Source of the DNA: Escherichia coli
GTDB lineage: Bacteria > Pseudomonadota > Gammaproteobacteria > Enterobacterales > Enterobacteriaceae
Length of the DNA: 64,000 nucleotides
Direction: 5' to 3' (one strand)
Assembly (NCBI RefSeq): GCF_050920415.1
Contig: NZ_CP169309.1
Part shown: one piece after another, positions 1 through 64,000 of the stretch
Layout of the letters: every line of letters starts with the position of its first letter
How positions within the stretch are numbered: position 1 is the stretch's first letter
Position numbers and translations under genes: made by a program
Notes under the pieces: generated by a model
What the model saw: the letters and a program-made list of their open reading frames with translations, nothing else
Told to the model about the DNA's origin: nothing
The model's database searches: none

Positions 1-1
1 C

Positions 2-817
2 GTTGAGAACTACGCCACGCTTACCCGCAGCGAAACACTGCTGCCGCTGGTGGGCGATAAAGCGAAGTTACAGCATTACGCCGCGACCACGCCGATTGTC
101 GATATGGTGCGTTTCTCTCCTGCGCAGCTTGACGCTGAAGCCCTGATTAACTTGCTGCGCCCGCTGACCCCGCGCCTGTACTCCATCGCCTCCTCGCAGG
201 CGGAAGTCGAGAACGAAGTACACGTCACCGTTGGTGTGGTGCGTTATGACATTGAAGGCCGCGCCCGTGCTGGCGGTGCCTCCAGCTTTCTTGCGGACCG
301 TGTGGAAGAAGAGGGCGAAGTCCGCGTATTTATCGAACATAACGACAACTTCCGCCTGCCCGCTAACCCGGAAACGCCGGTGATTATGATTGGCCCAGGC
401 ACCGGCATCGCGCCATTCCGCGCCTTTATGCAGCAACGCGCCGCTGACGAAGCGCCGGGCAAAAACTGGCTGTTCTTCGGCAACCCACACTTTACCGAAG
501 ATTTCCTCTACCAGGTGGAGTGGCAGCGCTACGTCAAAGAGGGCGTGCTGACGCGTATCGATCTTGCCTGGTCGCGCGATCAAAAAGAAAAAATTTACGT
601 ACAAGACAAAATGCGCGAACAGGGCGCAGAGCTGTGGCGCTGGATCAATGACGGTGCCCACATTTATGTCTGCGGCGACGCTAATCGCATGGCGAAAGAC
701 GTTGAACAGGCACTTCTGGAAGTGATTGCCGAATTTGGTGGCATGGACACCGAAGCGGCGGATGAATTTTTAAGTGAGCTGCGCGTAGAGCGCCGTTATC
801 AGCGAGATGTCTACTAA
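2..817 (+). CDS. cysJ: Sulfite reductase [NADPH] flavoprotein alpha subunit, C-terminal part (5' end lies outside the window)
   Basis: Reading frame is open from window start; translation shows the FAD/NADPH-binding C-terminus of CysJ; stop overlaps the cysI ATG by 1 nt (TAATG); followed by cysI and cysH in operon order. Confidence 0.9.
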
Positions 818-2529
818 TGAGCGAAAAACATCCAGGGCCTTTAGTGGTCGAAGGTAAACTGACAGACGCCGAGCGCATGAAGCTTGAGAGCAACTACCTG
901 CGCGGGACCATTGCGGAAGATTTAAACGACGGTCTGACCGGCGGCTTTAAGGGCGACAACTTCCTGCTGATCCGTTTCCACGGTATGTATCAGCAGGATG
1001 ACCGCGATATCCGCGCCGAACGTGCTGAACAGAAGCTGGAACCGCGTCATGCGATGCTGCTGCGCTGCCGTCTGCCGGGTGGGGTGATCACCACTAAACA
1101 GTGGCAGGCAATTGATAAATTCGCCGGTGAAAACACCATTTATGGCAGCATTCGCCTGACCAACCGCCAGACGTTCCAGTTCCACGGCATTCTGAAAAAG
1201 AACGTCAAACCGGTGCACCAGATGCTGCACTCGGTCGGTCTTGATGCGCTGGCGACCGCCAACGACATGAACCGTAATGTACTCTGCACCTCGAACCCAT
1301 TTGAATCTCAGTTGCACGCGGAAGCGTATGAGTGGGCGAAGAAAATCTCTGAACATCTGCTGCCGCGTACCCGCGCCTACGCGGAGATCTGGCTCGATCA
1401 GGAAAAAGTCGCCACCACTGACGAAGAACCGATCCTCGGTCAGACCTATCTGCCGCGTAAATTCAAAACCACGGTAGTGATCCCGCCGCAGAACGATATC
1501 GATCTGCACGCCAACGACATGAACTTTGTGGCGATCGCGGAAAACGGCAAGCTGGTGGGCTTCAACCTGCTGGTGGGTGGTGGGCTTTCTATCGAACACG
1601 GCAACAAGAAAACCTACGCCCGCACGGCGAGCGAGTTTGGCTATCTGCCACTGGAGCATACGCTGGCGGTGGCGGAAGCGGTCATTACCACTCAGCGTGA
1701 CTGGGGTAATCGTACTGACCGTAAAAACGCCAAAACCAAATACACGCTGGAGCGCGTGGGGGTCGAGACGTTTAAAGCAGAAGTGGAACGTCGCGCGGGG
1801 ATCAAGTTCGAACCGATCCGTCCGTATGAATTTACCGGTCGCGGCGATCGTATCGGCTGGGTAAAAGGGATCGACGACAAATGGCACTTGACGCTGTTTA
1901 TCGAAAATGGCCGAATTCTTGATTATCCGGGACGTCCGCTGAAAACCGGCCTGTTGGAGATCGCAAAGATCCACAAAGGTGATTTCCGCATTACGGCGAA
2001 CCAGAATCTGATCATCGCCGGTGTACCGGAAAGCGAGAAAGCGAAGATTGAGAAGATCGCCAAAGAGAGCGGATTGATGAATGCCGTCACGCCGCAGCGC
2101 GAAAACTCAATGGCCTGCGTGTCATTCCCGACTTGCCCGTTGGCGATGGCGGAAGCGGAGCGTTTCCTGCCGTCGTTTATCGATAACATCGATAATTTAA
2201 TGGCGAAACATGGTGTCAGCGATGAGCATATCGTGATGCGTGTAACAGGCTGCCCGAACGGTTGTGGTCGCGCGATGCTGGCGGAAGTGGGCCTGGTGGG
2301 TAAAGCGCCTGGGCGCTACAACCTGCATCTTGGTGGCAACCGCATTGGGACACGTATCCCACGGATGCATAAAGAAAACATCACCGAGCCGGAAATCCTG
2401 GCGACGCTTGATGAACTGATAGGGCGCTGGGCGAAAGAACGTGAAGCGGGTGAAGGCTTCGGCGACTTTACGGTGCGTGCGGGCATCATTCGCCCGGTGC
2501 TCGATCCGGCGCGTGATTTGTGGGATTAA
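817..2529 (+). CDS. cysI: Sulfite reductase hemoprotein beta subunit (siroheme/4Fe-4S)
   Basis: 570-aa ORF, length and sequence typical of CysI, with a C-terminal Cys cluster (CPNGCGR); translationally coupled to cysJ. Confidence 0.95.
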
Positions 2530-2560
2530 TATGAATTGCCGCTTCAACTCGGTTTTGTTG

Positions 2561-2636
2561 GCCTGATAAGCGAAGCGCCATCAGGCACTGTGACACCTTT
2601 TGCCGGATGTGGCATAAACGTCTTATCCGGCCTACT
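2561..2636. repeat. REP/BIME-like palindromic units in the cysI-cysH intergenic region
   Basis: Two GC-rich imperfect palindromes (gcctgataagcgaagcgccatcaggc and gccggatgtggcataaacgtcttatccggc) of the REP type. Confidence 0.6.
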
Positions 2637-2665
2637 TAACCCGCAAGGCAAACAGTGAGGAATCT

Positions 2666-3400
2666 ATGTCCAAACTCGATCTAAATGCGCTGAACGAACT
2701 GTCGAAGGTAGATCGCATTCTGGCGCTGGCGGAAACTAACGCCGAGCTTGAAAAACTGGATGCTGAAGGCCGCGTCGCCTGGGCGCTGGATAATCTGCCC
2801 GGTGAATATGTGCTTTCTTCCAGCTTCGGCATTCAGGCGGCGGTGAGCCTGCATCTGGTGAATCAGGTTCGCCCGGATATTCCGGTGATCCTCACCGATA
2901 CGGGTTATCTGTTCCCTGAAACCTACCGCTTTATTGACGAGTTAACGGACAAACTCAAGCTCAACCTGAAAGTGTACCGCGCTACCGAAAGCGCTGCCTG
3001 GCAGGAAGCACGCTACGGCAAACTGTGGGAACAGGGCGTTGAAGGCATTGAAAAGTACAACGATATCAACAAAGTCGAACCGATGAACCGGGCGCTGAAA
3101 GAACTAAACGCGCAAACGTGGTTTGCTGGCCTGCGCCGTGAACAATCCGGCAGCCGCGCTAATTTACCGGTGCTGGCAATTCAGCGTGGTGTATTCAAAG
3201 TGCTGCCGATTATCGACTGGGATAACCGAACTATTTATCAGTACCTGCAAAAACATGGCCTGAAATATCATCCATTATGGGACGAAGGATATTTATCGGT
3301 CGGTGATACCCATACAACCCGTAAATGGGAACCTGGTATGGCGGAAGAAGAAACGCGTTTCTTTGGCTTAAAAAGGGAATGTGGGCTGCACGAAGGGTAA
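2666..3400 (+). CDS. cysH: Phosphoadenosine phosphosulfate (PAPS) reductase
   Basis: 244-aa ORF with PAPS reductase family sequence and the C-terminal ECGLH motif; sits downstream of cysJI. Confidence 0.95.
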
Positions 3401-3417
3401 ATATTGCCGGATAAAAT

Positions 3418-3458
3418 AAACGCCTCTGTCAGAAATGATGGGGGCGTTTTTATTTTGC
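3418..3458 (+). terminator. Rho-independent terminator downstream of cysH
   Basis: Hairpin aacgcc...ggcgtt followed by ttttatttt, 18 nt after the cysH stop. Confidence 0.55.
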
Positions 3459-3757
3459 GAGCCGCATTCCGGCATTTAAACGTGAATATAGCAGGGGAAA
3501 TCAACAGTTATAGAATGGCGTCGGGTGCTTGAGGCTGTCTGGCGTTAAGCATTCGCGAGGTTCCAGATGGACAAAAGCCCCAGGCGATATATCTATCAAC
3601 CTGAGGCTCGCGTTCGAACGTAGCAATTCGGATGTTAGTCTCTTCTTTGCAGGGAGGCAAGACATGTGTATATCACTGTAATTCGATATTTATGAGCAGC
3701 ATCGAAAAATAGTCCACTGATATCATCGATAATACTAAAAAAACAGGGAGGCTATTA

Positions 3758-6424
3758 ATGGAACCTTTTAAATATATATGTCATTACTGGGGGAAATCCT
3801 CAAAAAGCCTGACGAAAGGAAATGATATTCATCTGTTGATTTATCATTGCCTGGATGTTGCAGCTGTTGCAGATTGCTGGTGGGATCAATCAGTCGTACT
3901 ACAAAATGCTTTTTGCCGAAATGAAATGCTATCAAAACAGAAGGTGAAAGCCTGGCTGTTATTTTTCATTGCCCTTCATGATATCGGAAAGTTTGATATA
4001 CGATTCCAATATAAATCAGCAGAAAGTTGGCTGAAATTAAATCCTGCAACGTCATCACTTAATGGTCCATCAACACAAATGTGCCGTAAATTTAATCATG
4101 GTGCAGCCGGTCTGTATTGGTTTAACCAGGATTCACTTTCAGAGCAATCTCCCGGGGATTTTTTCAGTTTTTTTGATGCCGCTCCTCATCCTTATGAGTC
4201 CTGGTTTCCTTGGGTAGAGGCCGTTACAGGACATCATGGTTTTATATTACATTCCCAGGATCAAGATAAGTCGCGTTGGGAAATGCCAGCTTCTCTGGCA
4301 TCTTATGCTGCGCAAGATAAACAGGCTCGTGAGGAGTGGATATCTGTACTCGAAGCATTATTTTTAACACCAGCCGGGTTATCTATAAACGATATACCAC
4401 CTGATTGTTCATCATTGTTAGCAGGTTTTTGCTCGCTTGCTGACTGGTTAGGTTCCTGGACCACAACGGATACCTTTCTATTCAAAGAAGATGCACCTTC
4501 AGGCATACAAGCGCTAAGAAAATATTTTCAGGATAGACAACAGGATGCGTGTCGGGTACTGGAGTTGAGTGGCCTTGTATCAAATAAGCGTAGTTATGAC
4601 GGCGTACATGCCTTACTGGACAATGGCTATCAACCAAGACAATTACAGGTGTTGGTTGATGCTCTTCCTACAGCTCCCGGGCTGACGGTGATTGAGGCAC
4701 CTACGGGATCAGGTAAAACCGAAACAGCGCTGGCCTATGCCTGGAAACTTATTGACCAACAACTTGCGGATAGTGTTATTTTTGCCCTCCCTACACAAGC
4801 TACTGCAAATGCAATGCTCAGCAGAATGGAAGCGAACGCGAGCCGTTTATTTACCTCCCCAAATCTTATTCTTGCTCATGGTAATTCACGTTTTAACCAC
4901 CTTTTTCAATCAATAAAATCACGCGCATTTACTGAGCAGGGGCAAGAAGAAGCGTGGGTTCAGTGTTGCCAATGGTTGTCACAAAGCAATAAGAAAGTGT
5001 TTCTTGGGCAAATAGGAGTTTGCACGATTGATCAGGTGTTGATATCGGTATTGCCAGTTAAACACCGCTTTATCCGTGGTTTGGGAATTGGTCGAAGTGT
5101 TTTAATTGTTGATGAAGTTCATGCTTACGACACGTATATGAACGGCTTGCTGGAGGCTGTGCTCAAGGCTCAGGCTGATGTGGGGGGGAGTGTTATTCTT
5201 CTTTCCGCAACTCTACCAATGAAACAAAAACAGAAACTTCTGGATACTTATGGTCTGCATACAGATCCAGAGGAAAATAACTCCGCATATCCACTCATTA
5301 ACTGGCGAGGTGTGAATGGTGCGCAACGTTTTGATCTGTTAGCTCATCCAGAACAACTCCCGCCCCGCTTTTCAATTCAGCTAGAACCTATTTATTTAGC
5401 TGACATGTTACCTGACCTTACGATGTTAGAGCGAATGATCGCAGCGGCAAACGCGGGTGCACAAGTCTGTCTTATTTGCAATTTGGTTGACGTTGCACAA
5501 GTATGCTACCAACGGCTAAAGGAGCTAAATAACACGCAAGTAGATATAGATTTGTTTCATGCACGCTTTACGCTGAACGATCGTCGAGAAAAAGAGAATC
5601 GTGTTATTAGCGATTTCGGAAAAAATGGGGATCGAAATGTTGGACGAATACTTGTCGCCACGCAAGTCGTGGAACAATCGCTCGACGTTGATTTTGATTG
5701 GTTAATTACCCAGCATTGTCCCGCAGATTTGCTTTTCCAACGATTGGGCCGTTTACATCGTCATCATCGCAAATATCGTCCCGCTGGTTTTGAGATTCCT
5801 GTTGCCACCATTTTGCTGCCTGATGGCGAGGGTTACGGACGACATGAGCATATTTATAGCAACGTTAGAGTCATGTGGCGGACGCAGCAACATATTGAGG
5901 AACTTAATGGAGCATCCTTATTTTTCCCTGATGCTTACCGGCAATGGCTGGATAGCATTTACGATGATGCGGAAATGGATGAGCCAGAATGGGTCGGCAA
6001 TGGCATGGATAAATTTGAAAGCGCCGAGTGTGAAAAAAGGTTCAAGGCTCGTAAGGTTCTGCAGTGGGCTGAAGAATATAGCTTGCAGGATAACGATGAA
6101 ACCATTCTTGCGGTAACGAGGGATGGGGAAATGAGCCTGCCATTATTGCCTTATGTACAAACGTCTTCAGGTAAACAACTGCTCGATGGCCAGGTCTACG
6201 AGGACCTAAGTCATGAACAGCAGTATGAGGTGTTAGCACTTAATCGCGTCAATGTACCCTTCACTTGGAAACGTAGTTTTTCTGAAGTAGTAGATGAAGA
6301 TGGGTTACTTTGGCTGGAAGGGAAACAGAATCAGGATGGATGGATCTGGCAGGGTAATAATATTGTTATTACCTACACTCGGGATGAAGGGATGACCAGA
6401 GTCATCCCTGCAAATCCCAAATAA
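3758..6424 (+). CDS. cas3: Cas3 HD nuclease / DEAD-box helicase (type I-E)
   Basis: 888-aa ORF with an N-terminal HD domain (HDIGK), a Walker A motif (APTGSGKT) and a DEVH box; immediately precedes casABCDE. Confidence 0.95.
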   Translation: MEPFKYICHYWGKSSKSLTKGNDIHLLIYHCLDVAAVADCWWDQSVVLQNAFCRNEMLSKQKVKAWLLFFIALHDIGKFDIRFQYKSAESWLKLNPATSSLNGPSTQMCRKFNHGAAGLYWFNQDSLSEQSPGDFFSFFDAAPHPYESWFPWVEAVTGHHGFILHSQDQDKSRWEMPASLASYAAQDKQAREEWISVLEALFLTPAGLSINDIPPDCSSLLAGFCSLADWLGSWTTTDTFLFKEDAPSGIQALRKYFQDRQQDACRVLELSGLVSNKRSYDGVHALLDNGYQPRQLQVLVDALPTAPGLTVIEAPTGSGKTETALAYAWKLIDQQLADSVIFALPTQATANAMLSRMEANASRLFTSPNLILAHGNSRFNHLFQSIKSRAFTEQGQEEAWVQCCQWLSQSNKKVFLGQIGVCTIDQVLISVLPVKHRFIRGLGIGRSVLIVDEVHAYDTYMNGLLEAVLKAQADVGGSVILLSATLPMKQKQKLLDTYGLHTDPEENNSAYPLINWRGVNGAQRFDLLAHPEQLPPRFSIQLEPIYLADMLPDLTMLERMIAAANAGAQVCLICNLVDVAQVCYQRLKELNNTQVDIDLFHARFTLNDRREKENRVISDFGKNGDRNVGRILVATQVVEQSLDVDFDWLITQHCPADLLFQRLGRLHRHHRKYRPAGFEIPVATILLPDGEGYGRHEHIYSNVRVMWRTQQHIEELNGASLFFPDAYRQWLDSIYDDAEMDEPEWVGNGMDKFESAECEKRFKARKVLQWAEEYSLQDNDETILAVTRDGEMSLPLLPYVQTSSGKQLLDGQVYEDLSHEQQYEVLALNRVNVPFTWKRSFSEVVDEDGLLWLEGKQNQDGWIWQGNNIVITYTRDEGMTRVIPANPK

Positions 6425-6838
6425 CTTCGGGAATGATTGGTATCAATGACGATAACAAGACCAATAACGGTTTATCCCTACTTAAGTAGGGAAGGTGCAC
6501 AATGTACATCTTCTTTTAATTTCCCGGTATGAGATTTTATATTCACAGTATGAATATTTTATGTAATAAAATTTATGGTAATTATTATAACTAAAAATTT
6601 CTTTGATAATAAAACGAATAACTTGCAGATTTGAAATGCATGCATTATTGTCTTTAAACAATTCAACACATCTTAATATATGCATAGGTTAATTGTATTA
6701 AACCAATGAATATATTTTTGCAGTGAATGTGATTATTGAATTAATTACGCCGTATTTTTTCTTTGTTTTTACCGATAACGGAAGTGTGCCGACGTATAGA
6801 AATGCAGGAGAAATGTCGGAGCATATGAAGGAGAACAA
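6425..6838 (+). promoter_or_regulatory. AT-rich cas3-casA intergenic region carrying the Cascade operon promoter (H-NS/LeuO-regulated in K-12)
   Basis: 414-bp strongly AT-rich non-coding stretch directly upstream of casA. The promoter assignment comes from published K-12 work, not from exact motif positions read here. Confidence 0.45.
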
Positions 6839-8347
6839 ATGAATTTGCTTATTGATAACTGGATCCCTGTACGCCCGCGAAACGGGGGGAAAGTCCAAAT
6901 CCTAAATCTGCAATCGCTATACTGCAGTAGAGATCAGTGGCGGTTAAGTTTGCCCCGTGACGATATGGAACTGGCCGCTTTAGCACTGCTGGTTTGCATT
7001 GCACAAATTATCGCCCCGGCAAAAGATGACGTTGAATTTCGACATCGCATAATGAATCCGCTCACTGAAGATGAGTTTCAACGACTCATCGCGCCGTGGA
7101 TAGATATGTTCTACCTTAATCACGCAGAACATCCCTTTATGCAGACCAAAGGTGTCAAAGCAAATGATGTGACTCCAATGGAAAAACTATTGGCAGGGGT
7201 AAGCGGCGCGACGAATTGTGCATTTGTCAATCAACCGGGGCAGGGTGAAGCATTATGTGGTGGATGCACTGCGATTGCGTTATTCAACCAGGCGAATCAG
7301 GCACCTGGTTTTGGTGGTGGCTTTAAAAGCGGTTTACGTGGAGGAACACCTATAACCACCTTCGTATGTGGGATCGATCTTCGCTCGACGGTGTTACTCA
7401 ATGTCCTCACAATACCTCGTCTTCAAAAACAATTTCCCAATGAATCAAATACGGAAAACCAACCTACCTGGATTAAGCCTGTCAAGCCCAATGAATCTGT
7501 GCCAGCTTCGTCAATTGGGTTTGTCCGTGGCTTATTCTGGCAACCAGCGCATATTGAATTATGCGATCCCATTGGGATTGGTAAATGTTCTTGCTGTGGA
7601 CAGGAAAGCAATTTGCGTTATACAGGTTTTCTTAAGGAAAAATTTACCTTTACAGTTAATGGGCTATGGCCCCATCCGCATTCCCCTTGTCTGGTAACAG
7701 TCAAGAAAGGGGAGGTTGAGGAAAAATTTCTTGCTTTCACCACCTCCGCACCATCATGGACGCAAATCAGCCGAGTTGTGGTAGATAAGATTATTCAAAA
7801 TGAAAATGGAAATCGCGTGGCGGCGGTTGTGAATCAATTCAGAAATATTGCGCCGCAAAGTCCTCTTGAATTGATTATGGGGGGATATCGTAATAATCAA
7901 GCATCTATTCTTGAACGACGTCATGATGTGCTGATGTTTAATCAGGGGTGGCAACAATACGGCAATGTTATAAACGAAATAGTGACTGTTGGTTTGGGGT
8001 ATAAAACAGCCTTACGCAAGGCGTTATATACTTTTGTGGAAGGTATTAAAAATAAAGACTTTAAAGGGGCTGGAGTCTCTGTTCATGAGACTGCAGAAAG
8101 GCATTTCTATCGACAGAGTGAATTATTAATTCCCGATGTATTGGCGAATGTTAATTTTTCCCAGGCTGATGAGGTAATAGCTGATTTACGAGACAAACTT
8201 CATCAATTGTGTGAAATGCTATTTAATCAATCTGTAGCTCCCTATGCACATCATCCTAAATTAATAAGCACATTAGCACTCGCCCGCGCCACGCTATACA
8301 AACATTTACGGGAGTTAAAACCGCAAGGAGGGCCATCAAATGGCTGA
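6839..8347 (+). CDS. casA: Cascade large subunit Cse1/CasA
   Basis: 502-aa ORF at the head of the Cascade operon; start MNLLIDNWIPVRPR matches Cse1. Confidence 0.95.
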   Translation: MNLLIDNWIPVRPRNGGKVQILNLQSLYCSRDQWRLSLPRDDMELAALALLVCIAQIIAPAKDDVEFRHRIMNPLTEDEFQRLIAPWIDMFYLNHAEHPFMQTKGVKANDVTPMEKLLAGVSGATNCAFVNQPGQGEALCGGCTAIALFNQANQAPGFGGGFKSGLRGGTPITTFVCGIDLRSTVLLNVLTIPRLQKQFPNESNTENQPTWIKPVKPNESVPASSIGFVRGLFWQPAHIELCDPIGIGKCSCCGQESNLRYTGFLKEKFTFTVNGLWPHPHSPCLVTVKKGEVEEKFLAFTTSAPSWTQISRVVVDKIIQNENGNRVAAVVNQFRNIAPQSPLELIMGGYRNNQASILERRHDVLMFNQGWQQYGNVINEIVTVGLGYKTALRKALYTFVEGIKNKDFKGAGVSVHETAERHFYRQSELLIPDVLANVNFSQADEVIADLRDKLHQLCEMLFNQSVAPYAHHPKLISTLALARATLYKHLRELKPQGGPSNG

Positions 8348-8822
8348 TGAAATTGATGCAATGGCTTTATATCGAGCCTGGCAACAGCTGGATAACGGAG
8401 CATGTGCGCAAATTAGACGTGTTTCAGAACCTGATGATTTACGCGATATCCCTGCGTTTTATCGGTTGGTGCAACCTTTTGGTTGGGAAAACCTGCGTCA
8501 CCAACAGGCTCTTTTGCGCATGGTGTTTTGCCTGAGCGCAGGAAAGAATGTCATCCGACATCAGGATAAAAAACCGGAGCAAACAATAGGTATCTCGTTG
8601 GGAAGAGCTTTAGCCAATAGTGGAAGAATTAACGAGCGCCGTATCTTCCAATTGATTCGGGCTGACAGAACAGCCGATATGGTCCAGTTACGTCGATTGC
8701 TTGCTCACGCCGAACCCGTACTTGACTGGTCATTAATGGCCCGGATGTTGACCTGGTGGGGAAAGCGCGAACGCCAGCAACTTCTGGAAGATTTTGTATT
8801 GACCACAAACAAAAATGCGTAA
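8340..8822 (+). CDS. casB: Cascade small subunit Cse2/CasB
   Basis: 160-aa ORF overlapping the casA 3' end by 8 nt; position and size match Cse2. Confidence 0.93.
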   Translation: MADEIDAMALYRAWQQLDNGACAQIRRVSEPDDLRDIPAFYRLVQPFGWENLRHQQALLRMVFCLSAGKNVIRHQDKKPEQTIGISLGRALANSGRINERRIFQLIRADRTADMVQLRRLLAHAEPVLDWSLMARMLTWWGKRERQQLLEDFVLTTNKNA

Positions 8823-8834
8823 GGAAACCTCTCA

Positions 8835-9926
8835 ATGTCTAATTTTATTAATATCCATGTCCTGATCTCTCACAGCCCTTCATGTCTGAACCGCGACGAT
8901 ATGAACATGCAGAAAGACGCTATTTTCGGCGGGAAAAGGCGAGTAAGAATTTCAAGTCAAAGCCTTAAACGTGCGATGCGTAAAAGTGATTATTACGCAC
9001 AAAATATTGGTGAATCCAGTCTCAGAACAATTCATCTTGCACAATTACGTGATGTTCTTCGGCAAAAACTTGGTGAACGTTTTGAGCAAAAAATCATCGA
9101 TAAGACATTAGCTCTGCTCTCCGGTAAATCAGTTGATGAAGCTGAAAAGATTTCTGCCGATGCGGTTACTCCCTGGGTTGTGGGAGAAATAGCCTGGTTC
9201 TGTGAGCAGGTTGCAAAAGCAGAGGCAGATAATCTGGATGATAAAAAGCTGCTCAAAATTCTTAAGGAAGATATTGCCGCTATCCGTGTGAATTTACAGC
9301 AGGGGGTTGATATTGCGCTTAGCGGAAGAATGGCAACCAGCGGCATGATGAGTGAGTTGGGAAAAGTTGATGGTGCAATGTCCATTGCGCACGCGATCAC
9401 GACCCATCAGGTTGATTCTGATATTGACTGGTTCACCGCCGTAGATGATTTACAGGAACAAGGTTCTGCACATCTGGGAACACAGGAATTTTCATCGGGT
9501 GTTTTTTATCGTTATGCCAACATTAACCTTGCTCAACTTCAGGAAAATTTAGGCGGCGCCTCCTGGGAGCAGGCTCTGGAAATTGCAACCCATGTTGTTC
9601 ATATGCTGGCAACAGAGGTCCCTGGAGCAAAACAGCGTACTTATGCCGCTTTTAACCCTGCGGAGATGGTAATGGTTAATTTCTCCGATATGCCACTTTC
9701 TATGGCAAATGCTTTTGAAAAAGCGGTGAAAGCGAAAGATGGCTTTTTGCAACCGTCTATACAGGCGTTTAATCAATATTGGGATCGCGTTGCGAATGGC
9801 TATGGTCTGAACGGAGCTGCTGCGCAATTTAGCTTGTCTGACATGGACCCAATTACTGCTCAGGTTAAACAAATGCCTACTTTAGAACAGTTAAAATCCT
9901 GGGTTCGTAATAATGGCGAGGCGTGA
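8835..9926 (+). CDS. casC: Cascade backbone subunit Cas7/CasC
   Basis: 363-aa ORF in operon position 3. Confidence 0.95.
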
Positions 9927-9928
9927 AC

Positions 9929-10603
9929 ATGAGATCTTATTTGATCTTGCGGCTTGCTGGGCCAATGCAAGCCTGGGGGCTGCCGACCTTTGAAGGAACG
10001 CGACCTACCGGAAGATTTCCGACCCGAAGCGGGTTATTAGGGCTACTCGGGGCTTGTCTTGGGATCCAACGTGATGATACTTCTTCATTACAGGTGTTAT
10101 CAGAGAGTGTGCAATTTGCAGTGCGTTGCGATGAACTCATTCTTGACGATCGTCGTGTGTCTGTAACGGGGTTGCGTGATTACCATACAGTCCTTGGAGC
10201 GCGAGAAGATTACCGTGGTTTGAAAAGTCATGAAACGATTCAAACATGGCGCGAATATTTATGTGATGCCTCCTTTACCGTCGCTATCTGGTTAACACCA
10301 CAGGCAACGATGGTTATGTCAGAACTTGAAAAAGCAGTATTAAAGCCTCGGTATACACCGTATCTGGGGCGGAGGAGTTGTCCGCTAACACAACCGCTTT
10401 TTCTCGGGACATGTCAGGCGTCGGATCCTCAGAAGGCGCTATTAAATTATGAGCCCGTTGGCGGCGATATTTATAGTGAGGAATCAGTTGACGGGCATCA
10501 TTTAAAATTTACGGTGCGCGACGAACCGATGATCACCTTACCTCGACAATTTGCTTCCCGGGAATGGTATGTGATTAAAGGAGGTATGGATGTATCTCAG
10601 TAA
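9929..10603 (+). CDS. casD: Cascade subunit Cas5/CasD
   Basis: 224 aa from the ATG at 9929 (the ORF track begins 2 codons earlier at a GTG); start MRSYLILRLAGPMQAWG. Confidence 0.9.
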   Translation: MRSYLILRLAGPMQAWGLPTFEGTRPTGRFPTRSGLLGLLGACLGIQRDDTSSLQVLSESVQFAVRCDELILDDRRVSVTGLRDYHTVLGAREDYRGLKSHETIQTWREYLCDASFTVAIWLTPQATMVMSELEKAVLKPRYTPYLGRRSCPLTQPLFLGTCQASDPQKALLNYEPVGGDIYSEESVDGHHLKFTVRDEPMITLPRQFASREWYVIKGGMDVSQ

Positions 10604-11189
10604 AATCATCATTGCCAGGGCCTGTAGCAGGGATCTTTACCAACTTCACCAGGGATTATGGCATTTATTTCCAAATAGACCAGATGCTGCTCGTGATTTT
10701 CTTTTTCATGTTGAGAAGCGAAACACACCAGAAGGCTGTCATGTTTTATTGCAGTCAGCGCAAATGCCTGTTTCAACTGCCGTTGCGACAGTCATTAAAA
10801 CTAAACAGGTTGAATTTCAACTTCAGGTTGGTGTTCCACTCTATTTTCGGCTTCGGGCAAATCCGATCAAAACTATTCTCGACAATCAAAAGCGTCTGGA
10901 CAGTAAAGGGAATATTAAACGCTGTCGGGTTCCGTTAATAAAAGAAGCAGAACAAATCGCGTGGTTGCAACGTAAATTGGGCAATGCGGCGCGCGTTGAA
11001 GATGTGCATCCCATATCGGAACGGCCACAGTATTTTTCTGGGGAAGGTAAAAATGGAAAAATCCAAACGGTTTGCTTTGAAGGTGTGCTCACCGTCAATG
11101 ACGCATCAGCGTTAATGGATCTTATACAGCAAGGTATTGGGCCAGCCAAATCGATGGGATGTGGTTTGCTATCTTTGGCTCCACTGTGA
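10590..11189 (+). CDS. casE: Cas6e/CasE pre-crRNA endoribonuclease
   Basis: 199-aa ORF overlapping the casD 3' end; Cas6e family. Confidence 0.95.
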   Translation: MYLSKIIIARACSRDLYQLHQGLWHLFPNRPDAARDFLFHVEKRNTPEGCHVLLQSAQMPVSTAVATVIKTKQVEFQLQVGVPLYFRLRANPIKTILDNQKRLDSKGNIKRCRVPLIKEAEQIAWLQRKLGNAARVEDVHPISERPQYFSGEGKNGKIQTVCFEGVLTVNDASALMDLIQQGIGPAKSMGCGLLSLAPL

Positions 11190-11204
11190 TTGAGGTGTAA
11201 TAAA

Positions 11205-12408
<1,204 letters not shown>

Positions 12409-12513
12409 AAACAAAGAATTAGCTGATCTTTAATAATAAGGAAATGTTACATTAAGGTTGGTGGGTTGTTTTTATGGGAAAAAATGCTTTAAGAACAAAT
12501 GTATACTTTGAGA
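12409..12513 (+). promoter_or_regulatory. CRISPR leader (AT-rich; array promoter and integration-proximal region)
   Basis: About 105-bp AT-rich sequence between the cas2 stop and the first repeat. Confidence 0.7.
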
Positions 12514-13701
12514 GAGTTCCCCGCGCCAGCGGGGATAAACCGCTCGCGTATACTCTCTGCCAACGTCTCCAGATGAGTTCCCCGCGCCAGCGGGGATAAA
12601 CCGGCGGGATTATCGGCACTGACGTCGGCGCTGTGGAGTTCCCCGCGCCAGCGGGGATAAACCGGGTCGCTTCCATATATGAACCTTGAGGATTAGGAGT
12701 TCCCCGCGCCAGCGGGGATAAACCGGTTCCATGCACTGCCCGCAGTGTCAGCCGTACGAGTTCCCCGCGCCAGCGGGGATAAACCGGTAAATCATACGTT
12801 GGCATCAGTATTTTTCTCGAGTTCCCCGCGCCAGCGGGGATAAACCGACTCCGCGCCATTTGAGAATTCTCAGTTCTGCGAGTTCCCCGCGCCAGCGGGG
12901 ATAAACCGCTACTGCTGTCAGACGGCAGGGCAAAACAGCGGAGTTCCCCGCGCCAGCGGGGATAAACCGGACGTGCGGATGCTGTTTCTGGTTTTACCTC
13001 CGAGTTCCCCGCGCCAGCGGGGATAAACCGTTTTTTCTCAGCGTCTGGCAGAGCTAATCGCCGAGTTCCCCGCGCCAGCGGGGATAAACCGGTGTCAAAT
13101 TTCATGTAATTGATGATCCAGCTGAGTTCCCCGCGCCAGCGGGGATAAACCGGGTATTTCTCGTTAACACGGTCGTATCAAAACGAGTTCCCCGCGCCAG
13201 CGGGGATAAACCGAGGGGTTGCAACCATAGCCCTTAGTTGATTGCGAGTTCCCCGCGCCAGCGGGGATAAACCGCCAGTGGATTTTAATAAACTCTCCAG
13301 CGAGCAGAGTTCCCCGCGCCAGCGGGGATAAACCGTTCGCCACGTCAGGCGTGATTTCCTGCACTGAGAGTTCCCCGCGCCAGCGGGGATAAACAGGGCG
13401 CGTCTGCGCCCGCTAGGACTCGTGTCAAGAGTTCCCCGCGCCAGCGGGGATAAACCGGGAGTTCAGACATAGGTGGAATGATGGACTACGAGTTCCCCGC
13501 GTTAGCGGGGATAAACCGCCCGGTAGCCAGGTTTGCAACGCCTGAACCGAGAGTTCCCCGCGCCAGCAGGGATAAATCGGCAACGACGGTGAGATTTCAC
13601 GCCTGACGCTGGTGTTCCCCGCATCAGCGGGGATAAACCGGGCGCACTGGATGCGATGATGGATATCACTTAGAATTCCCCGCCCCTGCGGTAGAACTCC
13701 C
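12514..13701 (+). CRISPR. Type I-E CRISPR array: 19 regular 29-bp repeats plus one degenerate terminal repeat, 19 spacers of 32 bp
   Basis: Repeat GAGTTCCCCGCGCCAGCGGGGATAAACCG recurs with an exact 61-bp period from 12514 to 13612. Repeats at 13368, 13490, 13551 and 13612 carry point variants, and a heavily degenerate terminal repeat sits at 13673-13701. Confidence 0.97.
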
Positions 13702-13721
13702 AGCTCCCATTTTCAACCCCA

Positions 13722-14759
13722 TCAAGACGCCTTCGCCAGTTCCTTCACTAGCGGTAGCATTATCCGCATAACGTCACGGCAGCGACGTTCTATTCTTCCA
13801 GGAAGCGCCTTATCAATATGCTGTTGATTATCAAGCCTTACATCATGCCAGCTATTTCCCGCCGGGAAGGCCGGTGTTTTTGCGCGTTGCTGATAACCAT
13901 CCTTATTTCCAAGATTCCAGTTGGTCGCCTCCACCGAAAGTACCGCAATACCGGCTTTGTCGAAAACTTCTGCATCGTTACAACACCCAGTGCCTTTCGG
14001 ATAGTTTTTATTCAAACCTGGATTTGTTGTCGCTGCAATCCCATGATTATGCGCAATTGCCAGCGCTCGATCACGGGTTAATTTCCTGACAGCCTCTGGT
14101 GTATTTACACCACTATTAAAATACAATTTATCGCCAACAATTAAGTTATCGAGATTAATCACCAGCAGCGTATTTTTCTTTTCAGTATCGCTCATGCGCT
14201 TGAGTAAATTCTCAGCGCCTAATTTCCCTTCTTCTTCTCCACTGGTTGCCACAAAACGAATACCATACTCGGTAGGCGTATTTTTCAGACGTTCAGCCAG
14301 TTCCAGCATGACACCTAAACCTGCGGCGTTATCATCCATTCCTTGTAATGTCAGCCCGCCGAGATTGGCATCGGCGTCGGCATCGCTCAGTGGAGCGTAC
14401 GTATCAAGATGCGCCATAATAATGATCTGCTGCGGCGCTTTGCCTTCATGAGCGGCAATCACCGTACTTCCCGTCACGTTGTGCCAGTTTTTGCGGTTAT
14501 CGCGGGCGGTGTAAATATATCGGCTATTAAATGTCCGAATATCACTGCGATAACCCATCTGTTGAAACTGTTGGCGAATATAATCGGCAGATAACATTTC
14601 TGCAGGAGTTCCGGTCATGCGTCCCGGAAAGAAAGTAGCAATATGTCGTGCCTGTGTATTAGCAAAATCACCAGGTTTAGGTGACGAGGCGTGTACGGGG
14701 AGAATAAAGCATACGCCGAGCGCCAGGGCAGCGGTACGGTGGCGCAATGCGGAAAACAT
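13722..14759 (-). CDS. iap: Alkaline phosphatase isozyme conversion aminopeptidase
   Basis: 345-aa ORF with a signal peptide and M28-type aminopeptidase sequence; convergent with the CRISPR array. Confidence 0.92.
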   Translation of the reverse strand: MFSALRHRTAALALGVCFILPVHASSPKPGDFANTQARHIATFFPGRMTGTPAEMLSADYIRQQFQQMGYRSDIRTFNSRYIYTARDNRKNWHNVTGSTVIAAHEGKAPQQIIIMAHLDTYAPLSDADADANLGGLTLQGMDDNAAGLGVMLELAERLKNTPTEYGIRFVATSGEEEGKLGAENLLKRMSDTEKKNTLLVINLDNLIVGDKLYFNSGVNTPEAVRKLTRDRALAIAHNHGIAATTNPGLNKNYPKGTGCCNDAEVFDKAGIAVLSVEATNWNLGNKDGYQQRAKTPAFPAGNSWHDVRLDNQQHIDKALPGRIERRCRDVMRIMLPLVKELAKAS

Positions 14760-15010
14760 AGTGAGTCCTTAAATACCATGCAAATTTTTTTACCGCCATA
14801 GTATGAAACTGCCGCTGCGCTAAAACAATTTCAAATCTTCCTAAACGCCCGAAATCCGGTGCCTTAAGCACTTTTTGATATTAGCTTTGCCAAATCGTTA
14901 TTCCGTTAAGGAACTACTCATTCTAATTGGTAATTTCATTCGTTCTCTTACGCTCCCTATAGTCGAAACATCTGATGGCAAGAAAATAGCGGTATTGCAA
15001 AGGAACGGTT
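14760..15010 (+). promoter_or_regulatory. iap/cysD divergent promoter region (CysB-dependent cysDNC promoter expected here)
   Basis: Non-coding AT-rich region between divergent iap and cysD; exact motifs not resolved. Confidence 0.35.
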
Positions 15011-15919
15011 ATGGATCAAAAACGACTTACTCACCTGCGGCAACTGGAGGCGGAAAGCATCCACATTATTCGCGAGGTGGCGGCAGAATTCTCAAATCCG
15101 GTGATGCTCTACTCTATCGGTAAAGATTCCAGCGTCATGCTGCATCTGGCGCGCAAGGCGTTTTATCCGGGTACGCTGCCTTTCCCTCTGCTGCATGTTG
15201 ATACTGGCTGGAAATTCCGCGAGATGTATGAGTTTCGCGATCGTACGGCTAAAGCCTATGGCTGCGAGTTGCTGGTGCATAAAAACCCGGAAGGCGTGGC
15301 GATGGGGATTAATCCATTCGTACACGGCAGCGCAAAACATACCGATATTATGAAAACCGAAGGTTTGAAGCAGGCGTTGAACAAGTACGGTTTTGATGCC
15401 GCCTTCGGTGGCGCACGTCGTGACGAAGAGAAATCCCGCGCTAAGGAGCGAATCTACTCTTTCCGTGACCGCTTCCATCGCTGGGACCCGAAAAATCAGC
15501 GCCCGGAGCTGTGGCACAACTACAACGGGCAAATTAACAAAGGCGAAAGTATCCGCGTTTTCCCGCTCTCTAACTGGACCGAGCAGGATATCTGGCAATA
15601 CATCTGGCTGGAAAATATCGACATTGTCCCGCTGTATCTCGCTGCTGAACGTCCGGTTCTGGAACGCGACGGTATGTTGATGATGATTGATGACAACCGT
15701 ATCGACCTGCAACCGGGCGAAGTGATTAAAAAACGGATGGTGCGTTTCCGTACGCTGGGCTGCTGGCCGCTGACCGGCGCGGTGGAGTCAAATGCGCAAA
15801 CACTACCGGAAATCATCGAAGAGATGCTGGTTTCCACCACCAGTGAACGTCAGGGGCGCGTGATTGACCGCGACCAGGCGGGATCCATGGAGCTGAAAAA
15901 ACGTCAGGGGTATTTTTAA
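15011..15919 (+). CDS. cysD: Sulfate adenylyltransferase subunit 2
   Basis: 302-aa ORF, PAPS reductase/ATP sulfurylase small-subunit family; heads the cysDNC operon. Confidence 0.95.
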
Positions 15920-15920
15920 G

Positions 15921-17348
15921 ATGAACACCGCACTTGCACAACAAATCGCCAATGAAGGCGGCGTCGAAGCCTGGATGATTGCGCAACAACATAAAAGCCT
16001 GCTGCGTTTTCTGACCTGTGGTAGCGTCGATGACGGCAAAAGTACCCTGATTGGTCGCCTGCTGCACGATACCCGCCAAATCTACGAAGATCAGCTCTCA
16101 TCACTGCATAACGACAGTAAACGTCACGGCACCCAGGGCGAAAAGCTGGATCTGGCACTGCTGGTGGACGGCCTGCAAGCTGAGCGCGAACAGGGCATCA
16201 CTATTGATGTGGCCTACCGCTATTTCTCTACCGAGAAGCGTAAATTTATTATCGCCGACACCCCAGGGCACGAGCAGTACACCCGCAATATGGCGACTGG
16301 CGCATCGACATGCGAACTGGCGATCTTACTGATCGATGCCCGTAAAGGCGTGCTCGATCAAACGCGTCGTCACAGTTTTATCTCCACGCTGTTGGGTATC
16401 AAACATCTGATCGTGGCGATCAACAAAATGGATCTGGTGGATTACAGCGAAGAGACGTTCACCCGCATTCGTGAAGATTATCTGACCTTTGCCGAGCAGT
16501 TGCCGGGTAATCTGGATATTCGCTTTGTGCCGCTCTCCGCGCTGGAAGGCGACAACGTGGCTTCGCAAAGTGAAAGCATGCCGTGGTACAGCGGTCCGAC
16601 ACTACTCGAAGTACTGGAAACCGTGGAGATACAGCGAGTGGTGGATGCCCAGCCAATGCGCTTTCCGGTGCAGTACGTTAACCGCCCGAATCTTGATTTT
16701 CGTGGCTACGCCGGAACGCTGGCATCCGGTCGCGTGGAAGTCGGGCAACGAGTCAAAGTGTTGCCTTCGGGAGTGGAGTCAAACATTGCGCGGATCGTGA
16801 CTTTTGATGGCGATCGCGAAGAAGCCTTTGCCGGAGAAGCGATCACCCTGGTGCTAACGGATGAGATCGACATCAGCCGTGGTGATCTGCTGCTGGCGGC
16901 AGACGAAGCGCTACCGGCAGTGCAGAGCGCGTCGGTGGATGTGGTGTGGATGGCGGAACAGCCACTTTCCCCTGGACAAAGCTACGACATCAAAATTGCC
17001 GGTAAGAAGACGCGTGCCCGTGTTGATGGTATTCGCTATCAGGTTGATATTAATAACCTTACTCAACGCGAAGTTGAAAATCTGCCGCTAAACGGCATTG
17101 GTTTGGTGGATCTCACTTTTGACGAGCCGCTGGTGTTAGATCGTTATCAGCAAAACCCGGTTACTGGTGGGCTGATTTTTATCGATCGCCTGAGCAATGT
17201 GACCGTGGGTGCCGGTATGGTGCACGAGCCAGTTAGCCAGGCTACTGCTGTGACATCTGAATTCAGTGCATTCGAACTGGAATTGAATGCCCTGGTCCGT
17301 CGTCATTTCCCGCACTGGGGCGCTCGCGATTTACGGGGAGATAAATAA
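15921..17348 (+). CDS. cysN: Sulfate adenylyltransferase subunit 1 (GTPase)
   Basis: 475-aa ORF with a GTP-binding P-loop (GSVDDGKST); starts 2 nt after the cysD stop. Confidence 0.95.
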
Positions 17349-17953
17349 TGGCGCTGCATGACGAAAACGTCGTCTGGCATAGCCACCCAGTAACTCCGCA
17401 ACAACGCGAACAGCACCACGGTCATCGTGGTGTTGTGCTGTGGTTTACCGGCCTCTCTGGTTCCGGTAAATCAACCGTCGCGGGGGCGCTGGAGGAGGCG
17501 TTACATAACCTTGGTGTCAGTACGTATTTGCTGGATGGCGACAACGTCCGCCACGGCTTATGCAGCGATCTCGGTTTTAGCGATGCCGATCGTAAAGAGA
17601 ATATCCGTCGCGTCGGTGAAGTGGCGAATTTAATGGTTGAAGCTGGACTGGTGGTGCTGACCGCGTTTATCTCGCCACACCGCGCCGAACGCCAGATGGT
17701 CCGCGAACGCGTAGGAGAAGGGCGTTTTATCGAAGTGTTTGTCGATACGCCGCTGGCGATTTGCGAGGCCCGCGATCCAAAAGGCTTATATAAGAAAGCA
17801 CGTGCCGGTGAACTGCGTAACTTTACGGGAATAGATTCCGTTTACGAAGCACCTGAATCGGCAGAAATTCATCTCAATGGTGAACAATTAGTAACAAATT
17901 TGGTACAGCAATTATTAGATCTGTTGAGACAGAACGATATTATCAGATCCTGA
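17348..17953 (+). CDS. cysC: Adenylylsulfate (APS) kinase
   Basis: 201-aa ORF with a P-loop (GLSGSGKST); 1-nt overlap with cysN (TAATG). Confidence 0.95.
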
Positions 17954-18002
17954 GACACCACCGGGTTTCCATGCCCGGTTCGTCAAAGTAACAGGATCAA
18001 AT

Positions 18003-18326
18003 ATGCGTAATAGCCATAACATTACACTAACAAATAACGACAGCCTTACTGAGGATGAAGAAACCACATGGTCACTGCCAGGTGCTGTGGTTGGTTTTGT
18101 CTCCTGGTTATTTGCGCTGGCGATGCCGATGTTGATTTATGGCTCTAACACGCTGTTCTTCTTTATCTACACCTGGCCTTTCTTTCTGGCACTGATGCCT
18201 GTCGCGGTGGTGGTGGGGATTGCACTGCATTCATTGATGGACGGAAAGCTACGCTACAGTATTGTTTTCACCCTTGTGACAGTCGGCATTATGTTTGGCG
18301 CACTGTTTATGTGGCTACTGGGCTAA
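18003..18326 (+). CDS. ygbE: Small inner-membrane protein YgbE
   Basis: 107-aa hydrophobic ORF in the conserved position between cysC and ftsB. Confidence 0.8.
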   Translation: MRNSHNITLTNNDSLTEDEETTWSLPGAVVGFVSWLFALAMPMLIYGSNTLFFFIYTWPFFLALMPVAVVVGIALHSLMDGKLRYSIVFTLVTVGIMFGALFMWLLG

Positions 18327-18519
18327 TTTGTACTTTCCCGTCTCCTCTGTTCATAATTCAAACCGTAACGAATAATGAGATTATGTTCTGCACGCCCTGG
18401 GTATACGTAACAATGGACAAATGTGGTACATTTGCCCGCGTTGTCGCGGTATCCCCAACAGAGGATGTAGAGTCGTCTTCGGATGCATGGGATGATGATG
18501 CCGTTTTTCAGGGGGCAGG

Positions 18520-18831
18520 ATGGGTAAACTAACGCTGCTGTTGCTGGCTATTCTGGTCTGGCTACAGTATTCGCTGTGGTTCGGTAAGAACGGTATACAT
18601 GACTATACCCGCGTCAATGATGATGTGGCGGCACAGCAAGCTACAAACGCGAAACTTAAAGCGCGAAACGATCAACTTTTTGCCGAAATTGACGATCTCA
18701 ATGGCGGCCAGGAGGCGCTCGAAGAGCGTGCGCGTAATGAACTCAGCATGACCAGGCCGGGCGAAACTTTTTATCGTCTGGTGCCTGACGCGTCGAAACG
18801 CGCACAGTCTGCGGGGCAAAACAATCGATAA
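18520..18831 (+). CDS. ftsB: Cell division protein FtsB
   Basis: 103-aa ORF with an N-terminal transmembrane segment and coiled coil. Confidence 0.92.
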
Positions 18832-18849
18832 ATCAGCCCGGGAATTAAC

Positions 18850-19560
18850 ATGGCAACCACTCATTTGGATGTTTGCGCCGTGGTTCCGGCGGCCGGATTT
18901 GGCCGTCGAATGCAAACGGAATGTCCTAAGCAATATCTCTCAATCGGTAATCAAACCATTCTTGAACACTCGGTGCATGCGCTGCTGGCGCATCCCCGGG
19001 TGAAGCATGTCGTCATTGCCATAAGTCCTGGCGATAGCCGTTTTGCACAACTTCCTCTGGCGAATCATCCGCAAATCACCGTTGTAGATGGCGGTGATGA
19101 GCGTGCCGATTCGGTACTGGCAGGTCTGAAAGCCGCTGGCGATGCGCAGTGGGTATTGGTGCATGACGCCGCTCGTCCTTGTCTGCATCAGGATGACCTT
19201 GCGCGATTGTTGGCGTTGAGCGAAACCAGTCGCACAGGGGGGATCCTCGCCGCACCGGTGCGCGATACCATGAAACGTGCCGAACCTGGCAAAAATGCCA
19301 TTGCTCATACCGTTGATCGCAACGGCTTATGGCACGCGCTGACGCCGCAATTTTTCCCTCGTGAGCTGTTACATGACTGTCTGACGCGCGCTTTAAATGA
19401 AGGTGCGACTATTACCGACGAAGCCTCGGCGCTGGAATATTGCGGATTCCATCCGCAGTTGGTCGAAGGCCGTGCGGATAACATTAAAGTCACGCGTCCG
19501 GAAGATTTGGCACTGGCCGAGTTTTACCTCACCCGAACCATCCATCAGGAGAATACATAA
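18850..19560 (+). CDS. ispD: 2-C-methyl-D-erythritol 4-phosphate cytidylyltransferase
   Basis: 236-aa ORF, IspD family ([10 protein letters not shown]). Confidence 0.95.
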
Positions 19561-20039
19561 TGCGAATTGGACACGGTTTTGACGTACACGCCTTTGGCGG
19601 TGAAGGCCCAATTATCATTGGTGGCGTACGCATTCCTTACGAAAAAGGGTTGCTGGCGCATTCTGATGGCGACGTGGCGTTACATGCACTGACCGATGCA
19701 TTGCTTGGTGCAGCGGCGTTGGGGGATATCGGCAAGCTGTTCCCGGATACCGATCCATCATTTAAAGGGGCCGACAGCCGCGAATTGCTGCGCGAAGCCT
19801 GGCGTCGTATTCAGGCGAAGGGGTATACCCTCGGTAACGTCGATGTCACTATCATCGCTCAGGCACCGAAGATGTTGCCGCATATTCCACAAATGCGCGT
19901 GTTTATTGCCGAAGATCTCGGCTGCCATATGGATGATGTTAACGTGAAAGCCACTACTACGGAAAAATTAGGATTTACCGGGCGTGGGGAAGGGATTGCC
20001 TGTGAAGCGGTGGCGCTACTCATTAAGGCAACAAAATGA
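19560..20039 (+). CDS. ispF: 2-C-methyl-D-erythritol 2,4-cyclodiphosphate synthase
   Basis: 159-aa ORF, IspF family; 1-nt overlap with ispD. Confidence 0.95.
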
Positions 20040-21065
20040 TTGAGTTTGATAATCTCACTTACCTCCACGGTAAACCGCAAGGTACCGGGCTGCTGAAAGC
20101 CAATCCGGAAGACTTTGTGGTGGTGGAAGATTTGGGCTTTGAGCCTGATGGTGAAGGTGAGCATATTCTGGTTAGAATCCTCAAAAACGGCTGTAATACC
20201 CGTTTTGTGGCGGATGCACTGGCGAAATTCCTGAAAATTCATGCCCGTGAAGTCAGCTTCGCTGGGCAAAAAGACAAACATGCTGTTACGGAACAGTGGT
20301 TATGCGCTCGCGTGCCAGGCAAAGAGATGCCCGATCTCAGTGCTTTTCAACTGGAAGGTTGTCAGGTGCTGGAGTATGCGCGGCACAAGCGTAAGCTGCG
20401 TTTAGGGGCGCTGAAAGGTAACGCTTTTACCCTGGTACTCCGCGAAGTGAGCAATCGTGATGACGTTGAACAACGTCTGATCGATATTTGCGTAAAAGGT
20501 GTACCGAACTACTTTGGTGCCCAACGTTTTGGTATTAGCGGCAGCAACTTGCAGGGTGCGCTGCGCTGGGCGCAAACCAATACTCCGGTGCGTGATCGCA
20601 ATAAACGGAGTTTTTGGTTGTCGGCAGCCCGCAGTGCGTTGTTTAATCAGATTGTTGCTGAGCGCCTCAAAAAAGCAGACGTTAATCAAGTTGTTGACGG
20701 CGATGCGCTACAATTAGCCGGACGTGGCAGCTGGTTTGTTGCCTCCAATGAAGAACTGGCGGAATTACAGCGTCGCGTCAACGATAAAGAGCTGATGATT
20801 ACTGCTGCATTGCCGGGCAGTGGCGAATGGGGAACTCAGCGTGAAGCGCTGGCATTCGAACAAGCAGCTGTCGCCGAAGAAACTGAATTGCAAGCCTTAC
20901 TGGTGCGCGAAAAAGTTGAAGCCGCGCGCAGAGCGATGCTGCTGTATCCGCAACAATTAAGCTGGAACTGGTGGGATGACGTCACCGTAGAAATCCGTTT
21001 CTGGCTTCCGGCAGGCAGTTTTGCGACCAGCGTTGTCAGGGAACTTATCAACACAACAGGTGATT

Positions 21066-21085
<20 letters not shown>
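20036..21085 (+). CDS. truD: tRNA pseudouridine(13) synthase
   Basis: 349-aa ORF; 4-nt overlap with ispF. Confidence 0.93.
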
Positions 21086-22447
<1,362 letters not shown>

Positions 22448-22586
22448 AACGTGAGGAAATACCTGGATTTTTCCTGGTTATTTTGCCGCAGGTCAGCGTA
22501 TCGTGAACATCTTTTCCAGTGTTCAGTATGGTGCCTTGCACGGTAATTATGTCACTGGTTATTAACCAATTTTTCTTGGGGGATAA

Positions 22587-23726
22587 ATGAGCGCGGGAAG
22601 CCCAAAATTCACCGTTCGCCGCATTGCGGCTTTGTCACTGGTTTCGCTATGGCTGGCAGGCTGTTCTGACACTTCAAATCCACCGGCACCGGTCAGCTCC
22701 GTTAATGGCAATGCGTCTGCAAACACCAATTCTGGTATGTTGATTACGCCGCCGCCGAAAATGGGGACGACGTCTACAACGCAGCAACCGCAAATTCAGC
22801 CGGTACAGCAGCCACAAATTCAATCTGCACAACAACCGCAAATCCAGCCGGTGCAGCCAGTTGCTCAGCCGCCGGTACAGATGGAAAACGGACGCATCGT
22901 CTACAACCGTCAGTATGGGAACATTCCGAAAGGCAGTTATAGCGGCAGTACATACACCGTGAAAAAAGGCGACACACTTTTCTATATCGCCTGGATTACT
23001 GGCAATGATTTCCGTGACCTTGCTCAGCGCAACAATATTCAGGCACCATACGCGCTGAATGTAGGTCAGACCTTACAGGTGGGTAATGCTTCCGGTACGC
23101 CAATCACTGGTGGAAATGCCATTACCCAGGCCGATGCAGCAGAGCAAGGAGTTGTGATCAAGCCTGCACAAAATTCCACCGTTGCTGTTGCGTCGCAACC
23201 GACAATTACGTATTCTGAGTCTTCGGGTGAACAGAGTGCTAACAAAATGTTGCCGAACAACAAGCCAACTGGGACCACGGTCACAGCGCCTGTAACGGTA
23301 CCAACAGCAAGCACAACCGAGCCGACTGTCAGCAGTACATCAACCAGTGCGCCTATCTCCACCTGGCGCTGGCCGACTGAGGGCAAAGTGATCGAAACCT
23401 TTGGTGCTTCTGAGGGGGGCAACAAGGGGATTGATATCGCAGGCAGCAAAGGACAGGCAATTATCGCGACCGCAGATGGCCGCGTTGTTTATGCCGGTAA
23501 CGCGCTGCGCGGCTACGGTAATCTGATTATCATCAAACATAATGATGATTACCTGAGTGCCTACGCCCATAACGACACAATGCTGGTCCGGGAACAACAA
23601 GAAGTGAAGGCGGGGCAAAAAATAGCGACTATGGGTAGCACCGGAACCAGTTCAACACGCTTGCATTTTGAAATTCGTTACAAGGGGAAATCCGTAAACC
23701 CGCTGCGCTATTTGCCGCAGCGATAA
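22587..23726 (+). CDS. nlpD: Lipoprotein NlpD (LysM domain plus degenerate M23 peptidase domain; activator of cell-wall amidase)
   Basis: 379-aa ORF with a lipobox (LAGCS), a Q/P-rich repeat linker, LysM and a C-terminal LytM domain. Confidence 0.95.
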
Positions 23727-23788
23727 ATCGGCGGAACCAGGCTTTTGCTTGAATGTTCCGTCAAGGGATCACGGGTAGGAGCCACCTT
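23200..23788 (+). promoter_or_regulatory. Approximate region of the major rpoS promoter and long 5' leader lying inside the nlpD coding sequence
   Basis: Published K-12 work places the main rpoS promoter inside nlpD with a leader of roughly 570 nt; coordinates are approximate and no -10/-35 was pinpointed here. Confidence 0.4.
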
Positions 23789-24781
23789 ATGAGTCAGAAT
23801 ACGCTGAAAGTTCATGATTTAAATGAAGATGCGGAATTTGATGAGAACGGAGTTGAGGTTTTTGACGAAAAGGCCTTAGTAGAAGAGGAACCCAGTGATA
23901 ACGATTTGGCCGAAGAGGAACTGTTATCGCAAGGGGCCACACAGCGTGTGTTGGACGCGACTCAGCTTTACCTTGGTGAGATTGGTTATTCACCACTGTT
24001 AACGGCCGAAGAAGAAGTTTATTTTGCGCGTCGCGCACTGCGAGGAGATGTTGCCTCCCGCCGCCGGATGATCGAGAGTAACTTGCGTCTGGTGGTAAAA
24101 ATTGCCCGCCGTTATGGCAATCGTGGTCTGGCTTTGCTGGATCTTATCGAAGAGGGCAACCTGGGGCTGATCCGCGCGGTAGAGAAGTTTGACCCGGAAC
24201 GTGGTTTCCGCTTCTCAACATACGCAACCTGGTGGATTCGCCAAACGATCGAACGGGCGATTATGAACCAAACCCGTACTATTCGTTTGCCGATTCACAT
24301 CGTAAAGGAGCTGAACGTTTACCTGCGAACCGCACGTGAGTTGTCCCATAAGCTGGACCACGAACCAAGTGCGGAAGAGATCGCAGAGCAGCTGGATAAG
24401 CCAGTTGATGACGTCAGCCGTATGCTTCGTCTTAACGAGCGCATTACCTCGGTAGACACCCCGCTGGGTGGAGATTCCGAAAAAGCGTTGCTGGACATCC
24501 TGGCCGATGAAAAAGAAAACGGCCCGGAAGATACCACGCAAGATGACGATATGAAACAAAGCATCGTCAAATGGCTGTTCGAACTGAACGCCAAACAGCG
24601 TGAAGTGCTGGCACGTCGATTCGGTTTGCTGGGGTACGAAGCGGCAACACTGGAAGATGTAGGTCGTGAAATTGGCCTCACCCGTGAACGTGTTCGCCAG
24701 ATTCAGGTTGAAGGCCTGCGCCGTTTGCGCGAAATCCTGCAAACGCAGGGGCTGAATATCGAAGCGCTGTTCCGCGAATAA
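23789..24781 (+). CDS. rpoS: RNA polymerase sigma factor sigma-S (sigma-38)
   Basis: 330 aa from the ATG at 23789 ([17 protein letters not shown]...); sigma-70 family regions 2-4; codon 33 is GAG (Glu). Confidence 0.96.
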
Positions 24782-24796
24782 GTAAGCATCTGTCAG

Positions 24797-24834
24797 AAAG
24801 GCCAGTCTCTTATGAGGCTGGCCTTTTTCTTTTG
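24797..24834 (+). terminator. Rho-independent terminator of rpoS
   Basis: Hairpin ggccag-N12-ctggcc followed by tttttctttt, 16 nt after the rpoS stop. Confidence 0.65.
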
Positions 24835-24901
24835 TATGGGGAGTTGGTGTGTTTCGTCGCCTGGATAAGACACGTCAGCGTCCCATCCGGCAATCAACAT
24901 C

Positions 24902-25309
24902 CTATTTGCTCATCATCTTGCGCACCAGCTGCATAAACAGCTCCTGCTCTTCTCCACTCAAACGCCCCAAAAATTCCTCATCCACACTGTCGCCAATCGG
25001 TATCGCCGCAGCAAGTACCTTTTCTCCTTCGGCAGTCAGCCAGACAAAGCGTCGCCGCTTATCAGCGGTGTCATGTTCACGTCTGACTAAGCCACGATTT
25101 TCCATTCTTGCCAACATTTCTGCCAGCGTTGCTTTGGTGCTGACGGCTGCTTCCATCAGTGCCACCTGTTCGATACCAGGTTTATCAGCAATGGCGCGCA
25201 TCACCGCGTACTGTGGTTTGGTCAGGTCAGGTAACTCGTGCTGCCAGCGGGCCGTATGCTGCTGAAAAAGCTGTCGTAACTGATGGAACGCTTTATTTCG
25301 TAACGCCAT
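24902..25309 (-). CDS. MarR/SlyA-family transcriptional regulator
   Basis: 135-aa ORF with winged-helix MarR-like sequence; divergent from the decarboxylase operon. Confidence 0.8.
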   Translation of the reverse strand: MALRNKAFHQLRQLFQQHTARWQHELPDLTKPQYAVMRAIADKPGIEQVALMEAAVSTKATLAEMLARMENRGLVRREHDTADKRRRFVWLTAEGEKVLAAAIPIGDSVDEEFLGRLSGEEQELFMQLVRKMMSK

Positions 25310-25455
25310 GTAAACTCCGGGCTAATTCTCTGTCGCTATCATAGCGGTTTTTCAGTGACGAAGAAGATGTTGTTACTTTTCAATCCTTGCCGCTGTGGAA
25401 ATGAAGGAGTATGTTAATAATAACGTTCGTATACGAACAATTAAGATAGTAAGCA

Positions 25456-26049
25456 ATGAAACTGATCGTCGGGATGACAGGGGCTACCGGTGCGCCTCTT
25501 GGTGTGGCATTACTGCAAGCGCTGCGGGAGATGCCGAATGTCGAGACTCATCTGGTGATGTCGAAGTGGGCGAAAACCACTATTGAACTGGAAACGCCTT
25601 ACAGCGCTCGCGATGTTGCCGCCCTCGCTGACTTCAGCCATAACCCGGCGGATCAGGCTGCGACCATCTCTTCCGGCTCCTTTCGTACCGACGGCATGAT
25701 CGTTATTCCATGCAGTATGAAAACGCTCGCCGGTATCCGCGCTGGTTACGCCGATGGTCTCGTAGGGCGCGCGGCGGACGTCGTGCTCAAAGAAGGCCGC
25801 AAACTGGTGCTGGTGCCGCGTGAAATGCCGCTTAGCACCATCCATCTCGAAAATATGCTCGCACTTTCGCGCATGGGCGTGGCGATGGTGCCGCCGATGC
25901 CTGCCTTTTATAACCATCCCGAAACGGTAGATGACATTGTCCACCACGTGGTAGCCCGCGTGCTGGATCAATTTGGCCTCGAACATCCTCACGCCAGGCG
26001 CTGGCAAGGGTTGCCGCAGGCCCGGAATTTTTCTCAGGAGAATGAATAA
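25456..26049 (+). CDS. ecdB: UbiX/Pad1-like flavin prenyltransferase (decarboxylase B subunit)
   Basis: 197-aa ORF (MKLIVGMTGATGAPLGVALLQAL...), UbiX family. The ecdB name is as recalled for the E. coli O157 homologue. Confidence 0.85.
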   Translation: MKLIVGMTGATGAPLGVALLQALREMPNVETHLVMSKWAKTTIELETPYSARDVAALADFSHNPADQAATISSGSFRTDGMIVIPCSMKTLAGIRAGYADGLVGRAADVVLKEGRKLVLVPREMPLSTIHLENMLALSRMGVAMVPPMPAFYNHPETVDDIVHHVVARVLDQFGLEHPHARRWQGLPQARNFSQENE

Positions 26050-27476
26050 TGGCATTTGATGATTTACGCAGCTTTTTACAGGCGCTCGACGACCAGGGGC
26101 AATTGCTGAAAATCAGCGAAGAGGTGAATGCCGAGCCGGATCTGGCTGCCGCTGCCAACGCCACCGGGCGTATCGGCGACGGCGCGCCCGCGCTGTGGTT
26201 TGATAATATTCGCGGCTTTACCGATGCGCGCGTGGCGATGAACACCATCGGCTCCTGGCAGAACCACGCGATTTCCCTCGGGCTGCCACCGAACACACCG
26301 GTTAAAAAACAGATTGATGAGTTTATCCGCCGCTGGGATAACTTTCCCATTGCCCCGGAACGCCGCGCCAATCCTGCCTGGGCGCAGAACACCGTCGATG
26401 GCGACGAGATCAATTTGTTCAATATCCTGCCGCTGTTTCGTTTAAACGATGGCGATGGCGGTTTCTATCTCGACAAAGCGTGCGTGGTTTCCCGCGATCC
26501 GCTCGATCCGGATAACTTCGGCAAGCAGAACGTCGGCATCTATCGCATGGAAGTGAAGGGTAAGCGTAAGCTCGGCCTGCAACCGGTGCCGATGCACGAT
26601 ATCGCCCTGCATCTGCATAAAGCAGAAGAGCGCGGTGAAGATCTGCCGATTGCGATCACGCTCGGTAACGATCCGATCATCACCCTGATGGGCGCCACCC
26701 CGCTGAAATATGATCAATCGGAGTACGAAATGGCGGGCGCACTACGCGAAAGCCCGTACCCGATCGCCACCGCCCCGCTGACCGGTTTTGATGTGCCGTG
26801 GGGCTCGGAGGTGATCCTCGAAGGGGTAATCGAAAGCCGTAAACGCGAGATTGAAGGGCCGTTCGGTGAATTTACCGGCCACTACTCCGGCGGGCGCAAC
26901 ATGACCGTGGTGCGCATCGATAAAGTCTCTTACCGCACCAAACCGATTTTTGAATCGCTCTATCTCGGTATGCCGTGGACCGAAATCGACTACCTGATGG
27001 GGCCAGCCACCTGTGTGCCGCTGTATCAGCAACTGAAAGCCGAGTTCCCGGAAGTGCAGGCGGTGAACGCTATGTACACCCACGGCCTGCTGGCGATTAT
27101 CTCCACCAAAAAACGCTATGGCGGCTTTGCCCGCGCAGTGGGCCTGCGTGCGATGACCACGCCGCACGGTCTGGGTTATGTGAAGATGGTGATTATGGTC
27201 GATGAAGACGTTGACCCGTTCAACCTGCCGCAGGTGATGTGGGCGCTCTCGTCGAAAGTGAACCCGGCAGGCGATCTGGTGCAACTGCCGAATATGTCCG
27301 TGCTGGAACTCGACCCAGGCTCAAGCCCGGCGGGGATCACCGATAAGCTGATTATCGACGCCACCACGCCTGTCGCCCCGGACAACCGTGGCCACTACAG
27401 CCAGCCGGTGGTGGACTTACCGGAAACCAAAGCCTGGGCTGAAAAACTGACCGCTATGCTGGCCGCACGTAAATAA
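26049..27476 (+). CDS. ecdC: UbiD-family reversible hydroxyarylic acid decarboxylase (C subunit)
   Basis: 475-aa UbiD-like ORF, start overlapping the upstream stop. Confidence 0.85.
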   Translation: MAFDDLRSFLQALDDQGQLLKISEEVNAEPDLAAAANATGRIGDGAPALWFDNIRGFTDARVAMNTIGSWQNHAISLGLPPNTPVKKQIDEFIRRWDNFPIAPERRANPAWAQNTVDGDEINLFNILPLFRLNDGDGGFYLDKACVVSRDPLDPDNFGKQNVGIYRMEVKGKRKLGLQPVPMHDIALHLHKAEERGEDLPIAITLGNDPIITLMGATPLKYDQSEYEMAGALRESPYPIATAPLTGFDVPWGSEVILEGVIESRKREIEGPFGEFTGHYSGGRNMTVVRIDKVSYRTKPIFESLYLGMPWTEIDYLMGPATCVPLYQQLKAEFPEVQAVNAMYTHGLLAIISTKKRYGGFARAVGLRAMTTPHGLGYVKMVIMVDEDVDPFNLPQVMWALSSKVNPAGDLVQLPNMSVLELDPGSSPAGITDKLIIDATTPVAPDNRGHYSQPVVDLPETKAWAEKLTAMLAARK

Positions 27477-27486
27477 GGAGAACAAG

Positions 27487-27723
27487 ATGATTTGTCCACG
27501 TTGTGCCGATGAACAGATTGAAGTGATGGCGAAATCGCCGGTGAAAAATGTCTGGACGGTCTACCAGTGCCAGCATTGCCTTTATACCTGGCGCGATACT
27601 GAACCGCTACGCCGCACCAGCCGCGAACATTATCCCGAAGCCTTCCGCATGACGCAGAAAGATATTGATGACGCGCCGATGGTGCCGAGCATCCCGCCGC
27701 TGCTGGCGGAAGGTAAGCGCTAA
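27487..27723 (+). CDS. ecdD: Small decarboxylase-associated subunit D with a Cys-rich zinc-ribbon-like motif
   Basis: 78-aa ORF with CPRC...CQHC motifs, immediately downstream of the UbiD-like gene as in bsdBCD/vdcBCD-type operons. Confidence 0.75.
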   Translation: MICPRCADEQIEVMAKSPVKNVWTVYQCQHCLYTWRDTEPLRRTSREHYPEAFRMTQKDIDDAPMVPSIPPLLAEGKR

Positions 27724-27726
27724 ATA

Positions 27727-27757
27727 AAAGGTCCGATGCCCATCGGACCTTTTTATT
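27727..27757. terminator. Bidirectional rho-independent terminator between the convergent ecdD and ygbN genes
   Basis: Perfect hairpin aaaaggtccgatg-ggc-catcggacctttt with A-run and T-run flanks. Confidence 0.6.
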
Positions 27758-27761
27758 AAGG

Positions 27762-29126
27762 TCAAATTACCGCCCATACGCACCAGGTAATTAAGAATCC
27801 GGTAAAACCGAGAATGGTCGTTAACACTGTCCAGGTTTTCAGACCGTCTGCTACCGACAACCCCAGATATTTGGTCACAATCCAGAACCCTGAGTCATTA
27901 ATATGTGACGCGCCAAGCCCACCAAAGCAGGCTGCCAGCGTCACCAATACGCACTGAATCGGATTCAATCCCATCACCGCTTCTGAGAGTAACCCGCCGG
28001 TTGTCAGGATTGCTACGGTTGCTGACCCCTGCGATGCACGCAGCGCCAGTGAAATAATAAATGCGGCTGGTAACAGAGGCAGGTCAATCATTTGTAGCAT
28101 GTTGGCAAGGGCTTTGCCGACGCCCGATTCCACCAGCACTTTGCCAAATACCCCTCCAGCACCAGTAACCAAAATCACTACCGCCGCAGTGGGAAGGGCT
28201 GAGCCCATAATGTCGCTGGTGTGTTGTAAGCTCCAGCCGCGACGTAAAGCCAATAACCAGAATGCCAGCACCAGCGCAATCATTAGAGCTACCATTGGTG
28301 AGCCGATCAGCTGTAGCGTACCAAGCAGGGGATGCGAAGGCGGCATCAGTGTTGCGGAAACCGTACCCGCCATGATAATCGCGATAGGAATAACAATTAG
28401 CGAGGTGACCAGCGCGACGCCCGGTGGATTTATTTTATCGCTTAATTTTGTCGCGCCTTCCTCACTGGCCGGAGCCAGTTGCATCTGTTCCAGTACTTCC
28501 ACCGACATCGCATATTGGCGCTTATTGATTATTTTCGCTGCAAAGTAGCCAACAATCCCTACGGGAATAGAAATCGCAATACCGATGATGGTTAGCCAGC
28601 CGATGTCTGCGTGGAGTAACCCCGCTGCGGCGACAGGGCCTGGATGCGGCGGTACCGCCACATGAACAGTTAGCATGATTCCAGCGACAGGCAGGCCAAA
28701 TTTGAGTGGCGATATTTTGGCAACCTTGGCAAAACCGTAAATGATTGGCGCAAGAATAATAAAGCCGACATCAAAGAAGACGGGAATACCGAGGAAGAAC
28801 GCTGCCAGAGTCAGCGCAGCGATAGTTCGTTTGTCACCTAACTTGCGACTGAAATAATTAGCCAGTGACTCTGCACCACCAGAGTGTTCGATCATACGCC
28901 CCAGCATAGCGCCCAGACCAATAATAATAGTGACGGAACCAAGCACACCGCCCATCCCGGCGATCATCACTTTACCCACTTCGCCCGCCGGTATACCCGC
29001 CGCAAGTGCGACTAACAGGCTGACGAGGAGCAGAGCAACGAATGGTTGTACCTTTGCCTTGATGACCAGCAGCAACAGCATGATTACGCCAGTTAACGCA
29101 ATGCATAACAATGTAATTGTGGACAT
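27762..29126 (-). CDS. ygbN: GntP-family permease
   Basis: 454-aa polytopic membrane ORF, GntP family. Confidence 0.9.
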   Translation of the reverse strand: MSTITLLCIALTGVIMLLLLVIKAKVQPFVALLLVSLLVALAAGIPAGEVGKVMIAGMGGVLGSVTIIIGLGAMLGRMIEHSGGAESLANYFSRKLGDKRTIAALTLAAFFLGIPVFFDVGFIILAPIIYGFAKVAKISPLKFGLPVAGIMLTVHVAVPPHPGPVAAAGLLHADIGWLTIIGIAISIPVGIVGYFAAKIINKRQYAMSVEVLEQMQLAPASEEGATKLSDKINPPGVALVTSLIVIPIAIIMAGTVSATLMPPSHPLLGTLQLIGSPMVALMIALVLAFWLLALRRGWSLQHTSDIMGSALPTAAVVILVTGAGGVFGKVLVESGVGKALANMLQMIDLPLLPAAFIISLALRASQGSATVAILTTGGLLSEAVMGLNPIQCVLVTLAACFGGLGASHINDSGFWIVTKYLGLSVADGLKTWTVLTTILGFTGFLITWCVWAVI

Positions 29127-29213
29127 GGGAAACCCTGTCTGAAAGTTATAGTTAACCTACCCCTCCGTAGATGGGGGGATGTATGGGTACGTTGTAATTA
29201 GGGATTTAACGAA

Positions 29214-29990
29214 TTAGCGCCAGGCGTCAAACCAGCCAAGCCCTTCTTCGGTGAGGCCACGAGGTTTATATTCACAACCGATCCAGCCCTGATATCCCAC
29301 CTCATCGAACAGGCGGAACAGCCACGGATAGTTGATTTCTCCATCGTCCGGTTCATGTCGATCAGGTAGTCCGGCAATTTGTACGTGCGCATATTTCCCG
29401 GCGTAGTCGCGGATTAAATGCGTCAGGTTGCCATCTACTTTTTGCGCATGAAAAGTATCTAGTTGAATAAACACGTTATCTCGCGCAACTTCTTCAACAA
29501 TAGCCAGTGCCTGATACTGGCTGGAGAAGAGATAATGAGGCTTAACGCCGGGGCTGAGTGCTTCAACTAATATTCGCTTGCCGTGTGGCGCAAAGCGGTC
29601 GGCAGCGTAGCGGAGATTATCGATAAATACTGCCCTGTACCGTTCAGCATCTTCGCCAGCGGGCACGACGCCTGCCATCACATGGACTTGTTCACAATTG
29701 AGCGCCAATGCATATTCCAGTGCCAGGTCGATGTCTGCGTGTGCTTCGTGCTCACGTCCGGGAAGGGCGGATAATCCCCATTCCCCCGCATTAATATCTC
29801 CGGGAGCGGTATTGAACAGCGCCAGTGTCAGATGGTTTTGCTCCAGTTGCTTTTGGATTTGCAGGGTGGAGTAGTTATAGGGAAACAGAAATTCCACAGC
29901 ATCGAACCCGGCTTTTCGCGCTGCGGCGAAGCGTTCAATAAAAGGCACTTCGGTGAACATCATGGATAAATTAGCTGCAAAACGAGGCAT
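29214..29990 (-). CDS. ygbM: Hydroxypyruvate isomerase-like TIM-barrel enzyme (2-oxo-tetronate isomerase)
   Basis: 258-aa ORF, xylose isomerase-like TIM barrel family. Confidence 0.88.
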
Positions 29991-29994
29991 TGCA

Positions 29995-30633
29995 TTAACT
30001 CCTTAATTCCGCAATTTCACCTGCGGTCAGATAACGGATCGGGCGGTCACCGAGAATAAAAATCAGCTTTGCCGTTTCCTCCAGCTCTTCCATATTGTTG
30101 GCGGCTTCTTGCAGGCTTTCACCGCAAACCACTGGGCCATGATTTGCCAGTAAAAAAGCCTGATTGTCTGCTGCCAGTTCCGCCAGATCCTGTGCGATGC
30201 GTTTATCGCCCGGTCGGTAATAAGGCACCAGCGGGATATTTCCCATCCGCATCACCACGTATGGTGTGAACGGACGAATAACGTTGCTGCTGTCCAGCCC
30301 TTGCAGGCAGGAAAGCGCCGTCGACCATGTGCTGTGCAAATGCACCACCGCTTTACAGCGCGGATTGTTGCGATACAGCGCCAGATGAAAGAGCACCTCT
30401 TTCGAGGGTTTGTCACCACTTAACCATTCGCCATCCGCGGCGACTTTGGAAAGCCGCTGCGGATCGAGATTGCCCAGGCATGAACCTGTCGGTGTCGCCA
30501 GTAAATTCCCGTCAGGTAAAAGCAGCGACAGATTGCCAGCCGAACCGGTTGCATAGCCGCGCTGAAAGAATGAACTGGCAATCCGCGTCATCTCCTCTCG
30601 CAAAGACTGCTCTACTTTTGCGAAATCGCTCAT
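29995..30633 (-). CDS. ygbL: Class II aldolase/adducin-family protein (3-oxo-tetronate 4-phosphate decarboxylase)
   Basis: 212-aa ORF, class II aldolase fold. Confidence 0.88.
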
Positions 30634-31892
30634 GATAAAAACTCTCTTTGGGCTCGTGAAAAAAAGGCTTCATCACCGAAGTTGCCAGATTTAAGGGCGA
30701 GTGAGACAGGCTTATCCAGTGCGTTTACCCACGGCACGCCGGGGGAAATGGTTGGGCCAATATGAAACCCTTTTATTCTCAGGCTCTGTGTGACTACGCC
30801 GGAGGTCTCACCGCCTGCGACAATAAAGCGTGTCACGCCTTCCGCTGCTAACCGCGCCGCTAGTTGAGAAAACAGTGTTTCTACTGCCTGACTGGCTTTT
30901 TGTGCACCGTATTGCTGTTGAATTGCTGCCAATGCGTCAGTGCTGGCGGTGGCAAAAACCAGTGGAGCAAGTACACCTTCCTGGCCCAGAACCCACTCTG
31001 CCAGCTCGTGTGCATAAGCGGCCAGAGTTTCGGTTGAGAGGCAGCGTGCCACATCAACTTCACGGGCTGGTGCAATTTGACGGTAATGTGCTACCTGGCG
31101 GTTGGTCATTTGAGAGCATGAACCGGAGAGCACTACGCCGCGCCCAGCGAGCGGATGCCCTGCTTTGCGAGCCTGGTTACCGTTTTCTTGCGCCCACTGC
31201 CGGGCAAGGCCAATCGCCAGACCAGAACCGCCCGTTACCAGTGGGGCATCGCGCAAGGCTTCCCCCTGAATTTCCAGATGGTGTTCGGTCAGCGCATCAA
31301 GCACCGCGTAGCGGTAGCCCTCTTGCTGTAAGCGAGCCAGCTCTTGACGAACGGCATCCACACCTTGTTCGAAAACATGTGCCGAAACGACGCCGCAGCG
31401 CCCTGTGGATTGCGCTTCAACCAGACGGGGAAGATAGCTGTCGGTCATGGGATTTACCGGGTGATGGCGCATCCCGGATTCGGCCAGCAGTTGATTCATT
31501 ACGAACAAATACCCCTGATAAACCGTACGTCCGTTGACCGGCAGGGCCGGAGAGAAGACCGTAAACGGCGTGTCGAGAGCATCCATTAATGCATCGGTAA
31601 CCGGGCCGATATTACCTTTCGCCGTACTGTCGAAAGTAGAGCAGTATTTGAAATAGATCTGTTTGCAACCTTGCTGTTGCAACCAGCTCAGAGCCGCCAG
31701 CGATTGCTGTGTGGCTTCAACCACCGGACAGGAACGCGTTTTCAGGCTGATCACCAGTGCGTCGATTGCTTCCGGCATTTTACCTGTTGGAACACCGTTA
31801 ATTTGTACCGTTGGTAGACCGTTTTCCACCAGAAAACTGGCGATATCCGTCGCGCCGGTAAAATCATCGGCGATAACGCCAATCTTGATCAT
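30630..31892 (-). CDS. ygbK: Four-carbon acid sugar kinase (3-oxo-tetronate kinase)
   Basis: 420-aa ORF; 4-nt overlap with ygbL. Confidence 0.85.
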   Translation of the reverse strand: MIKIGVIADDFTGATDIASFLVENGLPTVQINGVPTGKMPEAIDALVISLKTRSCPVVEATQQSLAALSWLQQQGCKQIYFKYCSTFDSTAKGNIGPVTDALMDALDTPFTVFSPALPVNGRTVYQGYLFVMNQLLAESGMRHHPVNPMTDSYLPRLVEAQSTGRCGVVSAHVFEQGVDAVRQELARLQQEGYRYAVLDALTEHHLEIQGEALRDAPLVTGGSGLAIGLARQWAQENGNQARKAGHPLAGRGVVLSGSCSQMTNRQVAHYRQIAPAREVDVARCLSTETLAAYAHELAEWVLGQEGVLAPLVFATASTDALAAIQQQYGAQKASQAVETLFSQLAARLAAEGVTRFIVAGGETSGVVTQSLRIKGFHIGPTISPGVPWVNALDKPVSLALKSGNFGDEAFFSRAQREFLS

Positions 31893-32797
31893 GATTTCGC
31901 TCCCGGTAGAGTGATGCCAGAGAAAATCTTGATAACTGCGCTATCGTCTTCTTTCCCGTAACCCGCGTTACTGGCGCTGGTGAACATATTCAATGCTGTT
32001 GAGGCCAATGGCAGCGGGAAGTGCAGGGCTTTGGCTGTATCGGCAACCAGACCAAGATCCTTAACAAAAATATCGACGGCTGAATGCGGGGTGTAATCGC
32101 CATCCACCACATGACGCATCCGGTTTTCGAACATCCAGGAATTTCCGGCAGCATTGGTCACGACGTCATACATCACATCCAGCGGGATCCCCGCACGGGC
32201 TGCAAGTGCCATCGCTTCGGCTCCGGCAGCAATATGTACGCCCGCTAACAACTGGTGAATAATTTTTACGGTCGAACCTAGTCCCGGTTCTGCACCTATG
32301 CGATAAACTTTTCCGGCAACGGCTTCCAGCACGGGTGCCAGTCGTTCAAAGGCAATATCGCTACCGGAGGCCATGACAGTCATTTCACCGTTAGCGGCTT
32401 TTACTGCACCACCAGAAACTGGCGCATCCAGCATTTCCAGATCGAATCCAGCCAGAGCGGTAGCAATTTCTTGCGCATCAGCACTAGCGATAGTGGAAGA
32501 AACCATTACTGCCGTACCGGGTTTCAGATGTTGTGCAACGCCTGTTTCACCAAACAGCACCTGTTTAACCTGGGCTGCATTGACCACCAGCACCAGCAGA
32601 GCGTCCAGTTTTTCGGCAAACGTCGCGGCGTTATCAGAAACCCCGCAAGCACCTGCCTCTTTCAACGTAGCGCAGGCATTGCTGTTCAGGTCTGCGCCCC
32701 AGGTAGAAAGACCTGCGCGGACACATGACAGTGCTGCTCCCATTCCCATTGACCCTAAGCCAACGATACCGACATGAAACTCAGATCCCGTTTTCAT
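31889..32797 (-). CDS. ygbJ: NAD-dependent 3-hydroxyisobutyrate dehydrogenase-like enzyme (L-threonate dehydrogenase)
   Basis: 302-aa ORF with a Rossmann motif (GIVGLGSMG). Confidence 0.9.
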   Translation of the reverse strand: MKTGSEFHVGIVGLGSMGMGAALSCVRAGLSTWGADLNSNACATLKEAGACGVSDNAATFAEKLDALLVLVVNAAQVKQVLFGETGVAQHLKPGTAVMVSSTIASADAQEIATALAGFDLEMLDAPVSGGAVKAANGEMTVMASGSDIAFERLAPVLEAVAGKVYRIGAEPGLGSTVKIIHQLLAGVHIAAGAEAMALAARAGIPLDVMYDVVTNAAGNSWMFENRMRHVVDGDYTPHSAVDIFVKDLGLVADTAKALHFPLPLASTALNMFTSASNAGYGKEDDSAVIKIFSGITLPGAKS

Positions 32798-32962
32798 CTG
32801 CTCTCCTTGTTAATTTAAGTGATATTTTGTTTGATATTGTGAATATAAGCGCTGGAAGATAACGATATGGTGAGCTGATTCACAAAAATTAACATTATGT
32901 GTTATTTTATGTGAACTAAGCGTTAGTTGCGCCGCGCACGTTTCGCAGGCAAATAGCGTAGA

Positions 32963-33760
32963 ATGTCAGCAGGACAAAGGAAGGAGCAAAAGTTGATACC
33001 CGTAGAGCGTCGCCAAATCATCCTTGAGATGGTAGCTGAAAAAGGCATTGTCAGTATTGCTGAACTAACGGACAGAATGAATGTGTCACATATGACCATT
33101 CGTCGGGATTTACAAAAACTGGAGCAGCAGGGAGCCGTTGTGCTGGTGTCCGGAGGCGTCCAGTCTCCGGGACGCGTGGCGCATGAACCTTCTCATCAGG
33201 TAAAAACTGCGCTGGCAATGACGCAAAAAGCGGCTATTGGCAAGCTGGCGGCAAGTCTTGTTCAGCCGGGAAGTTGTATCTATCTGGATGCGGGAACGAC
33301 CACGCTAGCGATAGCACAGCATCTGATTCACATGGAGTCACTGACTGTGGTCACAAACGATTTCGTTATTGCGGACTACTTGCTCGACAACAGTAATTGC
33401 ACAATTATTCACACTGGCGGTGCAGTGTGTCGGGAAAACCGTTCCTGTGTCGGGGAAGCCGCTGCGACCATGCTGCGCAGCCTGATGATTGATCAGGCTT
33501 TTATTTCTGCATCGTCATGGAGTGTGCGGGGGATTTCTACGCCAGCGGAAGATAAAGTCACGGTGAAACGGGCGATTGCCAGTGCCAGCCGCCAGCGAGT
33601 TTTGGTCTGTGATGCGACGAAATATGGTCAGGTGGCGACATGGCTGGCGTTACCATTAAGCGAGTTTGATCAGATTATTACAGACGACGGTTTGCCGGAG
33701 AGTGCCAGTCGCGCGCTGGCGAAGCAGGATCTCTCTTTGCTGGTAGCGAAAAATGAATAA
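32963..33760 (+). CDS. ygbI: DeoR-family transcriptional repressor
   Basis: DeoR HTH (MNVSHMTIRRDL); the ORF track starts at 32963, but a TTG start at 32993 would give the 255-aa form; divergent from ygbJ. Confidence 0.85.
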   Translation: MSAGQRKEQKLIPVERRQIILEMVAEKGIVSIAELTDRMNVSHMTIRRDLQKLEQQGAVVLVSGGVQSPGRVAHEPSHQVKTALAMTQKAAIGKLAASLVQPGSCIYLDAGTTTLAIAQHLIHMESLTVVTNDFVIADYLLDNSNCTIIHTGGAVCRENRSCVGEAAATMLRSLMIDQAFISASSWSVRGISTPAEDKVTVKRAIASASRQRVLVCDATKYGQVATWLALPLSEFDQIITDDGLPESASRALAKQDLSLLVAKNE

Positions 33761-33810
33761 TGGCCTGCAATAACACCGGGTTACTCATGCTTCACAGAAG
33801 AAGCATGAGA

Positions 33811-34467
33811 CTACTTTATTTTATAAAATGACAGCCGCCCGCTTTTCGGCGATCCGGTATCAATATAAATCTGGTTTGCGAACGTCTGGATGTTATCAAA
33901 CATCATATGACCGAAGATAAAGCAGTCGGCGCCGTTTATTTCCTGTAACTCGCCTTTGAGCGATTTCAGTACGCGATCAACAGGCCAGAGCAATTCTCTC
34001 TCCGCTATTTCTTTGCCAAAGAGATATTCATTCCCCGGATAATCTGCATGCGCGATGACATATTTTATTATGTCGTTAGTGATTTCAACAATATGCGGAA
34101 GATTATGAAAACGTAGCAACAGGTCTATTGCTTCTTTTTGTTCCGTATCACTTAACTCAAAGAACCAGTCGCCACCGCTGGCAAGCCACATATTGCCATC
34201 GCCGGTCGCGAACGCATCCAATGCCATCGCTTCATGGTTGCCTTTAACCGATGTAAACCAGGGCTGGTTTAGCAGGCGCAGCACGTTAAGACTCTCCGGC
34301 CCACGATCAATATTATCGCCGACAGAAATAAGTAAGTCGATTTCAGGGCAAAAAGAGAGTTGATGTAAGCGGGATTGTAATAATTGATAGTCACCATGAA
34401 TATCACCAACGGCCCATATATGGCGATAGTGATGGGCATTAATTTTTTGATAGCGTGTAGATGGCAT
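33811..34467 (-). CDS. pphB: Serine/threonine protein phosphatase 2
   Basis: 218-aa ORF with calcineurin-like phosphoesterase motifs (GDIHG, GDNIDRG, GNHE). Confidence 0.92.
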   Translation of the reverse strand: MPSTRYQKINAHHYRHIWAVGDIHGDYQLLQSRLHQLSFCPEIDLLISVGDNIDRGPESLNVLRLLNQPWFTSVKGNHEAMALDAFATGDGNMWLASGGDWFFELSDTEQKEAIDLLLRFHNLPHIVEITNDIIKYVIAHADYPGNEYLFGKEIAERELLWPVDRVLKSLKGELQEINGADCFIFGHMMFDNIQTFANQIYIDTGSPKSGRLSFYKIK

Positions 34468-34572
34468 GGTTTTACCCTGTAAAATAAGATTTCCTATTAT
34501 ACAGGGTATTTTTATTTGATTTGTCAGTTGTCGTTAATATTCCCGATAGCAAAAAACTATCGGGAATTGTTA

Positions 34573-37134
34573 TTACACCAGACTCTTCAAGCGATAAATC
34601 CATTCCAGCGCCTGACGCGGGGTAAGTGAATCCGGGTCAAGATTTTCCAGCGCTTCGACCGCTGGCGACGTTTCTTCCGGTACTGACAGCAAAGACATTT
34701 GCGTACCATCCACTTGCGTAGCGGCGGCGTTCGGCGAAATGCTTTCCAGTTCACGCAGTTTTTGCCGTGCGCGCTTAATCACCTCTTTTGGCACGCCCGC
34801 CAGAGCAGCAACCGCCAGGCCGTAGCTTTTGCTCGCCGCGCCATCCTGCACACTGTGCATAAAGGCGATGGTGTCGCCGTGCTCCAGTGCATCGAGATGC
34901 ACGTTGGCGACGCCTTCCATTTTCTCCGGCAGTTGAGTCAGTTCAAAGTAGTGGGTAGCAAACAACGTCAACGCTTTAATCTTATTCGCCAGATTTTCAG
35001 CGCACGCCCATGCCAGCGACAGACCATCGTAAGTGGACGTTCCGCGCCCAATCTCATCCATCAACACCAGGCTGTACTCCGTGGCGTTATGCAGAATATT
35101 GGCGGTTTCGGTCATCTCCACCATAAAGGTTGAACGCCCGGATGCCAGATCGTCAGCCGCGCCCACACGGGTAAAGATACGATCGATAGGTCCAATCTCG
35201 ACTTTTTGCGCCGGTACGTAGCTGCCGATATAGGCCATCAGCGCAATCAGTGCGGTCTGGCGCATATAGGTACTTTTACCGCCCATATTCGGACCGGTGA
35301 TGATCAACATGCGACGCTGCGGCGACAGGTTCAGCGGGTTAGCGATAAACGGCTCATTCAGTACCTGTTCAACCACCGGATGGCGACCTTCGGTAATGCG
35401 AATGCCCGGTTTATCAATGAAGGTCGGGCAGGTGTAGTTCAGGGTATAGGCTCGTTCCGCCAGGTTTACCAGTACGTCGAGTTCTGCCAGTGCGCTCGCG
35501 CTCTGTTGCAACGCTTCCAGATGCGGCAACAGCAGGTCGAACAACTCTTCATAAAGCTGTTTTTCCAGTGCCAGCGCTTTACCTTTCGAGGTGAGTACTT
35601 TGTCTTCATACTCTTTTAGCTCTGGAATAATGTAGCGTTCGGCGTTTTTCAGCGTCTGACGACGCATATAGTTGATGGGTGCCAGATGGCTTTGTCCACG
35701 GCTAATCTGAATGTAATAACCATGCACCGCGTTAAAGCCGACTTTCAGCGTGTCCAGGCCGGTACGTTCACGCTCGCGAACTTCCAGACGCTCCAAATAA
35801 TCTGTCGCGCCGTCAGCCAGCGCGCGCCACTCATCCAGCTCTTCGTTATAGCCTGATGCGATAACACCACCGTCGCGTACCAGCACCGGCGGTGTGTCGA
35901 TGATTGCTCGCTCCAGCAGATCGCGCAGCTCTGCAAACTCGCCCATTTTCTCACGCAGCGCCTGTACCGGTGCACTATCGACACTTTCTAACTGCGCGCG
36001 TAGTTCTGGCAGTTGCTGGAAAGCGTGACGCATACGGGCCAGATCGCGTGGGCGAGCAGTCCGTAAAGCCAGACGTGCCAGAATACGTTCCAGGTCGCCG
36101 ACCTGACGCAGTACCGGCTGCAGCTCAGCGGTGAAATCCTGCAATGCGCCAATAGTTTGCTGGCGCTCAAGCAACACGCGGGTATCGCGCACTGGCATAT
36201 GCAGCCAGCGCTTCAGCATACGACTCCCCATCGGCGTTACAGTGCAGTCGAGCACGGAAGCCAGCGTGTTTTCCGCACCGCCCGCCAGGTTCTGGGTAAT
36301 TTCCAGGTTACGGCGCGTCGCGGCATCCATAATGATACTGTCCTGCTCACGTTCCATAGTGATAGAACGAATGTGCGGCAGAGTCGTACGTTGAGTATCT
36401 TTCGCATACTGCAACAGACAACCGGCGGCACAAAGTCCGCGCGGCGCGTTCTCGACGCCAAAACCGACCAGATCGCGAGTGCCAAATTGTAGATTCAACT
36501 GCTGGCGCGCGGTGTCGATTTCAAACTCCCACAGCGGACGACGACGCAGGCCGCGACGACCTTCAATCAGCGACATTTCAGCAAAATCTTCTGCATACAG
36601 CAGTTCCGCCGGATTAGTGCGTTGCAGTTCTGCCGCCATCGTTTCGCGGTCAGCCGGTTCGCTCAGGCGAAAACGACCGGAACTGATATCCAGCGTCGCG
36701 TAGCCGAAACCTTTACTGTCCTGCCAGATAGCCGCCAGCAGGTTGTCCTGACGCTCCTGCAACAGCGCTTCATCGCTGATGGTGCCCGGCGTAACGATAC
36801 GCACAACTTTGCGCTCAACCGGACCTTTGCTGGTCGCCGGATCGCCAATTTGTTCGCAGATGGCAACGGACTCGCCCTGATTCACCAGTTTGGCGAGGTA
36901 GTTTTCCACCGCATGGTATGGAATCCCCGCCATCGGGATCGGCTCTCCCGCGGAAGCGCCGCGTTTGGTCAGTGAAATATCCAGCAGTTGTGACGCACGT
37001 TTTGCGTCGTCATAAAACAGTTCGTAAAAGTCACCCATCCGGTAGAATAGCAGGATCTCGGGATGCTGGGCTTTCAGCTTGAGATACTGCTGCATCATGG
37101 GCGTATGGGCATCGAAATTTTCTATTGCACTCAT
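34573..37134 (-). CDS. mutS: DNA mismatch repair protein MutS
   Basis: 853-aa ORF with a Walker A motif (GPNMGGKST); start [17 protein letters not shown]. Confidence 0.97.
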
Positions 37135-37380
37135 GGGGTTATGTCCGGTTCCCTGATATTAAATGGGGTGTGATGGTTTTTATTTTCGTTGTAATCACAT
37201 AAGGCGCACATGATACCGGAGTTAATCATTTCAGGGGAAGAAGCGAACGGCGAGTTCTTGATGGTGATTCCGGGAAAGATGCTGTTTTGCAGCTTTTGCG
37301 TGATGCTTATGAAGCAAGTACGCAAAATTGTATCAGTTGGCGACCCCTTCTTCTTCAGAGCCATAGTCCCCTTTCAAATT

Positions 37381-37403
37381 AAGTTGTAATATAAATACAT
37401 CTT
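37381..37403 (+). promoter_or_regulatory. Putative NsrR operator upstream of ygbA
   Basis: aagttgtaatataaatacatctt resembles the NsrR inverted-repeat box, with the right half (AAATACATCTT) well conserved; ends 18 nt before the ygbA ATG. Confidence 0.4.
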
Positions 37404-37420
37404 AAGAGTATGGAGGCAGC

Positions 37421-37774
37421 ATGTCTGGCAAGCGTATCTCTCGTGAAAAACTGACGATTAAAAAAATGATCGATCTTTATCAAGCGAAATGCCCGCAGGC
37501 GTCAGCGGAGCCGGAGCATTACGAAGCGTTGTTTGCCTACGCGCAAAAACGGCTGGATAAATGTGTGTTCGGCGAAGAGAAACCCGCCTGTAAGCAGTGT
37601 CCGGTGCACTGTTACCAGCCTGCAAAGCGTGAAGAGATGAAACAGATTATGCGTTGGGCCGGGCCGAGAATGCTGTGGCGTCATCCGATCCTAACCGTAC
37701 GCCATCTCATTGATGACAAGCGTCCGGTGCCGGAGTTGCCAGAAAAATATCGCCCGAAAAAACCTCGTGAATAG
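37421..37774 (+). CDS. ygbA: Nitrous oxide-stimulated promoter family protein YgbA
   Basis: 117-aa ORF with Cys motifs (CPQ...CKQC); divergent from mutS. Confidence 0.88.
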   Translation: MSGKRISREKLTIKKMIDLYQAKCPQASAEPEHYEALFAYAQKRLDKCVFGEEKPACKQCPVHCYQPAKREEMKQIMRWAGPRMLWRHPILTVRHLIDDKRPVPELPEKYRPKKPRE

Positions 37775-37812
37775 TATACCGGACAGGCAGATCTGTCCGG
37801 CACCTCATGCAG

Positions 37813-39891
37813 TTAAACCAATGCCGATTTATCAATCCCCAGTCGTTTCATCCGTGATAGCAGTGTGGTGCGTTTTAGTCCCAGACGTTGCGCCGCGCCT
37901 TTCGGCCCGGCAACCACGCCGTTAGTCTCTTTTAATACACGCACAATTAGCTGATATTCATCTTCGCCCTCCTGAGCGACGACCGTTGCAGTCGGCGGCG
38001 TTTTAGGTTCCGGTAAAGCAATATCAGGCAATGACAGCTGCAGCACGTTGCCACGTGTCAGCAATACCGCGCGCTCAATGACGTTTTCCAGCTCGCGTAC
38101 ATTACCTGGCCACTCCATATTGCTCAACGCGCGCAATGTTTCGGCAGGAATGCTGTCGATATTACGCCCCAGACGGCGGGCAATTTTAAAAGTAAAGGCT
38201 TTCGCCAGCAGCGGAATATCTTCCGGACGCTCGCGTAGTGGCGGCAGGTGGATCGGGAATACGTTCAGACGGTAATAGAGATCGCTACGGAACTCGCGGT
38301 CGGCAACCATTTTTTTCAGATCGCGGTTAGTCGCGGCAATTAAACGCACGTCCGTCTGTATAATTTTATTACTGCCGAGACGTTCAAACTCCTGTTCCTG
38401 TAATACACGCAGCAACTTCGGTTGTAACTCCAGCGGCATATCACCCACTTCATCGAGGAACAGGGAGCTTTTATCCGCCAGTTCAAAACGACCGATACGC
38501 TGGGCGCTGGCTCCGGTAAACGCACCACGCTCATGGCCAAACAGATCGCTTTCCAACAATCCGGCAGGCATCGCCGCGCAGTTCATTTTTACCATGCGGC
38601 GATTATTACGCCCACTGAGATTATGGATCGCGCGGGCAATCAGCTCTTTACCAGTGCCAGTTTCACCGAGGATCAGAACTGTACTGTCACTTTGTGCCAC
38701 CATTTCAACTTGTTTAAGCACGCTGTACATGGCTTCACTGCGACCAATAATCTCGCCAAATTCACTATCAACATTGTTGAGCTGCTCGGTCAGGGCGAGA
38801 TTTTCATCAACCAGTCGTTCTTTCAGACGATGAATTTCCTGATAGGCAAGGGCGTTATCGACAGCGATTGCCACACGTTCGGCAATCTGGCGCAGTAAAT
38901 TCAGATTGGTCGTGGTAAACACTTTCTCTTCGCATTGCGCCAGTTTCAGCACGCCCAGCATGGTGTCGCCAGACATCAGCGGTAACAGGCACAAGGTTTG
39001 AATCTGGTTGCCCCAGGTGTCGAACAACATGCGTTCGTAGGGGGCTAAATTATCTCGCTCGTGGAGATTAATCAGCAGCATCTCTTTGCTTTTAAACACG
39101 CGTTCGGTGAGGGTTCCTGCTTCATCGACTTCGCTCTGTTCGTGAGCGGGATGCTGTTTATCAAGATAGTGAGTGGAGTAGATGTTGAGTTTGTTTTTAC
39201 GGTGGCTGCGTAAGACGATGCTGATATCGTCAATGTCGAAATAGTAATGGATTTCTTTGGCGACTTCGCTGACCAGTTCGTCCATATCCAGGCGAGAAAG
39301 CACCGCGTTGGTGATGGCAACCAGGATGCGGAAGTTATCGCGTTCCCGGCATAACAACTCATAGTCGACATTATTGACGACGCGGCTCTGGATTTGTTCG
39401 GTGACGACAGAAATGATCTGCGTAAAAGTTTGCAGGCGATTGAACTCTTTTTCACTCCACGGGCGATCGTCATAACGAATAAATTCACAGCCACCAAAAA
39501 TATGCCCTTCCGCCGCCAGTGGCATCAGGCAATAGTGACCAAATTTGGGGTATAGCCCACCAGCGGCCAGCTGCGGCCAGGTTTCACAAAATTCTTCGTA
39601 ACTGCAATGCAGTGTATCAGGGCGCGACAAAATGCTGCGCACCGGACCGTGTGCCAGAACAGTTTCGTCTTCATAATTTATGGGGGTGTCTTTTTCACGC
39701 GACGCGTAATAAGACGCACGTTGAGTATGCGCTTGCCACAACACAATAGCTGCATTGTCGGCGAGCGCAGAACGCTTTACCAATTGCGAAAGAGCCTCAC
39801 ACAGCGAGGCCAGATCGGGCTGCTGCAATAGTGTCCGAGTGATGTCGAACAACCCTTGTTGTCCGAGATCACTCATCGGTGTATATGACAT
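37813..39891 (-). CDS. fhlA: Formate hydrogenlyase transcriptional activator (sigma-54-dependent enhancer-binding protein)
   Basis: 692 aa from the ATG at 39891 (MSYTPMSDLGQQ...); GAF domains, an AAA+ sigma-54 interaction domain ([14 protein letters not shown]) and a C-terminal HTH. Confidence 0.95.
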   Translation of the reverse strand: MSYTPMSDLGQQGLFDITRTLLQQPDLASLCEALSQLVKRSALADNAAIVLWQAHTQRASYYASREKDTPINYEDETVLAHGPVRSILSRPDTLHCSYEEFCETWPQLAAGGLYPKFGHYCLMPLAAEGHIFGGCEFIRYDDRPWSEKEFNRLQTFTQIISVVTEQIQSRVVNNVDYELLCRERDNFRILVAITNAVLSRLDMDELVSEVAKEIHYYFDIDDISIVLRSHRKNKLNIYSTHYLDKQHPAHEQSEVDEAGTLTERVFKSKEMLLINLHERDNLAPYERMLFDTWGNQIQTLCLLPLMSGDTMLGVLKLAQCEEKVFTTTNLNLLRQIAERVAIAVDNALAYQEIHRLKERLVDENLALTEQLNNVDSEFGEIIGRSEAMYSVLKQVEMVAQSDSTVLILGETGTGKELIARAIHNLSGRNNRRMVKMNCAAMPAGLLESDLFGHERGAFTGASAQRIGRFELADKSSLFLDEVGDMPLELQPKLLRVLQEQEFERLGSNKIIQTDVRLIAATNRDLKKMVADREFRSDLYYRLNVFPIHLPPLRERPEDIPLLAKAFTFKIARRLGRNIDSIPAETLRALSNMEWPGNVRELENVIERAVLLTRGNVLQLSLPDIALPEPKTPPTATVVAQEGEDEYQLIVRVLKETNGVVAGPKGAAQRLGLKRTTLLSRMKRLGIDKSALV

Positions 39892-39964
39892 TTTGTTCTT
39901 CCAGGAAAGCACCGCAAAGCGGTGCAAAAGGTCATTGACTAAATATAGGAGATTTAGAATTTTA

Positions 39965-40975
39965 TTAGCATATACGCGGAAGCGGTTCGGCGTGTGGTAA
40001 ATCGAGGGTTCGTTTCACGCCATACAGACCGGCAAGACGAACACCTTTACGTTCCACCACTTCACCAATCAGCGCCGCGTCTTTCCCCAGTGGATGGGAA
40101 TGTAACGCCGCCAGCACTTGCTCTGCTGCGTTGCGTTCAACGGCGATCACCAGTTTGCCTTCGTTGGCAAAGTTAAGGGCGTCCAGCCCCAGCAGTTCGC
40201 AAACGCCGCGCACGGCAGGTTTAACCGGCAGTGCCGCTTCTGAAATTTCAATACCACAACCGCAGGCTGCCGCGAACTCATGAACTACCGCGTTCACTCC
40301 ACCACGGGTGGCGTCACGCAGTGCCTTCACACCGGGAATATCACGCAGCGTCTGGATGAGCGGCGTCAGCACTGCGCAGTCGCTGACCAGTTCGCCATCC
40401 AGCCCCAGTTGCTCGCGCAGATTAAGAATAGTTGCTCCGTGGTCGCCGAGAGTTCCACTCACCAGCAGAACATCGCCTGCGGTTAGCGTCTGTGCGCCCC
40501 AGTGAATATTCGCCGGGATCGCGCCCATGCCAGCGGTGTTGATAAACAGTTTATCTGCCGCGCCGCGTTGCACCACTTTAGTGTCGCCAGTAACGATGGC
40601 AATGCCTGCCGCGCGGGCGGTTTCTGCCATGCTGGTCACCACGGCTTTTAGCGTCTCCATCGGCAATCCCTCTTCGAGGATAAAGCCACAAGAGAGATAG
40701 CGCGGAATAGCGCCACTGACCGCAACGTCATTCGCGGTGCCACAAATCGCCAGCTTGCCAATATTGCCACCAGGAAAGAACAGCGGGTCGATGACGTAGC
40801 TGTCGGTGGAGAACGCCAGCCGGTCGCCTTCTGCCACCAGCTGCGCCAGCTCAAGGCGCGCCTGGTCTTCCTGTTCTGCCAGCCACGGATTGGCAAAAGC
40901 TTCCATAAACAGGCTGTTGATTAATTGCTGCATCGCCTGGCCGCCGCTGCCGTGGGCGAGTTGGATATTATTCAC
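39965..40975 (-). CDS. hypE: [NiFe]-hydrogenase maturation protein HypE
   Basis: 336-aa ORF, AIR synthase-like fold, with the C-terminal PRIC motif. Confidence 0.94.
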   Translation of the reverse strand: MNNIQLAHGSGGQAMQQLINSLFMEAFANPWLAEQEDQARLELAQLVAEGDRLAFSTDSYVIDPLFFPGGNIGKLAICGTANDVAVSGAIPRYLSCGFILEEGLPMETLKAVVTSMAETARAAGIAIVTGDTKVVQRGAADKLFINTAGMGAIPANIHWGAQTLTAGDVLLVSGTLGDHGATILNLREQLGLDGELVSDCAVLTPLIQTLRDIPGVKALRDATRGGVNAVVHEFAAACGCGIEISEAALPVKPAVRGVCELLGLDALNFANEGKLVIAVERNAAEQVLAALHSHPLGKDAALIGEVVERKGVRLAGLYGVKRTLDLPHAEPLPRIC

Positions 40976-42093
40976 GCTTCACTCTCCTGCTGACGATACT
41001 GATACCACGCGGCGCATGCTCCTTCGGAGGAAACCATCAGCGCGCCAAACGCGGTTTGAGGATTACAGGTGTTACCAAACAGCGGGCATTGATGCGGCTT
41101 ACATTTGCCCGTCAATACTTCGCCACAACGTGCGCGCGGGTCATCGCAAACCTGCTGCGGTGCCGGGCGGAAATGCGCTTCGGCGTCAAATCGTTGATAG
41201 TCTGGCGTCAGGTGTACACCAGAAGATTCAATCACGCCTAAGCCGCGCCATTCGCTGTCGCCGTTGACGCAGAAGACATCCGCAATCGCCTGTTGCGCCA
41301 GCAGGTTACCGGCATCCGGCACCACGCGCCGATACTGATTTTCTACCTTGCTGTGGGCCGCTATTTTCTGCTCCACCAGCATGACCACGCCTTGTAGTAG
41401 ATCAAGCGGTTCGAATCCAGCAATCACCAGAGGACGATGAAAATCACTGGCGATAAAATTATAGGCGTCGGTGCCGATAACCATACTGACGTGACCCGGC
41501 GCGAGGAACGCATCGATACCGTTATCCGGCTGTTCCAGCAAACTGCGTAGCGTTGGGATCAGCGTAATATGCTGGCAGAAAAAGTAAAAATTTTGCACAT
41601 CGCGGGCTTTCGCCTGTTGCAGAGTGATGGCCGTCGTCGGCATGGTGGTTTCAAACCCTAAGCCGAAGAACACCACTTTACGAGTTGGATTCTCCTGCGC
41701 CAGTTTCAACGCATCCATTGGCGAGTAAACGATGCGAACATCGGCACCGCGCGCTTTTGCCTGTAACAGCGACCCCTGTTTCCCCGGCACGCGCATGGCG
41801 TCTCCAAAGGTACAGAAGATGACTTCCGGATGGCTGGCAATCTCCACGCAGGTGTCGATTCTTCCCATCGGCAGTACACATACCGGGCAACCCGGACCGT
41901 GGATAAACTCAACGTTTTCCGGCAGTAACTGGTCGAGGCCGAATTTAAAAATGGCGTGGGTATGACCGCCGCACACTTCCATAATCCGCAGAGGGCGTTC
42001 AGCGGTGTAAGAGAGATGTGAAGCACGTTCGCGCAGATGCTCAATTAACTGCATCACCTGTTCCGGCGCGCGATATTCATCAACAAAACGCAT
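40972..42093 (-). CDS. hypD: [NiFe]-hydrogenase maturation protein HypD
   Basis: 373-aa ORF with Fe-S cluster Cys motifs (CGGH, GPGCPVC). Confidence 0.94.
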   Translation of the reverse strand: MRFVDEYRAPEQVMQLIEHLRERASHLSYTAERPLRIMEVCGGHTHAIFKFGLDQLLPENVEFIHGPGCPVCVLPMGRIDTCVEIASHPEVIFCTFGDAMRVPGKQGSLLQAKARGADVRIVYSPMDALKLAQENPTRKVVFFGLGFETTMPTTAITLQQAKARDVQNFYFFCQHITLIPTLRSLLEQPDNGIDAFLAPGHVSMVIGTDAYNFIASDFHRPLVIAGFEPLDLLQGVVMLVEQKIAAHSKVENQYRRVVPDAGNLLAQQAIADVFCVNGDSEWRGLGVIESSGVHLTPDYQRFDAEAHFRPAPQQVCDDPRARCGEVLTGKCKPHQCPLFGNTCNPQTAFGALMVSSEGACAAWYQYRQQESEA

Positions 42094-42365
42094 TATTTTT
42101 CCTCGCCATACAACAGCGCACCGACATCCGGCTCAACGTCAAACATGTTTTGTAAGGCGTCGAGAGTGTCGCGCGCTTCGGCTTCATTAATTACGCTCAT
42201 GGCAAAGCCAACGTGAACCAGTACCCACTGGCCCACGCGTGGCTGACCGTTTTCATCGCAGCTGCCGACTAACGTTAGATCGACGTCGCGCTGAATACCG
42301 CAGACGTCGACTTTCGCCTGGTTGCCGTCAATGGTGCGGATCTGGCCGGGAACGCCTATGCACAT
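42093..42365 (-). CDS. hypC: [NiFe]-hydrogenase maturation chaperone HypC
   Basis: 90 aa from the internal ATG giving an MC(I/L)GVP N-terminus. Confidence 0.9.
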
Positions 42366-43228
42366 CGCTGTGTCTCCAGCCAGTTCAGCCACTGGTCCAT
42401 CCCTTCGCCGCTGGTGGCGGAAATAAGGATGATTTCAATTTCTGGATTGACTTCGCGGGCGCAGGCGATGCACTTCTCAACGTCGAAATTGAGATACGGC
42501 AGCAGGTCAACTTTGTTGAGCAGCATCAGTGAGGCGGCGGCAAACATATGTGGATATTTCAGCGGTTTGTCTTCACCTTCGGTAACGGAAAGCACCGCCA
42601 CTTTGTGTTTTTCACCGAGATCGAAGCTCGCCGGACATACGAGGTTGCCAACGTTTTCGATAAACAGAATACCGTTATCGTCCAGTGGCAGGCGCGGCGC
42701 GGCGTCGGCAATCATCTGTGCGTCAAGATGGCAACCTTTACCGGTATTCACCTGAATCGCTGGCGTGCCGGTAGCGCGAATGCGCGCGGCATCGTTCACG
42801 GTTTGCTGGTCACCTTCAATAACTGCGCACGGAACGCTGTCTTTCAGGCGTATCAAGGTTTCCGTCAGCAGGGTGGTTTTACCGGAACCAGGGCTGGAAA
42901 CCAGGTTGAGTACCAACTGATTGCGGGCAGCAAAGCGCGCTCGGTTGCGTTCAGCCAGACGGTTGTTTTTGTCCAGCACGTCAATTTCGACTTCCAGCAT
43001 CCGACGCTGGCTCATGCCCGGCGCGTGAGTACCCGCTTCGCCATGACCGTAATGCAGGTCGCCTTCTTCAGTCTGGCTGGGGGTAAATTCAGGCGCTTTA
43101 ATGCCGGTGATTTTCATCTTCGGGCGTGCCGCCGGGGCAAATGGCGCGCTACGAAACGCGGAATGAGGGTTATGTTCATCACCCTCGATATACAGGTTGC
43201 CTTCACCGCAACCGCATGTTGTACACAT
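42356..43228 (-). CDS. hypB: [NiFe]-hydrogenase nickel-incorporation GTPase HypB
   Basis: 290-aa ORF with an N-terminal metal-binding MCTTCGC motif, a His-rich stretch and a P-loop (SSPGSGKT). Confidence 0.95.
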
Positions 43229-43231
43229 CGC

Positions 43232-43582
43232 TCACTCCTGGTCTATTTCTATCCGCCGAATCTGTAAACCGTCGTCTGCCACAATTTGTAGCATGTCGCC
43301 ATGACACTGTGGACAGCGTCGGACGCGCTGGGTTAATAGCGTCACATATTGTTGGCATGTTTCGCACCAGCATTCGGCCTCTTGTTCTTCGAGGTGCAGT
43401 TTACAACCTTCCGCCACGCTGCCGCGGCAAACCAGATCAAAACAAAAGGCAAGAGAGCTGGTTTCGACACAAGAAAATGCGCCAATTTTGAGCCAGACCC
43501 CAGTTACGCGTTTTGCGCCGTGTTTTGCGGCCTGCTGTTCGATCAATTCCAGTGCCCGTTGGCAGAGGGTTATTTCGTGCAT
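43232..43582 (-). CDS. hypA: [NiFe]-hydrogenase nickel-insertion protein HypA
   Basis: 116 aa from the ATG at 43582 (MHEITLCQ...); zinc-binding CxxC pairs. Confidence 0.93.
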   Translation of the reverse strand: MHEITLCQRALELIEQQAAKHGAKRVTGVWLKIGAFSCVETSSLAFCFDLVCRGSVAEGCKLHLEEQEAECWCETCQQYVTLLTQRVRRCPQCHGDMLQIVADDGLQIRRIEIDQE

Positions 43583-43613
43583 ATCGCCTCCCATTAACTA
43601 TTGCCAGCTACAA

Positions 43614-43629
43614 GCAATAATTGTGCCAG
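43614..43629 (-). promoter_or_regulatory. Sigma-54 promoter (-24/-12) of the hyp operon
   Basis: Minus-strand sequence TGGCACAATTATTGC (GG-N10-GC) about 30 bp upstream of the hypA start. Confidence 0.55.
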
Positions 43630-43741
43630 TGTTGATTATCCCTGCGGTGAATAATGTCGATGATGTCGAAATGACACGTCGACACGGCGACGAAATTCAT
43701 CTTTAGCTTAAAAATCGCTTTAATAACAATAAATTAAAAGT

Positions 43742-43757
43742 TGGCACAGAAAATGCT
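43742..43757 (+). promoter_or_regulatory. Sigma-54 promoter (-24/-12) of the hyc operon
   Basis: TGGCACagaaaaTGCTT with correct GG-N10-GC spacing, about 40 bp upstream of the hycA ATG. Confidence 0.6.
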
Positions 43758-43793
43758 TAAAGCTGGCATCTCTGTTAAACGGGTAACCTGACA

Positions 43794-44255
43794 ATGACTA
43801 TTTGGGAAATAAGCGAGAAAGCCGATTACATCGCACAGCGGCATCGTCGCCTACAGGACCAGTGGCATCTCTACTGCAATTCGCTGGTTCAGGGGATCAC
43901 GTTATCGAAAGCGCGCCTGCATCACGCCATGAGCTGTGCGCCAGACAAAGAACTCTGTTTCGTCCTTTTTGAACATTTTCGCATTTACGTCACCCTGGCG
44001 GATGGCTTTAACAGCCACACCATCGAGTATTACGTCGAAACGAAAGAGGGTGAAGAAAAACAGCGGATTGCGCAGGCACAATTGAGCATTGACGGAATGA
44101 TAGATGGCAAGGTCAACATCCGCGATCGCGAACAGGTGCTGGAACACTATCTCGAAAAAATCGCTGGCGTTTACGACAGCTTATACACCGCCATTGAAAA
44201 CAATGTACCGGTGAATTTAAGCCAACTGGTAAAGGGACAAAGCCCGGCGGCATGA
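43794..44255 (+). CDS. hycA: Formate hydrogenlyase regulatory protein HycA
   Basis: 153-aa ORF, first gene of the hyc operon. Confidence 0.92.
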   Translation: MTIWEISEKADYIAQRHRRLQDQWHLYCNSLVQGITLSKARLHHAMSCAPDKELCFVLFEHFRIYVTLADGFNSHTIEYYVETKEGEEKQRIAQAQLSIDGMIDGKVNIRDREQVLEHYLEKIAGVYDSLYTAIENNVPVNLSQLVKGQSPAA

Positions 44256-44379
44256 GCTGAGGCTTTGCCCGTTTTGCAGGCGTTACGCCTGTTTGGGGAT
44301 GGGCGTGTCGATGAGTGTCGAAAATGACATTTCATCGGCATGTTTTCGTCAAAAATGACAATCACCTGAGGAATGCCTG

Positions 44380-44991
44380 GTGAATCGTTTTGTAATTGCT
44401 GACTCCACGCTCTGTATCGGCTGCCACACCTGTGAGGCCGCCTGTTCAGAGACGCATCGCCAGCACGGCCTGCAATCAATGCCGCGCCTGCGAGTGATGC
44501 TAAATGAAAAAGAATCTGCGCCGCAGCTCTGTCACCACTGTGAAGATGCACCCTGTGCGGTGGTCTGCCCGGTTAACGCTATCACCCGCGTTGATGGGGC
44601 AGTGCAGCTGAATGAAAGCCTGTGCGTAAGCTGCAAACTGTGCGGCATCGCCTGCCCGTTTGGCGCAATCGAATTTTCCGGCAGCCGTCCGCTGGATATT
44701 CCGGCAAACGCCAATACCCCGAAAGCGCCACCGGCACCGCCTGCTCCGGCGCGTGTCAGCACGTTGCTTGACTGGGTGCCGGGTATTCGCGCGATCGCCG
44801 TCAAATGTGACCTCTGTAGCTTTGATGAACAAGGTCCGGCCTGCGTGCGGATGTGCCCAACCAAAGCCCTGCATCTGGTGGATAACACCGATATCGCCCG
44901 TGTCAGCAAACGTAAGCGTGAGCTGACTTTTAACACGGATTTTGGCGATCTCACCTTGTTTCAGCAGGCTCAAAGTGGAGAGGCTAAATGA
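44380..44991 (+). CDS. hycB: Formate hydrogenlyase subunit 2 (4Fe-4S ferredoxin-type)
   Basis: 203-aa ORF with multiple CxxCxxCxxxCP ferredoxin motifs. Confidence 0.94.
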   Translation: MNRFVIADSTLCIGCHTCEAACSETHRQHGLQSMPRLRVMLNEKESAPQLCHHCEDAPCAVVCPVNAITRVDGAVQLNESLCVSCKLCGIACPFGAIEFSGSRPLDIPANANTPKAPPAPPAPARVSTLLDWVPGIRAIAVKCDLCSFDEQGPACVRMCPTKALHLVDNTDIARVSKRKRELTFNTDFGDLTLFQQAQSGEAK

Positions 44992-46814
44992 GCGCAATTT
45001 CCCTGATCAATAGCGGCGTGGCGTGGTTTGTTGCCGCCGCTGTTCTGGCATTTCTCTTTTCTTTTCAAAAGGCGTTAAGCGGCTGGATTGCCGGAATTGG
45101 CGGCGCGGTGGGTAGCCTGTATACGGCAGCCGCAGGCTTCACTGTGCTGACTGGCGCGGTTGGCGTGAGCGGCGCGTTGTCGCTGGTAAGCTACAATGTG
45201 CAAATCTCTCCGCTTAATGCGATTTGGCTGATAACCCTCGGCCTGTGCGGTCTGTTTGTCAGCCTCTACAACATTGACTGGCATCGCCATGCGCAGGTGA
45301 AGTGTAACGGCTTGCAGATCAATATGTTGATGGCTGCTGCCGTCTGTGCCGTCATTGCCAGCAATCTGGGCATGTTCGTAGTAATGGCAGAAATCATGGC
45401 CCTGTGTGCGGTGTTCCTCACCAGCAACAGCAAAGAGGGCAAACTGTGGTTTGTGCTGGGGCGTCTTGGCACTTTGCTGCTGGCGATTGCTTGCTGGCTG
45501 CTGTGGCAACGTTACGGCACGCTGGATCTGCGCCTGCTGGATATGCGCATGCAACAGCTGCCGCTTGGTTCCGATATCTGGCTGCTCGGTGTGATTGGTT
45601 TTGGCCTGCTGGCCGGGATTATCCCGCTGCACGGCTGGGTGCCGCAGGCACATGCTAACGCCTCTGCGCCAGCTGCGGCGCTGTTTTCCACGGTGGTGAT
45701 GAAAATTGGCCTGCTGGGTATTTTAACCCTGTCTCTGCTGGGCGGTAATGCGCCGCTGTGGTGGGGAATTGCACTTCTGGTACTCGGCATGATCACCGCG
45801 TTCGTCGGCGGTCTGTATGCGCTGATGGAGCACAACATTCAGCGTTTGCTGGCTTACCACACTCTGGAAAATATCGGCATCATCCTGCTGGGGCTGGGCG
45901 CTGGCGTAACGGGTATCGCGCTTGAACAACCGGCGCTGATTGCCCTTGGCCTGGTCGGTGGTCTGTACCATCTGCTTAACCATAGCCTGTTCAAGAGCGT
46001 ACTGTTCCTCGGGGCTGGGAGCGTCTGGTTCCGTACCGGTCATCGCGATATCGAAAAACTCGGCGGTATTGGCAAAAAAATGCCGGTTATCTCCATCGCC
46101 ATGTTGGTCGGTCTGATGGCAATGGCTGCGCTGCCACCGCTGAACGGTTTTGCCGGGGAATGGGTTATCTATCAATCCTTCTTCAAACTGAGCAATAGTG
46201 GCGCGTTTGTTGCTCGTCTTCTCGGGCCGCTGCTCGCCGTGGGGCTGGCAATTACCGGTGCGCTGGCAGTGATGTGTATGGCGAAAGTTTATGGCGTTAC
46301 TTTCCTTGGCGCGCCGCGTACCAAAGAAGCCGAAAACGCCACCTGTGCGCCGCTCCTGATGAGCGTAAGCGTAGTGGCACTGGCGATTTGCTGCGTGATT
46401 GGCGGTGTTGCTGCGCCGTGGCTGCTGCCGATGTTGTCTGCAGCCGTACCTCTGCCGCTGGAGCCTGCTAATACAACCGTTTCTCAACCAATGATCACGT
46501 TGCTGCTGATTGCCTGCCCACTTCTGCCATTCATCATTATGGCGATTTGCAAAGGCGACCGTCTGCCGTCGCGTTCCCGCGGCGCTGCCTGGGTATGTGG
46601 CTACGACCATGAAAAATCAATGGTGATTACCGCTCACGGTTTTGCCATGCCGGTGAAACAGGCATTTGCGCCAGTGCTGAAACTGCGCAAATGGCTGAAT
46701 CCGGTGTCGCTGGTACCAGGCTGGCAGTGCGAGGGGAGTGCGTTGCTGTTCCGCCGGATGGCGCTGGTTGAACTGGCGGTGCTGGTGGTGATTATTGTTT
46801 CACGAGGAGCCTGA
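44988..46814 (+). CDS. hycC: Formate hydrogenlyase subunit 3 (membrane, NuoL-like)
   Basis: 608-aa polytopic membrane ORF. Confidence 0.94.
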   Translation: MSAISLINSGVAWFVAAAVLAFLFSFQKALSGWIAGIGGAVGSLYTAAAGFTVLTGAVGVSGALSLVSYNVQISPLNAIWLITLGLCGLFVSLYNIDWHRHAQVKCNGLQINMLMAAAVCAVIASNLGMFVVMAEIMALCAVFLTSNSKEGKLWFVLGRLGTLLLAIACWLLWQRYGTLDLRLLDMRMQQLPLGSDIWLLGVIGFGLLAGIIPLHGWVPQAHANASAPAAALFSTVVMKIGLLGILTLSLLGGNAPLWWGIALLVLGMITAFVGGLYALMEHNIQRLLAYHTLENIGIILLGLGAGVTGIALEQPALIALGLVGGLYHLLNHSLFKSVLFLGAGSVWFRTGHRDIEKLGGIGKKMPVISIAMLVGLMAMAALPPLNGFAGEWVIYQSFFKLSNSGAFVARLLGPLLAVGLAITGALAVMCMAKVYGVTFLGAPRTKEAENATCAPLLMSVSVVALAICCVIGGVAAPWLLPMLSAAVPLPLEPANTTVSQPMITLLLIACPLLPFIIMAICKGDRLPSRSRGAAWVCGYDHEKSMVITAHGFAMPVKQAFAPVLKLRKWLNPVSLVPGWQCEGSALLFRRMALVELAVLVVIIVSRGA

Positions 46815-46816
46815 GA

Positions 46817-47740
46817 ATGAGTGTTTTATATCCGTTAATTCAGGCGCTGGTGTTATTTGCCGTTGCGCCGCTGCTCTCCGGTATTACCCGCGTGGCGCGC
46901 GCCCGCTTGCATAACCGTCGCGGGCCGGGCGTGTTGCAGGAGTATCGCGACATTATCAAACTGCTGGGTCGTCAGAGCGTTGGTCCCGATGCCTCCGGCT
47001 GGGTGTTCCGCCTGACACCGTACGTAATGGTTGGCGTCATGTTGACTATCGCTACCGCGCTGCCGGTAGTGACTGTCGGTTCTCCGCTGCCGCAACTGGG
47101 GGATTTGATCACTTTACTGTATCTCTTCGCCATTGCGCGTTTCTTCTTTGCCATTTCTGGTCTGGATACCGGTAGTCCGTTTACTGCTATTGGCGCGAGC
47201 CGTGAAGCGATGCTTGGCGTGCTGGTCGAACCGATGTTGCTGCTTGGTCTGTGGGTCGCCGCGCAGGTGGCCGGTTCCACCAACATCAGCAACATCACCG
47301 ACACCGTTTATCACTGGCCGCTGAGTCAGAGCATCCCGCTGGCGCTGGCGCTTTGTGCCTGTGCGTTCGCCACCTTTATCGAAATGGGCAAACTGCCGTT
47401 CGACCTGGCGGAAGCCGAGCAGGAGCTGCAGGAAGGTCCGCTCTCTGAGTACAGCGGCAGCGGCTTTGGTGTCATGAAATGGGGTATCAGCCTGAAACAG
47501 CTGGTGGTGTTACAGATGTTCGTCGGGGTGTTTATTCCGTGGGGACAAATGGAAACCTTCACTGCCGGTGGGCTGCTGCTGGCGCTGGTGATTGCCATCG
47601 TCAAACTGGTGGTCGGCGTACTGGTTATCGCGCTGTTCGAAAACAGCATGGCCCGTCTGCGTCTTGATATTACACCACGCATTACCTGGGCTGGTTTTGG
47701 CTTTGCATTTTTAGCGTTCGTCTCCTTGCTGGCGGCGTGA
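46817..47740 (+). CDS. hycD: Formate hydrogenlyase subunit 4 (membrane, NuoH-like)
   Basis: 307-aa membrane ORF. Confidence 0.94.
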   Translation: MSVLYPLIQALVLFAVAPLLSGITRVARARLHNRRGPGVLQEYRDIIKLLGRQSVGPDASGWVFRLTPYVMVGVMLTIATALPVVTVGSPLPQLGDLITLLYLFAIARFFFAISGLDTGSPFTAIGASREAMLGVLVEPMLLLGLWVAAQVAGSTNISNITDTVYHWPLSQSIPLALALCACAFATFIEMGKLPFDLAEAEQELQEGPLSEYSGSGFGVMKWGISLKQLVVLQMFVGVFIPWGQMETFTAGGLLLALVIAIVKLVVGVLVIALFENSMARLRLDITPRITWAGFGFAFLAFVSLLAA

Positions 47741-47757
47741 TTAAAGAGAGTTTGAGC

Positions 47758-49467
47758 ATGTCTGAAGAAAAATTAGGTCAACATTATCTCGCCGCGCTGA
47801 ATGAGGCATTTCCGGGCGTCGTGCTGGACCACGCCTGGCAGACCAAAGATCAGCTGACTGTCACCGTAAAGGTGAACTATCTGCCGGAAGTGGTGGAGTT
47901 CCTCTACTACAAGCAGGGGGGCTGGCTGTCGGTGCTGTTTGGTAACGACGAACGCAAACTGAATGGTCATTACGCCGTTTATTACGTGCTGTCGATGGAG
48001 AAGGGCACCAAGTGTTGGATTACGGTTCGCGTCGAAGTTGACGCCAACAAACCAGAATATCCGTCCGTGACGCCGCGCGTTCCGGCGGCGGTGTGGGGCG
48101 AGCGTGAAGTGCGCGATATGTACGGTTTGATTCCGGTAGGGCTTCCGGATGAACGCCGTCTGGTGCTGCCGGATGACTGGCCGGATGAACTCTACCCGCT
48201 GCGTAAAGACAGCATGGATTATCGTCAACGTCCGGCACCAACTACTGATGCTGAAACCTACGAGTTCATCAACGAACTGGGCGACAAGAAAAACAACGTC
48301 GTGCCGATTGGTCCACTGCACGTCACTTCTGACGAACCGGGCCACTTCCGTCTGTTCGTTGATGGCGAAAACATTATCGACGCCGACTACCGCCTGTTCT
48401 ACGTCCATCGCGGCATGGAAAAACTGGCGGAAACCCGCATGGGTTACAACGAAGTGACCTTCCTCTCTGACCGAGTTTGTGGGATCTGCGGCTTTGCCCA
48501 CAGCACCGCTTACACCACATCGGTGGAAAACGCGATGGGTATTCAGGTGCCAGAACGTGCGCAGATGATTCGCGCCATTTTGCTGGAAGTGGAACGCCTG
48601 CACTCGCATCTGCTCAACCTTGGACTTGCCTGCCACTTCACTGGCTTTGACTCCGGTTTTATGCAGTTCTTCCGCGTGCGTGAAACCTCCATGAAAATGG
48701 CGGAGATCCTTACCGGTGCGCGTAAAACTTACGGTCTGAACCTGATCGGCGGGATTCGTCGCGATCTGCTGAAAGATGACATGATCCAGACCCGTCAACT
48801 GGCGCAGCAGATGCGTCGTGAAGTGCAGGAGCTGGTGGATGTGCTGCTGAGCACACCGAACATGGAACAGCGCACTGTCGGCATTGGTCGTCTGGACCCG
48901 GAAATTGCCCGCGACTTCAGTAACGTCGGCCCGATGGTCCGCGCCAGCGGTCACGCTCGCGATACCCGCGCTGATCACCCGTTTGTTGGTTATGGCCTGC
49001 TGCCAATGGAAGTCCACAGCGAGCAGGGCTGCGACGTGATTTCCCGTCTGAAAGTGCGTATCAACGAAGTCTATACCGCGCTGAACATGATTGACTACGG
49101 TCTGGATAACCTGCCGGGCGGCCCGCTGATGGTGGAAGGCTTTACCTACATTCCGCACCGTTTTGCGCTGGGCTTTGCCGAAGCGCCGCGTGGCGATGAT
49201 ATCCACTGGAGCATGACCGGCGACAACCAGAAGCTGTACCGCTGGCGCTGCCGTGCCGCGACCTACGCGAACTGGCCGACCCTGCGCTACATGCTGCGCG
49301 GCAACACCGTTTCTGATGCGCCGCTGATTATCGGTAGCCTGGACCCTTGCTACTCCTGTACTGACCGCATGACCGTGGTCGATGTACGTAAGAAGAAGAG
49401 CAAAGTGGTGCCGTACAAAGAACTTGAGCGCTACAGCATTGAGCGTAAAAACTCGCCGCTGAAATAA
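47758..49467 (+). CDS. hycE: Hydrogenase 3 large subunit ([NiFe] catalytic subunit)
   Basis: 569 aa from the ATG at 47758; N-terminal RxCGxC and C-terminal DPCxxC Ni-Fe ligand motifs. Confidence 0.95.
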   Translation: MSEEKLGQHYLAALNEAFPGVVLDHAWQTKDQLTVTVKVNYLPEVVEFLYYKQGGWLSVLFGNDERKLNGHYAVYYVLSMEKGTKCWITVRVEVDANKPEYPSVTPRVPAAVWGEREVRDMYGLIPVGLPDERRLVLPDDWPDELYPLRKDSMDYRQRPAPTTDAETYEFINELGDKKNNVVPIGPLHVTSDEPGHFRLFVDGENIIDADYRLFYVHRGMEKLAETRMGYNEVTFLSDRVCGICGFAHSTAYTTSVENAMGIQVPERAQMIRAILLEVERLHSHLLNLGLACHFTGFDSGFMQFFRVRETSMKMAEILTGARKTYGLNLIGGIRRDLLKDDMIQTRQLAQQMRREVQELVDVLLSTPNMEQRTVGIGRLDPEIARDFSNVGPMVRASGHARDTRADHPFVGYGLLPMEVHSEQGCDVISRLKVRINEVYTALNMIDYGLDNLPGGPLMVEGFTYIPHRFALGFAEAPRGDDIHWSMTGDNQKLYRWRCRAATYANWPTLRYMLRGNTVSDAPLIIGSLDPCYSCTDRMTVVDVRKKKSKVVPYKELERYSIERKNSPLK

Positions 49468-49476
49468 GGAATCGCC

Positions 49477-50019
49477 ATGTTTACCTTTATCAAAAAAGTC
49501 ATCAAAACCGGCACGGCGACCTCGTCTTACCCGCTGGAGCCGATTGCGGTTGATAAAAACTTCCGTGGTAAGCCAGAGCAGAACCCGCAGCAGTGCATCG
49601 GCTGCGCAGCCTGCGTCAATGCCTGCCCGTCAAACGCCTTAACCGTTGAAACTGATCTCGCCACCGGTGAGCTGGCATGGCAGTTCAATCTCGGTCGCTG
49701 CATCTTCTGTGGACGCTGCGAAGAAGTCTGCCCGACGGCGGCGATCAAACTGTCGCAAGAGTACGAACTGGCGGTGTGGAAGAAAGAAGATTTCCTGCAA
49801 CAGTCTCGCTTCGCGCTGTGCAACTGCCGCGTCTGCAATCGTCCTTTCGCCGTCCAGAAAGAGATCGACTACGCCATTGCGCTGCTTAAGCACAATGGTG
49901 ACAACCGTGCGGAAAACCACCGCGAAAGCTTTGAGACTTGCCCGGAATGTAAGCGCCAGAAATGCCTGGTGCCGTCTGACCGTATTGAACTGACTCGCCA
50001 TATGAAAGAGGCCATCTGA
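49477..50019 (+). CDS. hycF: Formate hydrogenlyase subunit 6 (Fe-S, NuoI-like)
   Basis: 180-aa ORF with two 4Fe-4S ferredoxin motifs. Confidence 0.94.
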
Positions 50020-50786
50020 TGAGCAATTTATTAGGCCCCCGTGACGCCAACGGCATTCCGGTCCCGATGACGGTGGATGAATCCATCGCCAGTATGAAGG
50101 CGTCGTTACTGAAAAAAATCAAACGTTCTGCCTACGTTTACCGCGTGGACTGCGGCGGCTGCAACGGCTGCGAAATTGAAATTTTCGCTACCTTATCGCC
50201 GCTGTTCGATGCAGAACGCTTCGGCATTAAAGTTGTGCCGTCTCCGCGTCATGCGGATATTTTACTGTTTACCGGCGCGGTCACCCGTGCAATGCGATCC
50301 CCTGCGCTGCGTGCGTGGCAGTCTGCGCCGGACCCGAAAATCTGTATCTCCTACGGCGCCTGCGGTAACAGCGGCGGGATCTTCCACGATCTCTACTGCG
50401 TGTGGGGGGGTACGGATAAAATCGTCCCGGTGGATGTCTACATTCCGGGGTGCCCGCCAACGCCTGCCGCCACGCTGTACGGCTTTGCAATGGCGCTCGG
50501 CCTGCTGGAGCAGAAAATTCACGCCCGTGGGCCGGGTGAACTGGATGAACAACCGGCAGAGATCCTGCATGGCGATATGGTGCAGCCGCTGCGTGTAAAA
50601 GTAGATCGCGAAGCACGCCGCCTGGCGGGTTATCGTTACGGTCGCCAGATTGCCGATGATTTCCTGACGCAGTTAGGGCAGGGTGAAGAGCAGGTTGCAC
50701 GCTGGCTGGAAGCGGAAAACGATCCGCGTCTGAACGAGATTGTCAGCCATCTGAATCATGTTGTTGAAGAGGCGCGTATTCGATGA
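50019..50786 (+). CDS. hycG: Hydrogenase 3 small subunit (NuoB-like)
   Basis: 255-aa ORF with Cys motifs (CGGCNGC, GCPP). Confidence 0.94.
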
Positions 50787-51193
50787 GTGAAAAGGTGGTG
50801 TTCAGTCAACTGAGCCGTAAATTTATTGATGAGAACGATGCTACGCCCGCCGAGGCGCAGCAGGTGGTCTATTATAGCCTGGCGATTGGTCACCACCTTG
50901 GGGTTATCGATTGCCTGGAAGCCGCGCTCACCTGCCCGTGGGATGAATATCTGGCATGGATTGCCACTCTGGAGGCGGGCAGTGAAGCCCGCCGTAAAAT
51001 GGAAGGCGTGCCGAAATATGGTGAGATCGTTATCGACATTAACCATGTGCCGATGCTGGCCAACGCATTCGATAAAGCCCGGGCAACGCAAACTTCGCAA
51101 CAGAAAGAATGGAGTACCATGCTGTTAAGTATGCTGCATGATATTTATCAGGAAAATGCCATCTATTTGATGGTGAGGAGACTGCGTGACTGA
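50783..51193 (+). CDS. hycH: Formate hydrogenlyase maturation protein HycH
   Basis: 136-aa ORF; 4-nt overlap with hycG. Confidence 0.92.
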
Positions 51194-51656
51194 CGTTTTA
51201 CTCTGTGTTGGCAATAGCATGATGGGCGATGATGGCGCAGGTCCGCTGCTGGCGGAAAAGTGCGCCGCCGCGCCGAAAGGTAACTGGGTGGTGATTGACG
51301 GCGGAAGCGCACCGGAAAACGACATTGTCGCCATCCGCGAACTGCGCCCGACACGACTGCTGATTGTCGACGCCACGGATATGGGGCTAAACCCCGGCGA
51401 GATCCGCATCATCGATCCGGATGACATCGCCGAGATGTTTATGATGACTACCCATAACATGCCGCTGAACTACCTTATCGACCAGTTGAAAGAAGATATT
51501 GGTGAAGTGATTTTCCTCGGTATCCAGCCGGATATCGTCGGTTTTTACTACCCGATGACCCAGCCGATTAAAGACGCCGTAGAAACCGTTTATCAACGTC
51601 TGGAAGGCTGGGAAGGGAATGGTGGATTTGCGCAGTTAGCGGTGGAAGAAGAGTAG
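51186..51656 (+). CDS. hycI: Hydrogenase 3 maturation endopeptidase HycI
   Basis: 156-aa ORF ([20 protein letters not shown]), HybD/HycI protease family. Confidence 0.94.
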   Translation: MTDVLLCVGNSMMGDDGAGPLLAEKCAAAPKGNWVVIDGGSAPENDIVAIRELRPTRLLIVDATDMGLNPGEIRIIDPDDIAEMFMMTTHNMPLNYLIDQLKEDIGEVIFLGIQPDIVGFYYPMTQPIKDAVETVYQRLEGWEGNGGFAQLAVEEE

Positions 51657-51823
51657 TTCGTAGACAAACATATTCACGTTTTTGAATTTGGACGTGCTAT
51701 TGTGACGGTTAGACGGGTGTTTACATATTGTGAACACTCGTGTGATCAACTACTATAGAAAAATAAAACCGAAGGAACGGGTAGTCCAGGCTTAGTCATT
51801 CAGGCGCTGATAAGGAAGTTAAA

Positions 51824-52135
51824 ATGCACATCATTTCTAAAGCGCCATTTGAAGAGTCTGCGCGTAAATATCCTAACGACGCTCTGGCTCTACACTCATT
51901 GTATCGGGTTATTAAGGAAACGGATTTTTCTACGCCAGAAGAAATGCGAACGGCGTTTCCCAACCTCGACAATTTTAAATATCGCAATAAATGGTACGTT
52001 CTGGATGTAGGCGGGAACAATCTTAGGGTTATTGCCTACATAAACTTTGTTAATAAGCGGTTCTTTGTGAAGCACATAACGAATCATGCCGAGTATGACA
52101 AACTGACACGTTACTACAGAGAGAACAAAGAATGA
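51824..52135 (+). CDS. HigB-like type II toxin (RelE/ParE superfamily mRNA interferase)
   Basis: 103-aa ORF (MHIISKAPFEE...FPNLDNFKYRNKWYVLDVGGNNLRVIAY...) with HigB-family architecture; Shine-Dalgarno aggaag upstream; 4-nt overlap (ATGA) with the downstream antitoxin gene; AT-richer than the flanking hyc genes. Confidence 0.75.
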   Translation: MHIISKAPFEESARKYPNDALALHSLYRVIKETDFSTPEEMRTAFPNLDNFKYRNKWYVLDVGGNNLRVIAYINFVNKRFFVKHITNHAEYDKLTRYYRENKE

Positions 52136-52551
52136 CTGCTAATGCTGCACGCGCTGTTAAAGCAACAAGAGAACTGGTCAATGCAGTCCCCTTTCTGGGA
52201 GGCAGTGACTCAGAAGATGATTATCGTGAAGCACTGGAACTGGTCGAATATTTGATTGAAGAAGATGACACCAATCCACTTATCGACTTTCTGGCGAGCC
52301 GTATTGCAGAATATGAAAACAACCACGAAAAGTTTGCAGAGTTCGATAAAGCCGTTGCAGCAATGCCGATTGGCGTGGCGTTACTTCGCACGCTGATTGA
52401 TCAACATAATCTGACCTATGCGGATTTGAAGAACGAAATCGGCTCTAAATCCCTGGTCAGTCAGATTTTGTCTGGACAAAGATCCCTGACGATATCCCAC
52501 ATTAAGGCACTTTCAGCCCGATTTGGCGTTAAGCCGGAATGGTTTCTTTGA
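52132..52551 (+). CDS. HigA-like antitoxin (XRE-family HTH)
   Basis: 139-aa ORF whose C-terminal HTH (GSKSLVSQILSGQRSLTISHIKALSARFGV) and N-terminal region resemble HigA; toxin-first gene order typical of higBA. Confidence 0.75.
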   Translation: MTANAARAVKATRELVNAVPFLGGSDSEDDYREALELVEYLIEEDDTNPLIDFLASRIAEYENNHEKFAEFDKAVAAMPIGVALLRTLIDQHNLTYADLKNEIGSKSLVSQILSGQRSLTISHIKALSARFGVKPEWFL

Positions 52552-52574
52552 TTTTTGACAGATGCCAAACGCCA

Positions 52575-52660
52575 GATTGCCCGATGTGCTGCGCTTATCG
52601 GGCCTACATGTCGCACGAACTATGTAGGCCGGATAAGGCGTTCACGCCGCATCCGGCACG
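52575..52660. repeat. REP/BIME palindromic units between the higA-like gene and ascB
   Basis: gcccgatgtgctgcgcttatcgggcctaca and tgtaggccggataaggcgttcacgccgcatccggca GC-rich imperfect palindromes. Confidence 0.6.
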
Positions 52661-52665
52661 TTTGC

Positions 52666-55556
<2,891 letters not shown>

Positions 55557-55815
55557 CGGATTTTATCCTGTTATCAGTAGGGTAGAGGTAGTTGTTATCA
55601 GTCGACGTGACGGGAAATTGCCGATGCTGAAACGGAATTAAGAAACCGGTTTCACAAAATCATGAATAGTTGATACTGATTAAGCAAGAGAGTTAATTGC
55701 TCATTTTTTATATTTGTGAAACCGGTCACCTGAATATTTTTCCCGCTGCTTGCGCAAGGACAATCAGCCAACGGTGCAGTACACTGCGTTGATTGCGTGT
55801 AAAGGGATGAAAATG

Positions 55816-56826
55816 ATGACGACGATGCTGGAAGTGGCGAAGCGCGCCGGGGTTTCAAAAGCGACCGTTTCCCGCGTGCTTTCAGGTAATGGCTACGTCA
55901 GCCAGGAGACTAAAGATCGCGTGTTTCAGGCGGTGGAAGAGAGCGGCTACCGCCCAAATTTGCTGGCGCGCAATCTGTCAGCGAAGAGTACCCAGACGCT
56001 AGGGCTGGTAGTGACCAACACGCTTTACCACGGCATTTATTTTAGTGAATTACTGTTTCATACCGCGAGAATGGCGGAAGAGAAAGGGCGTCAGCTGCTA
56101 TTGGCAGATGGCAAACATAGCGCCGAAGAAGAACGCCAGGCGATTCAGTATCTACTGGATCTGCGCTGCGACGCCATTATGATTTACCCGCGCTTTTTAA
56201 GCGTAGATGAGATTGATGACATCATTGACGCACACAATCAGCCGATAATGGTGCTCAATCGCCGCCTGCGCAAAAACAGCAGCCATAGTGTCTGGTGCGA
56301 TCATAAACAGACCAGCTTTAACGCCGTGGCAGAGTTGATAAACGCCGGACATCAGGAGATTGCTTTCCTTACCGGTTCGATGGATTCCCCCACCAGCATT
56401 GAACGCCTTGCCGGATATAAAGACGCGCTGGCGCAGCATGGTATTGCACTCAATGAAAAACTTATCGCTAACGGTAAATGGACGCCTGCCAGCGGGGCCG
56501 AAGGGGTAGAAACGTTGCTCGAACGTGGGGCTAAATTTAGCGCGTTAGTTGCCAGTAACGACGATATGGCGATAGGTGCGATGAAAGCGTTGCATGACCG
56601 TGGTGTAGCGGTGCCGGGGCAAGTGTCGGTTATTGGATTTGATGATATCGCAATTGCCCCCTACACCGTTCCGGCGCTCTCCAGCGTAAAAATTCCGGTG
56701 ACTGAGATGATTCAGGAAATAATTGGGCGGCTGATATTTATGCTCGATGGTGGTGCTTACTCACCGCCGAAAACCTTCAGCGGAAAACTAATCCGCCGCG
56801 ACTCACTCATTGCTCTTTCGCGATAA
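55816..56826 (+). CDS. ascG: LacI-family repressor of the asc operon
   Basis: 336 aa from the ATG at 55816 (MTTMLEVAKRAGVSKATVSRVLSG); LacI HTH plus periplasmic-binding-like domain; divergent from ascFB; intact. Confidence 0.92.
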   Translation: MTTMLEVAKRAGVSKATVSRVLSGNGYVSQETKDRVFQAVEESGYRPNLLARNLSAKSTQTLGLVVTNTLYHGIYFSELLFHTARMAEEKGRQLLLADGKHSAEEERQAIQYLLDLRCDAIMIYPRFLSVDEIDDIIDAHNQPIMVLNRRLRKNSSHSVWCDHKQTSFNAVAELINAGHQEIAFLTGSMDSPTSIERLAGYKDALAQHGIALNEKLIANGKWTPASGAEGVETLLERGAKFSALVASNDDMAIGAMKALHDRGVAVPGQVSVIGFDDIAIAPYTVPALSSVKIPVTEMIQEIIGRLIFMLDGGAYSPPKTFSGKLIRRDSLIALSR

Positions 56827-56839
56827 ACATTGTCATCAC

Positions 56840-56876
56840 ATGTCATCGTCACTAGTGTCGATGACATCGTTTTTTC
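56840..56876 (+). terminator. Rho-independent terminator of ascG (near-perfect 28-bp palindrome plus T-run)
   Basis: atgtcatcgtcactagtgtcgatgacat (2 mismatches from perfect dyad symmetry) followed by cgtttttt, 14 nt after the ascG stop. Confidence 0.6.
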
Positions 56877-56921
56877 TGCATTGCAGAATTTAATTTCTTT
56901 AAATAACAATGAATTAAAAAT

Positions 56922-56937
56922 TGGCATGATTTGTGAA
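56922..56937 (+). promoter_or_regulatory. Putative sigma-54-type promoter of hydN-hypF
   Basis: TGGCATgatttgtGA with a good -24 element but a weak -12; the preceding ~20 bp (aaataacaatgaattaaaaat) is nearly identical to the sequence just upstream of the hycA sigma-54 promoter. Confidence 0.35.
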
Positions 56938-56975
56938 TGTATCGGCAGCATTAACTGTCATTGCTGGAGAATTTG

Positions 56976-57503
56976 ATGAACCGTTTCATCATTGCTGACG
57001 CGAGTAAATGTATTGGTTGTCGTACCTGTGAAGTGGCGTGCGTGGTTTCTCATCAGGAGAATCAGGACTGTGCATCGCTGACCCCGGAAACTTTTTTACC
57101 GCGAATCCATGTCATTAAAGGTGTGAACATTTCCACGGCGACAGTCTGCCGTCAGTGTGAAGATGCACCGTGCGCTAACGTCTGCCCGAATGGTGCTATC
57201 AGCCGTGATAAAGGGTTTGTTCATGTCATGCAGGAACGTTGCATTGGTTGCAAAACCTGCGTTGTGGCTTGCCCGTATGGTGCGATGGAAGTGGTAGTGC
57301 GTCCGGTGATTCGCAACAGCGGCGCAGGGCTTAACGTACGCGCTGACAAAGCCGAAGCTAATAAATGCGACCTCTGTAACCATCGTGAAGACGGCCCGGC
57401 GTGTATGGCTGCTTGCCCGACCCATGCGCTGATTTGTGTCGATCGTAATAAACTTGAACAACTGAGCGCAGAAAAACGCCGCCGCACGGCGCTGATGTTC
57501 TAA
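56976..57503 (+). CDS. hydN: Electron transport protein HydN (4Fe-4S ferredoxin-type)
   Basis: 175 aa from the ATG at 56976 ([22 protein letters not shown]); multiple ferredoxin Cys motifs. Confidence 0.93.
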
Positions 57504-57655
57504 AAATCTTACAGAACTGTTCTGGCATCAAAGGAATTCCCGGAAATATTCGTAGAATACGGAGCGGGCGGTATCGCCAACCTGTGACTACCGGATGCGA
57601 CGCGGTCGTGTCCGGCTGGGCGGGTTACGCAATTCATGATGGCGGGAATAACTCA

Positions 57656-59908
57656 ATGGCAAAAAACACATCTTGCGGTGTCCAACTGCGTATTCGTGGC
57701 AAAGTGCAGGGCGTCGGTTTTCGTCCCTTTGTCTGGCAACTGGCACAGCAATTAAATCTTCACGGCGATGTCTGTAATGACGGCGATGGCGTGGAAGTCC
57801 GGTTGCTGGAAGATCCGGAAATGTTTCTTGTTCAATTGCATCAGCACTGCCCGCCGCTGGCGCGTATTGATAGCGTCGAATGTGAGCAGTTTATCTGGAT
57901 GCAGCCGCCCACTGAGTTCACCATCCGCCAGAGCGCGGGCGGCGTCATGAATACGCAAATTGTTCCCGATGCCGCAACTTGCCCTGCCTGTCTTGCCGAA
58001 ATGAATACTCCAGGCGAACGGCGTTATCGTTATCCGTTTATCAACTGTACCCACTGCGGCCCGCGTTTCACCATTATTCGCGCGATGCCTTACGACCGTC
58101 CATTTACCGTGATGGCGGCGTTTCCGCTTTGTCCGGCCTGCGATAAAGAATATCGCGACCCGCTCGATCGTCGCTTCCACGCCCAGCCGGTGGCCTGCCC
58201 GGAGTGTGGCCCGCATCTTGAATGGCTAAGTCATGGTGAACATGCAGAACAAGAGGCGGCATTACAGGCAGCTATCGCACAGTTAAAAATGGGCAACATT
58301 GTCGCCATCAAAGGGATTGGCGGATTTCATCTCGCCTGCGATGCGCGTAACAGTAACGCGGTGGCGACACTTCGGGCACGCAAACATCGCCCGGCGAAAC
58401 CGCTGGCGGTCATGTTGCCAGTGACAGAAGATTTACCAGACGCTGCCCGTCAGTTGCTCACCACGCCCGCCGCGCCGATTGTGCTGGTGGATAAAAAATA
58501 TGTTCCGGAACTTTGTGACGATATCGCCCCTGGCCTTAACGAAGTCGGGGTGATGTTGCCTGCGAATCCGCTCCAGCATTTGCTGTTACAGGAACTGCAA
58601 TGCCCGCTGGTGATGACCTCCGGCAACCTGAGCGGTAAACCACCGGCTATCAGCAACGAACAGGCGCTGGAGGATTTGCAGGACATTGCCGACGGATTCT
58701 TGATTCATAACCGCGACATCGTGCAGCGGATGGATGATTCAGTGGTGCGCGAAAGTGGCGAAATGTTGCGCCGCTCGCGGGGGTATGTACCGGATGCGCT
58801 GGCTTTGCCTCCGGGCTTTAAAAATATTCCTCCTGTGTTGTGTCTCGGTGCGGATCTGAAAAATACCTTCTGTCTGGTGCGTGGTGAACAGGCGGTGTTG
58901 AGTCAACATTTGGGCGATTTAAGTGACGATGGCATTCAGATGCAGTGGCGCGAAGCGTTGCGTCTGATGCAAAACATCTACGATTTTACTCCACAGTTTG
59001 TGGTGCATGATGCGCATCCGGGCTATGTCTCCAGCCAGTGGGCGCGTGAGATGAATCTGCCGACGCAAACGGTGCTGCATCACCATGCCCACGCGGCGGC
59101 GTGTCTGGCAGAACATCACTGGCCGCTGGATGGCGGTGATGTCATTGCTTTGACGCTCGACGGTATTGGTATGGGCGAGAACGGCGCTTTATGGGGCGGC
59201 GAGTGCTTGCGGGTGAACTATCGCGAATGCCAGCACCTGGGCGGTTTGCCTGCGGTGGCGCTTGTTGGTGGCGATTTGGCTGCAAAGCAGCCGTGGCGTA
59301 ACCTGCTGGCGCAGTGCCTGCGCTTTGTGCCGGAGTGGCAGAATTACTCTGAAACGGCAAGTGTGCAACAGCAAAACTGGAGCGTGCTGGCGCGGGCCAT
59401 TGAGCGTGGAATCAATGCTCCGCTGGCATCATCGTGTGGGCGGTTGTTCGATGCCGTATCGGCTGCGCTGGGCTGTGCGCCAGCCACGTTAAGTTATGAA
59501 GGTGAAGCGGCTTGTGCTCTGGAGGCGCTCGCAGCTTCGTGCCACGGAGTGACGCATCCGGTGACGATGCCGCTGGTGGACAATCAACTGGATCTCGCCA
59601 CTTTCTGGCAGCAGTGGCTGAACTGGCAGGCTCCGGTTAATCAACGCGCGTGGGCGTTTCATGATGCACTGGCGCAGGGTTTTGCCGCGTTGATGCGTGA
59701 GCAGGCCACGATGTGCGGTATCACTACGCTGGTATTTAGCGGTGGGGTTATTCATAACCGTTTGCTGCGTGCACGTCTGGCGCATTATCTTGCTGATTTT
59801 ACGTTGCTCTTCCCGCAGAGTTTACCTGCGGGGGATGGCGGGTTGTCTCTGGGGCAGGGGGTTATTGTTGCGGCCCGTTGGGTGGCGGGTGAAGTCCAGA
59901 ACGGATAA
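57656..59908 (+). CDS. hypF: [NiFe]-hydrogenase maturation carbamoyltransferase HypF
   Basis: 750 aa from the ATG at 57656 ([25 protein letters not shown]); acylphosphatase domain, two zinc-finger CxxC pairs, YrdC and Kae1-like domains. Confidence 0.94.
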
Positions 59909-59930
59909 ACGTGTTGCATTTGGGCGCAGT

Positions 59931-59962
59931 GCCGGATGCGGCGTGAACGCCTTATCCGGCCT
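59931..59962. repeat. REP-like palindromic unit between hypF and norW
   Basis: gccggatgcggcgtgaacgccttatccggcc GC-rich imperfect palindrome between the hypF stop and the 3' end of norW. Confidence 0.55.
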
Positions 59963-60001
59963 TGTATTATCCCTCCAGGCATTTTGGGTACAGTAGCCCG
60001 C

Positions 60002-61135
60002 CTACATCGGCAAGGTTTTCAACATTCCAAACGCCTCTTTCATCCGATCCTCACTGACTACAAAGGCGCGAAGCTGGTCGGCATCGTCAACGCCGCGCGC
60101 CACCATTCCCTGGCTTTCGGTACAAATCTGCCAGCGCAAATCCTGACGCTGGGTTTCGCCTGCCAGATGCAGCGGTAATTCCGGCGTTTTGATTTTCACC
60201 AGCATCGCCGGTAGTTTCAGCGGCGTGTTATTGCCGAGAAGATTTTTTGCCAGCACCATCGCGCTAAGTTGAATCGGCTGGAGGAACGGCAATACCTGAC
60301 CGTTAATTTCTGCGCAATCGCCCAGCGCGTAAATATCGGCATTACTGGTTTGCAGATAGCTATCGACGCAAACGCCGCGATTAATCGTCAGCCCGGCGCG
60401 TCGTGCCAGGGCGGTTTCCGGGCGCAGTCCGGTGGCGGCAATTACCGCATCCACTTCGATGCTGCGCTGGCGGTCCAGCGTTGCCAGAATGCCATAATTC
60501 GTTTTTTCCAGCCCCTGCAACTGAGATTTCAACAGCAGATGAACGCCCATCTCCGTCAACCGATGCTGTAAGCGACTGCTTACTTCCGGTGGCATTAACG
60601 ACGCCAGAATACTGGCAGCGTTGTCGATTAGCGTGACCGCTTTGCCTGCCCGACAAAAATCCATCGCCAGCTCGCTACCAATCAAGCCACCGCCTACAAT
60701 CAACACCCGTCGGGCATCCCGCAGTTGTGTTTCACAGGCGCGATATTCTTGCTGACTATTTAACGTCAGCATTAACTCACGCCCAGGCACCGGCGGGACA
60801 AAGGCGCTGGCTCCGGTAGCCAGCACTAGCTTGTCGTATTGCCACTGATTATTCTGGCTTTTCACCACATGGGCTTCGGCATCGATATCCGTCACCCAGG
60901 TGTGCGGAAACAGGCGCAGATTAAACTGCTCGGCAAATTCACCCGCCGTCTGGCGGGTAAGGTCGTCGGCACGTTGCCCCTGACTGATCACATGGCTAAG
61001 ATCAGGTTTGTTGTACTCATCCATGCTGTCGGCGGCAATCAGGGTCAATGGAATACTGGCGTCCTGTTTGCGAATATTTTTCACCAGTTGGCGGGCGGCG
61101 AAGCCCGAACCAATGATCACAATGCCGTTGCTCAT
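60002..61135 (-). CDS. norW: NADH:flavorubredoxin reductase
   Basis: 377-aa ORF with FAD/NAD Rossmann motifs (GSGFAA, GGGLIG); 4-nt overlap with norV. Confidence 0.94.
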
Positions 61136-62571
61136 TTTGCCTCCGATGCCAGTTCGTCAAAGACGTCTTTGCCAAGGGAGCATTCCGGGCACAGGAAGTT
61201 ATCCGGGACTTCACTCCACGGCGTTCCTGGCGCAACGTCCTGCATTGGCTCGCCTTTTGCCGGATCGTAAATCCACTGGCAGACGCTGCACTGCATCCGT
61301 GGGCCGAGGTCAGCCGTCGTGGTGGCACAGGTTTCTTCTTTAACCACCGTATTCACCGTGCTTTGCGGCAGCGGCGAAAGCGCCCACTGACGGGCAATTT
61401 CACGACCGTGTTCACGGCATAATTCCAGTGCATCCTGGTCCGGTCGCCATTTGGCTTTCAGGCTAAGCGACATTTCGAAACCCGCATCTTGCAGGCGCGT
61501 GGAAAGACGATCCACGGCACCGCCGCTCCAGCCGTGAGAGCCGAAAGCACTGGCGCGTTTGTTACGGAAGCGTAATCCGGTCATCTCCTCCACCAGCCCG
61601 GCGATTTTCGGCATCATCACGTTATTCATCGTCGAAGTGCCAACCAGCACGCCTTTTGAGCGGAAGACATTGGTCAAGATTTCGTTTTTATCGCTTCGGG
61701 CGACGTTGAAAATTTTCACCGCCACGCGCGGGTCGGTTTCCGCAATCCCCTGGGCGATAGCGTCAGCCATCATGCGGGTGTTATTCGACATGGTGTCGTA
61801 GAAAATGGTGATTCTGTCTTCCTGATAATCCGCCGCCCATTTCAGGTACAGCTCGACAATTTGCGTCGGGTTATCGCGCCATACCACGCCGTGAGAGGTG
61901 GCAATCATATCGACCGGCAAGTTAAAGCCCAGGATCTCGGTGATTTTCGGCGTTACCAGGCGGCTGAACGGTGTCAGGATATTGGCGTAGTAACGCTGAC
62001 ACTGCTCGAAAAGCTCGGTCTGATCCACTTCATCGTTGAAGAGATGCTCGTCGCAGTAGTGCTGACCGAAAGCATCGTTACTGAACAGCACCGCGTCGCC
62101 CGTCAGGTAAGTCATCATGCTGTCCGGCCAGTGCAGCATTGGCGTTTCGACAAAAATGAGCTGTTTGCCGTTGCCGATATCCAGCGTGTCACCAGTTTTC
62201 ACCACATTAAAATTCCACTCCGGATGATGGTGATGACCATTTATTGAGTCGATAGCGTTGGCAGTACAATAGATCGGCGTATCGGGAATTTGCGCCATCA
62301 GTTCGGTCAGCGCCCCGGCGTGGTCCTCTTCAGCATGGTTAATCACGATGTAATCGATATCCGCCAGATCGATTTCATTACGCAGGTTCTGCACAAATTC
62401 GCGGCTGAATTTATGGTCGACGGTGTCGATCAGCACGTTTTTTTCTTCACGAATGAGGTAGCTGTTGTAGCTGCTGCCGCGCAGCGTTTTATATTCCGTG
62501 CCGTGAAAATCACGCACTTCCCAGTCACGTTGACCAACCCAATGAATGTTATTTTTCACCACAATAGACAT
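61132..62571 (-). CDS. norV: Anaerobic nitric oxide reductase flavorubredoxin
   Basis: 479-aa ORF with metallo-beta-lactamase-like, flavodoxin and C-terminal rubredoxin (CxxC...CxxC) domains. Confidence 0.95.
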
Positions 62572-62618
62572 AGCAACCTCAATTTATTCAGCGTGTTCTA
62601 AAAAGATGTCTTGCTAAT

Positions 62619-62634
62619 TGCAGATTGCGTGCCA
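62619..62634 (-). promoter_or_regulatory. Sigma-54 promoter (-24/-12) of norVW
   Basis: Minus-strand TGGCACGCAATCTGCA (GG-N10-GC) about 50 bp upstream of the norV start. Confidence 0.6.
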
Positions 62635-62689
62635 GTTTTTTATCTGATTGTTTTTACTATACAAATAAAATTATGCTCATTAATGAGTA

Positions 62690-62745
62690 GTCAAAATGAC
62701 TATCAATCAAATGGTCGATATGACAATATCTATAGTCAAATTGAC
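62690..62745. promoter_or_regulatory. Three NorR enhancer-binding sites (GT-N7-AC) in the norR-norV intergenic region
   Basis: gtcaaaatgac (62690-62700), gtcgatatgac (62714-62724) and gtcaaattgac (62735-62745), spaced 24 and 21 bp apart. Confidence 0.65.
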
Positions 62746-62757
62746 AGTGAGGCAAAG

Positions 62758-64000
62758 ATGAGTTTTTCCGTTGATGTGCTGGCGAATATCGCCATCGAAT
62801 TGCAGCGTGGGATTGGTCATCAGGACCGTTTTCAGCGCCTGATCACCACGCTGCGTCAGGTGCTAGAGTGCGATGCGTCTGCGTTGCTACGTTACGACTC
62901 GCGGCAGTTTATTCCGCTTGCCATCGACGGGCTGGCGAAGGATGTTCTCGGTAGACGCTTTGCGCTGGAAGGGCATCCACGGCTGGAAGCGATTGCCCGC
63001 GCCGGGGACGTGGTGCGCTTTCCCGCAGACAGCGAATTGCCCGATCCCTATGACGGTTTGATTCCAGGGCAGGAGAGTCTGAAGGTTCACGCCTGTGTTG
63101 GTCTGCCCTTATTTGCCGGGCAAAACCTGATCGGCGCACTGACGCTCGATGGGATGCAGCCCGATCAGTTCGATGTTTTCAGCGACGAAGAGTTACGGCT
63201 GATTGCTGCGCTGGCGGCGGGAGCGTTAAGCAATGCGTTGCTGATTGAACAACTGGAAAGCCAGAATATGCTGCCAGGCGATGCCACGCCGTTTGAAGCG
63301 GTGAAACAGACGCAGATGATCGGCCTGTCGCCAGGCATGACGCAATTGAAAAAACAGATTGAGATTGTGGCGGCGTCCGATCTCAACGTCCTAATCAGTG
63401 GTGAGACGGGAACGGGTAAGGAATTGGTGGCGAAAGCGATTCATGAAGCCTCGCCGCGGGCGGTGAATCCGTTGGTCTATCTCAACTGTGCCGCACTGCC
63501 GGAAAGTGTGGCGGAAAGTGAGTTGTTCGGGCACGTGAAAGGGGCGTTTACTGGCGCTATCAGTAACCGCAGCGGGAAGTTTGAAATGGCGGATAACGGC
63601 ACGCTGTTTCTGGATGAGATCGGCGAGTTGTCGTTGGCATTGCAGGCCAAGCTGCTGAGGGTGTTGCAGTATGGCGATATTCAGCGCGTTGGCGATGACC
63701 GCAGTTTGCGGGTCGATGTGCGCGTGCTGGCGGCGACTAACCGCGACTTGCGCGAAGAGGTGCTGGCAGGGCGATTTCGTGCTGACTTGTTTCATCGCCT
63801 GAGTGTGTTTCCGCTTTTGGTGCCGCCGCTGCGTGAGCGGGGTGATGACGTCATTCTTCTGGCGGGGTATTTCTGTGAGCAGTGTCGTTTGCGGCTGGGG
63901 CTCTCCCGCGTGGTATTAAGTGCCGGGGCGCGGAATTTATTGCAACACTATAGTTTTCCGGGGAACGTGCGCGAACTGGAACATGCTATTCATCGGGCGG
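62758..64000 (+). CDS. norR: Anaerobic nitric oxide reductase transcriptional regulator NorR (sigma-54 enhancer-binding protein), 3' end outside the window
   Basis: Open frame from the ATG at 62758 to the window end ([18 protein letters not shown]...); GAF domain followed by an AAA+ domain ([14 protein letters not shown]); divergent from norVW. Confidence 0.93.

Follow-up and report, generated by a model that had tools for sequence, protein, structure and literature searches.

Introduction

REP and BIME sequences belong to the bacterial repeats that have been known the longest, and they are expected at gene junctions such as those described here.

REP units (PU) of Escherichia coli belong to the classes y (35 nt), z1 (29 nt) and z2 (37 nt), carry a GTAG box and an AA-GC bulge, and constitute a BIME when a REP, an inverted REP and a linker are combined (PMC8266576). 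In REPIN/RAYT systems, REP doublets are mobilised by a domesticated Y1 transposase (PMC3116915, PMC2817692). No mutation of GTAG is tolerated for RAYT, which is reported to cleave at CT dinucleotides near REPs (PMC8266576). IS621, of the IS110 family, possesses a bridge-RNA recombinase and inserts into REP tails (PMC11208160; PMC1525189); the target loop of its bridge RNA specifies the 11-nt sequence ATCGGGCCTAC (PMC11208160). The intact element consists of a recombinase gene and a left end of ~190 nt encoding the bridge RNA. A dual role of REP as terminator and stabiliser is described for REP325 of the yjdMN operon, a Rho-dependent attenuator and mRNA stabiliser (bioRxiv 10.64898/2026.03.23.713779).

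The window, the whole 64,000-nt stretch of E. coli DNA that was analysed, contains six REP units. Like E. coli REP and BIME elements (PMC8266576), they are bulged, imperfect palindromes of 29–37 nt, extragenic, of a high-copy family and partly arranged in inverse pairs with a short linker, and three of them have an intact GTAG box. They differ in that the GTAG box is mutated or truncated in 3/6 units, in that no linker contains an IHF site (L-type), and in that the pair between cysI and cysH is a rare allele replacing the common single z2 unit. Inverted REP doublets, a short spacer and GTAG-type REPs are shared with REPIN/RAYT; the window has no RAYT gene, and its pairs mix z1 and y instead of having two identical arms. 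An IS621 target, ATCGGGCCTAC, is present at 52597-52607 inside the z1 unit near ascB, as an exact 11-nt match, and relatives carry insertions exactly after its CT core. The IS621 left end is represented by its first 16 nt, directly behind the REP unit of hypF. The window contains neither the IS621 gene nor its bridge RNA, and the scar is read as a later, non-site-specific deletion that also took the REP next to it; when an IS110 element excises normally, no scar is left. As with REP325, REP hairpins occur between tandem operon genes (cysI-cysH) and between convergent genes; unlike REP325, there are only two units instead of a long array.

Window and gene map

The window is a part of the E. coli chromosome extending from cysJIH to norR. 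Strain MFDS1022581 (NZ_CP169399.1) is 100% identical to it over the stretches tested. Gene positions were taken from the RefSeq annotation of this near-identical genome and from ORF lists:

End 2529, cysI
Start 2666, cysH
End 24781, rpoS
24902-25309, minus strand, MarR-like (MarR-family) gene
End 51656, hycI
51824-52135, higB
52132-52551, HTH/higA-like gene
52666-54090, minus strand, ascB
End 59908, hypF
From 60002, minus strand, norW

The sole difference found between the window and NZ_CP169399.1 is five extra internal CRISPR repeat-spacer units, and the window therefore comes from a sibling strain of NZ_CP169399.1 or an assembly variant. The type I-E CRISPR array of the window (~12514-13640) has 19 repeats and 18 spacers; that of NZ_CP169399.1 has 14 repeats and 13 spacers, all common to the window, and is without the five internal spacers.

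Regions 2250-2950, 50500-54500 and 59650-60250 are ~92–96% identical to most E. coli genomes and reach an identity of at least 99% in just 2–19 genomes. This low identity suggests a divergent lineage or imported segments.

Scanned as a whole against Rfam at gathering thresholds, the window gave a sole match, the sok antitoxin RNA (97 bits) at 3523-3678 between cysH and cas3; no REP family exists in Rfam. A 50-codon HOK_GEF gene is called in the cysH-cas3 interval of a related assembly.

Identity of the REP units

The initial annotation had reported REP/BIME palindromes at three junctions. The palindromes are real at all three and had been placed within a few bases. They comprise five REP units; a fourth REP-bearing junction, between rpoS and the MarR-like gene (24856-24892), had been missed. 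The six units are:

2557-2587, plus strand, z1-like REP; 26/30 to the z1 consensus; GTTG box; hairpin of −13.5 kcal/mol
2601-2635, minus strand, degenerate y REP; 31/35 to the y consensus; GTAG intact
24856-24892, plus strand, degenerate z2-like REP; 31/36 to the z2 consensus by hand alignment; GTCG box
52578-52607, minus strand, z1 REP; 29/30 to the z1 consensus; GTAG intact
52624-52658, plus strand, canonical y REP; 35/35, zero mismatches
59930-59962, minus strand, y REP palindrome downstream of hypF; 33/35 over 59930-59964

When scanned with REP consensus models, as the initial annotation had proposed, the flagged sites agreed with the y and z1 consensuses at 26/30 to 35/35 positions. When at most 3 mismatches are allowed, the 34-nt y consensus has 2 matches in the window, one exact at 52624-52657 and one with 2 mismatches at 59931-59964, against 0.00 expected, and 0/100 shuffles reach this count. 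The 14-nt tail motif CTTATCMGGCCTAC (at most 2 mismatches) has 6 matches against 0.37 expected (0/100 shuffles), 5/6 of them on the described REP units. Searches by blastn-short with five REP seeds recovered the same five units, plus one near 24863-24889.

Hairpins of the five units at the flagged junctions have a 2+2 internal bulge and folding energies of −11 to −21 kcal/mol. In these units a 7-bp outer stem is joined to an inner stem through a bulge (2+2 or 2+1). The sixth unit (24856-24892) folds in a similar but less regular way. The REP units carry the diagnostic GATAAG...CGCATC bulge and the GGCCTAC tail. The GTAG box, located 5' of the palindrome, is intact in three of the six (2601-2635, 52578-52607 and 52624-52658) and altered in the other three: GTTG at 2557-2587, GTCG at 24856-24892, and CAAG at 59930-59964, where it is cut by an IS621 scar. 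Both the RefSeq annotation of the near-identical genome and the ORF lists place all six units between genes. Queries containing a y unit match a median of at least 28–38 places per E. coli genome. Folding z-scores of whole intergenic regions are unremarkable (−1.3 for cysI-cysH, −1.2 to −1.7 for hypF-norW), because the shuffled sequences are equally GC-rich.

The BIME layout, inverse REPs with a short linker, is present at cysI-cysH (13-nt linker) and at higA/ascB (16-nt linker). The IHF consensus WATCAANNNNTTR was sought on both strands of the four intergenic regions, and no IHF-like motif was found. Identity with BIME-1/RIP, the IHF-binding BIME, is ruled out by the lack of an IHF site in the linkers.

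The unit at 24856-24892 lies within the convergent rpoS/MarR-like intergenic region, 9 nt from the stop codon of the MarR-like gene. Its minus-strand RNA hairpin has a folding energy of −25.1 kcal/mol (z = −4.7).

With high confidence, these elements belong to the REP family of E. coli (classes y, z1 and z2) and are arranged partly as BIME pairs, and the pair near ascB is older than higBA; their function would be as described in the literature.

cysI-cysH junction

The cysI-cysH intergenic region (2530-2665, 136 nt) contains a z1-like and a y-like unit in inverse orientation. The first hairpin (2557-2587) begins 27 nt past the cysI stop codon; the second (2601-2635) ends 30 nt ahead of the cysH ATG. 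A promoter scan between cysI and cysH detected no promoter-like site.

The usual E. coli spacer, present in nearly all strains (e.g. L005), is 74 nt long and has a single z2 unit. The two-REP allele occurs in 3/5,426 RefSeq complete genomes and is identical across the other assemblies read that have exactly the same CysH (24 contigs), all of them of this lineage. By megablast its units are found at one place per genome, as low-copy, diverged variants. The homologue of the 2557-2587 unit in L016 has an intact GTAG, and strain 2020CK-00188 has a more canonical version of the junction, GTAG intact.

hypF-norW junction

The initial annotation had listed a REP copy at 59931-59962. It is a y-class REP, as proposed, but not an intact one, being truncated by an IS621 insertion scar. 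The two differences from the consensus over 59930-59964 correspond to the loss of 'GT' from the GTAG box (..AG is left), and the break falls right after the CT of ...GGCCT. The adjoining feature is:

59963-59978, plus strand, IS621 left-end remnant of 16 nt, TGTATTATCCCTCCAG; 16/16 nt, as in L014 and L004

This 16-mer is unique in the window (0 expected). Directly after it stands the sequence that lies beyond the partner z2 REP in other strains. Only one REP unit is left between hypF and norW (59930-60001), the z2 partner and the linker being gone. K-12-like strains possess a y unit and an inverted z2 unit, other strains three units, and relatives a y unit with 1–3 z2 units; some strains have a quite different hypF-norW junction with no REP-type palindrome apparent. 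An intact IS621 is inserted at the same hypF REP in L014 and 12 genomes. The scarred junction occurs in 1/5,426 complete E. coli genomes. Apart from these 16 nt, nothing of an intact IS621 is left in the window, and the annotation of the near-identical genome lists no IS110-family gene.

The junction is read as the product of an IS621 insertion followed by a deletion that would have removed the IS from position 17 on, the linker and nearly all of z2. Excision by the recombinase at a CT core was considered as the origin of the scar and rejected: the deletion junction, ...ccctccag/gcatttt..., has no CT core. The deletion is therefore taken as an ordinary illegitimate event.

IS621 target and linker inversion at the ascB pair

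The higA-like/ascB intergenic region (52552-52665) carries the z1 and canonical y units. The y unit (52624-52658) ends 7 nt from the stop codon of ascB. Between the two units is:

52608-52623, no strand assigned, inter-REP linker of 16 bp, the GTAG-box ends facing each other

IS621 sites were defined by the 11-nt target with its CT core (ATCAGGCCTAC / ATCGGGCCTAC) and by element ends abutting the core. In L003 and L004, IS621 is inserted exactly after the CT of ATCGGGCCTAC in the z1 unit. A junction-specific query found IS621 at this unit in 197/5,426 genomes, including E. coli W.

In the window the linker reads ATGTCGCACGAACTAT, exactly the reverse complement of ATAGTTCGTGCGACAT in L097, and its orientation is opposite to that of K-12 and the outgroups. 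It is bounded by 18-bp inverted arms, made up of the REP tails and the two outermost linker bases per side, with 15/18 positions in agreement. The inverted linker is present in 645/5,426 genomes: uninterrupted in 449, and in ~196 matching only from the IS621 junction onward. Essentially all of the 197 IS621 insertions are therefore on the inverted background.

ST131-type strains (L013 ~4330-4360; also L098) have the asc operon replaced by a different gene. Their homology to the window stops at the tail of a degenerate z1 unit, which is another breakpoint at this site.

The linker inversion is most likely due to template switching within the quasi-palindrome. It is very improbable that the pair is an active micro-hotspot with the linker inverted by RAYT or by the IS621 recombinase. 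The basis for that reading is the occurrence of five structural events within, or at most 16 bp from, one 80-bp element: the higBA insertion, IS621, the linker inversion, the asc-replacement breakpoint and, beyond the cassette, the loss of ORF251. If a REP-specific enzyme did make the inversion, the site would be a natural example of REP-guided DNA inversion.

Age of the ascB pair and the higBA cassette

The initial annotation had suggested that the copy at 52575-52660 marks the TA insertion or facilitated it, and had proposed a comparison of the hycI-ascB junction in strains lacking the TA pair, in which absence of the REP would make it a part of the insertion. The comparison gave the opposite result: the z1 + y pair is present in TA-less strains, so that it was there before the cassette. 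Pair and linker occupy the same position relative to ascB in the TA-less E. coli L002 (K-12-like), L011, L012 and L019. The z1 + y pair is also present in E. albertii and in E. coli E69, and the z1 unit alone in E. whittamii, none of them with higB or the HTH gene. Outgroups were scanned with a HycI query and 10-kb flanks in 80 species representatives; near hycI, 0/80 encoded any protein homologous to HigB or to the HTH protein. Since the pair occurs in TA-less strains and in outgroups, it predates higBA and is no part of the cassette. By this comparison the ascB pair dates back to the ancestor of the genus Escherichia, or at any rate long precedes the higBA cassette.

A 251-codon ORF (ORF251) directly follows hycI in E. 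whittamii, E. albertii, Escherichia sp. MOD1-EC7003 and E. coli E69. In E. albertii and E69 its stop codon is followed within ~18 nt by the z1 + y pair, and in E. whittamii by the z1 unit alone. ORF251 is present at a coverage of at least 80% in 1,463 genomes. The full allele, hycI-ORF251-higB-higA-BIME-ascB, is present in E. coli L097 and L098, where the cassette is flanked by the 5-bp direct repeat ACTGA (...cagaACTGA/cttttt...higB...higA...ttttg/ACTGA/tgccaaa). The junction letters are ...cagaACTGA/cassette/ACTGAtgccaaa in L097 and ...cagaACTGAtggcaaa in the ancestral E69; the ancestral state has one ACTGA, overlapping the ORF251 stop codon. In the window, the corresponding edge is:

52558-52562, plus strand, cassette right edge, ACAGA, a mutated copy of ACTGA; by comparison with L097 and E69

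Ancestral sequence restarts at this ACAGA, 15 nt ahead of the z1 REP. The insertion point is thus 15–16 bp outside the z1 unit, on the side opposite the GTAG box. The window allele keeps the right junction in mutated form but is without ORF251, and the sequence ahead of its higB is a different one, shared by 343 genomes. A third allele (L003) has ORF251 and the HTH gene, and is without higB. Coordinates of the alleles compared are window 51657-52562, L097 1400-2340 and L018 9015-9175.

The K-12-like spacer is what remained of ORF251 after loss of an internal stretch between GGGATGT repeats, and no trace of the cassette is seen in it. An origin of this spacer by two deletions, of ORF251 and of the HTH gene, was dropped, as the outgroups have ORF251 and then directly the REP. 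On these alignments the "empty" K-12-like site is a deletion derivative of the ancestral ORF251 arrangement, not the pre-insertion state.

Of the proposed link between the REP and the TA insertion, one part stands: the pair marks the site and was already there. Facilitation finds no evidence, the cassette edge being 15–16 bp outside the REP. It is very unlikely that the REP/BIME guided higBA into place, for instance by way of a RAYT cut at a nearby CT or of recombination at the hairpin. The ACTGA insertion point does hold a CT, 16 bp from the REP, and the ascB pair hosts other rearrangements (IS621 insertion, inversion of the linker and a breakpoint where the asc operon was replaced). Against this, the junction is on the side of z1 away from GTAG and coincides with the ORF251 stop codon; within the cassette there is neither a REP nor a hairpin nor an IS end; a 5-bp repeat such as ACTGA can come from many mechanisms; and a single event permits no statistics. 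Neither IS621 nor any other insertion known to target REPs leaves a junction of this kind. The link is unsupported as facilitation and reduces to proximity. That the pair instead belongs to the cassette and arrived with it can be dismissed: the edge of the cassette and the higA-like stop codon are only 15–26 nt away, but the same z1 + y pair is found in TA-less E. coli, E. albertii and E69, and z1 in E. whittamii, and the flanking ACTGA repeat is outside the REP.

Proposed function

At the DNA level, the units are non-coding, non-autonomous palindromic repeats that would depend for their spread and upkeep on the RAYT/TnpA-REP transposase, which recognises the 5' GTAG box and the bulged hairpin (PMC8266576). 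As GTAG is mutated or truncated in three units, these are predicted to be inactive as RAYT substrates. REPs would serve as IS621 targets as well (PMC11208160).

At the RNA level, stable hairpins at 3' ends and between cistrons may shield the upstream message from 3'-to-5' exonucleases, and may partly terminate read-through by Rho-dependent attenuation. The pair between cysI and cysH would favour expression of cysJI over cysH. At the convergent higA/ascB and hypF/norW junctions, the REPs would act as two-way 3'-end structures. Each of these RNA-level effects, like the dependence on RAYT, is carried over from published REP systems and may hold here. REPs near stop codons are reported to lower translation (Liang, Rudd and Deutscher, 2015).

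A scan for hairpin-plus-T-run terminators in the three intergenic regions cysI-cysH, higA/ascB and hypF/norW found none. The promoter/terminator scan gave few matches, located inside coding sequence and at about the chance level estimated from shuffles. This result fits a reading of the REP hairpins as the main 3' structures at the convergent junctions. The palindromes could be taken for gene-specific intrinsic terminators or for chance GC-rich palindromes outside any repeat family, given that the units are located at gene 3' ends and that those of cysI-cysH are low-copy, but this reading is refuted for the y and z1 units and has a negligible probability overall: identity to the REP consensuses is 26/30 to 35/35 including bulge and tail, no T-run follows any hairpin, 0/100 shuffles match the observed counts, and the y unit is found dozens of times per genome.

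Significance

The flagged palindromes are correctly identified elements of an already-known and ordinary kind. The main use of the result is corrective and concerns the age of the REP and the status of the K-12-like site: the REP near ascB is ancestral and hence unusable as evidence on the manner or time of the cassette's arrival. Three real but minor variants, namely the IS621 scar, the inverted linker and the rare two-hairpin allele of cysI-cysH, make handy lineage markers. The two-hairpin allele could shift the cysJI:cysH expression ratio in its lineage. These local variants illustrate how structural change builds up at REP sites.

Follow-up and report, generated by a model that had tools for sequence, protein, structure and literature searches.

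The AT-rich region between cas3 and casA of a K-12-type Escherichia coli contains known regulator sites and a putative mini-CRISPR directed at the cas promoter

The stretch of DNA that was analysed (64 kb, here called the window) is part of an E. coli chromosome with a type I-E cas cassette of the K-12 type. Between the stop codon of cas3 (6422-6424) and the ATG of casA (6839) lies a gap of 414 bp, 6425-6838. The same 414-bp fragment is named in PMC5797941, and the primers given there correspond to the exact flanks of the gap (6425-6444 and 6819-6838). The following features were assigned in and around it.

6425-6838, no strand: cas3-casA intergenic region ("IGLB" or Pcas region of K-12-type E. 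coli), 414 bp, 30% G+C
6408-6436, minus strand: PsiR2, the more degraded repeat-like unit TCATTCCCGAAGTTATTTGGGATTTGCAG, overlapping the cas3 stop codon
6437-6467, minus strand: PsiS, a 31-nt pseudo-spacer TTATTGGTCTTGTTATCGTCATTGATACCAA between PsiR1 and PsiR2
6468-6496, minus strand: PsiR1, a CRISPR repeat-like unit ACCTTCCCTACTTAAGTAGGGATAAACCG with a 7-bp hairpin and an intact 8-nt crRNA 5' handle ATAAACCG
6482-6685, minus strand: ORF1, 67 aa, ATG start, not a gene (start and frame lost in strains, no coding signature)
6539-6557, no strand: high-affinity core (IIa) of LeuO site II, the perfect 7-5-7 palindrome ATATTCACAGTATGAATAT, an exact match that is identical in K-12
6581-6609, minus strand: sigma-70-like candidate 2 for anti-Pcas, TTATCA (6609 to 6604), 17-nt spacer, AATAAT (6586 to 6581)
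6591-6624, minus strand: predicted PsiS target with PAM AAG (6624 to 6622) and protospacer TTATTCGTTTTATTATCAAAG... (6621 to 6591)
6606-6635, minus strand: sigma-70-like candidate 1 for anti-Pcas, TTCAAA (6635 to 6630), 18-nt spacer, TATTAT (6611 to 6606)
6623-6657, plus strand: inferred Pcas, -35 TTGCAG (6623-6628), 17-nt spacer, -10 TATTGT (6646-6651), transcription start at about 6656-6657
6695-6730, no strand: LeuO/LrhA site I region, GTATTAAACCAATGAATAT (6695-6713) overlapping ATATTTTTGCAGTGAATGT (6712-6730)
6698-6898, minus strand: ORF2, 66 aa, TTG start, not a gene (starts antisense within casA, no Pfam match)
6733-6744, no strand: proposed SlyA site TTATTGAATTAA, centred 100 bp before the casA ATG
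6829-6841, plus strand: casA SD AGGAG (6829-6833), read from the sequence, and start codon (6839-6841), from the ORF and the annotation

The base composition of the gap was analysed against the whole window. An earlier reading made from the sequence only had described the spacer as extremely AT-rich, and this was borne out by a G+C content of 0.2995 versus 0.520 in the whole window (z = -4.3 relative to all stretches of 414 bp). The 414-bp minimum of the 64 kb was found at 6445-6858 (0.287; runner-up 0.36) and the 200-bp minimum at 6549-6748 (0.205), and the two lowest 100-bp windows, 6528-6627 (0.17) and 6645-6744 (0.22), are both in the gap. The exception that had been made for the CRISPR leader is slightly inaccurate: its 105 bp (12409-12513) have a G+C content of 0.276, equal to that of the gap minus the cas3-proximal 73 bp (0.276), whereas the gap core 6510-6760 is at 0.227. 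The multiple A/T tracts that had been noticed are present; the gap has 19 AnTm tracts of 4 bases or more, which does not exceed what the composition gives (shuffle mean 21.4). DNA curvature had been proposed as a further check; with the 10-11 bp phasing of A-tracts as a proxy, the gap gave no significant signal (P = 0.42). An Rfam search of the gap returned no match at E <= 1. The K-12-type cas cassette as a whole has a G+C content of 0.42-0.48, which is also under the window value.

In K-12, the gap contains the cas operon promoter, Pcas or Pcas8e. LeuO activates this promoter, CRP represses it, and H-NS silences it, a role that StpA takes over in cells lacking H-NS (PMC10011333; PMC3497052). 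This K-12 IGLB with Pcas/Pcas8e and anti-Pcas, described by Pul et al. 2010 and Westra et al. 2010 according to the citing passages of PMC10011333, PMC6698644 and PMC12968389, is the same locus with the same 414 bp; the allele in the window differs from it by six substitutions. According to PMC6698644, two LeuO sites were determined by DNase I footprinting, one upstream and one downstream of the transcription start, and PMC12968389 reports that LrhA binds to the same two sites, with LBS I at about +40 to +55. The divergent promoter anti-Pcas, repressed by H-NS as well, is attributed to Pul et al. 2010 in PMC10011333, a 2023 review that still terms its role unknown.

The LeuO elements were found in the window. 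The core of site II is shared with the leuO promoter, where ATATTGATTTGGTGAATAT provided a cross-check of the assignment, and a scan of the 64 kb with the LeuO palindrome pattern gave 7 matches, 3 of them inside the gap. At site I, GTATTAAACCAATGAATAT and ATATTTTTGCAGTGAATGT deviate from the pattern by 2 and 3 mismatches, respectively. The gap contains both the 19-bp 7-5-7 core of site II and a second LeuO/LrhA site, as K-12 does. The position of Pcas was deduced from the bases mutated in the LrhA study, which PMC12968389 gives as -116, -114, -102 and -101 for LeuO site II and as +40, +42, +54 and +55 for site I. When this numbering was laid on the palindromes 6539-6557 and 6695-6713, +1 came to lie at 6656-6657, the numbering being that of a secondary source and internally off by one base. 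The corresponding hexamers are the same in K-12 and match the consensus at 3/6 (-35) and 4/6 (-10) positions, 7/12 altogether, and because they are so weak Pcas did not appear in a consensus promoter scan. The scan yielded both anti-Pcas candidates. Promoter prediction had been suggested for this region; the number of sigma-70-like sites that the scan gave was no higher than in shuffled sequences.

No entry for Pcas or anti-Pcas at this locus was present in the two genome-wide tables of transcription start sites that were searched. A scan for the CRP consensus (TGTGA-N6-TCACA, up to 3 mismatches) gave nothing specific in the gap, and a scan for the high-affinity H-NS motif (TCGATAAATT, up to 2 mismatches) gave neither a specific match nor an enrichment; the sequence, with a core G+C of 0.23, is compatible with H-NS binding. 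The SlyA site is listed "100 bp upstream of casA" in PMC5797941. The expectation that the Cascade promoter with its silencing and antisilencing sites is located here was supported, since the K-12 orthologue has been characterised experimentally and the motifs described for it are unchanged in the window. The sequence-only reading was incomplete in that it included neither anti-Pcas nor the repeat-like mini-array at the cas3 end.

The allele was then compared with other strains. The segment 6300-6950 is 100% identical to strain MFDS1022581. The gap is collinear with that of K-12 MG1655, 414 bp long in both without indels, and identical at 408 of 414 bases (98.6%). The six substitutions are at 6440, 6456, 6574, 6597, 6605 and 6683. 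ORF1 owes its ATG to one of them, and three affect the mini-array (PsiS positions 12 and 28) or the target (position 17); none alters the LeuO IIa core, the inferred -35 and -10 hexamers, the core of site I, the SlyA site or the SD. With 1.45%, the gap has diverged less from K-12 than cas3 (4.69%) and casA (2.85%; binomial P = 0.002). Among 8 strains, pi was 0.016 in the gap versus 0.061 and 0.039 at the third codon positions of cas3 and casA, and 6701-6838 was invariant. The neighbouring cysI and cysH alleles are unusually divergent from K-12, by 5-6%.

Two explanations that assign the gap a different role can be weighed with these data. It might be horizontally acquired AT-rich filler that is coated non-specifically by H-NS and has no dedicated sites. 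The G+C content of the cassette below that of the window, the number and phasing of A-tracts as predicted by composition and the lack of enrichment of H-NS consensus matches would fit this, but footprinted LeuO sites and mutational data for this exact sequence are given in PMC6698644 and PMC12968389, and the gap is more conserved than the third codon positions of its neighbours, which makes the filler explanation very improbable. According to the other explanation, ORF1 (67 aa) or ORF2 (66 aa) on the minus strand is a genuine small-protein gene transcribed from anti-Pcas. Shuffled versions of the gap contained two ORFs of 60 aa or more in just 2.3% of cases, and a minus-strand promoter is known (PMC10011333). 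Yet both ORFs lie in one common stop-poor frame and represent a single event, not two independent ones, and a longest ORF of at least 67 aa occurred in 14.6% of the shuffles. In 7 of the 8 strains, K-12 among them, ORF1 has ATA in place of the ATG, and its frame is interrupted by a stop codon in strain H5; of the four substitutions between ORF1 and K-12, one abolishes the ATG and two of the other three alter an amino acid. ORF1 has no SD, its G+C content by codon position is flat (0.22/0.28/0.24), and its ATG is upstream of both candidate anti-Pcas promoters and their starts. The Pfam search of ORF1 and ORF2 gave nothing that reached the cutoff, and no feature is annotated in the ORF1 region in K-12 or any listed RefSeq genome. 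Without a conserved start and frame, a ribosome binding site or a coding signature, a small protein is scarcely credible here. The sequence-only reading had dismissed the ORFs as compositional artefacts; they are indeed not genes, ORF1 having its ATG in one of 8 strains and no SD and neither having a Pfam match, but the AT composition is a weak reason, since AT-rich DNA is rich in stop codons, not poor in them.

At the cas3 end of the gap, a degenerate mini-CRISPR with two repeats was found on the minus strand, running from 6496 to 6408. Shmakov et al. 2023 (PMC10120712) have predicted such a mini-array in the I-E locus of E. coli. PsiR1 shares 19 of 29 bases with the array repeat GAGTTCCCCGCGCCAGCGGGGATAAACCG. 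Plain identity to the repeat was dropped as a criterion, as other places in the window reach 19/29 by chance. Of the 18 exact copies of the 11-mer GGGATAAACCG in the window, 17 belong to the array and one to PsiR1, with a chance expectation of 0.03. The handle of PsiR1 matches at 8 of 8 positions, and its predicted fold equals that of the repeat in dot-bracket notation, although two of the pairs differ from the repeat on both sides. PsiR2 shares 14 of 29 bases with the repeat (48%), and part of it is constrained by the coding of cas3; it keeps the repeat register and the hairpin, the CCC..GGG base of the stem and G21/A22, with three pairs changed on both sides. The predicted structures of the repeat, PsiR1 and PsiR2 are identical and consist of standard pairs throughout, 3 pairs showing compensatory change. 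When both strands (128 kb) were searched for 29-mers with 7/7 pairs and the CCC..GGG stem base, six were found outside the array. Three of the six are located here, namely PsiR1, its plus-strand mirror and PsiR2, and PsiR1 and PsiR2 are 60 nt apart on one strand. In the real array, the period is 61 nt. The 8 strains do not vary in PsiR1 or PsiR2, and PsiS is polymorphic among them at positions 12 and 28 only. A possible phage mimic of PsiS was searched for in INPHARED phages, without a match, and in IMG/VR, where all 67 matches to handle and seed were without the repeat hairpin, consistent with chance.

The predicted target of PsiS is located at the cas promoter. Pairing extends over positions 1-5, 7-8, 10-11 and 13-17 with mismatches at 6, 9 and 12, so that 14 of the first 17 positions match (6621 to 6605). 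It is the only site for PsiS with AAG and a full seed (positions 1-5 and 7-8) on either strand of the 64 kb, and such a site appeared in 46 of 20,000 dinucleotide shuffles of 6498-6838 (P = 0.0023). The pair of PsiS and target was also recovered as the direct repeat D3. The PAM overlaps or abuts the inferred -35 element of Pcas (6623-6628). All polymorphisms in PsiS and target are outside the seed; the match at target position 17 is lost in the K-12 haplotype, and position 9 is mismatched. In type I-E Cascade, positions 6 and 12 are flipped out. For I-F1 as well, these two positions do not contribute to pairing (Shmakov et al., PMC10120712). Shmakov et al. put the target immediately upstream of Pcas, over an H-NS site (PMC10120712), and its location in the window fits this placement.

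The element was compared with two kinds of described mini-CRISPRs. The mini-arrays between cas3 and cas8 of types I-E and I-F1 (PMC10120712) likewise have two repeat-like units, the better-preserved one beside the seed, are transcribed opposite to cas3, occupy a long cas3-cas8 gap and have an AAG PAM target just upstream of Pcas; all these features were re-derived here from the sequence. Only the Pseudomonas I-F1 example was validated by Shmakov et al.; the E. coli I-E case is a prediction, and the name anti-Pcas is not used (PMC10120712). The type I-E CreR of Salmonella enterica (bioRxiv 10.1101/2023.03.10.532045), compared by its published description, is a degenerate mini-CRISPR upstream of casA as well, with the 5' handle in PsiR1, a 3' hairpin in PsiR2 and a partial match to an AAG-flanked site at PcasA. 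The E. coli element has this architecture, with two repeat-like units around PsiS, the handle in the upstream unit, a predicted Cas6e hairpin in both and a PAM-flanked, seed-matching site at the cas promoter. In Salmonella, PsiS matches its site, about 140 bp before casA, over 15 consecutive nt, whereas the match in E. coli is broken by mismatches, with pairing at 14 of the first 17 positions, and its PAM-proximal end is 218 bp upstream of casA. Salmonella CreR works with E. coli Cascade, in tests with which it lowered its own PcasA about 8.6-fold, and its effect is relieved by excess crRNA or by AcrIE8 (bioRxiv 10.1101/2023.03.10.532045).

From these comparisons, the gap very probably serves to regulate the type I-E cas operon of K-12-type E. 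coli, and does so in two layers. The first layer consists of protein regulators and is established for K-12. Here the weak sigma-70 promoter Pcas would drive casABCDE-cas1-cas2 via a leader of about 180 nt, and H-NS, or StpA in its absence, would silence Pcas and anti-Pcas on the AT-rich DNA. LeuO and LrhA would relieve silencing at the two sites that bracket the promoter (core 6539-6557; about 6695-6730), CRP would repress, and SlyA would bind as well. The second layer is the mini-CRISPR, which has been predicted in the literature and which we infer for this allele from its sequence features; it probably lets Cascade repress its own promoter. PsiR1-PsiS-PsiR2 (6496 to 6408) would be transcribed downstream of the anti-Pcas candidates and Cas6e would cut the transcript at the two retained hairpins, leaving a crRNA-like RNA of about 60 nt. 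Cascade loaded with this RNA would then pair with 6621 to 6605, where the PAM is present, the seed fits completely and about 14 of the 17 leading positions match. CasA would sit on the PAM that overlaps the inferred -35 of Pcas, and the complex would extend over the anti-Pcas candidates too. Pairing as short as this should permit binding and not Cas3-mediated cleavage. The expected outcome is an H-NS-independent self-repression by Cascade that would loosen when real crRNAs or anti-CRISPR proteins compete for the Cas proteins.

Mini-array and target were predicted by Shmakov et al. 2023, whereas the link to anti-Pcas and the geometry of the two promoters are what we infer here. We tentatively propose that anti-Pcas drives the mini-CRISPR and that RNA-guided Cascade blocks the Pcas -35 and the anti-Pcas core together, forming a crRNA-sensing loop in which Cascade and its own guide would be repressed jointly after relief from H-NS; the idea is a possible one, with the balance slightly against it. 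As both promoters are silenced by H-NS under laboratory conditions, any such feedback loop would matter only after derepression.

The same elements can be read in other ways. The repeat-like units might be inert CRISPR debris from ectopic integration or a decayed array, the similarity of PsiS and target could be left over from a local duplication, and the gap would then work via protein regulators only. PsiR2 is only 48% identical to the repeat, an identity of 19/29 is found by chance elsewhere in the window, the PsiS-target pair shows up as an ordinary direct repeat (D3), and stand-alone repeats arise sporadically, many of those in type III loci looking non-functional (Shmakov et al., PMC10120712). 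Decay free of selection, however, would not have left the two hairpins fully paired after five double changes, nor would the intact 8/8 handle be explained. A canonical AAG PAM, a perfect seed and mismatches at positions 6 and 12 are not expected from debris, nor is a target right beside the inferred -35 of the Cascade operon itself, and in the 8 strains PsiR1 and PsiR2 show no variation and the seed is free of polymorphisms. We regard debris as rather unlikely. The palindrome 6475-6492 could also be a terminator or 3' stabiliser of the cas3 mRNA on the plus strand and possibly stop the anti-Pcas transcript too. It forms a perfect 7-bp stem with a 4-nt loop, begins 51 nt past the cas3 stop, has a predicted energy of -10.3 kcal/mol (z = -2.1 to -3.5) and folds on both strands. 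But no U-tract follows the hairpin on either strand, AAGGUGCAC being the sequence after it, and a scan of 6300-6950 for intrinsic terminators found none. The ATAAACCG handle, the second in-register hairpin 60 nt away and the PAM-flanked target would be left unexplained, and we consider this role improbable. Terminator and mini-array functions of the palindrome are not mutually exclusive.

The region sets the native CRISPR immunity of E. coli on or off and is a textbook example of how a defence system is silenced by H-NS and freed from this silencing by LeuO. Its recognition adds nothing new, and the mini-array was already predicted in the literature. The practical value is that the allele in the window keeps every described site. 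If the mini-CRISPR works, native Cascade would limit its own expression, which would respond to crRNA load and anti-CRISPRs, and anti-Pcas would gain a function. The one testable lead is anti-Pcas as the driver of the mini-array.

The 414-bp spacer is specific to the K-12-type cassette and was found in 1133 of 5426 complete E. coli genomes (about 21%). The 1132 matches over 6400-6660 were all at least about 98% identical, a diversity too low for assessing covariation between PsiS and target. A search of genome contigs with CasA gave only three distant Methylococcaceae loci (32-36% identity) and no close gap orthologue outside E. coli. The O157:H7-type I-E cassette occupies the same chromosomal site, with cysH on one side and the CRISPR array on the other, and its genes are in the same order, but its cas3-casA gap has 97 bp with 48% G+C and no repeat-like unit, and an AT-rich stretch is located upstream of cas3. 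Among the loci sampled, the repeat-like element was absent from this 97-bp gap and from two Methylococcaceae loci (cas3-casA overlap; 61 bp), and it occurred only in the long gaps, that of the K-12 type (414 bp) and that of a Methylobacter MAG (604 bp).

According to open reading frames and annotation, the gene order in the window is cysI, cysH, cas3, casA, casB-E, cas1 and cas2, followed by the CRISPR array.

3758-6424: cas3 (ORF and annotation)
6839-8347: casA (ORF and annotation)
from 12514, plus strand: CRISPR array (ORFs, annotation and repeat survey)

The cas3-casA gap (6425-6838) was exactly 414 bp long, as the sequence-only reading had stated, and its extreme AT-richness was confirmed, its G+C content being 0.2995 where the window as a whole has 0.520 (z = -4.3). 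The lowest-G+C windows of 100, 200 and 414 bp in the 64 kb all lay within the gap region. The CRISPR leader had been named as the one exception, which was slightly off. The 105-bp leader has a G+C content of 0.276, the same as the gap minus its first 73 bp, and since the gap core (6510-6760) goes down to 0.227, the gap is no less extreme than the leader. The multiple A/T tracts were present, but in the number expected from the composition, and no helical phasing of the tracts was found in the gap.

A counterpart of the region 6300-6950 with an identity of about 95% or better was present in 1133 of the 5426 complete E. coli genomes, never more than once per chromosome, and the E. coli strain MFDS1022581 had it at 100% identity. 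The window runs antiparallel to the K-12 MG1655 numbering (window x = 2890977 - x in NC_000913.3). The two gaps are collinear and differ at six positions (6440, 6456, 6574, 6597, 6605 and 6683).

In K-12, Pcas3, Pcas8e and Pcrispr are independent promoters under H-NS silencing, with StpA acting at Pcas8e when H-NS is absent; CRP is a repressor and LeuO an activator (PMC10011333; PMC3497052). A divergent promoter on the opposite strand, anti-Pcas, is repressed by H-NS and is described in PMC10011333 as having no known role. LeuO protects two extended AT-rich sites, and site II contains a 19-bp palindrome (7-5-7) of high affinity, also present at the leuO promoter (PMC6698644). LrhA shares the LeuO sites, with mutated bases at -116, -114, -102 and -101 in LBS II and at +40, +42, +54 and +55 in LBS I (PMC12968389). 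Applying this numbering to the palindromes of the gap, we inferred the start of the Cascade promoter Pcas at 6656-6657. The two anti-Pcas candidates come from a promoter scan that gave no more sites than shuffled sequences.

6539-6557: perfect 7-5-7 palindrome ATATTCACAGTATGAATAT, the only perfect one, LeuO site II core
6695-6713 and 6712-6730: related palindrome copies, LeuO/LrhA site I region
6623-6628 and 6646-6651, plus strand: putative weak Pcas, -35 TTGCAG, 17-nt spacer and -10 TATTGT, fitting the proposed +1
6733-6744: proposed SlyA site
6829-6833: casA Shine-Dalgarno (SD) motif, read from the sequence
6635->6630 and 6611->6606, minus strand: anti-Pcas candidate 1, -35 and -10
6609->6604 and 6586->6581, minus strand: anti-Pcas candidate 2, -35 and -10

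Three of the seven matches to the palindrome pattern in the 64 kb lay inside the gap. The K-12 leuO promoter carries ATATTGATTTGGTGAATAT, which confirms the assignment of the LeuO core at 6539-6557. All six differences from K-12 fell outside the LeuO IIa core, the putative Pcas hexamers, the site I core, the SlyA site and the SD motif. The proposal that the gap holds the Cascade promoter with its silencing and antisilencing sites was thus borne out by the published K-12 work at 98.6% identity, and the protein-regulated promoter established there very probably operates here as well. This reading of the gap was real, rightly interpreted and already known; its account was incomplete, as the divergent promoter and a mini-CRISPR were overlooked.

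The gap diverged from K-12 by 1.45%, compared with 4.69% for cas3, 2.85% for casA, 5.0% for cysH and 6.4% for cysI (binomial P = 0.002 against the pooled cas3 and casA rate). Among eight K-12-type strains, the gap had a pi of 0.016, and third codon positions gave 0.061 in cas3 and 0.039 in casA; the stretches 6701-6838 and 6457-6544 were without variable sites. The low divergence fits a dense functional constraint, with a recombination history as a possible alternative.

The degenerate mini-CRISPR came to light at the palindrome at 6475-6492, examined in view of two 2023 papers on crRNA-like regulators. It consists of two repeat-like units and a pseudo-spacer.

6496->6468, minus strand: PsiR1 ACCTTCCCTACTTAAGTAGGGATAAACCG, compared with the array repeat GAGTTCCCCGCGCCAGCGGGGATAAACCG
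between the units, minus strand: pseudo-spacer PsiS TTATTGGTCTTGTTATCGTCATTGATACCAA, 31 nt
6436->6408, minus strand: PsiR2 TCATTCCCGAAGTTATTTGGGATTTGCAG, 60 nt beyond PsiR1 in the same register, overlapping the cas3 stop codon

The 11-mer GGGATAAACCG covers the base of the hairpin together with the crRNA 5' handle of 8 nt; apart from its 17 copies in the array, it was found only at PsiR1 (one copy, 0.03 expected). The array repeat, PsiR1 and PsiR2 share one fold, ....(((((((....)))))))......., in which all pairs are standard and three pairs are changed on both sides. Outside the array, this hairpin geometry with a CCC..GGG stem base was shared by six 29-mers in the window; both PsiR1 and PsiR2 belong to them, and PsiR1 alone had the full handle. 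Both units were without variation in the eight strains.

In the 64 kb, PsiS matched an AAG-flanked site over the full seed only once, at 6621 on the minus strand (PAM 6624->6622). Shuffling the remaining gap 20,000 times produced such a site in 46 cases. Pairing extends over positions 1-5, 7-8, 10-11 and 13-17, with mismatches at 6, 9 and 12. The guide positions 6 and 12 are flipped out in type I-E Cascade; the mismatch at position 9 is a true one. In each of two haplotypes 14 of the first 17 positions were paired, and the seed was free of polymorphism in the eight strains. The target PAM overlaps the putative Pcas -35 and the protospacer spans the anti-Pcas candidates.

The E. coli mini-array is not new; it was predicted by Shmakov et al. 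(PMC10120712), who found repeat-like sequences and long (>200 bp) cas3-cas8 gaps in excess in I-E loci. Their mini-arrays have two units, the better-preserved one adjoining the seed, and are transcribed in the direction opposite to that of cas3. In "the E. coli I-E locus" they describe an AAG-PAM target overlapping the H-NS site directly upstream of Pcas and a region, covering the LeuO and CRP sites, in which the mini-array probably starts; their validation covered an I-F1 case only (PMC10120712). CreR, a regulatory RNA of the Salmonella I-E system, was validated with E. coli Cascade, and its features include relief through AcrIE8 and through an excess of crRNA (bioRxiv 10.1101/2023.03.10.532045). 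Our analysis re-derived the prediction, supplied statistics and data on variation among strains, and linked the mini-array to anti-Pcas, a term absent from the available text of Shmakov et al. and returned from one review only in a full-text literature search. From the sequence features, which support it well, we give roughly even chances to a second layer, in which Cascade represses itself through the predicted mini-array, probably driven by anti-Pcas. Anti-Pcas would transcribe the mini-array, and the product would guide Cascade to the Pcas region.

Two minus-strand ORFs in this region, ORF1 (6482-6685, 67 aa) and ORF2 (6698-6898, 66 aa), had been regarded as almost certainly compositional artefacts. 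They are indeed artefacts. The ATG of ORF1 is made by a C at 6683 in the window strain only (1 of 8 strains; the remaining seven have ATA at this codon), and in strain H5 a stop codon interrupts the ORF1 frame. No SD motif was found for ORF1, and its codon-position G+C was flat. Neither ORF had a Pfam match over the cutoff, and none of the genomes listed had a gene annotated at their position. Their cause is not AT-richness as such but one stop-poor frame: both share a minus-strand frame with only four stops. Of the shuffles, 14.6% had a longest ORF of at least 67 aa, and 2.3% had two ORFs of 60 aa or more.

In the O157-type E. coli cassette, the cas3-casA gap is 97 bp long, has 48% G+C and lacks a repeat-like unit (L003 10309-10405 in O157:H7 ECP17-1298, own coordinates), and the AT-rich stretch lies upstream of cas3 instead (L003 7400-7700, G+C 0.27-0.30). 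This layout implies a different promoter arrangement for the same system in what would be about four fifths of E. coli genomes. A CasA scan of representative genomes gave three Methylococcaceae loci only. In two of them, with cas3 and casA overlapping or 61 bp apart, no repeat-like unit was found. In the third, from a Methylobacter sp. MAG, the gap measures 604 bp, and two repeat-like hairpins spaced by about 60 nt, TTCATTCCCCATAACCGTGGGGATGAACCG and TGTTCCCCACACCCGTGGGGATTTG, adjoin cas3 on the opposite (minus) strand (L007 2953-3041). A possible AAG-flanked partial target was seen by eye near 3117 of this locus. Small as this sample is, it fits the published pattern of a long gap that exists to house an RNA gene and its regulatory sites.

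In strain 1506 (L008 4001-4791) an IS1 was inserted 38 bp into the gap, replacing the remaining gap and casA, and in RM9872-C1 (L009 3615-5499) casA was truncated by an IS3-family element. The gap was matched at two separate places in 9-23 further genomes. Judging from these loci, inactivation by IS elements recurs in this region.

Elsewhere in the window, the cysH-cas3 intergenic region (3523-3678, plus strand) strongly matched the Rfam sok antitoxin RNA RF01794 with 97 bits (gathering score 59). At the equivalent position, sokX is annotated in K-12, and a complete Hok/Gef gene of 50 aa is present in the O157-type strain. As the window lacks an intact hok ORF, this looks like a decayed hok/sok module. 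The cysI and cysH alleles (978-3400) diverge from K-12 by 6.4% and 5.0%. An identity of 99% or more to the cysH 3' half was seen in a single one of the 5426 complete E. coli genomes, compared with 425 genomes for the cas3-casA gap. The cysI-cysH spacer (2530-2665) has a 62-bp indel relative to K-12. Together, these features suggest a mosaic or imported segment adjoining the cas locus.

The casA leader contains a mini-ORF of 9 codons (6813-6842, plus strand), MSEHMKENK, with a TGA stop that shares bases with the casA ATG (ATGA), and a duplicated SD-like motif (ATGCAGGAGAA at 6802-6812 and ATGAAGGAGAA at 6825-6835). Translation of the mini-ORF is doubtful because just 2 nt separate the first SD from its start codon. 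The array (12514-13640, plus strand) has a 61-nt period with at least 17 repeats. Steps of 122 nt, one after 13335 and one after 13518, indicate repeats without the exact 3' 11-mer, and two variant repeats, GAGTTCCCCGCGTTAGC... and GTGTTCCCCGCATCAGC..., occur. A part of the window that ranks second in AT-richness (3669-4082, G+C 0.36) includes ATATTCATCTGTTGATTTA at 3825-3843 on the plus strand, 67 bp into cas3, which matches the LeuO palindrome pattern with 3 mismatches and may relate to a separate cas3 promoter region.

Follow-up and report, generated by a model that had tools for sequence, protein, structure and literature searches.

The CRISPR locus beside iap in the window, a 64,000-nucleotide stretch of Escherichia coli contig NZ_CP169309.1, is very probably an intact, K-12-type version of type I-E CRISPR-Cas carried by a rare lineage, with an array that forms a chronological record in which the traceable sources are temperate phages. 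The system is already known, being the best-studied CRISPR-Cas, and only the spacer set is new. The array (12514..13701, + strand; period 61) consists of 20 repeats and 19 spacers, as defined by a repeat scan, the spacing of the repeats, and a hairpin fold, and follows eight cas genes that occupy positions 3758-12408.

Recognition of the array relies on a 29-nt consensus repeat, GAGTTCCCCGCGCCAGCGGGGATAAACCG, present in 19 copies with no more than three mismatches on the + strand between 12514 and 13640; the number of copies expected by chance, based on 100 dinucleotide-preserving shuffles of the window, is 0. The distance from one repeat start to the next is 61 bp throughout (starts 12514 to 13612), and a twentieth, degenerate repeat, GAATTCCCCGCCCCTGCGGTAGAACTCCC, closes the array at 13673..13701 (+ strand). 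The 20 repeats (19 good and one degenerate terminal) thus enclose 19 spacers of exactly 32 nt each, all of them distinct, with the most similar pair still differing at 17 of 32 positions. A first-pass annotation had described a regular 61-bp period over 19 repeats with a terminal degenerate repeat and spacers that are all distinct, and these measurements bear out both statements. The same annotation had set the bounds of the array at 12409-13701, of which the end stands, being the end of the degenerate repeat, but the start does not: 12409 is the first base past the cas2 stop codon and the first repeat begins at 12514, so that 12409-12513 is leader and lies outside the array.

The K-12 consensus is matched exactly by 15 of the 19 repeats. 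Folded as RNA, the repeat gives a hairpin of 7 bp and a 4-nt loop (-15.1 kcal/mol, z = -3.6), a shape that Cas6e (CasE) is known to cut. The palindromic 29-nt repeat with its Cas6e hairpin, the 32-nt spacers, and the 61-bp units are those of type I-E. The trailer end is flanked by iap (13722..14759, - strand), a 345-aa open reading frame at the place where iap is annotated in both K-12 and the closely related strain MFDS1022581. The position between cas2 and iap, together with a species-wide anchor spacer beside the degenerate repeat, identifies the array as E. coli CRISPR-I (CRISPR2.1). A reading of the periodic repeat as some other tandem or REP-like repeat could draw on two observations, namely that the repeats matched no CRISPR-DR family of Rfam, whether under the gathering thresholds or with E relaxed to 1, a result that favors neither side, and that Tandem Repeats Finder detects the array only as fragments, because the spacers are mutually unrelated. 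This reading is refuted, with a negligible chance of being correct, by several features: the repeat has the sequence of the CRISPR repeat of K-12, the 32-nt spacers are unique, a leader is present, cas1-cas2 are adjacent, and protospacers with PAMs exist; the homologous array is also annotated as 'CRISPR' by NCBI.

The eight cas genes are all encoded on the + strand, and each has exactly the length of its MG1655 counterpart and contains no internal stop codon. The first gene, cas3 (3758..6424; 888 aa), encodes a fused HD nuclease and helicase, shows 95.3% nucleotide identity to K-12, and scores 1612 bits against NF007248 (cut-off 569); its product also matches TIGR01596 (HD) and TIGR01587 (helicase core), as is characteristic of a fused HD/superfamily-2 helicase. 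The Cascade genes begin with casA/cse1 (6839..8347; 502 aa; 97.2% nucleotide identity to K-12; NF007247, 900 bits versus a cut-off of 576), encoding the large subunit that reads the PAM, and casB/cse2 (8340..8822; 160 aa; 96.3%; TIGR02548, 57 bits versus 28.5), so that both type I-E signature genes are present above cut-off. They are followed in canonical order by casC/cas7e (8835..9926; 363 aa; 96.6%; TIGR01869, 425 bits versus 178), casD/cas5e (9929..10603; 224 aa; 96.7%; TIGR01868, 277 bits), and casE/cas6e (10590..11189; 199 aa; 97.2%; TIGR01907, 264 bits), the last encoding the pre-crRNA endonuclease, and then by the adaptation genes cas1e (11205..12122; 305 aa; 96.8%; TIGR03638, 375 bits versus 215), encoding the spacer integrase, and cas2e (12124..12408; 94 aa; 99.3%; TIGR01873, 143 bits).

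All eight Cas proteins score above the curated NCBIfam cut-offs for type I-E. Residues that we take to be catalytic or PAM-reading, as in K-12, are unchanged, including H74, D75, K78, K320, and DEVH452-455 of Cas3, E141, H208, D218, and D221 of Cas1, H20 of CasE, and F129, V130, and N131 of the L1 loop of CasA. The full length of the eight genes and the intactness of the type I-E operon beside the array, both asserted by the first-pass annotation, are upheld by these comparisons. The operon differs from that of K-12 at approximately 291 nucleotides and by 77 amino-acid changes; this proportion implies a dN/dS of roughly 0.1, as would be expected of an operon under purifying selection. In the interval between cysH and cas3, a full-length match to the sok antitoxin RNA (Rfam RF01794, 97 bits) is found at 3523-3678 (+ strand). 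Because sokX of MG1655 is annotated at the same place, this match represents the known hok/sok-type remnant.

The non-coding parts of the locus are conserved to a greater extent than its genes. The leader between cas2 and the first repeat (12409..12513, + strand) is A+T-rich, as expected of a CRISPR leader (105 nt, 72% A+T), and is identical to the K-12 CRISPR-I leader at 104 of 105 positions. The cas3-casA intergenic region (6425..6838; 414 bp, 70% A+T) is identical to K-12 at 408 of 414 positions. Identity to K-12 is thus higher in the leader and the cas promoter region (98.6-99%) than in the cas genes (95-97%). In K-12, the cas3-casA region holds the cas promoter, which is repressed by H-NS and activated by LeuO (PMC12248084, PMC4782391), and a role of 6425..6838 as the Pcas promoter and the site of H-NS and LeuO action is assigned by homology. 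No usable signal emerged when the leader and the cas3-casA region were scanned for consensus promoters and terminators. As in K-12, H-NS probably represses the expression of the cas genes, a view based on the identity of the cas3-casA region (408/414) and the leader (104/105) to their K-12 counterparts.

The chromosomal site, gene order, gene lengths, and repeat consensus are identical to those of K-12 MG1655, with nucleotide identities of 95-99% for the cas genes. The resemblance extends to the trailer end of the array (13458..13672, + strand), in which spacers 16-19 correspond to K-12 spacers 10-13 with a single mismatch, located in the last of them, and are separated by the same variant repeats. 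Given that these four spacers and the variant repeats match K-12, the trailer end is ancestral. Of 5,426 complete E. coli genomes, 3,747 (69%) contain spacer 19 in their arrays, and spacers 16-19 occur all together in 643. In contrast, the 15 leader-proximal spacers all differ from those of K-12, the eight Cas proteins carry the 77 amino-acid substitutions, and the flanking cysJIH genes are only ~94-95% identical. The window array also exceeds that of MG1655 in size, with 19 spacers versus 13 by the same count, in agreement with the earlier statement that MG1655 has fewer. The array is therefore not identical to that of K-12, a possibility for which a check had been proposed, and has no more than the four trailer-end spacers in common with it.

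The lineage-specific, leader-proximal part of the array comprises spacers 1-15 and their repeats (12543..13428, + strand). These spacers are absent from K-12 and, among the 5,426 complete genomes, occur in a single array, that of MFDS1022581 (NZ_CP169399.1), a strain from South Korea. The two strains are ~99.99% identical across the window, with few bases different over the ~62 kb compared: upstream of the array, 12.5 kb match at 100.0%, and downstream, 49.8 kb match at 99.988%, with five mismatches and one gap. Every other genome among the 5,426 is at most 96.7% identical over the cys-cas segment.

The array of MFDS1022581 contains the same spacers in the same order but is devoid of spacers 4-8, and hence has 14 spacers rather than 19. 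A spacer-by-spacer comparison places the difference at 12697..13001 (+ strand), corresponding to five repeat-spacer units or 305 bp, with exact breakpoints that cannot be placed because the repeats are identical. Because acquisition takes place at the leader end and both arrays have spacers 1-3, we infer that MFDS1022581 lost the five units, for which recombination between identical repeats is the simplest route. The two arrays display no gain at the leader end relative to each other and no sign of recent acquisition. An assembly artefact, be it a collapse of repeats in MFDS1022581 or a wrong join in the window, is a very unlikely cause of the difference between 19 and 14 spacers. Assemblies readily collapse 29-bp repeats that are identical, and exactly five whole units separate the two arrays; however, a 1.2-kb array is easily spanned by long reads, the loss of internal units between identical repeats is a commonly reported change in E. 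coli arrays (PMC2886076), and spacers 4 and 8 are evidently real, given their genuine protospacers with AAG PAMs. Loss of spacers 4-8 through the gain of a targeted prophage was also considered for MFDS1022581 and rejected, as no self-target is present outside its array: neither spacers 1-15 (E up to 1) nor spacers 16-19 have a site elsewhere in that genome.

The neighborhood of the array differs between its two sides in the number of relatives. The cysJIH-cas segment on the left (window 1-12513) is a rare allele, with one of the 5,426 genomes more than 96.7% identical, and the segment on the right (13702-38000) has several relatives at 98-99%. This difference suggests a mosaic or a possible recombination boundary at the CRISPR locus. 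Farther along the window, a MarR-family regulator and subunits B, C, and D of a hydroxyarylic acid decarboxylase are encoded at ~24900-27720, between rpoS and ygbN, in what is presumably part of the known variable rpoS-mutS region and absent from K-12. A HigB-family toxin with a helix-turn-helix antitoxin, mapped from the annotation of MFDS1022581, is located between hycI and ascB at ~51825-52552 (+ strand).

The sources of the spacers were sought in INPHARED (50,697 phage genomes), PLSDB (72,556 plasmid records), the 5,426 complete E. coli genomes, and IMG/VR. Spacers were searched in concatenated form, at a sensitivity that picks up imperfect matches, and IMG/VR was scanned for exact patterns in which one base in six was free to vary. 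Protospacers exist for four of the 15 lineage-specific spacers (4, 8, 11, and 15), all of them inside E. coli prophages. Spacer 4 (12726..12757, + strand) matches the baseplate J/gp47 gene of a myovirus-type prophage, at 31/32 positions with a 5'-AAG PAM in strain 40EC, where the mismatch falls at position 7 within the seed, and at 30/32 with AAG in LZSFT34. Spacer 8 (12970..13001, + strand) matches a gene for a 738-aa protein in the early region of a lambdoid prophage, at 32/32 positions with 5'-AAG in EC958, whose prophage is integrated beside tRNA-Leu/Cys/Gly. The spacer 8 protospacer occurs in ~440 E. coli genomes, including E24377A and SE11, and in 12 viral contigs of IMG/VR, in which AAG is found in 12 out of 12; these contigs also served as the positive control of the exact-pattern scan. 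Spacer 11 (13153..13184, + strand) matches the nin region of a lambdoid prophage at 32/32 positions in STEC384 and STEC379, with a non-canonical GCG PAM. Spacer 15 (13397..13428, + strand) matches the gpA-type gene for the replication endonuclease in a P2-like prophage, at 32/32 positions with a CAG PAM in N1420 and at 29-30/32 in related prophages, where the PAM is CGG, AAG, or AAA.

The traced protospacers carry a 5' AAG/AWG-type PAM signature with a co-acquired G at -1, in a sample as small as four. A G is found at -1 in all four, for which the chance is ~0.4%, and AAG in two of four, with a chance of ~0.15% for at least two. Unprimed adaptation is known to draw commonly on non-AAG sources, and the pattern fits that share as well as the established co-acquisition of the PAM G (PMC4027179). 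The non-canonical GCG and CAG PAMs of spacers 11 and 15 may fail to support interference.

The other 11 lineage-specific spacers, out of 15, went unmatched in every collection searched; in particular, the exact-pattern scans of IMG/VR with spacers 1, 2, 3, 5, 6, and 7 returned none. None of the 19 spacers has a genuine match among the 50,697 phage genomes of INPHARED, in which a single match (E = 0.2) was rejected for spanning the artificial junction of two concatenated spacers. The 72,556 records of PLSDB likewise contain no true plasmid protospacer. Spacer 19 is present in three PLSDB records of 4.8-4.9 Mb, probably as chromosomal arrays filed as plasmids, and a match on a 606-kb Enterobacter 'plasmid' falls in a prophage-like gene of a record that also carries cpxARP and is of doubtful plasmid status. 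These four records (NZ_OL790696.1, NZ_CP141089.1, NZ_CP134663.1, and NZ_CP077309.1), comprising the 4.8-4.9 Mb entries and the linear 606-kb 'plasmid' with cpxARP, are probably chromosomes or chromosome fragments that yield false plasmid matches for spacers. A further match, on an IncHI2 plasmid, was rejected as a protospacer because it is a chromosomal cas-array-iap segment. The 293-kb conjugative IncHI2 plasmid pIOMTU792 of E. coli harbors a type I-E locus in which a chromosomal-type segment (NZ_LC542972.1, 243936-249967) consists of cas5e-cas6e-cas1e-cas2e, an array, and iap.

Within the window, no spacer matches elsewhere at up to eight mismatches. The checks for protospacers and for self-targeting that had been recommended for this array therefore gave matches for four of the 15 non-K-12 spacers, with AAG in two, and no self-target in either the window or MFDS1022581. 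The view that the spacers record the exposure history of the strain itself is supported by the lineage-specific nature of the 15 non-K-12 spacers, four of which have prophage protospacers.

An overlap with other arrays was detected for spacer 4, the last 25 nt of which match annotated CRISPR regions in the genomes 2014C-3338, SCU-171, JNE120442, and 21F61. The array was read in one of these four, 2014C-3338, where spacer 10 (1502-1533 of the extracted stretch) comes from the baseplate J site that spacer 4 matches, with an offset of 8 nt in the downstream direction. The PAM of that spacer would be AGG in the 40EC prophage, with ATG at that position of the window's spacer. Spacer 4 and spacer 10 of 2014C-3338 look like independent, overlapping acquisitions from related phages.

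One repeat in the leader-proximal part deviates from the consensus. Repeat 15 (13368..13396, + strand), as identified by repeat comparison, ends in ...AACAG rather than ...AACCG and is the sole variant among the 16 young repeats; the same variant is present in MFDS1022581. The changed base corresponds to the -2 base in the protospacer context of spacer 15, such that 35 consecutive bases (CAG plus 32) agree between the array and the P2-like gpA context in N1420. The CAG, AAG, and AAA versions of the spacer 15 site have an A at -2, which the CGG version lacks. A tentative and rather improbable explanation is that the variant is a scar left when an aberrant integration brought in, along with spacer 15, two nucleotides of the PAM, the A at -2 and the G at -1; alternatively, it could be a simple point mutation or a coincidence. 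Carry-over of the PAM would need a 34-nt prespacer and duplication of 27 nt of the repeat, which would keep the 61-bp period. If true, repeat 15 would be a natural example of the Cas1-Cas2 ruler slipping by one base at the PAM end.

The steps of the mechanism are established for K-12 and, by near-identity, would apply to this locus. The array would be transcribed from the leader, and CasE would cut each repeat at the 3' base of the 7-bp hairpin, releasing 61-nt crRNAs with the 5' handle AUAAACCG. Cascade, composed of CasA-E and the crRNA, would find spacer-matching DNA beside a 5'-AAG-type PAM and recruit Cas3 for degradation. Cas1-Cas2 would add new 33-bp fragments at the leader end, and such addition would make the array a chronological record, in which the four trailer-end spacers are likely ancient and shared within the species and the 15 leader-proximal ones specific to the lineage. 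The traceable spacers derive from temperate phages, namely lambdoid and P2-like or other myovirus prophages, and not from virulent phages or plasmids, and arrays in this lineage change mainly through the loss of internal units.

It is possible, if unlikely, that the locus is an intact-looking relic, long unused for immunity, with leftover spacers and an array that decays by deletion only. The comparison with the ~99.99% identical sibling lends itself to this interpretation, since the sole difference between the arrays is five lost internal units with no gain at the leader end, and the three newest spacers are unmatched in the 50,697 phage genomes, the 72,556 plasmids, the 5,426 E. coli genomes, and IMG/VR. 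K-12-like silencing is to be expected from the conserved promoter region, and a slow turnover of arrays has been described (PMC2886076). Against a relic stand the eight intact genes, which show strong purifying selection relative to K-12 and have kept their catalytic residues, the 15 spacers added since the split from the K-12-type trailer, and the signature of acquisition in the traced spacers (G at -1, AAG); an anti-prophage role has also been argued for (PMC10910852). An intact system with a record of past exposure remains the preferred description of the locus.

The organization of the array can be compared with the pattern described for CRISPR1/2 across the species. Touchon and Rocha reported in 2010 that spacers found in a single genome are always at the leader end, that the most conserved spacers are at the far end and shared by almost every array, and that deletions are the only differences between very close strains (PMC2886076). 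In the same study, all chromosomal protospacers of CRISPR1/2 were in prophages, baseplate J was among the target genes, and a class of E24377A/SE11 prophages was targeted by many strains (PMC2886076). Dion et al. reached the same conclusion in 2024 after a study of 1,769 isolates, in which arrays held 2-32 spacers (PMC10910852). The window is consistent with this pattern in its unique leader-end and near-universal trailer-end spacers, in the deletion between close relatives, and in its prophage protospacers, including baseplate J, with no matches to virulent phages. For spacer 8, the matches include prophage genes of E24377A as well as SE11, and its target possibly belongs to the prophage class described for these strains (PMC2886076). 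Nothing in the locus is qualitatively different from the species-wide pattern, and only the 15-spacer set is new relative to the 5,426 complete genomes; an array of 19 spacers in which all traceable spacers point to temperate phages is typical of the species.

The 15 leader-proximal spacers provide a lineage marker among the 5,426 complete genomes and are of little importance beyond strain typing. They add one further data point to the view that type I-E spacers of E. coli derive from temperate rather than lytic phages or plasmids. The strain of the window and MFDS1022581 constitute a natural, near-identical pair that is five spacers apart, two of which match known prophages, and the pair could be used for testing whether the native system blocks lysogenisation.

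Follow-up and report, generated by a model that had tools for sequence, protein, structure and literature searches.

At each spacer acquisition, the leader-proximal repeat of a CRISPR array is duplicated. In Escherichia and Salmonella, degeneration of the last repeat mostly affects its 3' half (PMC2886076), and degeneracy at the trailer end is a standard cue for tools that predict array orientation (PMC6617893). Almendros et al. (2014, PMC3903273) described two variants of the I-E module in E. coli, of which I-E1 was inferred to be the older, and found the same degenerate repeat and spacer at the iap end whatever the cas-E variant. They also put forward the idea of this terminal degenerate repeat as an 'anchor'. 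Work on K-12 and on E. coli CRISPR diversity has already documented the ageing of the trailer end and most of the repeat variants reported below.

Here, we analysed a CRISPR array in a 64,000-nt stretch of an E. coli genome (NCBI RefSeq assembly GCF_050920415.1, contig NZ_CP169309.1; hereafter the window). Its repeats (R1–R20) and spacers (S1–S19) are numbered from the leader. The array shares with K-12 CRISPR-I the cysH-cas3...cas2-leader-array-iap locus, the repeat consensus, the last four spacers, the variant repeats R17 (TT in the loop), R18 (G18A) and R19 (T2, AT in the loop), and a homologous terminal repeat. The two arrays differ in 15 leader-side spacers, and the window has the additional changes R15 C28A and R18 C27T. 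Moreover, S19 ends in A in the window and in G in K-12, and the K-12 terminal repeat has a 1-nt insertion that R20 lacks and differs at two further positions. The I-E1-type (GTG) CRISPR2.1 arrays carry the same R19-S19-R20 unit at the iap end, whereas their other repeats begin with GTG and they have their own cas variant (e.g., a 216-aa Cas6e) and leader. Compared with trailer-end degeneracy in general, where mutated repeats are leader-distal and the last repeat is worn mainly in its 3' half, the window shows no qualitative difference, save for T2 of R19 as a probable ancestral remnant.

The array and its locus

The region 12514–13701 of the window is the iap-proximal type I-E CRISPR-I (CRISPR2.1) array of E. 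coli, accompanied by a K-12-type (I-E2) cas operon. Its 20 repeats, each 29 nt long, alternate with 19 spacers of 32 nt at an exact period of 61 nt. Nineteen repeat copies have at most three mismatches to the consensus GAGTTCCCCGCGCCAGCGGGGATAAACCG (28 nt plus a PAM-derived G) and the last copy matches at 19/29 positions; all are spaced 61 nt apart, where shuffled sequences are expected to yield none. Upstream, on the strand of the array, all eight ORFs of the I-E set (cas3, cse1, cse2, cas7, cas5e, cas6e, cas1e and cas2e) scored above the curated NCBIfam cut-offs. The length of Cas6e (199 aa) equals that annotated for K-12 (locus L002), and the coordinates of cas1e and cas2e were taken over from the PGAP annotation of a near-identical locus (L001). 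The features of the locus are as follows.

3758–6424, + strand: cas3 (I-E-specific NCBIfam model)
6839–8347, + strand: cse1 (I-E-specific NCBIfam model)
8340–8822, + strand: cse2 (I-E-specific NCBIfam model)
8835–9926, + strand: cas7 (I-E-specific NCBIfam model)
9923–10603, + strand: cas5e (I-E-specific NCBIfam model)
10590–11189, + strand: cas6e (CasE), endoribonuclease of the repeat hairpin, 199 aa, I-E2 variant (full-length TIGR01907, E = 1e-78)
~11205–12122, + strand: cas1e, adaptation gene (NCBIfam TIGR03638)
~12124–12408, + strand: cas2e, adaptation gene just 5' of the leader (NCBIfam TIGR01873)
12409–12513, + strand: AT-rich leader of the I-E2 type, 105 nt (alignment to the K-12 leader)
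13722–14759, − strand: iap, convergent, bounding the trailer end (NCBIfam NF007568, E = 8.5e-212)

The leader is identical to that of K-12 at 121 of 122 aligned bases, the sole difference being T>G at 12510, which is also found in strain MFDS1022581. Its identity to the leaders found in GTG-type (I-E1) loci is only ~65%. The iap stop codon lies 20 bases beyond the last repeat, and the order cas2-leader-array-iap is kept in nine related loci (PGAP annotation). As cas2 and the K-12-like leader lie upstream and the convergent iap downstream, the array has the orientation given in a preliminary description of this sequence, with transcription expected to run from the leader at 12409–12513 towards iap. 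A scan for consensus promoters did not flag a leader promoter, so the direction of transcription is deduced from the homologous leader of K-12. Terminator-like hits within the array were mostly the repeat hairpins themselves. The Rfam CRISPR-DR families gave no match to the array at E ≤ 1, a lone Chlorobi-1 hit being due to chance.

Elsewhere in the locus, positions 6436–6496 hold a stand-alone repeat-like sequence with 19/29 identity to the repeat, an exact GGGATAAACCG and a hairpin of its own. From its sequence, it is a candidate mini-array of the CreR or cr-like RNA kind, with a 5' handle and a pseudo-spacer whose putative target, to which it is partly complementary, lies in the cas promoter region and adjoins a canonical PAM. 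This target, at 6621–6590 on the minus strand, has an AAG PAM and matches the pseudo-spacer at 7/7 seed positions and at 13/16 positions overall; four mismatches lie in the first 18 positions, three of them at positions 6, 12 and 18. A candidate second pseudo-repeat matches at 14/29 positions.

Variant repeats and their distribution among strains

Comparison of each repeat with the consensus, combined with folding, gave the following units.

12514–13335, + strand: R1–R14 with S1–S13, every repeat identical to the consensus
13368–13396, + strand: R15, C28A, at position −2 of the crRNA-15 5' handle
13397–13428, + strand: S15, with a match (AAG PAM) in a prophage gene for a 'replication endonuclease'
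13429–13457, + strand: R16, perfect consensus
13490–13518, + strand: R17, C13T and C14T, tetraloop GCCA>GUUA, stem intact
13551–13579, + strand: R18, G18A (C9·A18 stem mismatch) and C27T (position −3 of the crRNA-18 5' handle)
13612–13640, + strand: R19, A2T, G12A and C13T (the last two in the tetraloop), stem intact
13641–13672, + strand: S19, species-wide 'anchor' spacer (genome counts; PMC3903273)
13673–13701, + strand: R20, degenerate terminal repeat with 10/29 mismatches

The preliminary description had reported identical repeats at starts 12514–13307, substitutions in the repeats at 13368, 13490, 13551 and 13612, and a barely recognisable last repeat at 13673–13701, all of which we recovered. 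R20 is a true repeat remnant: it lies exactly in the 61-nt phase and matches the consensus at 19/29 positions, for which the binomial probability is 5e-6, and an identity of at least 19/29 is reached by just 4e-5 of the other 29-mers in the window. Eight of its ten mismatches fall in positions 15–29. No 21st unit follows, as identity at the next phase is 6/29.

The numbers of mismatches in R15–R20 are 1, 0, 2, 2, 3 and 10. All five variant repeats lie within the last six of 20 (hypergeometric P = 3.9e-4), and mismatch count correlates with repeat position (Spearman rho = 0.74, P = 1.7e-4), a trend that was reached by none of 100,000 permutations. The clustering of variant repeats at the trailer end is not due to chance, although the variants are inherited as a block and are therefore not independent events. 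The preliminary description called this pattern progressive decay. A trend is indeed present, but a smooth gradient is not: the series is not strictly monotonic because R16, which that description left out, is perfect, and R20 represents a separate large jump. Excluding T2, six of the seven substitutions in R15–R19 are G:C to A:T transitions, and four of the seven fall in the 4-nt loop. The enrichment in the loop gave P = 0.009 when single bases were counted, 0.14 when adjacent doubles were treated as one event and 0.016 after three variants from other strains were added, in a test that was picked after the data had been seen. It is only suggestive that loop changes are the best tolerated of the repeat substitutions.

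To place these variants, we used 5,426 complete RefSeq E. coli genomes and parsed the arrays of nine other strains (loci L001–L009). The exact array of the window is absent from the 5,426 genomes. The nearest array, in strain MFDS1022581 (NZ_CP169399.1), equals that of the window minus spacers 4–8, a difference that corresponds to an internal five-spacer deletion between perfect repeats. S16-R17-S17 is found at ≥99% identity (at most 1/93 bases differing) in 639 genomes. S17-R18-S18 is found in 651 genomes, 650 of them in the 95–99% identity band; in ten full-length matches sampled, 1/93 bases differs, and in L002 and L003 this base is C27. These two loci thus carry R18 with G18A and without C27T. 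A copy of S17-R18-S18 identical to that of the window occurs solely in MFDS1022581, as does S14-R15-S15 with C28A. The count of ~650 genomes for R17 and R18 overstates the number of independent lineages because many are clonal K-12 derivatives. R19-S19-R20 has a match in 4,241 of the 5,426 genomes, and R20 is nearly invariant between strains.

Sequencing or assembly errors within the repetitive region, which the preliminary description had named as a possible source of the variant bases, have next to no chance of explaining them. Short-read assembly copes poorly with repeat arrays, and the exact array of the window is missing from the complete genomes. However, R17, R18 G18A, R19 and R20 are the same in K-12 and in 639–4,241 complete genomes, and even the private C28A and C27T are repeated in the independent assembly of MFDS1022581. 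The same variants thus recur in hundreds to thousands of independent assemblies, which excludes this source.

The spacers are in line with an age polarity, with the oldest units at the trailer, as had been proposed for this array. Spacers are strain-specific on the leader side and common to several strains on the trailer side: K-12 (CJ236) and the window have only the last four spacers in common, and GTG-type arrays and the window only the last one. Judged by their distribution among strains, R17, R18 G18A, the R19 loop and R20 are old inherited alleles that predate the K-12 split, with R19-S19-R20 as the species-wide 'anchor' unit, and R15 C28A and R18 C27T are recent and private to the lineage of the window and MFDS1022581. 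Each variant is confined to one unit and the later-made R1–R14 are all consensus; each variant therefore arose after its unit had left the leader-proximal position.

We consider it very probable that these observations reflect the leader-distal ageing of old, vertically inherited repeat alleles, a reading that includes the retained T2 and the functional inferences given below. Leader-side repeats would be young copies of one template, and hence identical, and units shifted towards iap would never be re-copied, so that their substitutions would be kept. As an age test, the spacers were searched against phage and plasmid collections; this yielded no protospacers, only mislabelled CRISPR arrays. 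An exact 22-mer of the anchor spacer, searched in one genome per species, matched only the E. coli representative, so there is no outgroup for dating R19-S19-R20.

The T2 of R19 and the retention of the terminal unit

The base T2 of R19, which had been counted as decay, is probably the ancestral, GTG-type state. All five GAG-type arrays (the window, L001–L003 and L007) are found with a 199-aa Cas6e and K-12-type cas genes, and their leaders are K-12-type in 4/4 aligned. All five GTG-type arrays (L004–L006, L008 and L009) are found with the other cas variant, which has a 216-aa Cas6e, or without cas genes; the leaders aligned for L004 and L006 are of the other type, ~65% identical to that of K-12. 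The same R19 repeat is present in K-12 and in the GTG-type arrays L004–L006. This suggests that T2 is a retained fossil of an older I-E1-type array. The locus would have been taken over by an I-E2 module that brought its own leader and GAG repeats, and the old R19 would have stayed at the iap end. It is parsimony over 10 loci, combined with the published scenario of module evolution, rather than a dated phylogeny, that supports this ancestry.

The accumulation of variants at the conserved end could also reflect survivorship instead of age. If mismatched repeats recombine poorly, the units that they flank would escape deletion and pile up there. Escape from recombination has been proposed for the terminal degenerate repeat (PMC3903273), the deletion that separates MFDS1022581 from the window is bounded by perfect repeats, and the S16–S18 block is intact in ~650 genomes. 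These genomes are heavily clonal K-12 derivatives, however, and one or two mismatches per 29 nt barely alter a homology that is already very short. The R19 variant does get deleted as well: L007, L008 and L009 have a consensus repeat immediately before S19, which indicates that deletions sometimes take out this variant. We regard survivorship as possible, although rather unlikely as the main cause, and it would complement the age explanation rather than replace it.

A further alternative is that selection maintains R19-S19-R20, for instance because it serves as a regulatory crRNA-like guide or signals the end of the pre-crRNA, so that it would not be a neutral fossil. Of the 5,426 genomes, 4,241 retain the unit, among them strains without any cas genes (such as E. 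coli B, L008), and functional degenerate mini-arrays exist in the same locus type. Among eight diverse strains, S19 has 1/32 variable sites and its flanks have 13/89, but this difference is not significant on a sample of eight. Retention in cas-less strains speaks against a Cascade-dependent role, and its place beside the essential-context gene iap and the absence of a partner for recombination account for its persistence even if it has no function. Selection on this unit is thus very improbable, and ageing of inherited alleles remains our preferred explanation for the trailer end.

Predicted hairpins, 5' handles and guide activity

In the crRNA anatomy described for this system (PMC5965381), each repeat folds into a stem of 7 bp closed by a 4-nt loop, and cleavage at the 3' base of the stem leaves an 8-nt 5' handle, AUAAACCG. 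We folded the repeats alone and in a 93-nt context (32 nt on each side). Folding of the whole transcript gave erratic hairpin probabilities, perfect repeats included, so only the local-context folds were used. A stem-loop was predicted in R1–R17 and R19. The consensus, R15 and R17 fold at −15.1 kcal/mol, R19 at −14.4, R18 at −9.7 and R20 at −6.4. Stem (7 bp) and loop (4 nt) are preserved in the consensus, R15, R17 and R19, and in context their pairs have probabilities of at least 0.99. In R18, the C9-G18 pair alone is lost in context, at a cost of ~6 kcal/mol relative to the restored consensus, and the other five G-C pairs, three of which adjoin the cleavage site, retain probabilities of ≥0.99. 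R20 retains four upper pairs and loses the two lowest G-C pairs as well as the G21|A22 cleavage site.

The preliminary description suggested folding each repeat and named the variant at 13551 as one that disrupts the stem. Among the internal repeats, R18 is indeed the only one that touches the stem, R17 and R19 being changed in the loop only (apart from T2). Its hairpin is not broken, though: G18A introduces one C·A mismatch and is predicted to weaken a hairpin that still forms. From these folds, normal cutting is expected for R17 and R19, cutting of R18 may be less efficient, and cleavage of R20 at the usual site is presumably impossible. In the literature covered here, which does not extend to the key 2010–2011 papers, we found no study that directly measured the action of E. 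coli Cas6e on a C9·A18 stem. In vitro, Cascade can be loaded and can bind its target without most of the 3' hairpin (Beloglazova et al., PMC4288178), which therefore matters mainly for cutting.

Two substitutions that the preliminary description did not mention alter 5' handles. In the crRNA-15 handle, R15 C28A becomes C-2A, and in the crRNA-18 handle, R18 C27T becomes C-3U. In K-12 with spacer g8, handle mutants at −1 to −3 were processed normally, and interference needed C at −2, where C-2A gave partial resistance with the canonical PAM only, and at −3, where any other base abolished it (Westra et al. 2013, PMC3764190). By analogy, this suggests that the handle changes matter more than the change in the R18 stem. 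crRNA-15 should be weakened at the interference step with its processing unaffected, and crRNA-18 is predicted to be inactive in the lineage of the window, again at interference and not at processing.

The only protospacer found is that of S15, in E. coli ZF8-1 (L010, 1501–1534), with a 34/34 match in a prophage gene and a canonical AAG PAM, with which A28 of R15 coincides. A 'slipped' acquisition was considered as the origin of C28A and rejected on two grounds: it would require a 27-nt repeat and a 34-nt spacer, and a change in the leader-proximal repeat would have reached R1–R14, which all have C28.

The same substitution turns the PAM-equivalent triplet before S15 from CCG into CAG. For the K-12 I-E system, CCG is 'stable' and CAG is listed as an interfering PAM (Musharova et al. 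2019, PMC6568314), and the same PAM, written CTG, gave only partial interference with plasmids (Westra et al. 2013, PMC3764190). K-12-type cas operons are silenced by H-NS under laboratory conditions (PMC3764190, PMC5965381). There is a slim chance that, on de-repression of the cas operon, crRNA-15 would guide Cascade-Cas3 to the very array that encodes it. Real self-targeting is unlikely because interference with this PAM is partial and crRNA-15 has the C-2A handle defect. If it did occur, it would lead to self-damage, array deletions or self-primed adaptation, and the fact that two genomes keep the allele would indicate how tight the silencing of the system is.

The importance of these observations beyond annotation is small. 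They confirm the orientation of the array, and they mark the trailer units as ancient shared alleles that are of use in E. coli CRISPR typing. Not all trailer-end mismatches are 'decay', and the probable T2 fossil is consistent with the published replacement of I-E1 by I-E2 modules. Substitutions in the 5' handle are predicted to disable single guides despite an intact hairpin, as for crRNA-18 and in part for crRNA-15. Finally, one repeat mutation can create a PAM beside a spacer of the array itself, which would constitute an autoimmunity scenario.

The leader and the first repeat

The leader, which lies between cas2 and the first repeat (R1), differs from that of K-12 at a single base, a T>G substitution at 12510, four bases 5' of R1. 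The same substitution is found in MFDS1022581, the nearest relative. The leader-repeat junction is important for spacer integration. A short direct repeat, TTAAGGTTGGTG..., is also present here in two copies 73 nt apart (12379-12398 and 12452-12471), one at the end of cas2 and the other within the leader. The two copies are 85% identical across 20 nt, and the repeat may reflect chance or a protein-binding motif.

When repeats were folded in their local context, R1 (12514-12542) had a hairpin probability of just 0.56, whereas all other perfect repeats reached 1.00. The low value arises because pairing with the leader sequence competes with the predicted hairpin, and it may be an artefact of the folding model.

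Spacer content and related loci

Among the spacers of the window array, a protospacer was found for spacer 15 only (13397-13428), which perfectly matches a 'replication endonuclease' gene on the chromosome of E. coli ZF8-1 (positions 1501-1534 of that locus) with a canonical AAG PAM. This gene is probably prophage-borne in ZF8-1. The MFDS1022581 locus (NZ_CP169399.1) lacks spacers 4-8, corresponding to 12697-13001 in the window, through a clean deletion bounded by two perfect repeats, and this is an example of recombinational spacer loss within an array. In the E. coli B derivative (NZ_CP115179.1), an IS4-like IS421 element, which adjoins a hok/gef gene, takes the place of the entire cas operon. 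Despite this replacement, the locus still carries a GTG-type array (repeats starting with GTG) of five spacers, with the anchor unit at the iap end kept.

A degenerate repeat between cas3 and cse1

Two features were located between cas3 and cse1:

6436-6496, minus strand: stand-alone degenerate repeat with pseudo-spacer, in the cas3-cse1 intergenic region
6590-6624, minus strand: candidate target of the pseudo-spacer, a sequence match with AAG in front

The degenerate repeat, ACCTTCCCTACTTAAGTAGGGATAAACCG, is identical to the array consensus at 19/29 positions, has its own 6-bp hairpin and retains the exact AUAAACCG handle; its pseudo-spacer is 32 nt long. The matching site lies ~125 nt away on the cse1 side, preceded by AAG, and matches the pseudo-spacer at 7/7 seed positions and 13/16 overall. 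Of the four mismatches within the first 18 positions, three are those at 6, 12 and 18. Conservation of the region extends across 1,132 E. coli genomes, K-12 among them. Mini-arrays that autoregulate cas genes have been described (Shmakov et al. 2023; Liu et al. 2023), and by its sequence the cas3-cse1 element fits a putative mini-array of this type; it is therefore of an already known kind.

Follow-up and report, generated by a model that had tools for sequence, protein, structure and literature searches.

Three head-to-tail copies of a 24-bp sequence lie within the nlpD gene of Escherichia coli, and the question raised by this locus is whether such a coding repeat changes in length between strains, by which route it would do so and what a change would mean for the lipoprotein that carries it. 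An earlier note on this DNA had regarded the array as a likely site of length polymorphism by slipped-strand mispairing. The repeat was followed here from a stretch of 64,000 nucleotides of an E. coli genome (contig NZ_CP169309.1; hereafter the window) into complete genomes and protein databases.

The nlpD gene and its repeat array

The gene and the domains of its product occupy the following positions of the window.

22587 to 23726, plus strand: nlpD coding sequence, 379 aa, murein hydrolase activator and outer-membrane lipoprotein (open reading frame, Pfam, RefSeq annotation of matching genomes)
22587 to 22664, plus strand: signal peptide with lipobox L-A-G-C (residues 23–26; Cys26 codon at 22662–22664)
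22953 to 23081, plus strand: LysM peptidoglycan-binding domain, residues 123–165 (PF01476, E = 2.6e-12)
23421 to 23702, plus strand: LytM/Peptidase_M23 domain, residues 279–372 (PF01551, E = 4.6e-33)

Both Pfam matches exceed the curated cut-offs, and in 35 homologues the lipobox region is invariant at S20, L21, A24, G25 and C26. On the upstream side lie truD, surE and pcm, and on the downstream side rpoS, an order (surE-pcm-nlpD-rpoS) also found in the RefSeq-annotated matching loci, and the identical or near-identical loci are annotated there as 'murein hydrolase activator NlpD'. Lipobox, domains, gene context and annotation all agree with the name nlpD that the earlier note had given to the gene. 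The protein of the window is 98% identical to the common E. coli NlpD, which was found experimentally to activate the periplasmic amidase AmiC (PMC5533458). Its relatives in the PDB, DipM and EnvC, cover residues ~235–379 at most, that is, the LytM domain and a short preceding stretch.

Two start codons are annotated for this gene. With the ATG at 22587, which follows GGGGGA, the product is the classical lipoprotein precursor of 379 aa; the current RefSeq (PGAP) start is an internal TTG at 22632 (codon 16), which gives 364 aa and drops KFTVRR, the positively charged n-region of the signal peptide. As a result, databases hold two series of NlpD lengths, 15 aa apart (379/364 and 363/348).

The three units, cagcaaccgcaaattcagccggta, cagcagccacaaattcaatctgca and caacaaccgcaaatccagccggtg, read exactly as the earlier note had quoted them, as imperfect tandem repeats at 22782–22853, in frame within the 379-aa open reading frame and encoding NlpD residues 66–89. 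The elements of the array are as follows.

22782 to 22805, plus strand: repeat unit 1, QQPQIQPV, residues 66–73
22806 to 22829, plus strand: repeat unit 2, QQPQIQSA, residues 74–81, the most divergent unit
22830 to 22853, plus strand: repeat unit 3, QQPQIQPV, residues 82–89, 21/24 identity to unit 1
22854 to 22877, plus strand: degenerate fourth unit, QPVAQPPV, 13/24 identity to unit 1
22845 to 22862, plus strand: mini-repeat of two tandem 9-bp copies, cagccggtg/cagccagtt (QPV QPV), where the +9 and −9 bp alleles vary
22785 to 22795, plus strand: first copy of the 11-nt exact direct repeat CAACCGCAAAT, in which most one-unit alleles have their crossover
22833 to 22843, plus strand: second copy of the same 11-nt repeat, 48 bp from the first
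22799 to 22808, plus strand: first copy of the 10-nt exact direct repeat GCCGGTACAG, matching the 72-bp deletion and duplication alleles
22871 to 22880, plus strand: second copy of the same 10-nt repeat, 72 bp from the first

The head-to-tail repetition is real and well above chance. Tandem Repeats Finder reports a single array (22782–22857, period 24, 3.2 copies, 69% matches, score 89), and the period-24 self-match of the units, 33 of 48 positions, is the highest in the 64-kb window (mean 13.0, sd 3.2). Among 1000 codon shuffles of nlpD, which gave 20.9 ± 1.8 and a maximum of 28, none reached this value. The array also runs past position 22853, where the earlier note had ended it, through the degenerate fourth unit, which is involved in the alleles with a 72-bp deletion or duplication, and through the QPV/QPV mini-repeat.

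Pairwise identity is 18/24 between units 1 and 2 and 15/24 between units 2 and 3. The QQPQIQ core is the same peptide in all three units, with every nucleotide difference at a synonymous third position, and units 1 and 3 differ in three codons, all synonymously. With identical cores that are spelled by different synonymous codons, the triplication is maintained at the peptide level. It is also old, because the NlpD of E. fergusonii has three units too, which places the triplication before the split of that species from E. coli.

It could be argued that the repeat has a regulatory function as DNA or RNA, acting for instance on the nlpD-rpoS operon, and that the peptide is incidental, given that the main rpoS promoter sits within nlpD, as is well established (Lange and Hengge-Aronis 1994, as cited in PMC2736372). 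The rpoS leader is about 567 nt long as published, and with rpoS starting at 23789 the promoter presumably lies some 440 bp downstream of the repeat, away from the array. The amino acids are kept and the third codon positions diverge, the opposite of what is expected of a DNA motif; an Rfam search of the repeat at E ≤ 1 gave no match, and the RNA fold of 22770–22890 was no better than that of shuffled sequences (z = 0.12). Furthermore, rpoS is not flagged as a pseudogene in RefSeq in TW14359 and other strains that have lost two of the three units. A regulatory element is thus very improbable.

The window itself carries a rare allele, in which unit 2 ends in SA instead of AT and the next segment reads AQPPV instead of AQQPV. 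Only 8 of 5,420 complete genomes match it with at least 99% identity over 22680–22960 (281 nt), most showing 94–96%. The wider surE-pcm-nlpD-rpoS locus (21180–24460) differs from typical E. coli loci at 57–64 of the 115 sites that vary over 3.3 kb; the count rises to 78 against one haplotype with a divergent surE tract of its own. Only 7 sites separate it from the closest genome, that of EC42405, a bovine strain from France. The annotation of that genome makes rpoS a pseudogene, interrupted by an internal stop, while the rpoS of the window (23789–24781) is intact and encodes 330 aa from MSQNTL. The stop in EC42405 is not the classic amber at codon 33, which reads GAG there, in the window and in every other fetched locus but the K-12-type one (CAG). 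On the 3' side of rpoS, the window has a MarR-family open reading frame (24902–25309, minus strand) followed by a flavoprotein (UbiX-like) one (25456–26049, plus strand), and in the albertii-like genome GCA_026283405.1 this pair is followed by a UbiD-family gene. The pair appears to be one of the variable inserts already described for the mutS-rpoS region (cf. PMC4209514).

Length alleles in E. coli, Shigella and related species

A total of 5,426 complete E. coli genomes were searched, and the locus was present in 5,420. Synthetic alleles were used as queries; blastn bridges the 48-nt gap at the cost of a lower identity, so that variant classes fall into separate identity bands. Megablast, even with a short junction-specific query, joins or splits overlapping pieces and hid most one-unit alleles. 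In a spread sample searched with the native query, 58 of 60 genomes matched at exactly the query length, one carried a 72-bp deletion and one matched only query positions 1–272.

The collection is heavily skewed to clinical and outbreak strains, so its frequencies are not population estimates. The three-unit allele (379 aa) is found in ~98.6% of the 5,420 genomes, and all length variants together in ~1.4%. The one-unit allele (−48 bp, 363 aa) occurs in about 61–64 genomes (~1.2%), 59 of which were identified individually as single-piece, full-length matches of 155 nt, with band and coverage counts of 61 and 65. The five-unit allele (+48 bp, 395 aa) is carried by a single genome, that of the baboon strain PapRG-04-4, and the 72-bp deletion (355 aa) also by one, strain Z142-6, where it is in frame (QQPQIQ/PVQ...AQQ/PVQMEN). 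One QPV is lost in seven genomes (−9 bp, 376 aa) and gained in four (+9 bp, 382 aa). Two-unit and four-unit alleles were searched with synthetic queries, for which true variants would outrank the listed matches, and none was found in the 5,420 E. coli genomes. All genomic variants change the length by multiples of 3 bp and keep the reading frame intact, with products of 355–395 aa.

The one-unit allele is present in the O157:H7 strains TW14359, EC4115, SS17, SS52 and JEONG-1266, and in isolates not related to them that came from chicken, human, pig, goose, frog, giant panda and water. A single O157:H7 lineage seems to account for roughly half of the one-unit genomes listed; the label O157:H7 is carried by 11 of the 59, and the other members of that lineage were assigned by strain name and genome size. 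In the protein database, one-unit proteins form a cluster of 191 members and are found in Shigella dysenteriae (30 contigs), S. flexneri (22 contigs) and S. boydii. The database also holds an E. coli protein of 360 aa that combines one unit with the QPV loss, and another (P0003) with the reciprocal 72-bp duplication.

The repeat is therefore not invariant, as the earlier note had anticipated: 1, 3 and 5 units exist in the 5,420 genomes beside the −72, −9 and +9 bp alleles, and the comparison over E. coli and Shigella that it had proposed found one-unit alleles in both. Its expectation has to be corrected in two respects, since the polymorphism is rare, with three units strongly dominant, and since units change in E. 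coli by 48 or 72 bp, never by one unit of 24 bp.

Assemblers can collapse tandem repeats, and it might be asked whether the variants are assembly or sequencing artefacts of an invariant array. This is hardly conceivable, as any sequencing read is much longer than 72 bp, the one-unit allele recurs in ~60 complete and independent genomes produced by many laboratories, among them the long-standing references TW14359 and EC4115, and its junctions are clean and in frame, besides the size of the one-unit protein cluster.

Outside E. coli and Shigella, E. albertii proteins have five units in two orders (PI PV SA SA PV and PI PV PV SA PV). The albertii-like genome mentioned above, whose flanks are ~91% identical to those of E. 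coli, has seven, of which units 1–3 equal units 4–6 base for base, indicating a recent perfect duplication of 72 bp. In Citrobacter, Salmonella, Enterobacter, Kosakonia and others, the place of the units is taken by a degenerate segment rich in Q, P and V, and Yersinia NlpD is devoid of the whole region (PMC2736372).

Junctions and recurrence

The observed steps equal the spacing of the longest exact direct repeats in the array, which are the 11-nt pair 48 bp apart, the 10-nt pair 72 bp apart and the additional 9-bp pair. As a consequence of the synonymous divergence of the units, exact matches between adjacent units are all shorter than 9 nt, and only units 1 and 3 keep a long one. What remains in most one-unit alleles is a hybrid unit with the start of unit 1, CAGCAACCGCAAAT, and the end of unit 3, CCAGCCAGTG, which places the crossover inside the 11-nt match. 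The one-unit alleles of PEC145 and PEC411 retain the whole of unit 1, and in them the crossover lies further 3', in GTGCAGC. The 48-bp deletion thus has two distinct junctions, both clean, in frame and within microhomologies, and the alleles as a whole come in reciprocal pairs (−48/+48, −72/+72 and −9/+9). Because the junctions fall in microhomologies, we infer that slipped-strand mispairing lies behind the length alleles, although short-homology recombination would yield the same products.

The recurrence of the one-unit allele was followed in an alignment of 3.2 kb, from surE to rpoS, of 16 loci and the window. The one-unit TW14359 differs from the three-unit O157:H7 strain Xuzhou21 at three sites, one of them the hybrid-unit site 22796; the one-unit PEC145 differs from the K-12-type three-unit locus at three sites, and the one-unit 2013C-3342 from 2014C-3061 at four. 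Among themselves, the one-unit haplotypes are 10–41 SNPs apart, with differences on both sides of the repeat, and the allele is found on at least five local haplotypes. The most parsimonious interpretation of these haplotypes and of the two kinds of junction is that the deletion occurred several times independently; a junction shared by different haplotypes might conceivably also have been passed on in very short recombination or conversion tracts. The one-unit strains AMSHJX01, ESBL 15 and 22-245 share a separate peculiarity, about 25 SNPs clustered in a stretch of ~160 bp in surE (equivalent to 21401–21563 of the window), which looks like an imported recombination tract.

In several respects the array resembles coding VNTRs: its copies are repeated head to tail beyond chance, their number differs from strain to strain (1, 3 and 5, with 5 and 7 in E. 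albertii-like genomes), and the indels are bounded by short exact direct repeats, recurrent and reciprocal. A tandem coding repeat whose copy number varies between strains could suggest a contingency locus, that is, a hypermutable VNTR serving phase or antigenic variation of a surface protein. However, all changes are multiples of 3, which leaves no on/off switching, the defining mark of such loci; the units match at only 69%, with no long perfect tracts, and one state prevails in 98.6% of genomes. Moreover, the documented role of NlpD, AmiC activation, is periplasmic (PMC5533458; bioRxiv 10.1101/2021.01.05.425367). A contingency function is accordingly most improbable, and with its low unit identity, rare polymorphism and lack of single-unit steps in E. 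coli and of frameshifts, the array also differs from a typing-grade VNTR and behaves like a weak coding VNTR.

A probable spacer within the tether of NlpD

NlpD is laid out as an N-terminal linker, the LysM domain, a second linker and the dLytM domain, and both linkers are predicted by DISOPRED to be disordered (Tsang et al., PMC5533458). The first of them, the tether that joins the lipid anchor to LysM (residues ~27–113), contains the repeat in its second, distal half, and in the window it comprises 75 residues rich in P, Q, S, T, N and G between Cys26 and GRIVYNR. Measured from the lipidated Cys to GRIVYNR, its length across Enterobacteriaceae is 57–101 aa, mostly 66–76, the value of 57 being natural to C. 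freundii. An AlphaFold2 model from a 35-sequence alignment was poor throughout (mean pLDDT 34.7, with even LytM below 50), and it tells nothing about linker disorder. The second linker (residues ~168–270, window 23090–23400) is rich in Thr, Ser, Pro and Val and shows point substitutions between alleles (T/A at several sites), with no length variation among the fetched loci.

In the outer-membrane lipoprotein RcsF, the length and disorder of the linker count for Lol-dependent sorting to the outer membrane, and its sequence does not (bioRxiv 10.1101/2021.01.05.425367). The NlpD repeat belongs to the same kind of region, inside a linker predicted to be disordered (PMC5533458), as described for RcsF, Pal and NlpD, and by analogy with RcsF its sequence is probably unimportant. 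Deletion of NlpD residues 29–64 causes ~60% retention in the inner membrane and impaired cell separation (El Rayes et al., bioRxiv 10.1101/2021.01.05.425367); this segment ends just before the repeat (66–89). The 'long' linker class of that study starts above 22 residues, and the natural NlpD variants keep 51–59 tether residues or more.

Within the otherwise variable linker, residues 49–60 (window 22731–22766) form a near-invariant motif of 12 residues in 35 Enterobacteriaceae NlpD sequences, with G50, M51, I53, T54 and P55 invariant and S49, L52, P56, P57, K58 and G60 at least 90% conserved. It falls within the 29–64 segment whose deletion impairs outer-membrane sorting. As the N-terminal linker alone has a weak affinity for midcell (Tsang et al., PMC5533458), this motif could be a functional short linear motif.

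The explanation that is very probably correct is that the three Gln/Pro-rich octapeptides serve as a spacer of the tether rather than as a DNA or RNA element, with rare in-frame length alleles driven by microhomology and near-neutral or weakly stabilised. According to this proposal, synonymous drift would have erased most of the homology between adjacent units of an old triplication, leaving the 11-nt, 10-nt and 9-bp matches, at which slippage or short-homology recombination would generate the in-frame −48, +48, −72, +72, −9 and +9 bp alleles. These would be tolerated because a disordered tether of ~57–100 residues presumably still works. Since the variants keep 51–101 tether residues, far above the lower bound of the 'long' class, a change of length in the spacer is most likely tolerated and nearly neutral. 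The rarity of variants would agree with near-neutrality or with weak stabilising selection on tether length, and the dominance of three units fits such weak selection or merely a low mutation rate.

It has also been considered that the tether acts as a molecular ruler whose length is adaptive, so that the loss of 16 residues, seen in the O157:H7 TW14359/EC4115 lineage, in Shigella and in several commensal and poultry lineages, would be selected for altering the reach of NlpD to septal peptidoglycan, the activation of AmiC or properties of the envelope; in its broader form, this loss in O157:H7 and Shigella and the expansion to 5–7 units in E. albertii would both tune the reach of NlpD for AmiC activation. 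The recurrence of an identical 48-bp deletion on at least five haplotypes, its fixation in a successful O157:H7 lineage (TW14359/EC4115) and the fairly conserved tether length across genera would be in line with selection, and Tsang et al. floated, as one attractive possibility, that outer-membrane NlpD is kept beyond the reach of peptidoglycan (PMC5533458). However, microhomology alone predicts the recurrence, the one-unit total is only ~1.2%, with no visible pattern of host or source (cattle, chicken, human, panda, water), and C. freundii has its short tether naturally. The presence of two long unstructured linkers also makes it unlikely that anchoring alone limits reach (PMC5533458). An adaptive length, in either form, is therefore unlikely, although if it were true the natural alleles would offer a ready test of the 'reach' model coupling outer membrane and peptidoglycan.

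One feature speaks against a pure spacer. Throughout E. coli, E. fergusonii and E. albertii, the QQPQIQ core of the three units is perfectly conserved, beyond the need of a sequence-indifferent linker, and this hints at a sequence-specific role, for example as a binding motif or through a PPII conformation.

The repeat itself is already known. According to its citation in PMC2736372, the 1994 paper that first described the NlpD lipoprotein (Ichikawa et al.) noted an 'unusual amino acid repeat', and the Pro/Gln-rich repeat region of E. coli NlpD was noted again in 2009 (PMC2736372). The array of the window is this N-terminal repeat, in the same gene, at the same position and with the same peptide, in a rare allele. 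No published account of length polymorphism of the nlpD repeat was found in the part of the literature covered, which included the paper on o454-nlpD polymorphism (PMC4209514), and the allele catalogue is a small descriptive addition.

For the biology of NlpD, the catalogue means that three units are near-fixed and that the rare steps of 48, 72 and 9 bp are those predicted by the remaining microhomologies. The one-unit allele marks an O157:H7 lineage that includes TW14359 and EC4115, and the natural alleles with 1, 3, 5 and 7 units are handy reagents for the effects of tether length on the sorting of NlpD or its activation of AmiC.

Follow-up and report, generated by a model that had tools for sequence, protein, structure and literature searches.

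Does the codon at position 33 of rpoS mark the present stretch of DNA (the window, 64,000 nucleotides in its entirety) as carrying an unusual allele, and what does it reveal about the strain of origin? The product, sigma-S, binds core RNA polymerase in place of sigma-70 when cells are stressed or in stationary phase, and drives the general stress regulon. A sequence-only reading of the window had reported GAG at this codon, an intact gene and a background other than MG1655. The best explanation of the evidence presented below, to which a probability of roughly 0.96 is assigned, is an ordinary, ancestral Glu33 rpoS encoding a full-length sigma-S in a natural Escherichia lineage other than K-12, which is most likely cryptic clade I; no sequence feature contradicting this reading was found in the window. 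The gene and the codon are located as follows:

23789..24781, plus strand: rpoS coding sequence (sigma-S, sigma-38), 330 codons followed by TAA, placed by the open reading frame, NCBIfam and Pfam models and the RefSeq position
23885..23887, plus strand: codon 33, GAG (Glu), established by direct reading and codon-by-codon comparison

Translation from the ATG at 23789 to the TAA at 24779-24781 proceeds through 330 sense codons with no internal stop and no frameshift, and the count from the start (23789 + 96 = 23885) places codon 33 on GAG. On both points the sequence-only reading was accurate, and the peptide that it quoted for residues 28-38 is the same in the translation. All 329 positions of the NCBIfam RpoS equivalog model NF004207 (1-329) were covered in its alignment to the protein, which scored 604.6 bits (cut-off 394), and the RpoS equivalog model TIGR02394 gave 480.7 bits (cut-off 378.7). 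Furthermore, all of the sigma-70 regions were found by Pfam in the correct order, namely Sigma70_r1_2 (residues 56-88), r2 (94-163), r3 (174-248) and r4 (262-315). Residue 33 is located N-terminal to the first of these, region 1.2 (residues 56-88), within the acidic N-terminal tail. Because this position is outside conserved regions 1.2 to 4, both Glu and Gln would be expected to give a working protein.

Comparison with reference alleles placed the gene of the window close to that of K-12 at the protein level and clearly apart from it at the nucleotide level. MG1655 rpoS (b2741) is annotated in RefSeq as 993 bp, the same length as the gene of the window, and its domain order, leader hairpin and terminator are also those of the window. 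The two genes differ at 19 nucleotides in a codon-by-codon comparison, 18 of them synonymous, and 329 of the 330 residues are shared; the sole amino-acid difference is Gln33 (CAG) in MG1655 against Glu33 (GAG) in the window. The Gln33 form of MG1655 is also the one present in the solved holoenzyme structures 5IPL and 6KJ6. The K-12 states that had been given in the sequence-only reading were checked directly and are correct: CAG occupies codon 33 in MG1655, BW25113, MC4100 and DH10B, and TAG in W3110, EMG2, WG1, J53 and NCM3722. The amber alleles of the latter five strains share the gene and the codon position with the window, and differ from it in having a stop at position 33 where the window has a sense codon and encodes a full-length product. 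A K-12 laboratory allele is recognized by CAG or TAG on the K-12 synonymous background; the window combines GAG with the 18 synonymous differences.

The frequency of each codon 33 state was surveyed with 73-nt probes centred on the codon in 5,426 complete RefSeq E. coli genomes, 5,414 of which contain rpoS. The exact matches were distributed among four probes:

Window 73-mer (GAG): 4,814 genomes, for example CFT073, Nissle 1917, 55989 and O157:H7 strains
Second GAG 73-mer, with five synonymous flank changes (E. coli 042 type): 159 genomes, for example ECO_2_R
CAG 73-mer: 173 genomes, for example MG1655, BW25113, MC4100 and DH10B
TAG 73-mer: 121 genomes, for example W3110, EMG2, WG1, J53 and NCM3722

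At least 4,973 of the 5,414 rpoS-carrying genomes (92%) therefore have GAG, a lower bound, since about 147 of the 5,414 have other changes inside the probe and are outside the four-probe classification. Of the 60 matches listed for each of the CAG and TAG probes, almost all were K-12 laboratory lines. A different codon 33 was initially suspected among the 163 genomes in the band of 90-95% probe identity; the sampled member, ECO_2_R, has GAG with five synonymous flank differences and encodes the same protein as the window (WP_000081550.1). The probe search also returned two natural rpoS null alleles in other genomes: strain 13E0780 has TAA in place of GAA at codon 27, and in strain 2020N21-246-1 the gene is interrupted by ISEcp1 after codon 32. 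Near codon 33 of the window gene, no lesion of either kind was seen. BLR(DE3), a B strain, was among the exact matches to the TAG 73-mer; K-12 DNA acquired along with the neighbouring recA marker would account for this. Both CFT073 and EDL933 have been stated to carry an amber rpoS (PMC6892915). Contrary to that statement, the RefSeq genome of CFT073 and the sampled O157:H7 genomes match the GAG 73-mer, a discrepancy that is likely to reflect variation from stock to stock.

At the protein level, the sigma factor of the window is RefSeq WP_000081550.1, the Glu33 sigma-S commonly found in natural isolates of E. coli and Shigella and the accession given to the identical gene of E. coli MFDS1022581. 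The two proteins agree at all 330 residues, the nlpD-rpoS context is shared, and the differences from the common Glu33 gene are at the nucleotide level only, with no further amino-acid change. In a large protein collection, where it is entered as 'MULTISPECIES: RNA polymerase sigma factor RpoS [Enterobacteriaceae]', an exact look-up traced this sequence to at least 1000 contigs. The full-length nucleotide sequence is far less widespread: 2 of the 5,414 genomes have an exact copy, and 19 have one with at least 99% identity. This scarcity, despite so common a protein, is attributed to synonymous divergence in a rare lineage, probably clade I. Glu33 was also found in the aligned RpoS proteins of E. 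albertii, Leclercia and Klebsiella, and Glu is therefore the ancestral state. In agreement with the survey, a passage of PMC2700278, citing Atlung 2002 and Subbarayan & Sarkar 2004, describes GAG as the usual codon 33 of natural isolates, and every VTEC strain sequenced in that study had GAG (PMC2700278). Altogether, as judged from genome sequences, GAG is the species norm and the ancestral allele, and no third, special allele; the Glu33 rpoS is already described in the literature, and there is nothing new in the allele itself. The polymorphism at this codon is a record of K-12 laboratory stocks, in which GAG changed to the amber TAG and this in turn to CAG or TAT, and no feature of the species. 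Given its presence in at least 92% of the genomes and the Glu33 of the outgroups, codon 33 alone tells only that the source is not a K-12 line with CAG or TAG. It thus serves as a sanity check on strain identity, pointing to a standard wild-type rpoS and to no K-12 CAG or amber stock, and is not a discovery.

Synthesis of sigma-S is kept low by a hairpin in a long leader transcribed from within nlpD, and this hairpin is opened by the small RNAs DsrA, RprA and ArcZ together with Hfq. The gene order in the window is pcm, nlpD, rpoS, with rpoS directly 3' of nlpD and preceded by the long structured leader, and the elements around the gene are the following:

22587..23726, plus strand: nlpD, 379 aa, from the list of open reading frames and annotated as nlpD in MG1655 and MFDS1022581
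23639..23818, plus strand: 3'-terminal leader portion of the rpoS mRNA (-150 to +30), where in the predicted fold a self-inhibitory hairpin masks the ribosome-binding site
24795..24828, plus strand: terminator-like hairpin 14 nt past the rpoS stop, a 15-pair stem followed by a T run

Folding of the leader from -150 to +30 gives one and the same predicted structure for the window (-54.8 kcal/mol) and MG1655 (-54.3 kcal/mol). The sole difference from K-12 in this stretch is a C/T substitution at -81 (window 23708), which is synonymous in nlpD; beyond it, no lesion was found in the sRNA-pairing and hairpin region. The segment from -158 to -82 is identical to K-12 and contains GCATTTTGAAATTCGTTACAAGGGGAAATCC, known as the hairpin arm that base-pairs with the ribosome-binding site and on which DsrA, RprA and ArcZ act. 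From -567 to the rpoS start, the window differs from K-12 by seven substitutions, all of them inside nlpD, which holds the main rpoS promoter and most of the rpoS 5' UTR. A promoter scan of positions 23000-25500 gave no match to the sigma-70 consensus, a result that carries no information because the known rpoS promoter inside nlpD is itself no strong match to that consensus. The single Rfam match in a scan of the whole window, at 3523-3678 on the plus strand, just upstream of cas3 and distant from rpoS, was to the sok antitoxin RNA (RF01794; 97.1 bits, gathering score 59).

The intact gene, the identity of its product to the most widespread RpoS, the unchanged translational-control hairpin and the terminator together make a working general stress response plausible in the source strain, with RpoS activity and levels also depending on genes outside the window. 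In VTEC strains whose rpoS differs from the consensus only by synonymous changes, catalase activity was normal (PMC2700278). The most serious alternative is that the gene is intact and the stress response is nevertheless attenuated, either because the activity or the abundance of Glu33 sigma-S is below that of the Gln33 form of MG1655, or through lesions in regulators encoded elsewhere, for which rssB, crl, hfq, dsrA, rprA, arcZ and the ira genes are candidates. Lower activity of the RpoS i-modulon was reported in BL21(DE3), HS and Crooks than in MG1655, and was ascribed to a residue at codon 33 that differs from that of MG1655 (PMC6892915). In addition, natural isolates often lose RpoS function, as in the codon 27 stop of 13E0780 and the ISEcp1 insertion of 2020N21-246-1. 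However, a defective protein is hard to square with a residue shared by at least 92% of genomes and by the other aligned genera, and catalase was normal in all tested Glu33 VTEC strains except one with a stop at codon 243 (PMC2700278). Moreover, the leader and its predicted hairpin are unchanged in the window, and the attribution to codon 33 was a suggestion of the authors and not the outcome of an allele swap (PMC6892915). Attenuation is consequently regarded as unlikely in this strain.

Given the transcriptome data, the cited literature does not settle the equivalence of Glu33 and Gln33 (PMC6892915). That the two forms of sigma-S differ measurably in activity or stability, as this transcriptome hint would have it, is likewise judged unlikely. 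Were it true, the CAG of MG1655 would represent a laboratory pseudo-revertant with a gain of activity, and natural Glu33 strains, the probable clade I source included, would run a quantitatively weaker RpoS regulon.

A far weaker alternative concerns the numbering itself. An in-frame ATG is present 36 nt 5' of the rpoS start (23753-23788), and mechanical callers of open reading frames accordingly give a protein of 342 aa and not 330; the mechanical list for the window likewise carries the frame up to ATG 23753. Were translation to begin there, GAG would be codon 45 and the codon numbering would be off. Four observations favour ATG 23789 instead. The alignment with the RpoS equivalog model begins at residue 1 of the 330-residue form; RefSeq annotates a gene of 993 bp in MG1655 as well as in MFDS1022581; the solved RpoS chains of E. 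coli open with MSQNTLKV, as does the 330-residue form of the window; and a TAGGAG Shine-Dalgarno sequence is located a few bases 5' of ATG 23789. In the MFDS1022581 locus used for comparison, the RefSeq rpoS (20001-20993) corresponds to window 23789-24781, so that the numbering obtained by alignment with reference alleles agrees with both MG1655 and MFDS1022581. Initiation at the upstream ATG is therefore considered very improbable, and the ordinary 330-residue Glu33 sigma-S is retained.

The remaining question is the background in which this allele resides. The closest relative of the window is E. coli MFDS1022581, isolated from animal-source food in South Korea, which differs by 5 SNPs and a 305 bp indel in the CRISPR array. 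Lineage identity was measured on window positions 39001-64000 (25 kb) and 3484-44780. Over the former, the best genomes after MFDS1022581 were N96 (99.0%), 2013C-4282 (98.4%), WL297 (98.3%) and EC42405 (98.1%), while nearly all of the other approximately 5,400 complete genomes showed at most 95.9% identity. Two of these strains, 2013C-4282 and EC42405, appear in a published list of complete cryptic clade I genomes; within this Escherichia clade, average nucleotide identity exceeds 98.3%, compared with more than 95.9% to E. coli sensu stricto (PMC10100065). Identities at the level expected of a clade I member, about 98.3% or more to clade I and about 96% to sensu stricto, were thus found over 25 kb of the window. 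The source is probably a member of Escherichia cryptic clade I rather than of E. coli sensu stricto, an assignment based on nucleotide identity within the 64 kb; the clade I-specific marker gene is located elsewhere in the genome. The non-MG1655 background that had been proposed from the sequence is in fact more firmly grounded than was claimed, since it follows from the 18 synonymous differences in rpoS, flanks with 96.7-97.3% identity to MG1655, near-identity to MFDS1022581 and 98-98.4% identity to clade I genomes.

A K-12 laboratory derivative in which the amber codon had reverted to GAG is refuted by the synonymous differences and by flanks that are merely 97.3% (up to 24827) and 96.7% (from 27723 on) identical to MG1655, together with a 2.9 kb insertion, near-identity to a food isolate and closest similarity to clade I genomes, even though a passage of PMC2700278, citing Atlung 2002, describes K-12 stocks with GAG at codon 33. 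The added value of the analysis is in the background, a match to a lineage that is hard to tell from E. coli and that is a reported source of Stx- and enterotoxin-producing strains. The sigma-S of the probable clade I source is the same protein as that of mainstream E. coli. As a minor corollary, purifying selection on sigma-S would appear to have been very strong since clade I and E. coli separated, with 0 non-synonymous and 18 synonymous changes.

Downstream of rpoS, the window departs from K-12 in gene content. The MG1655 alignment stops at window 24827 and restarts at 27723 with ygbN, which is directly 3' of rpoS in MG1655; in the window, the two genes are separated by a segment carrying a MarR-type regulator and decarboxylase genes:

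24828..27722: 2.9 kb segment absent from K-12, seen as a gap in the MG1655 alignment
24902-25309, minus strand: MarR/SlyA-like regulator, by Pfam MarR and RefSeq product
25456-26049, within the 2.9 kb segment: hydroxyarylic acid decarboxylase subunit B, by RefSeq product name, with Pfam Flavoprotein and UbiD domains found in the segment
26049-27476, within the 2.9 kb segment: hydroxyarylic acid decarboxylase subunit C, by RefSeq product name
27487-27723, within the 2.9 kb segment: hydroxyarylic acid decarboxylase subunit D, by RefSeq product name

The left junction of the segment (24827/24828) coincides with the 3' end of the rpoS terminator hairpin, and the right junction is at 27722/27723. 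Insertion of the decarboxylase genes is a long-known polymorphism of the mutS-rpoS region, and the form present in the window retains ygbN (PMC4209514). This arrangement matches the 'o454-nlpD 4.5 kb' type of mutS-rpoS region exemplified by EPEC E2348/69, in which slyA-kpdBCD adjoins rpoS and ygbN is retained. The shared order is rpoS, the slyA-like regulator, kpdB, kpdC, kpdD, ygbN to ygbI, pphB and mutS, and the comparison, which was made by gene content, revealed no difference in that respect.

Several further features were recorded elsewhere in the window. A type I-E CRISPR array of approximately 20 repeats with a period of 61 nt occupies 12514-13700, downstream of a cas3-cas2 operon (3758-12400); it is longer by 305 bp, or five repeat-spacer units, than the array of the near-identical MFDS1022581. 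In addition, two genes overlapping by 4 nt at 51824-52551 on the plus strand encode a toxin of the HigB family (Pfam PF09907, 103 aa) and a helix-turn-helix partner of 139 aa. The pair is situated between hycI and ascB, and is presumably the toxin-antitoxin insertion mentioned in the sequence-only reading.
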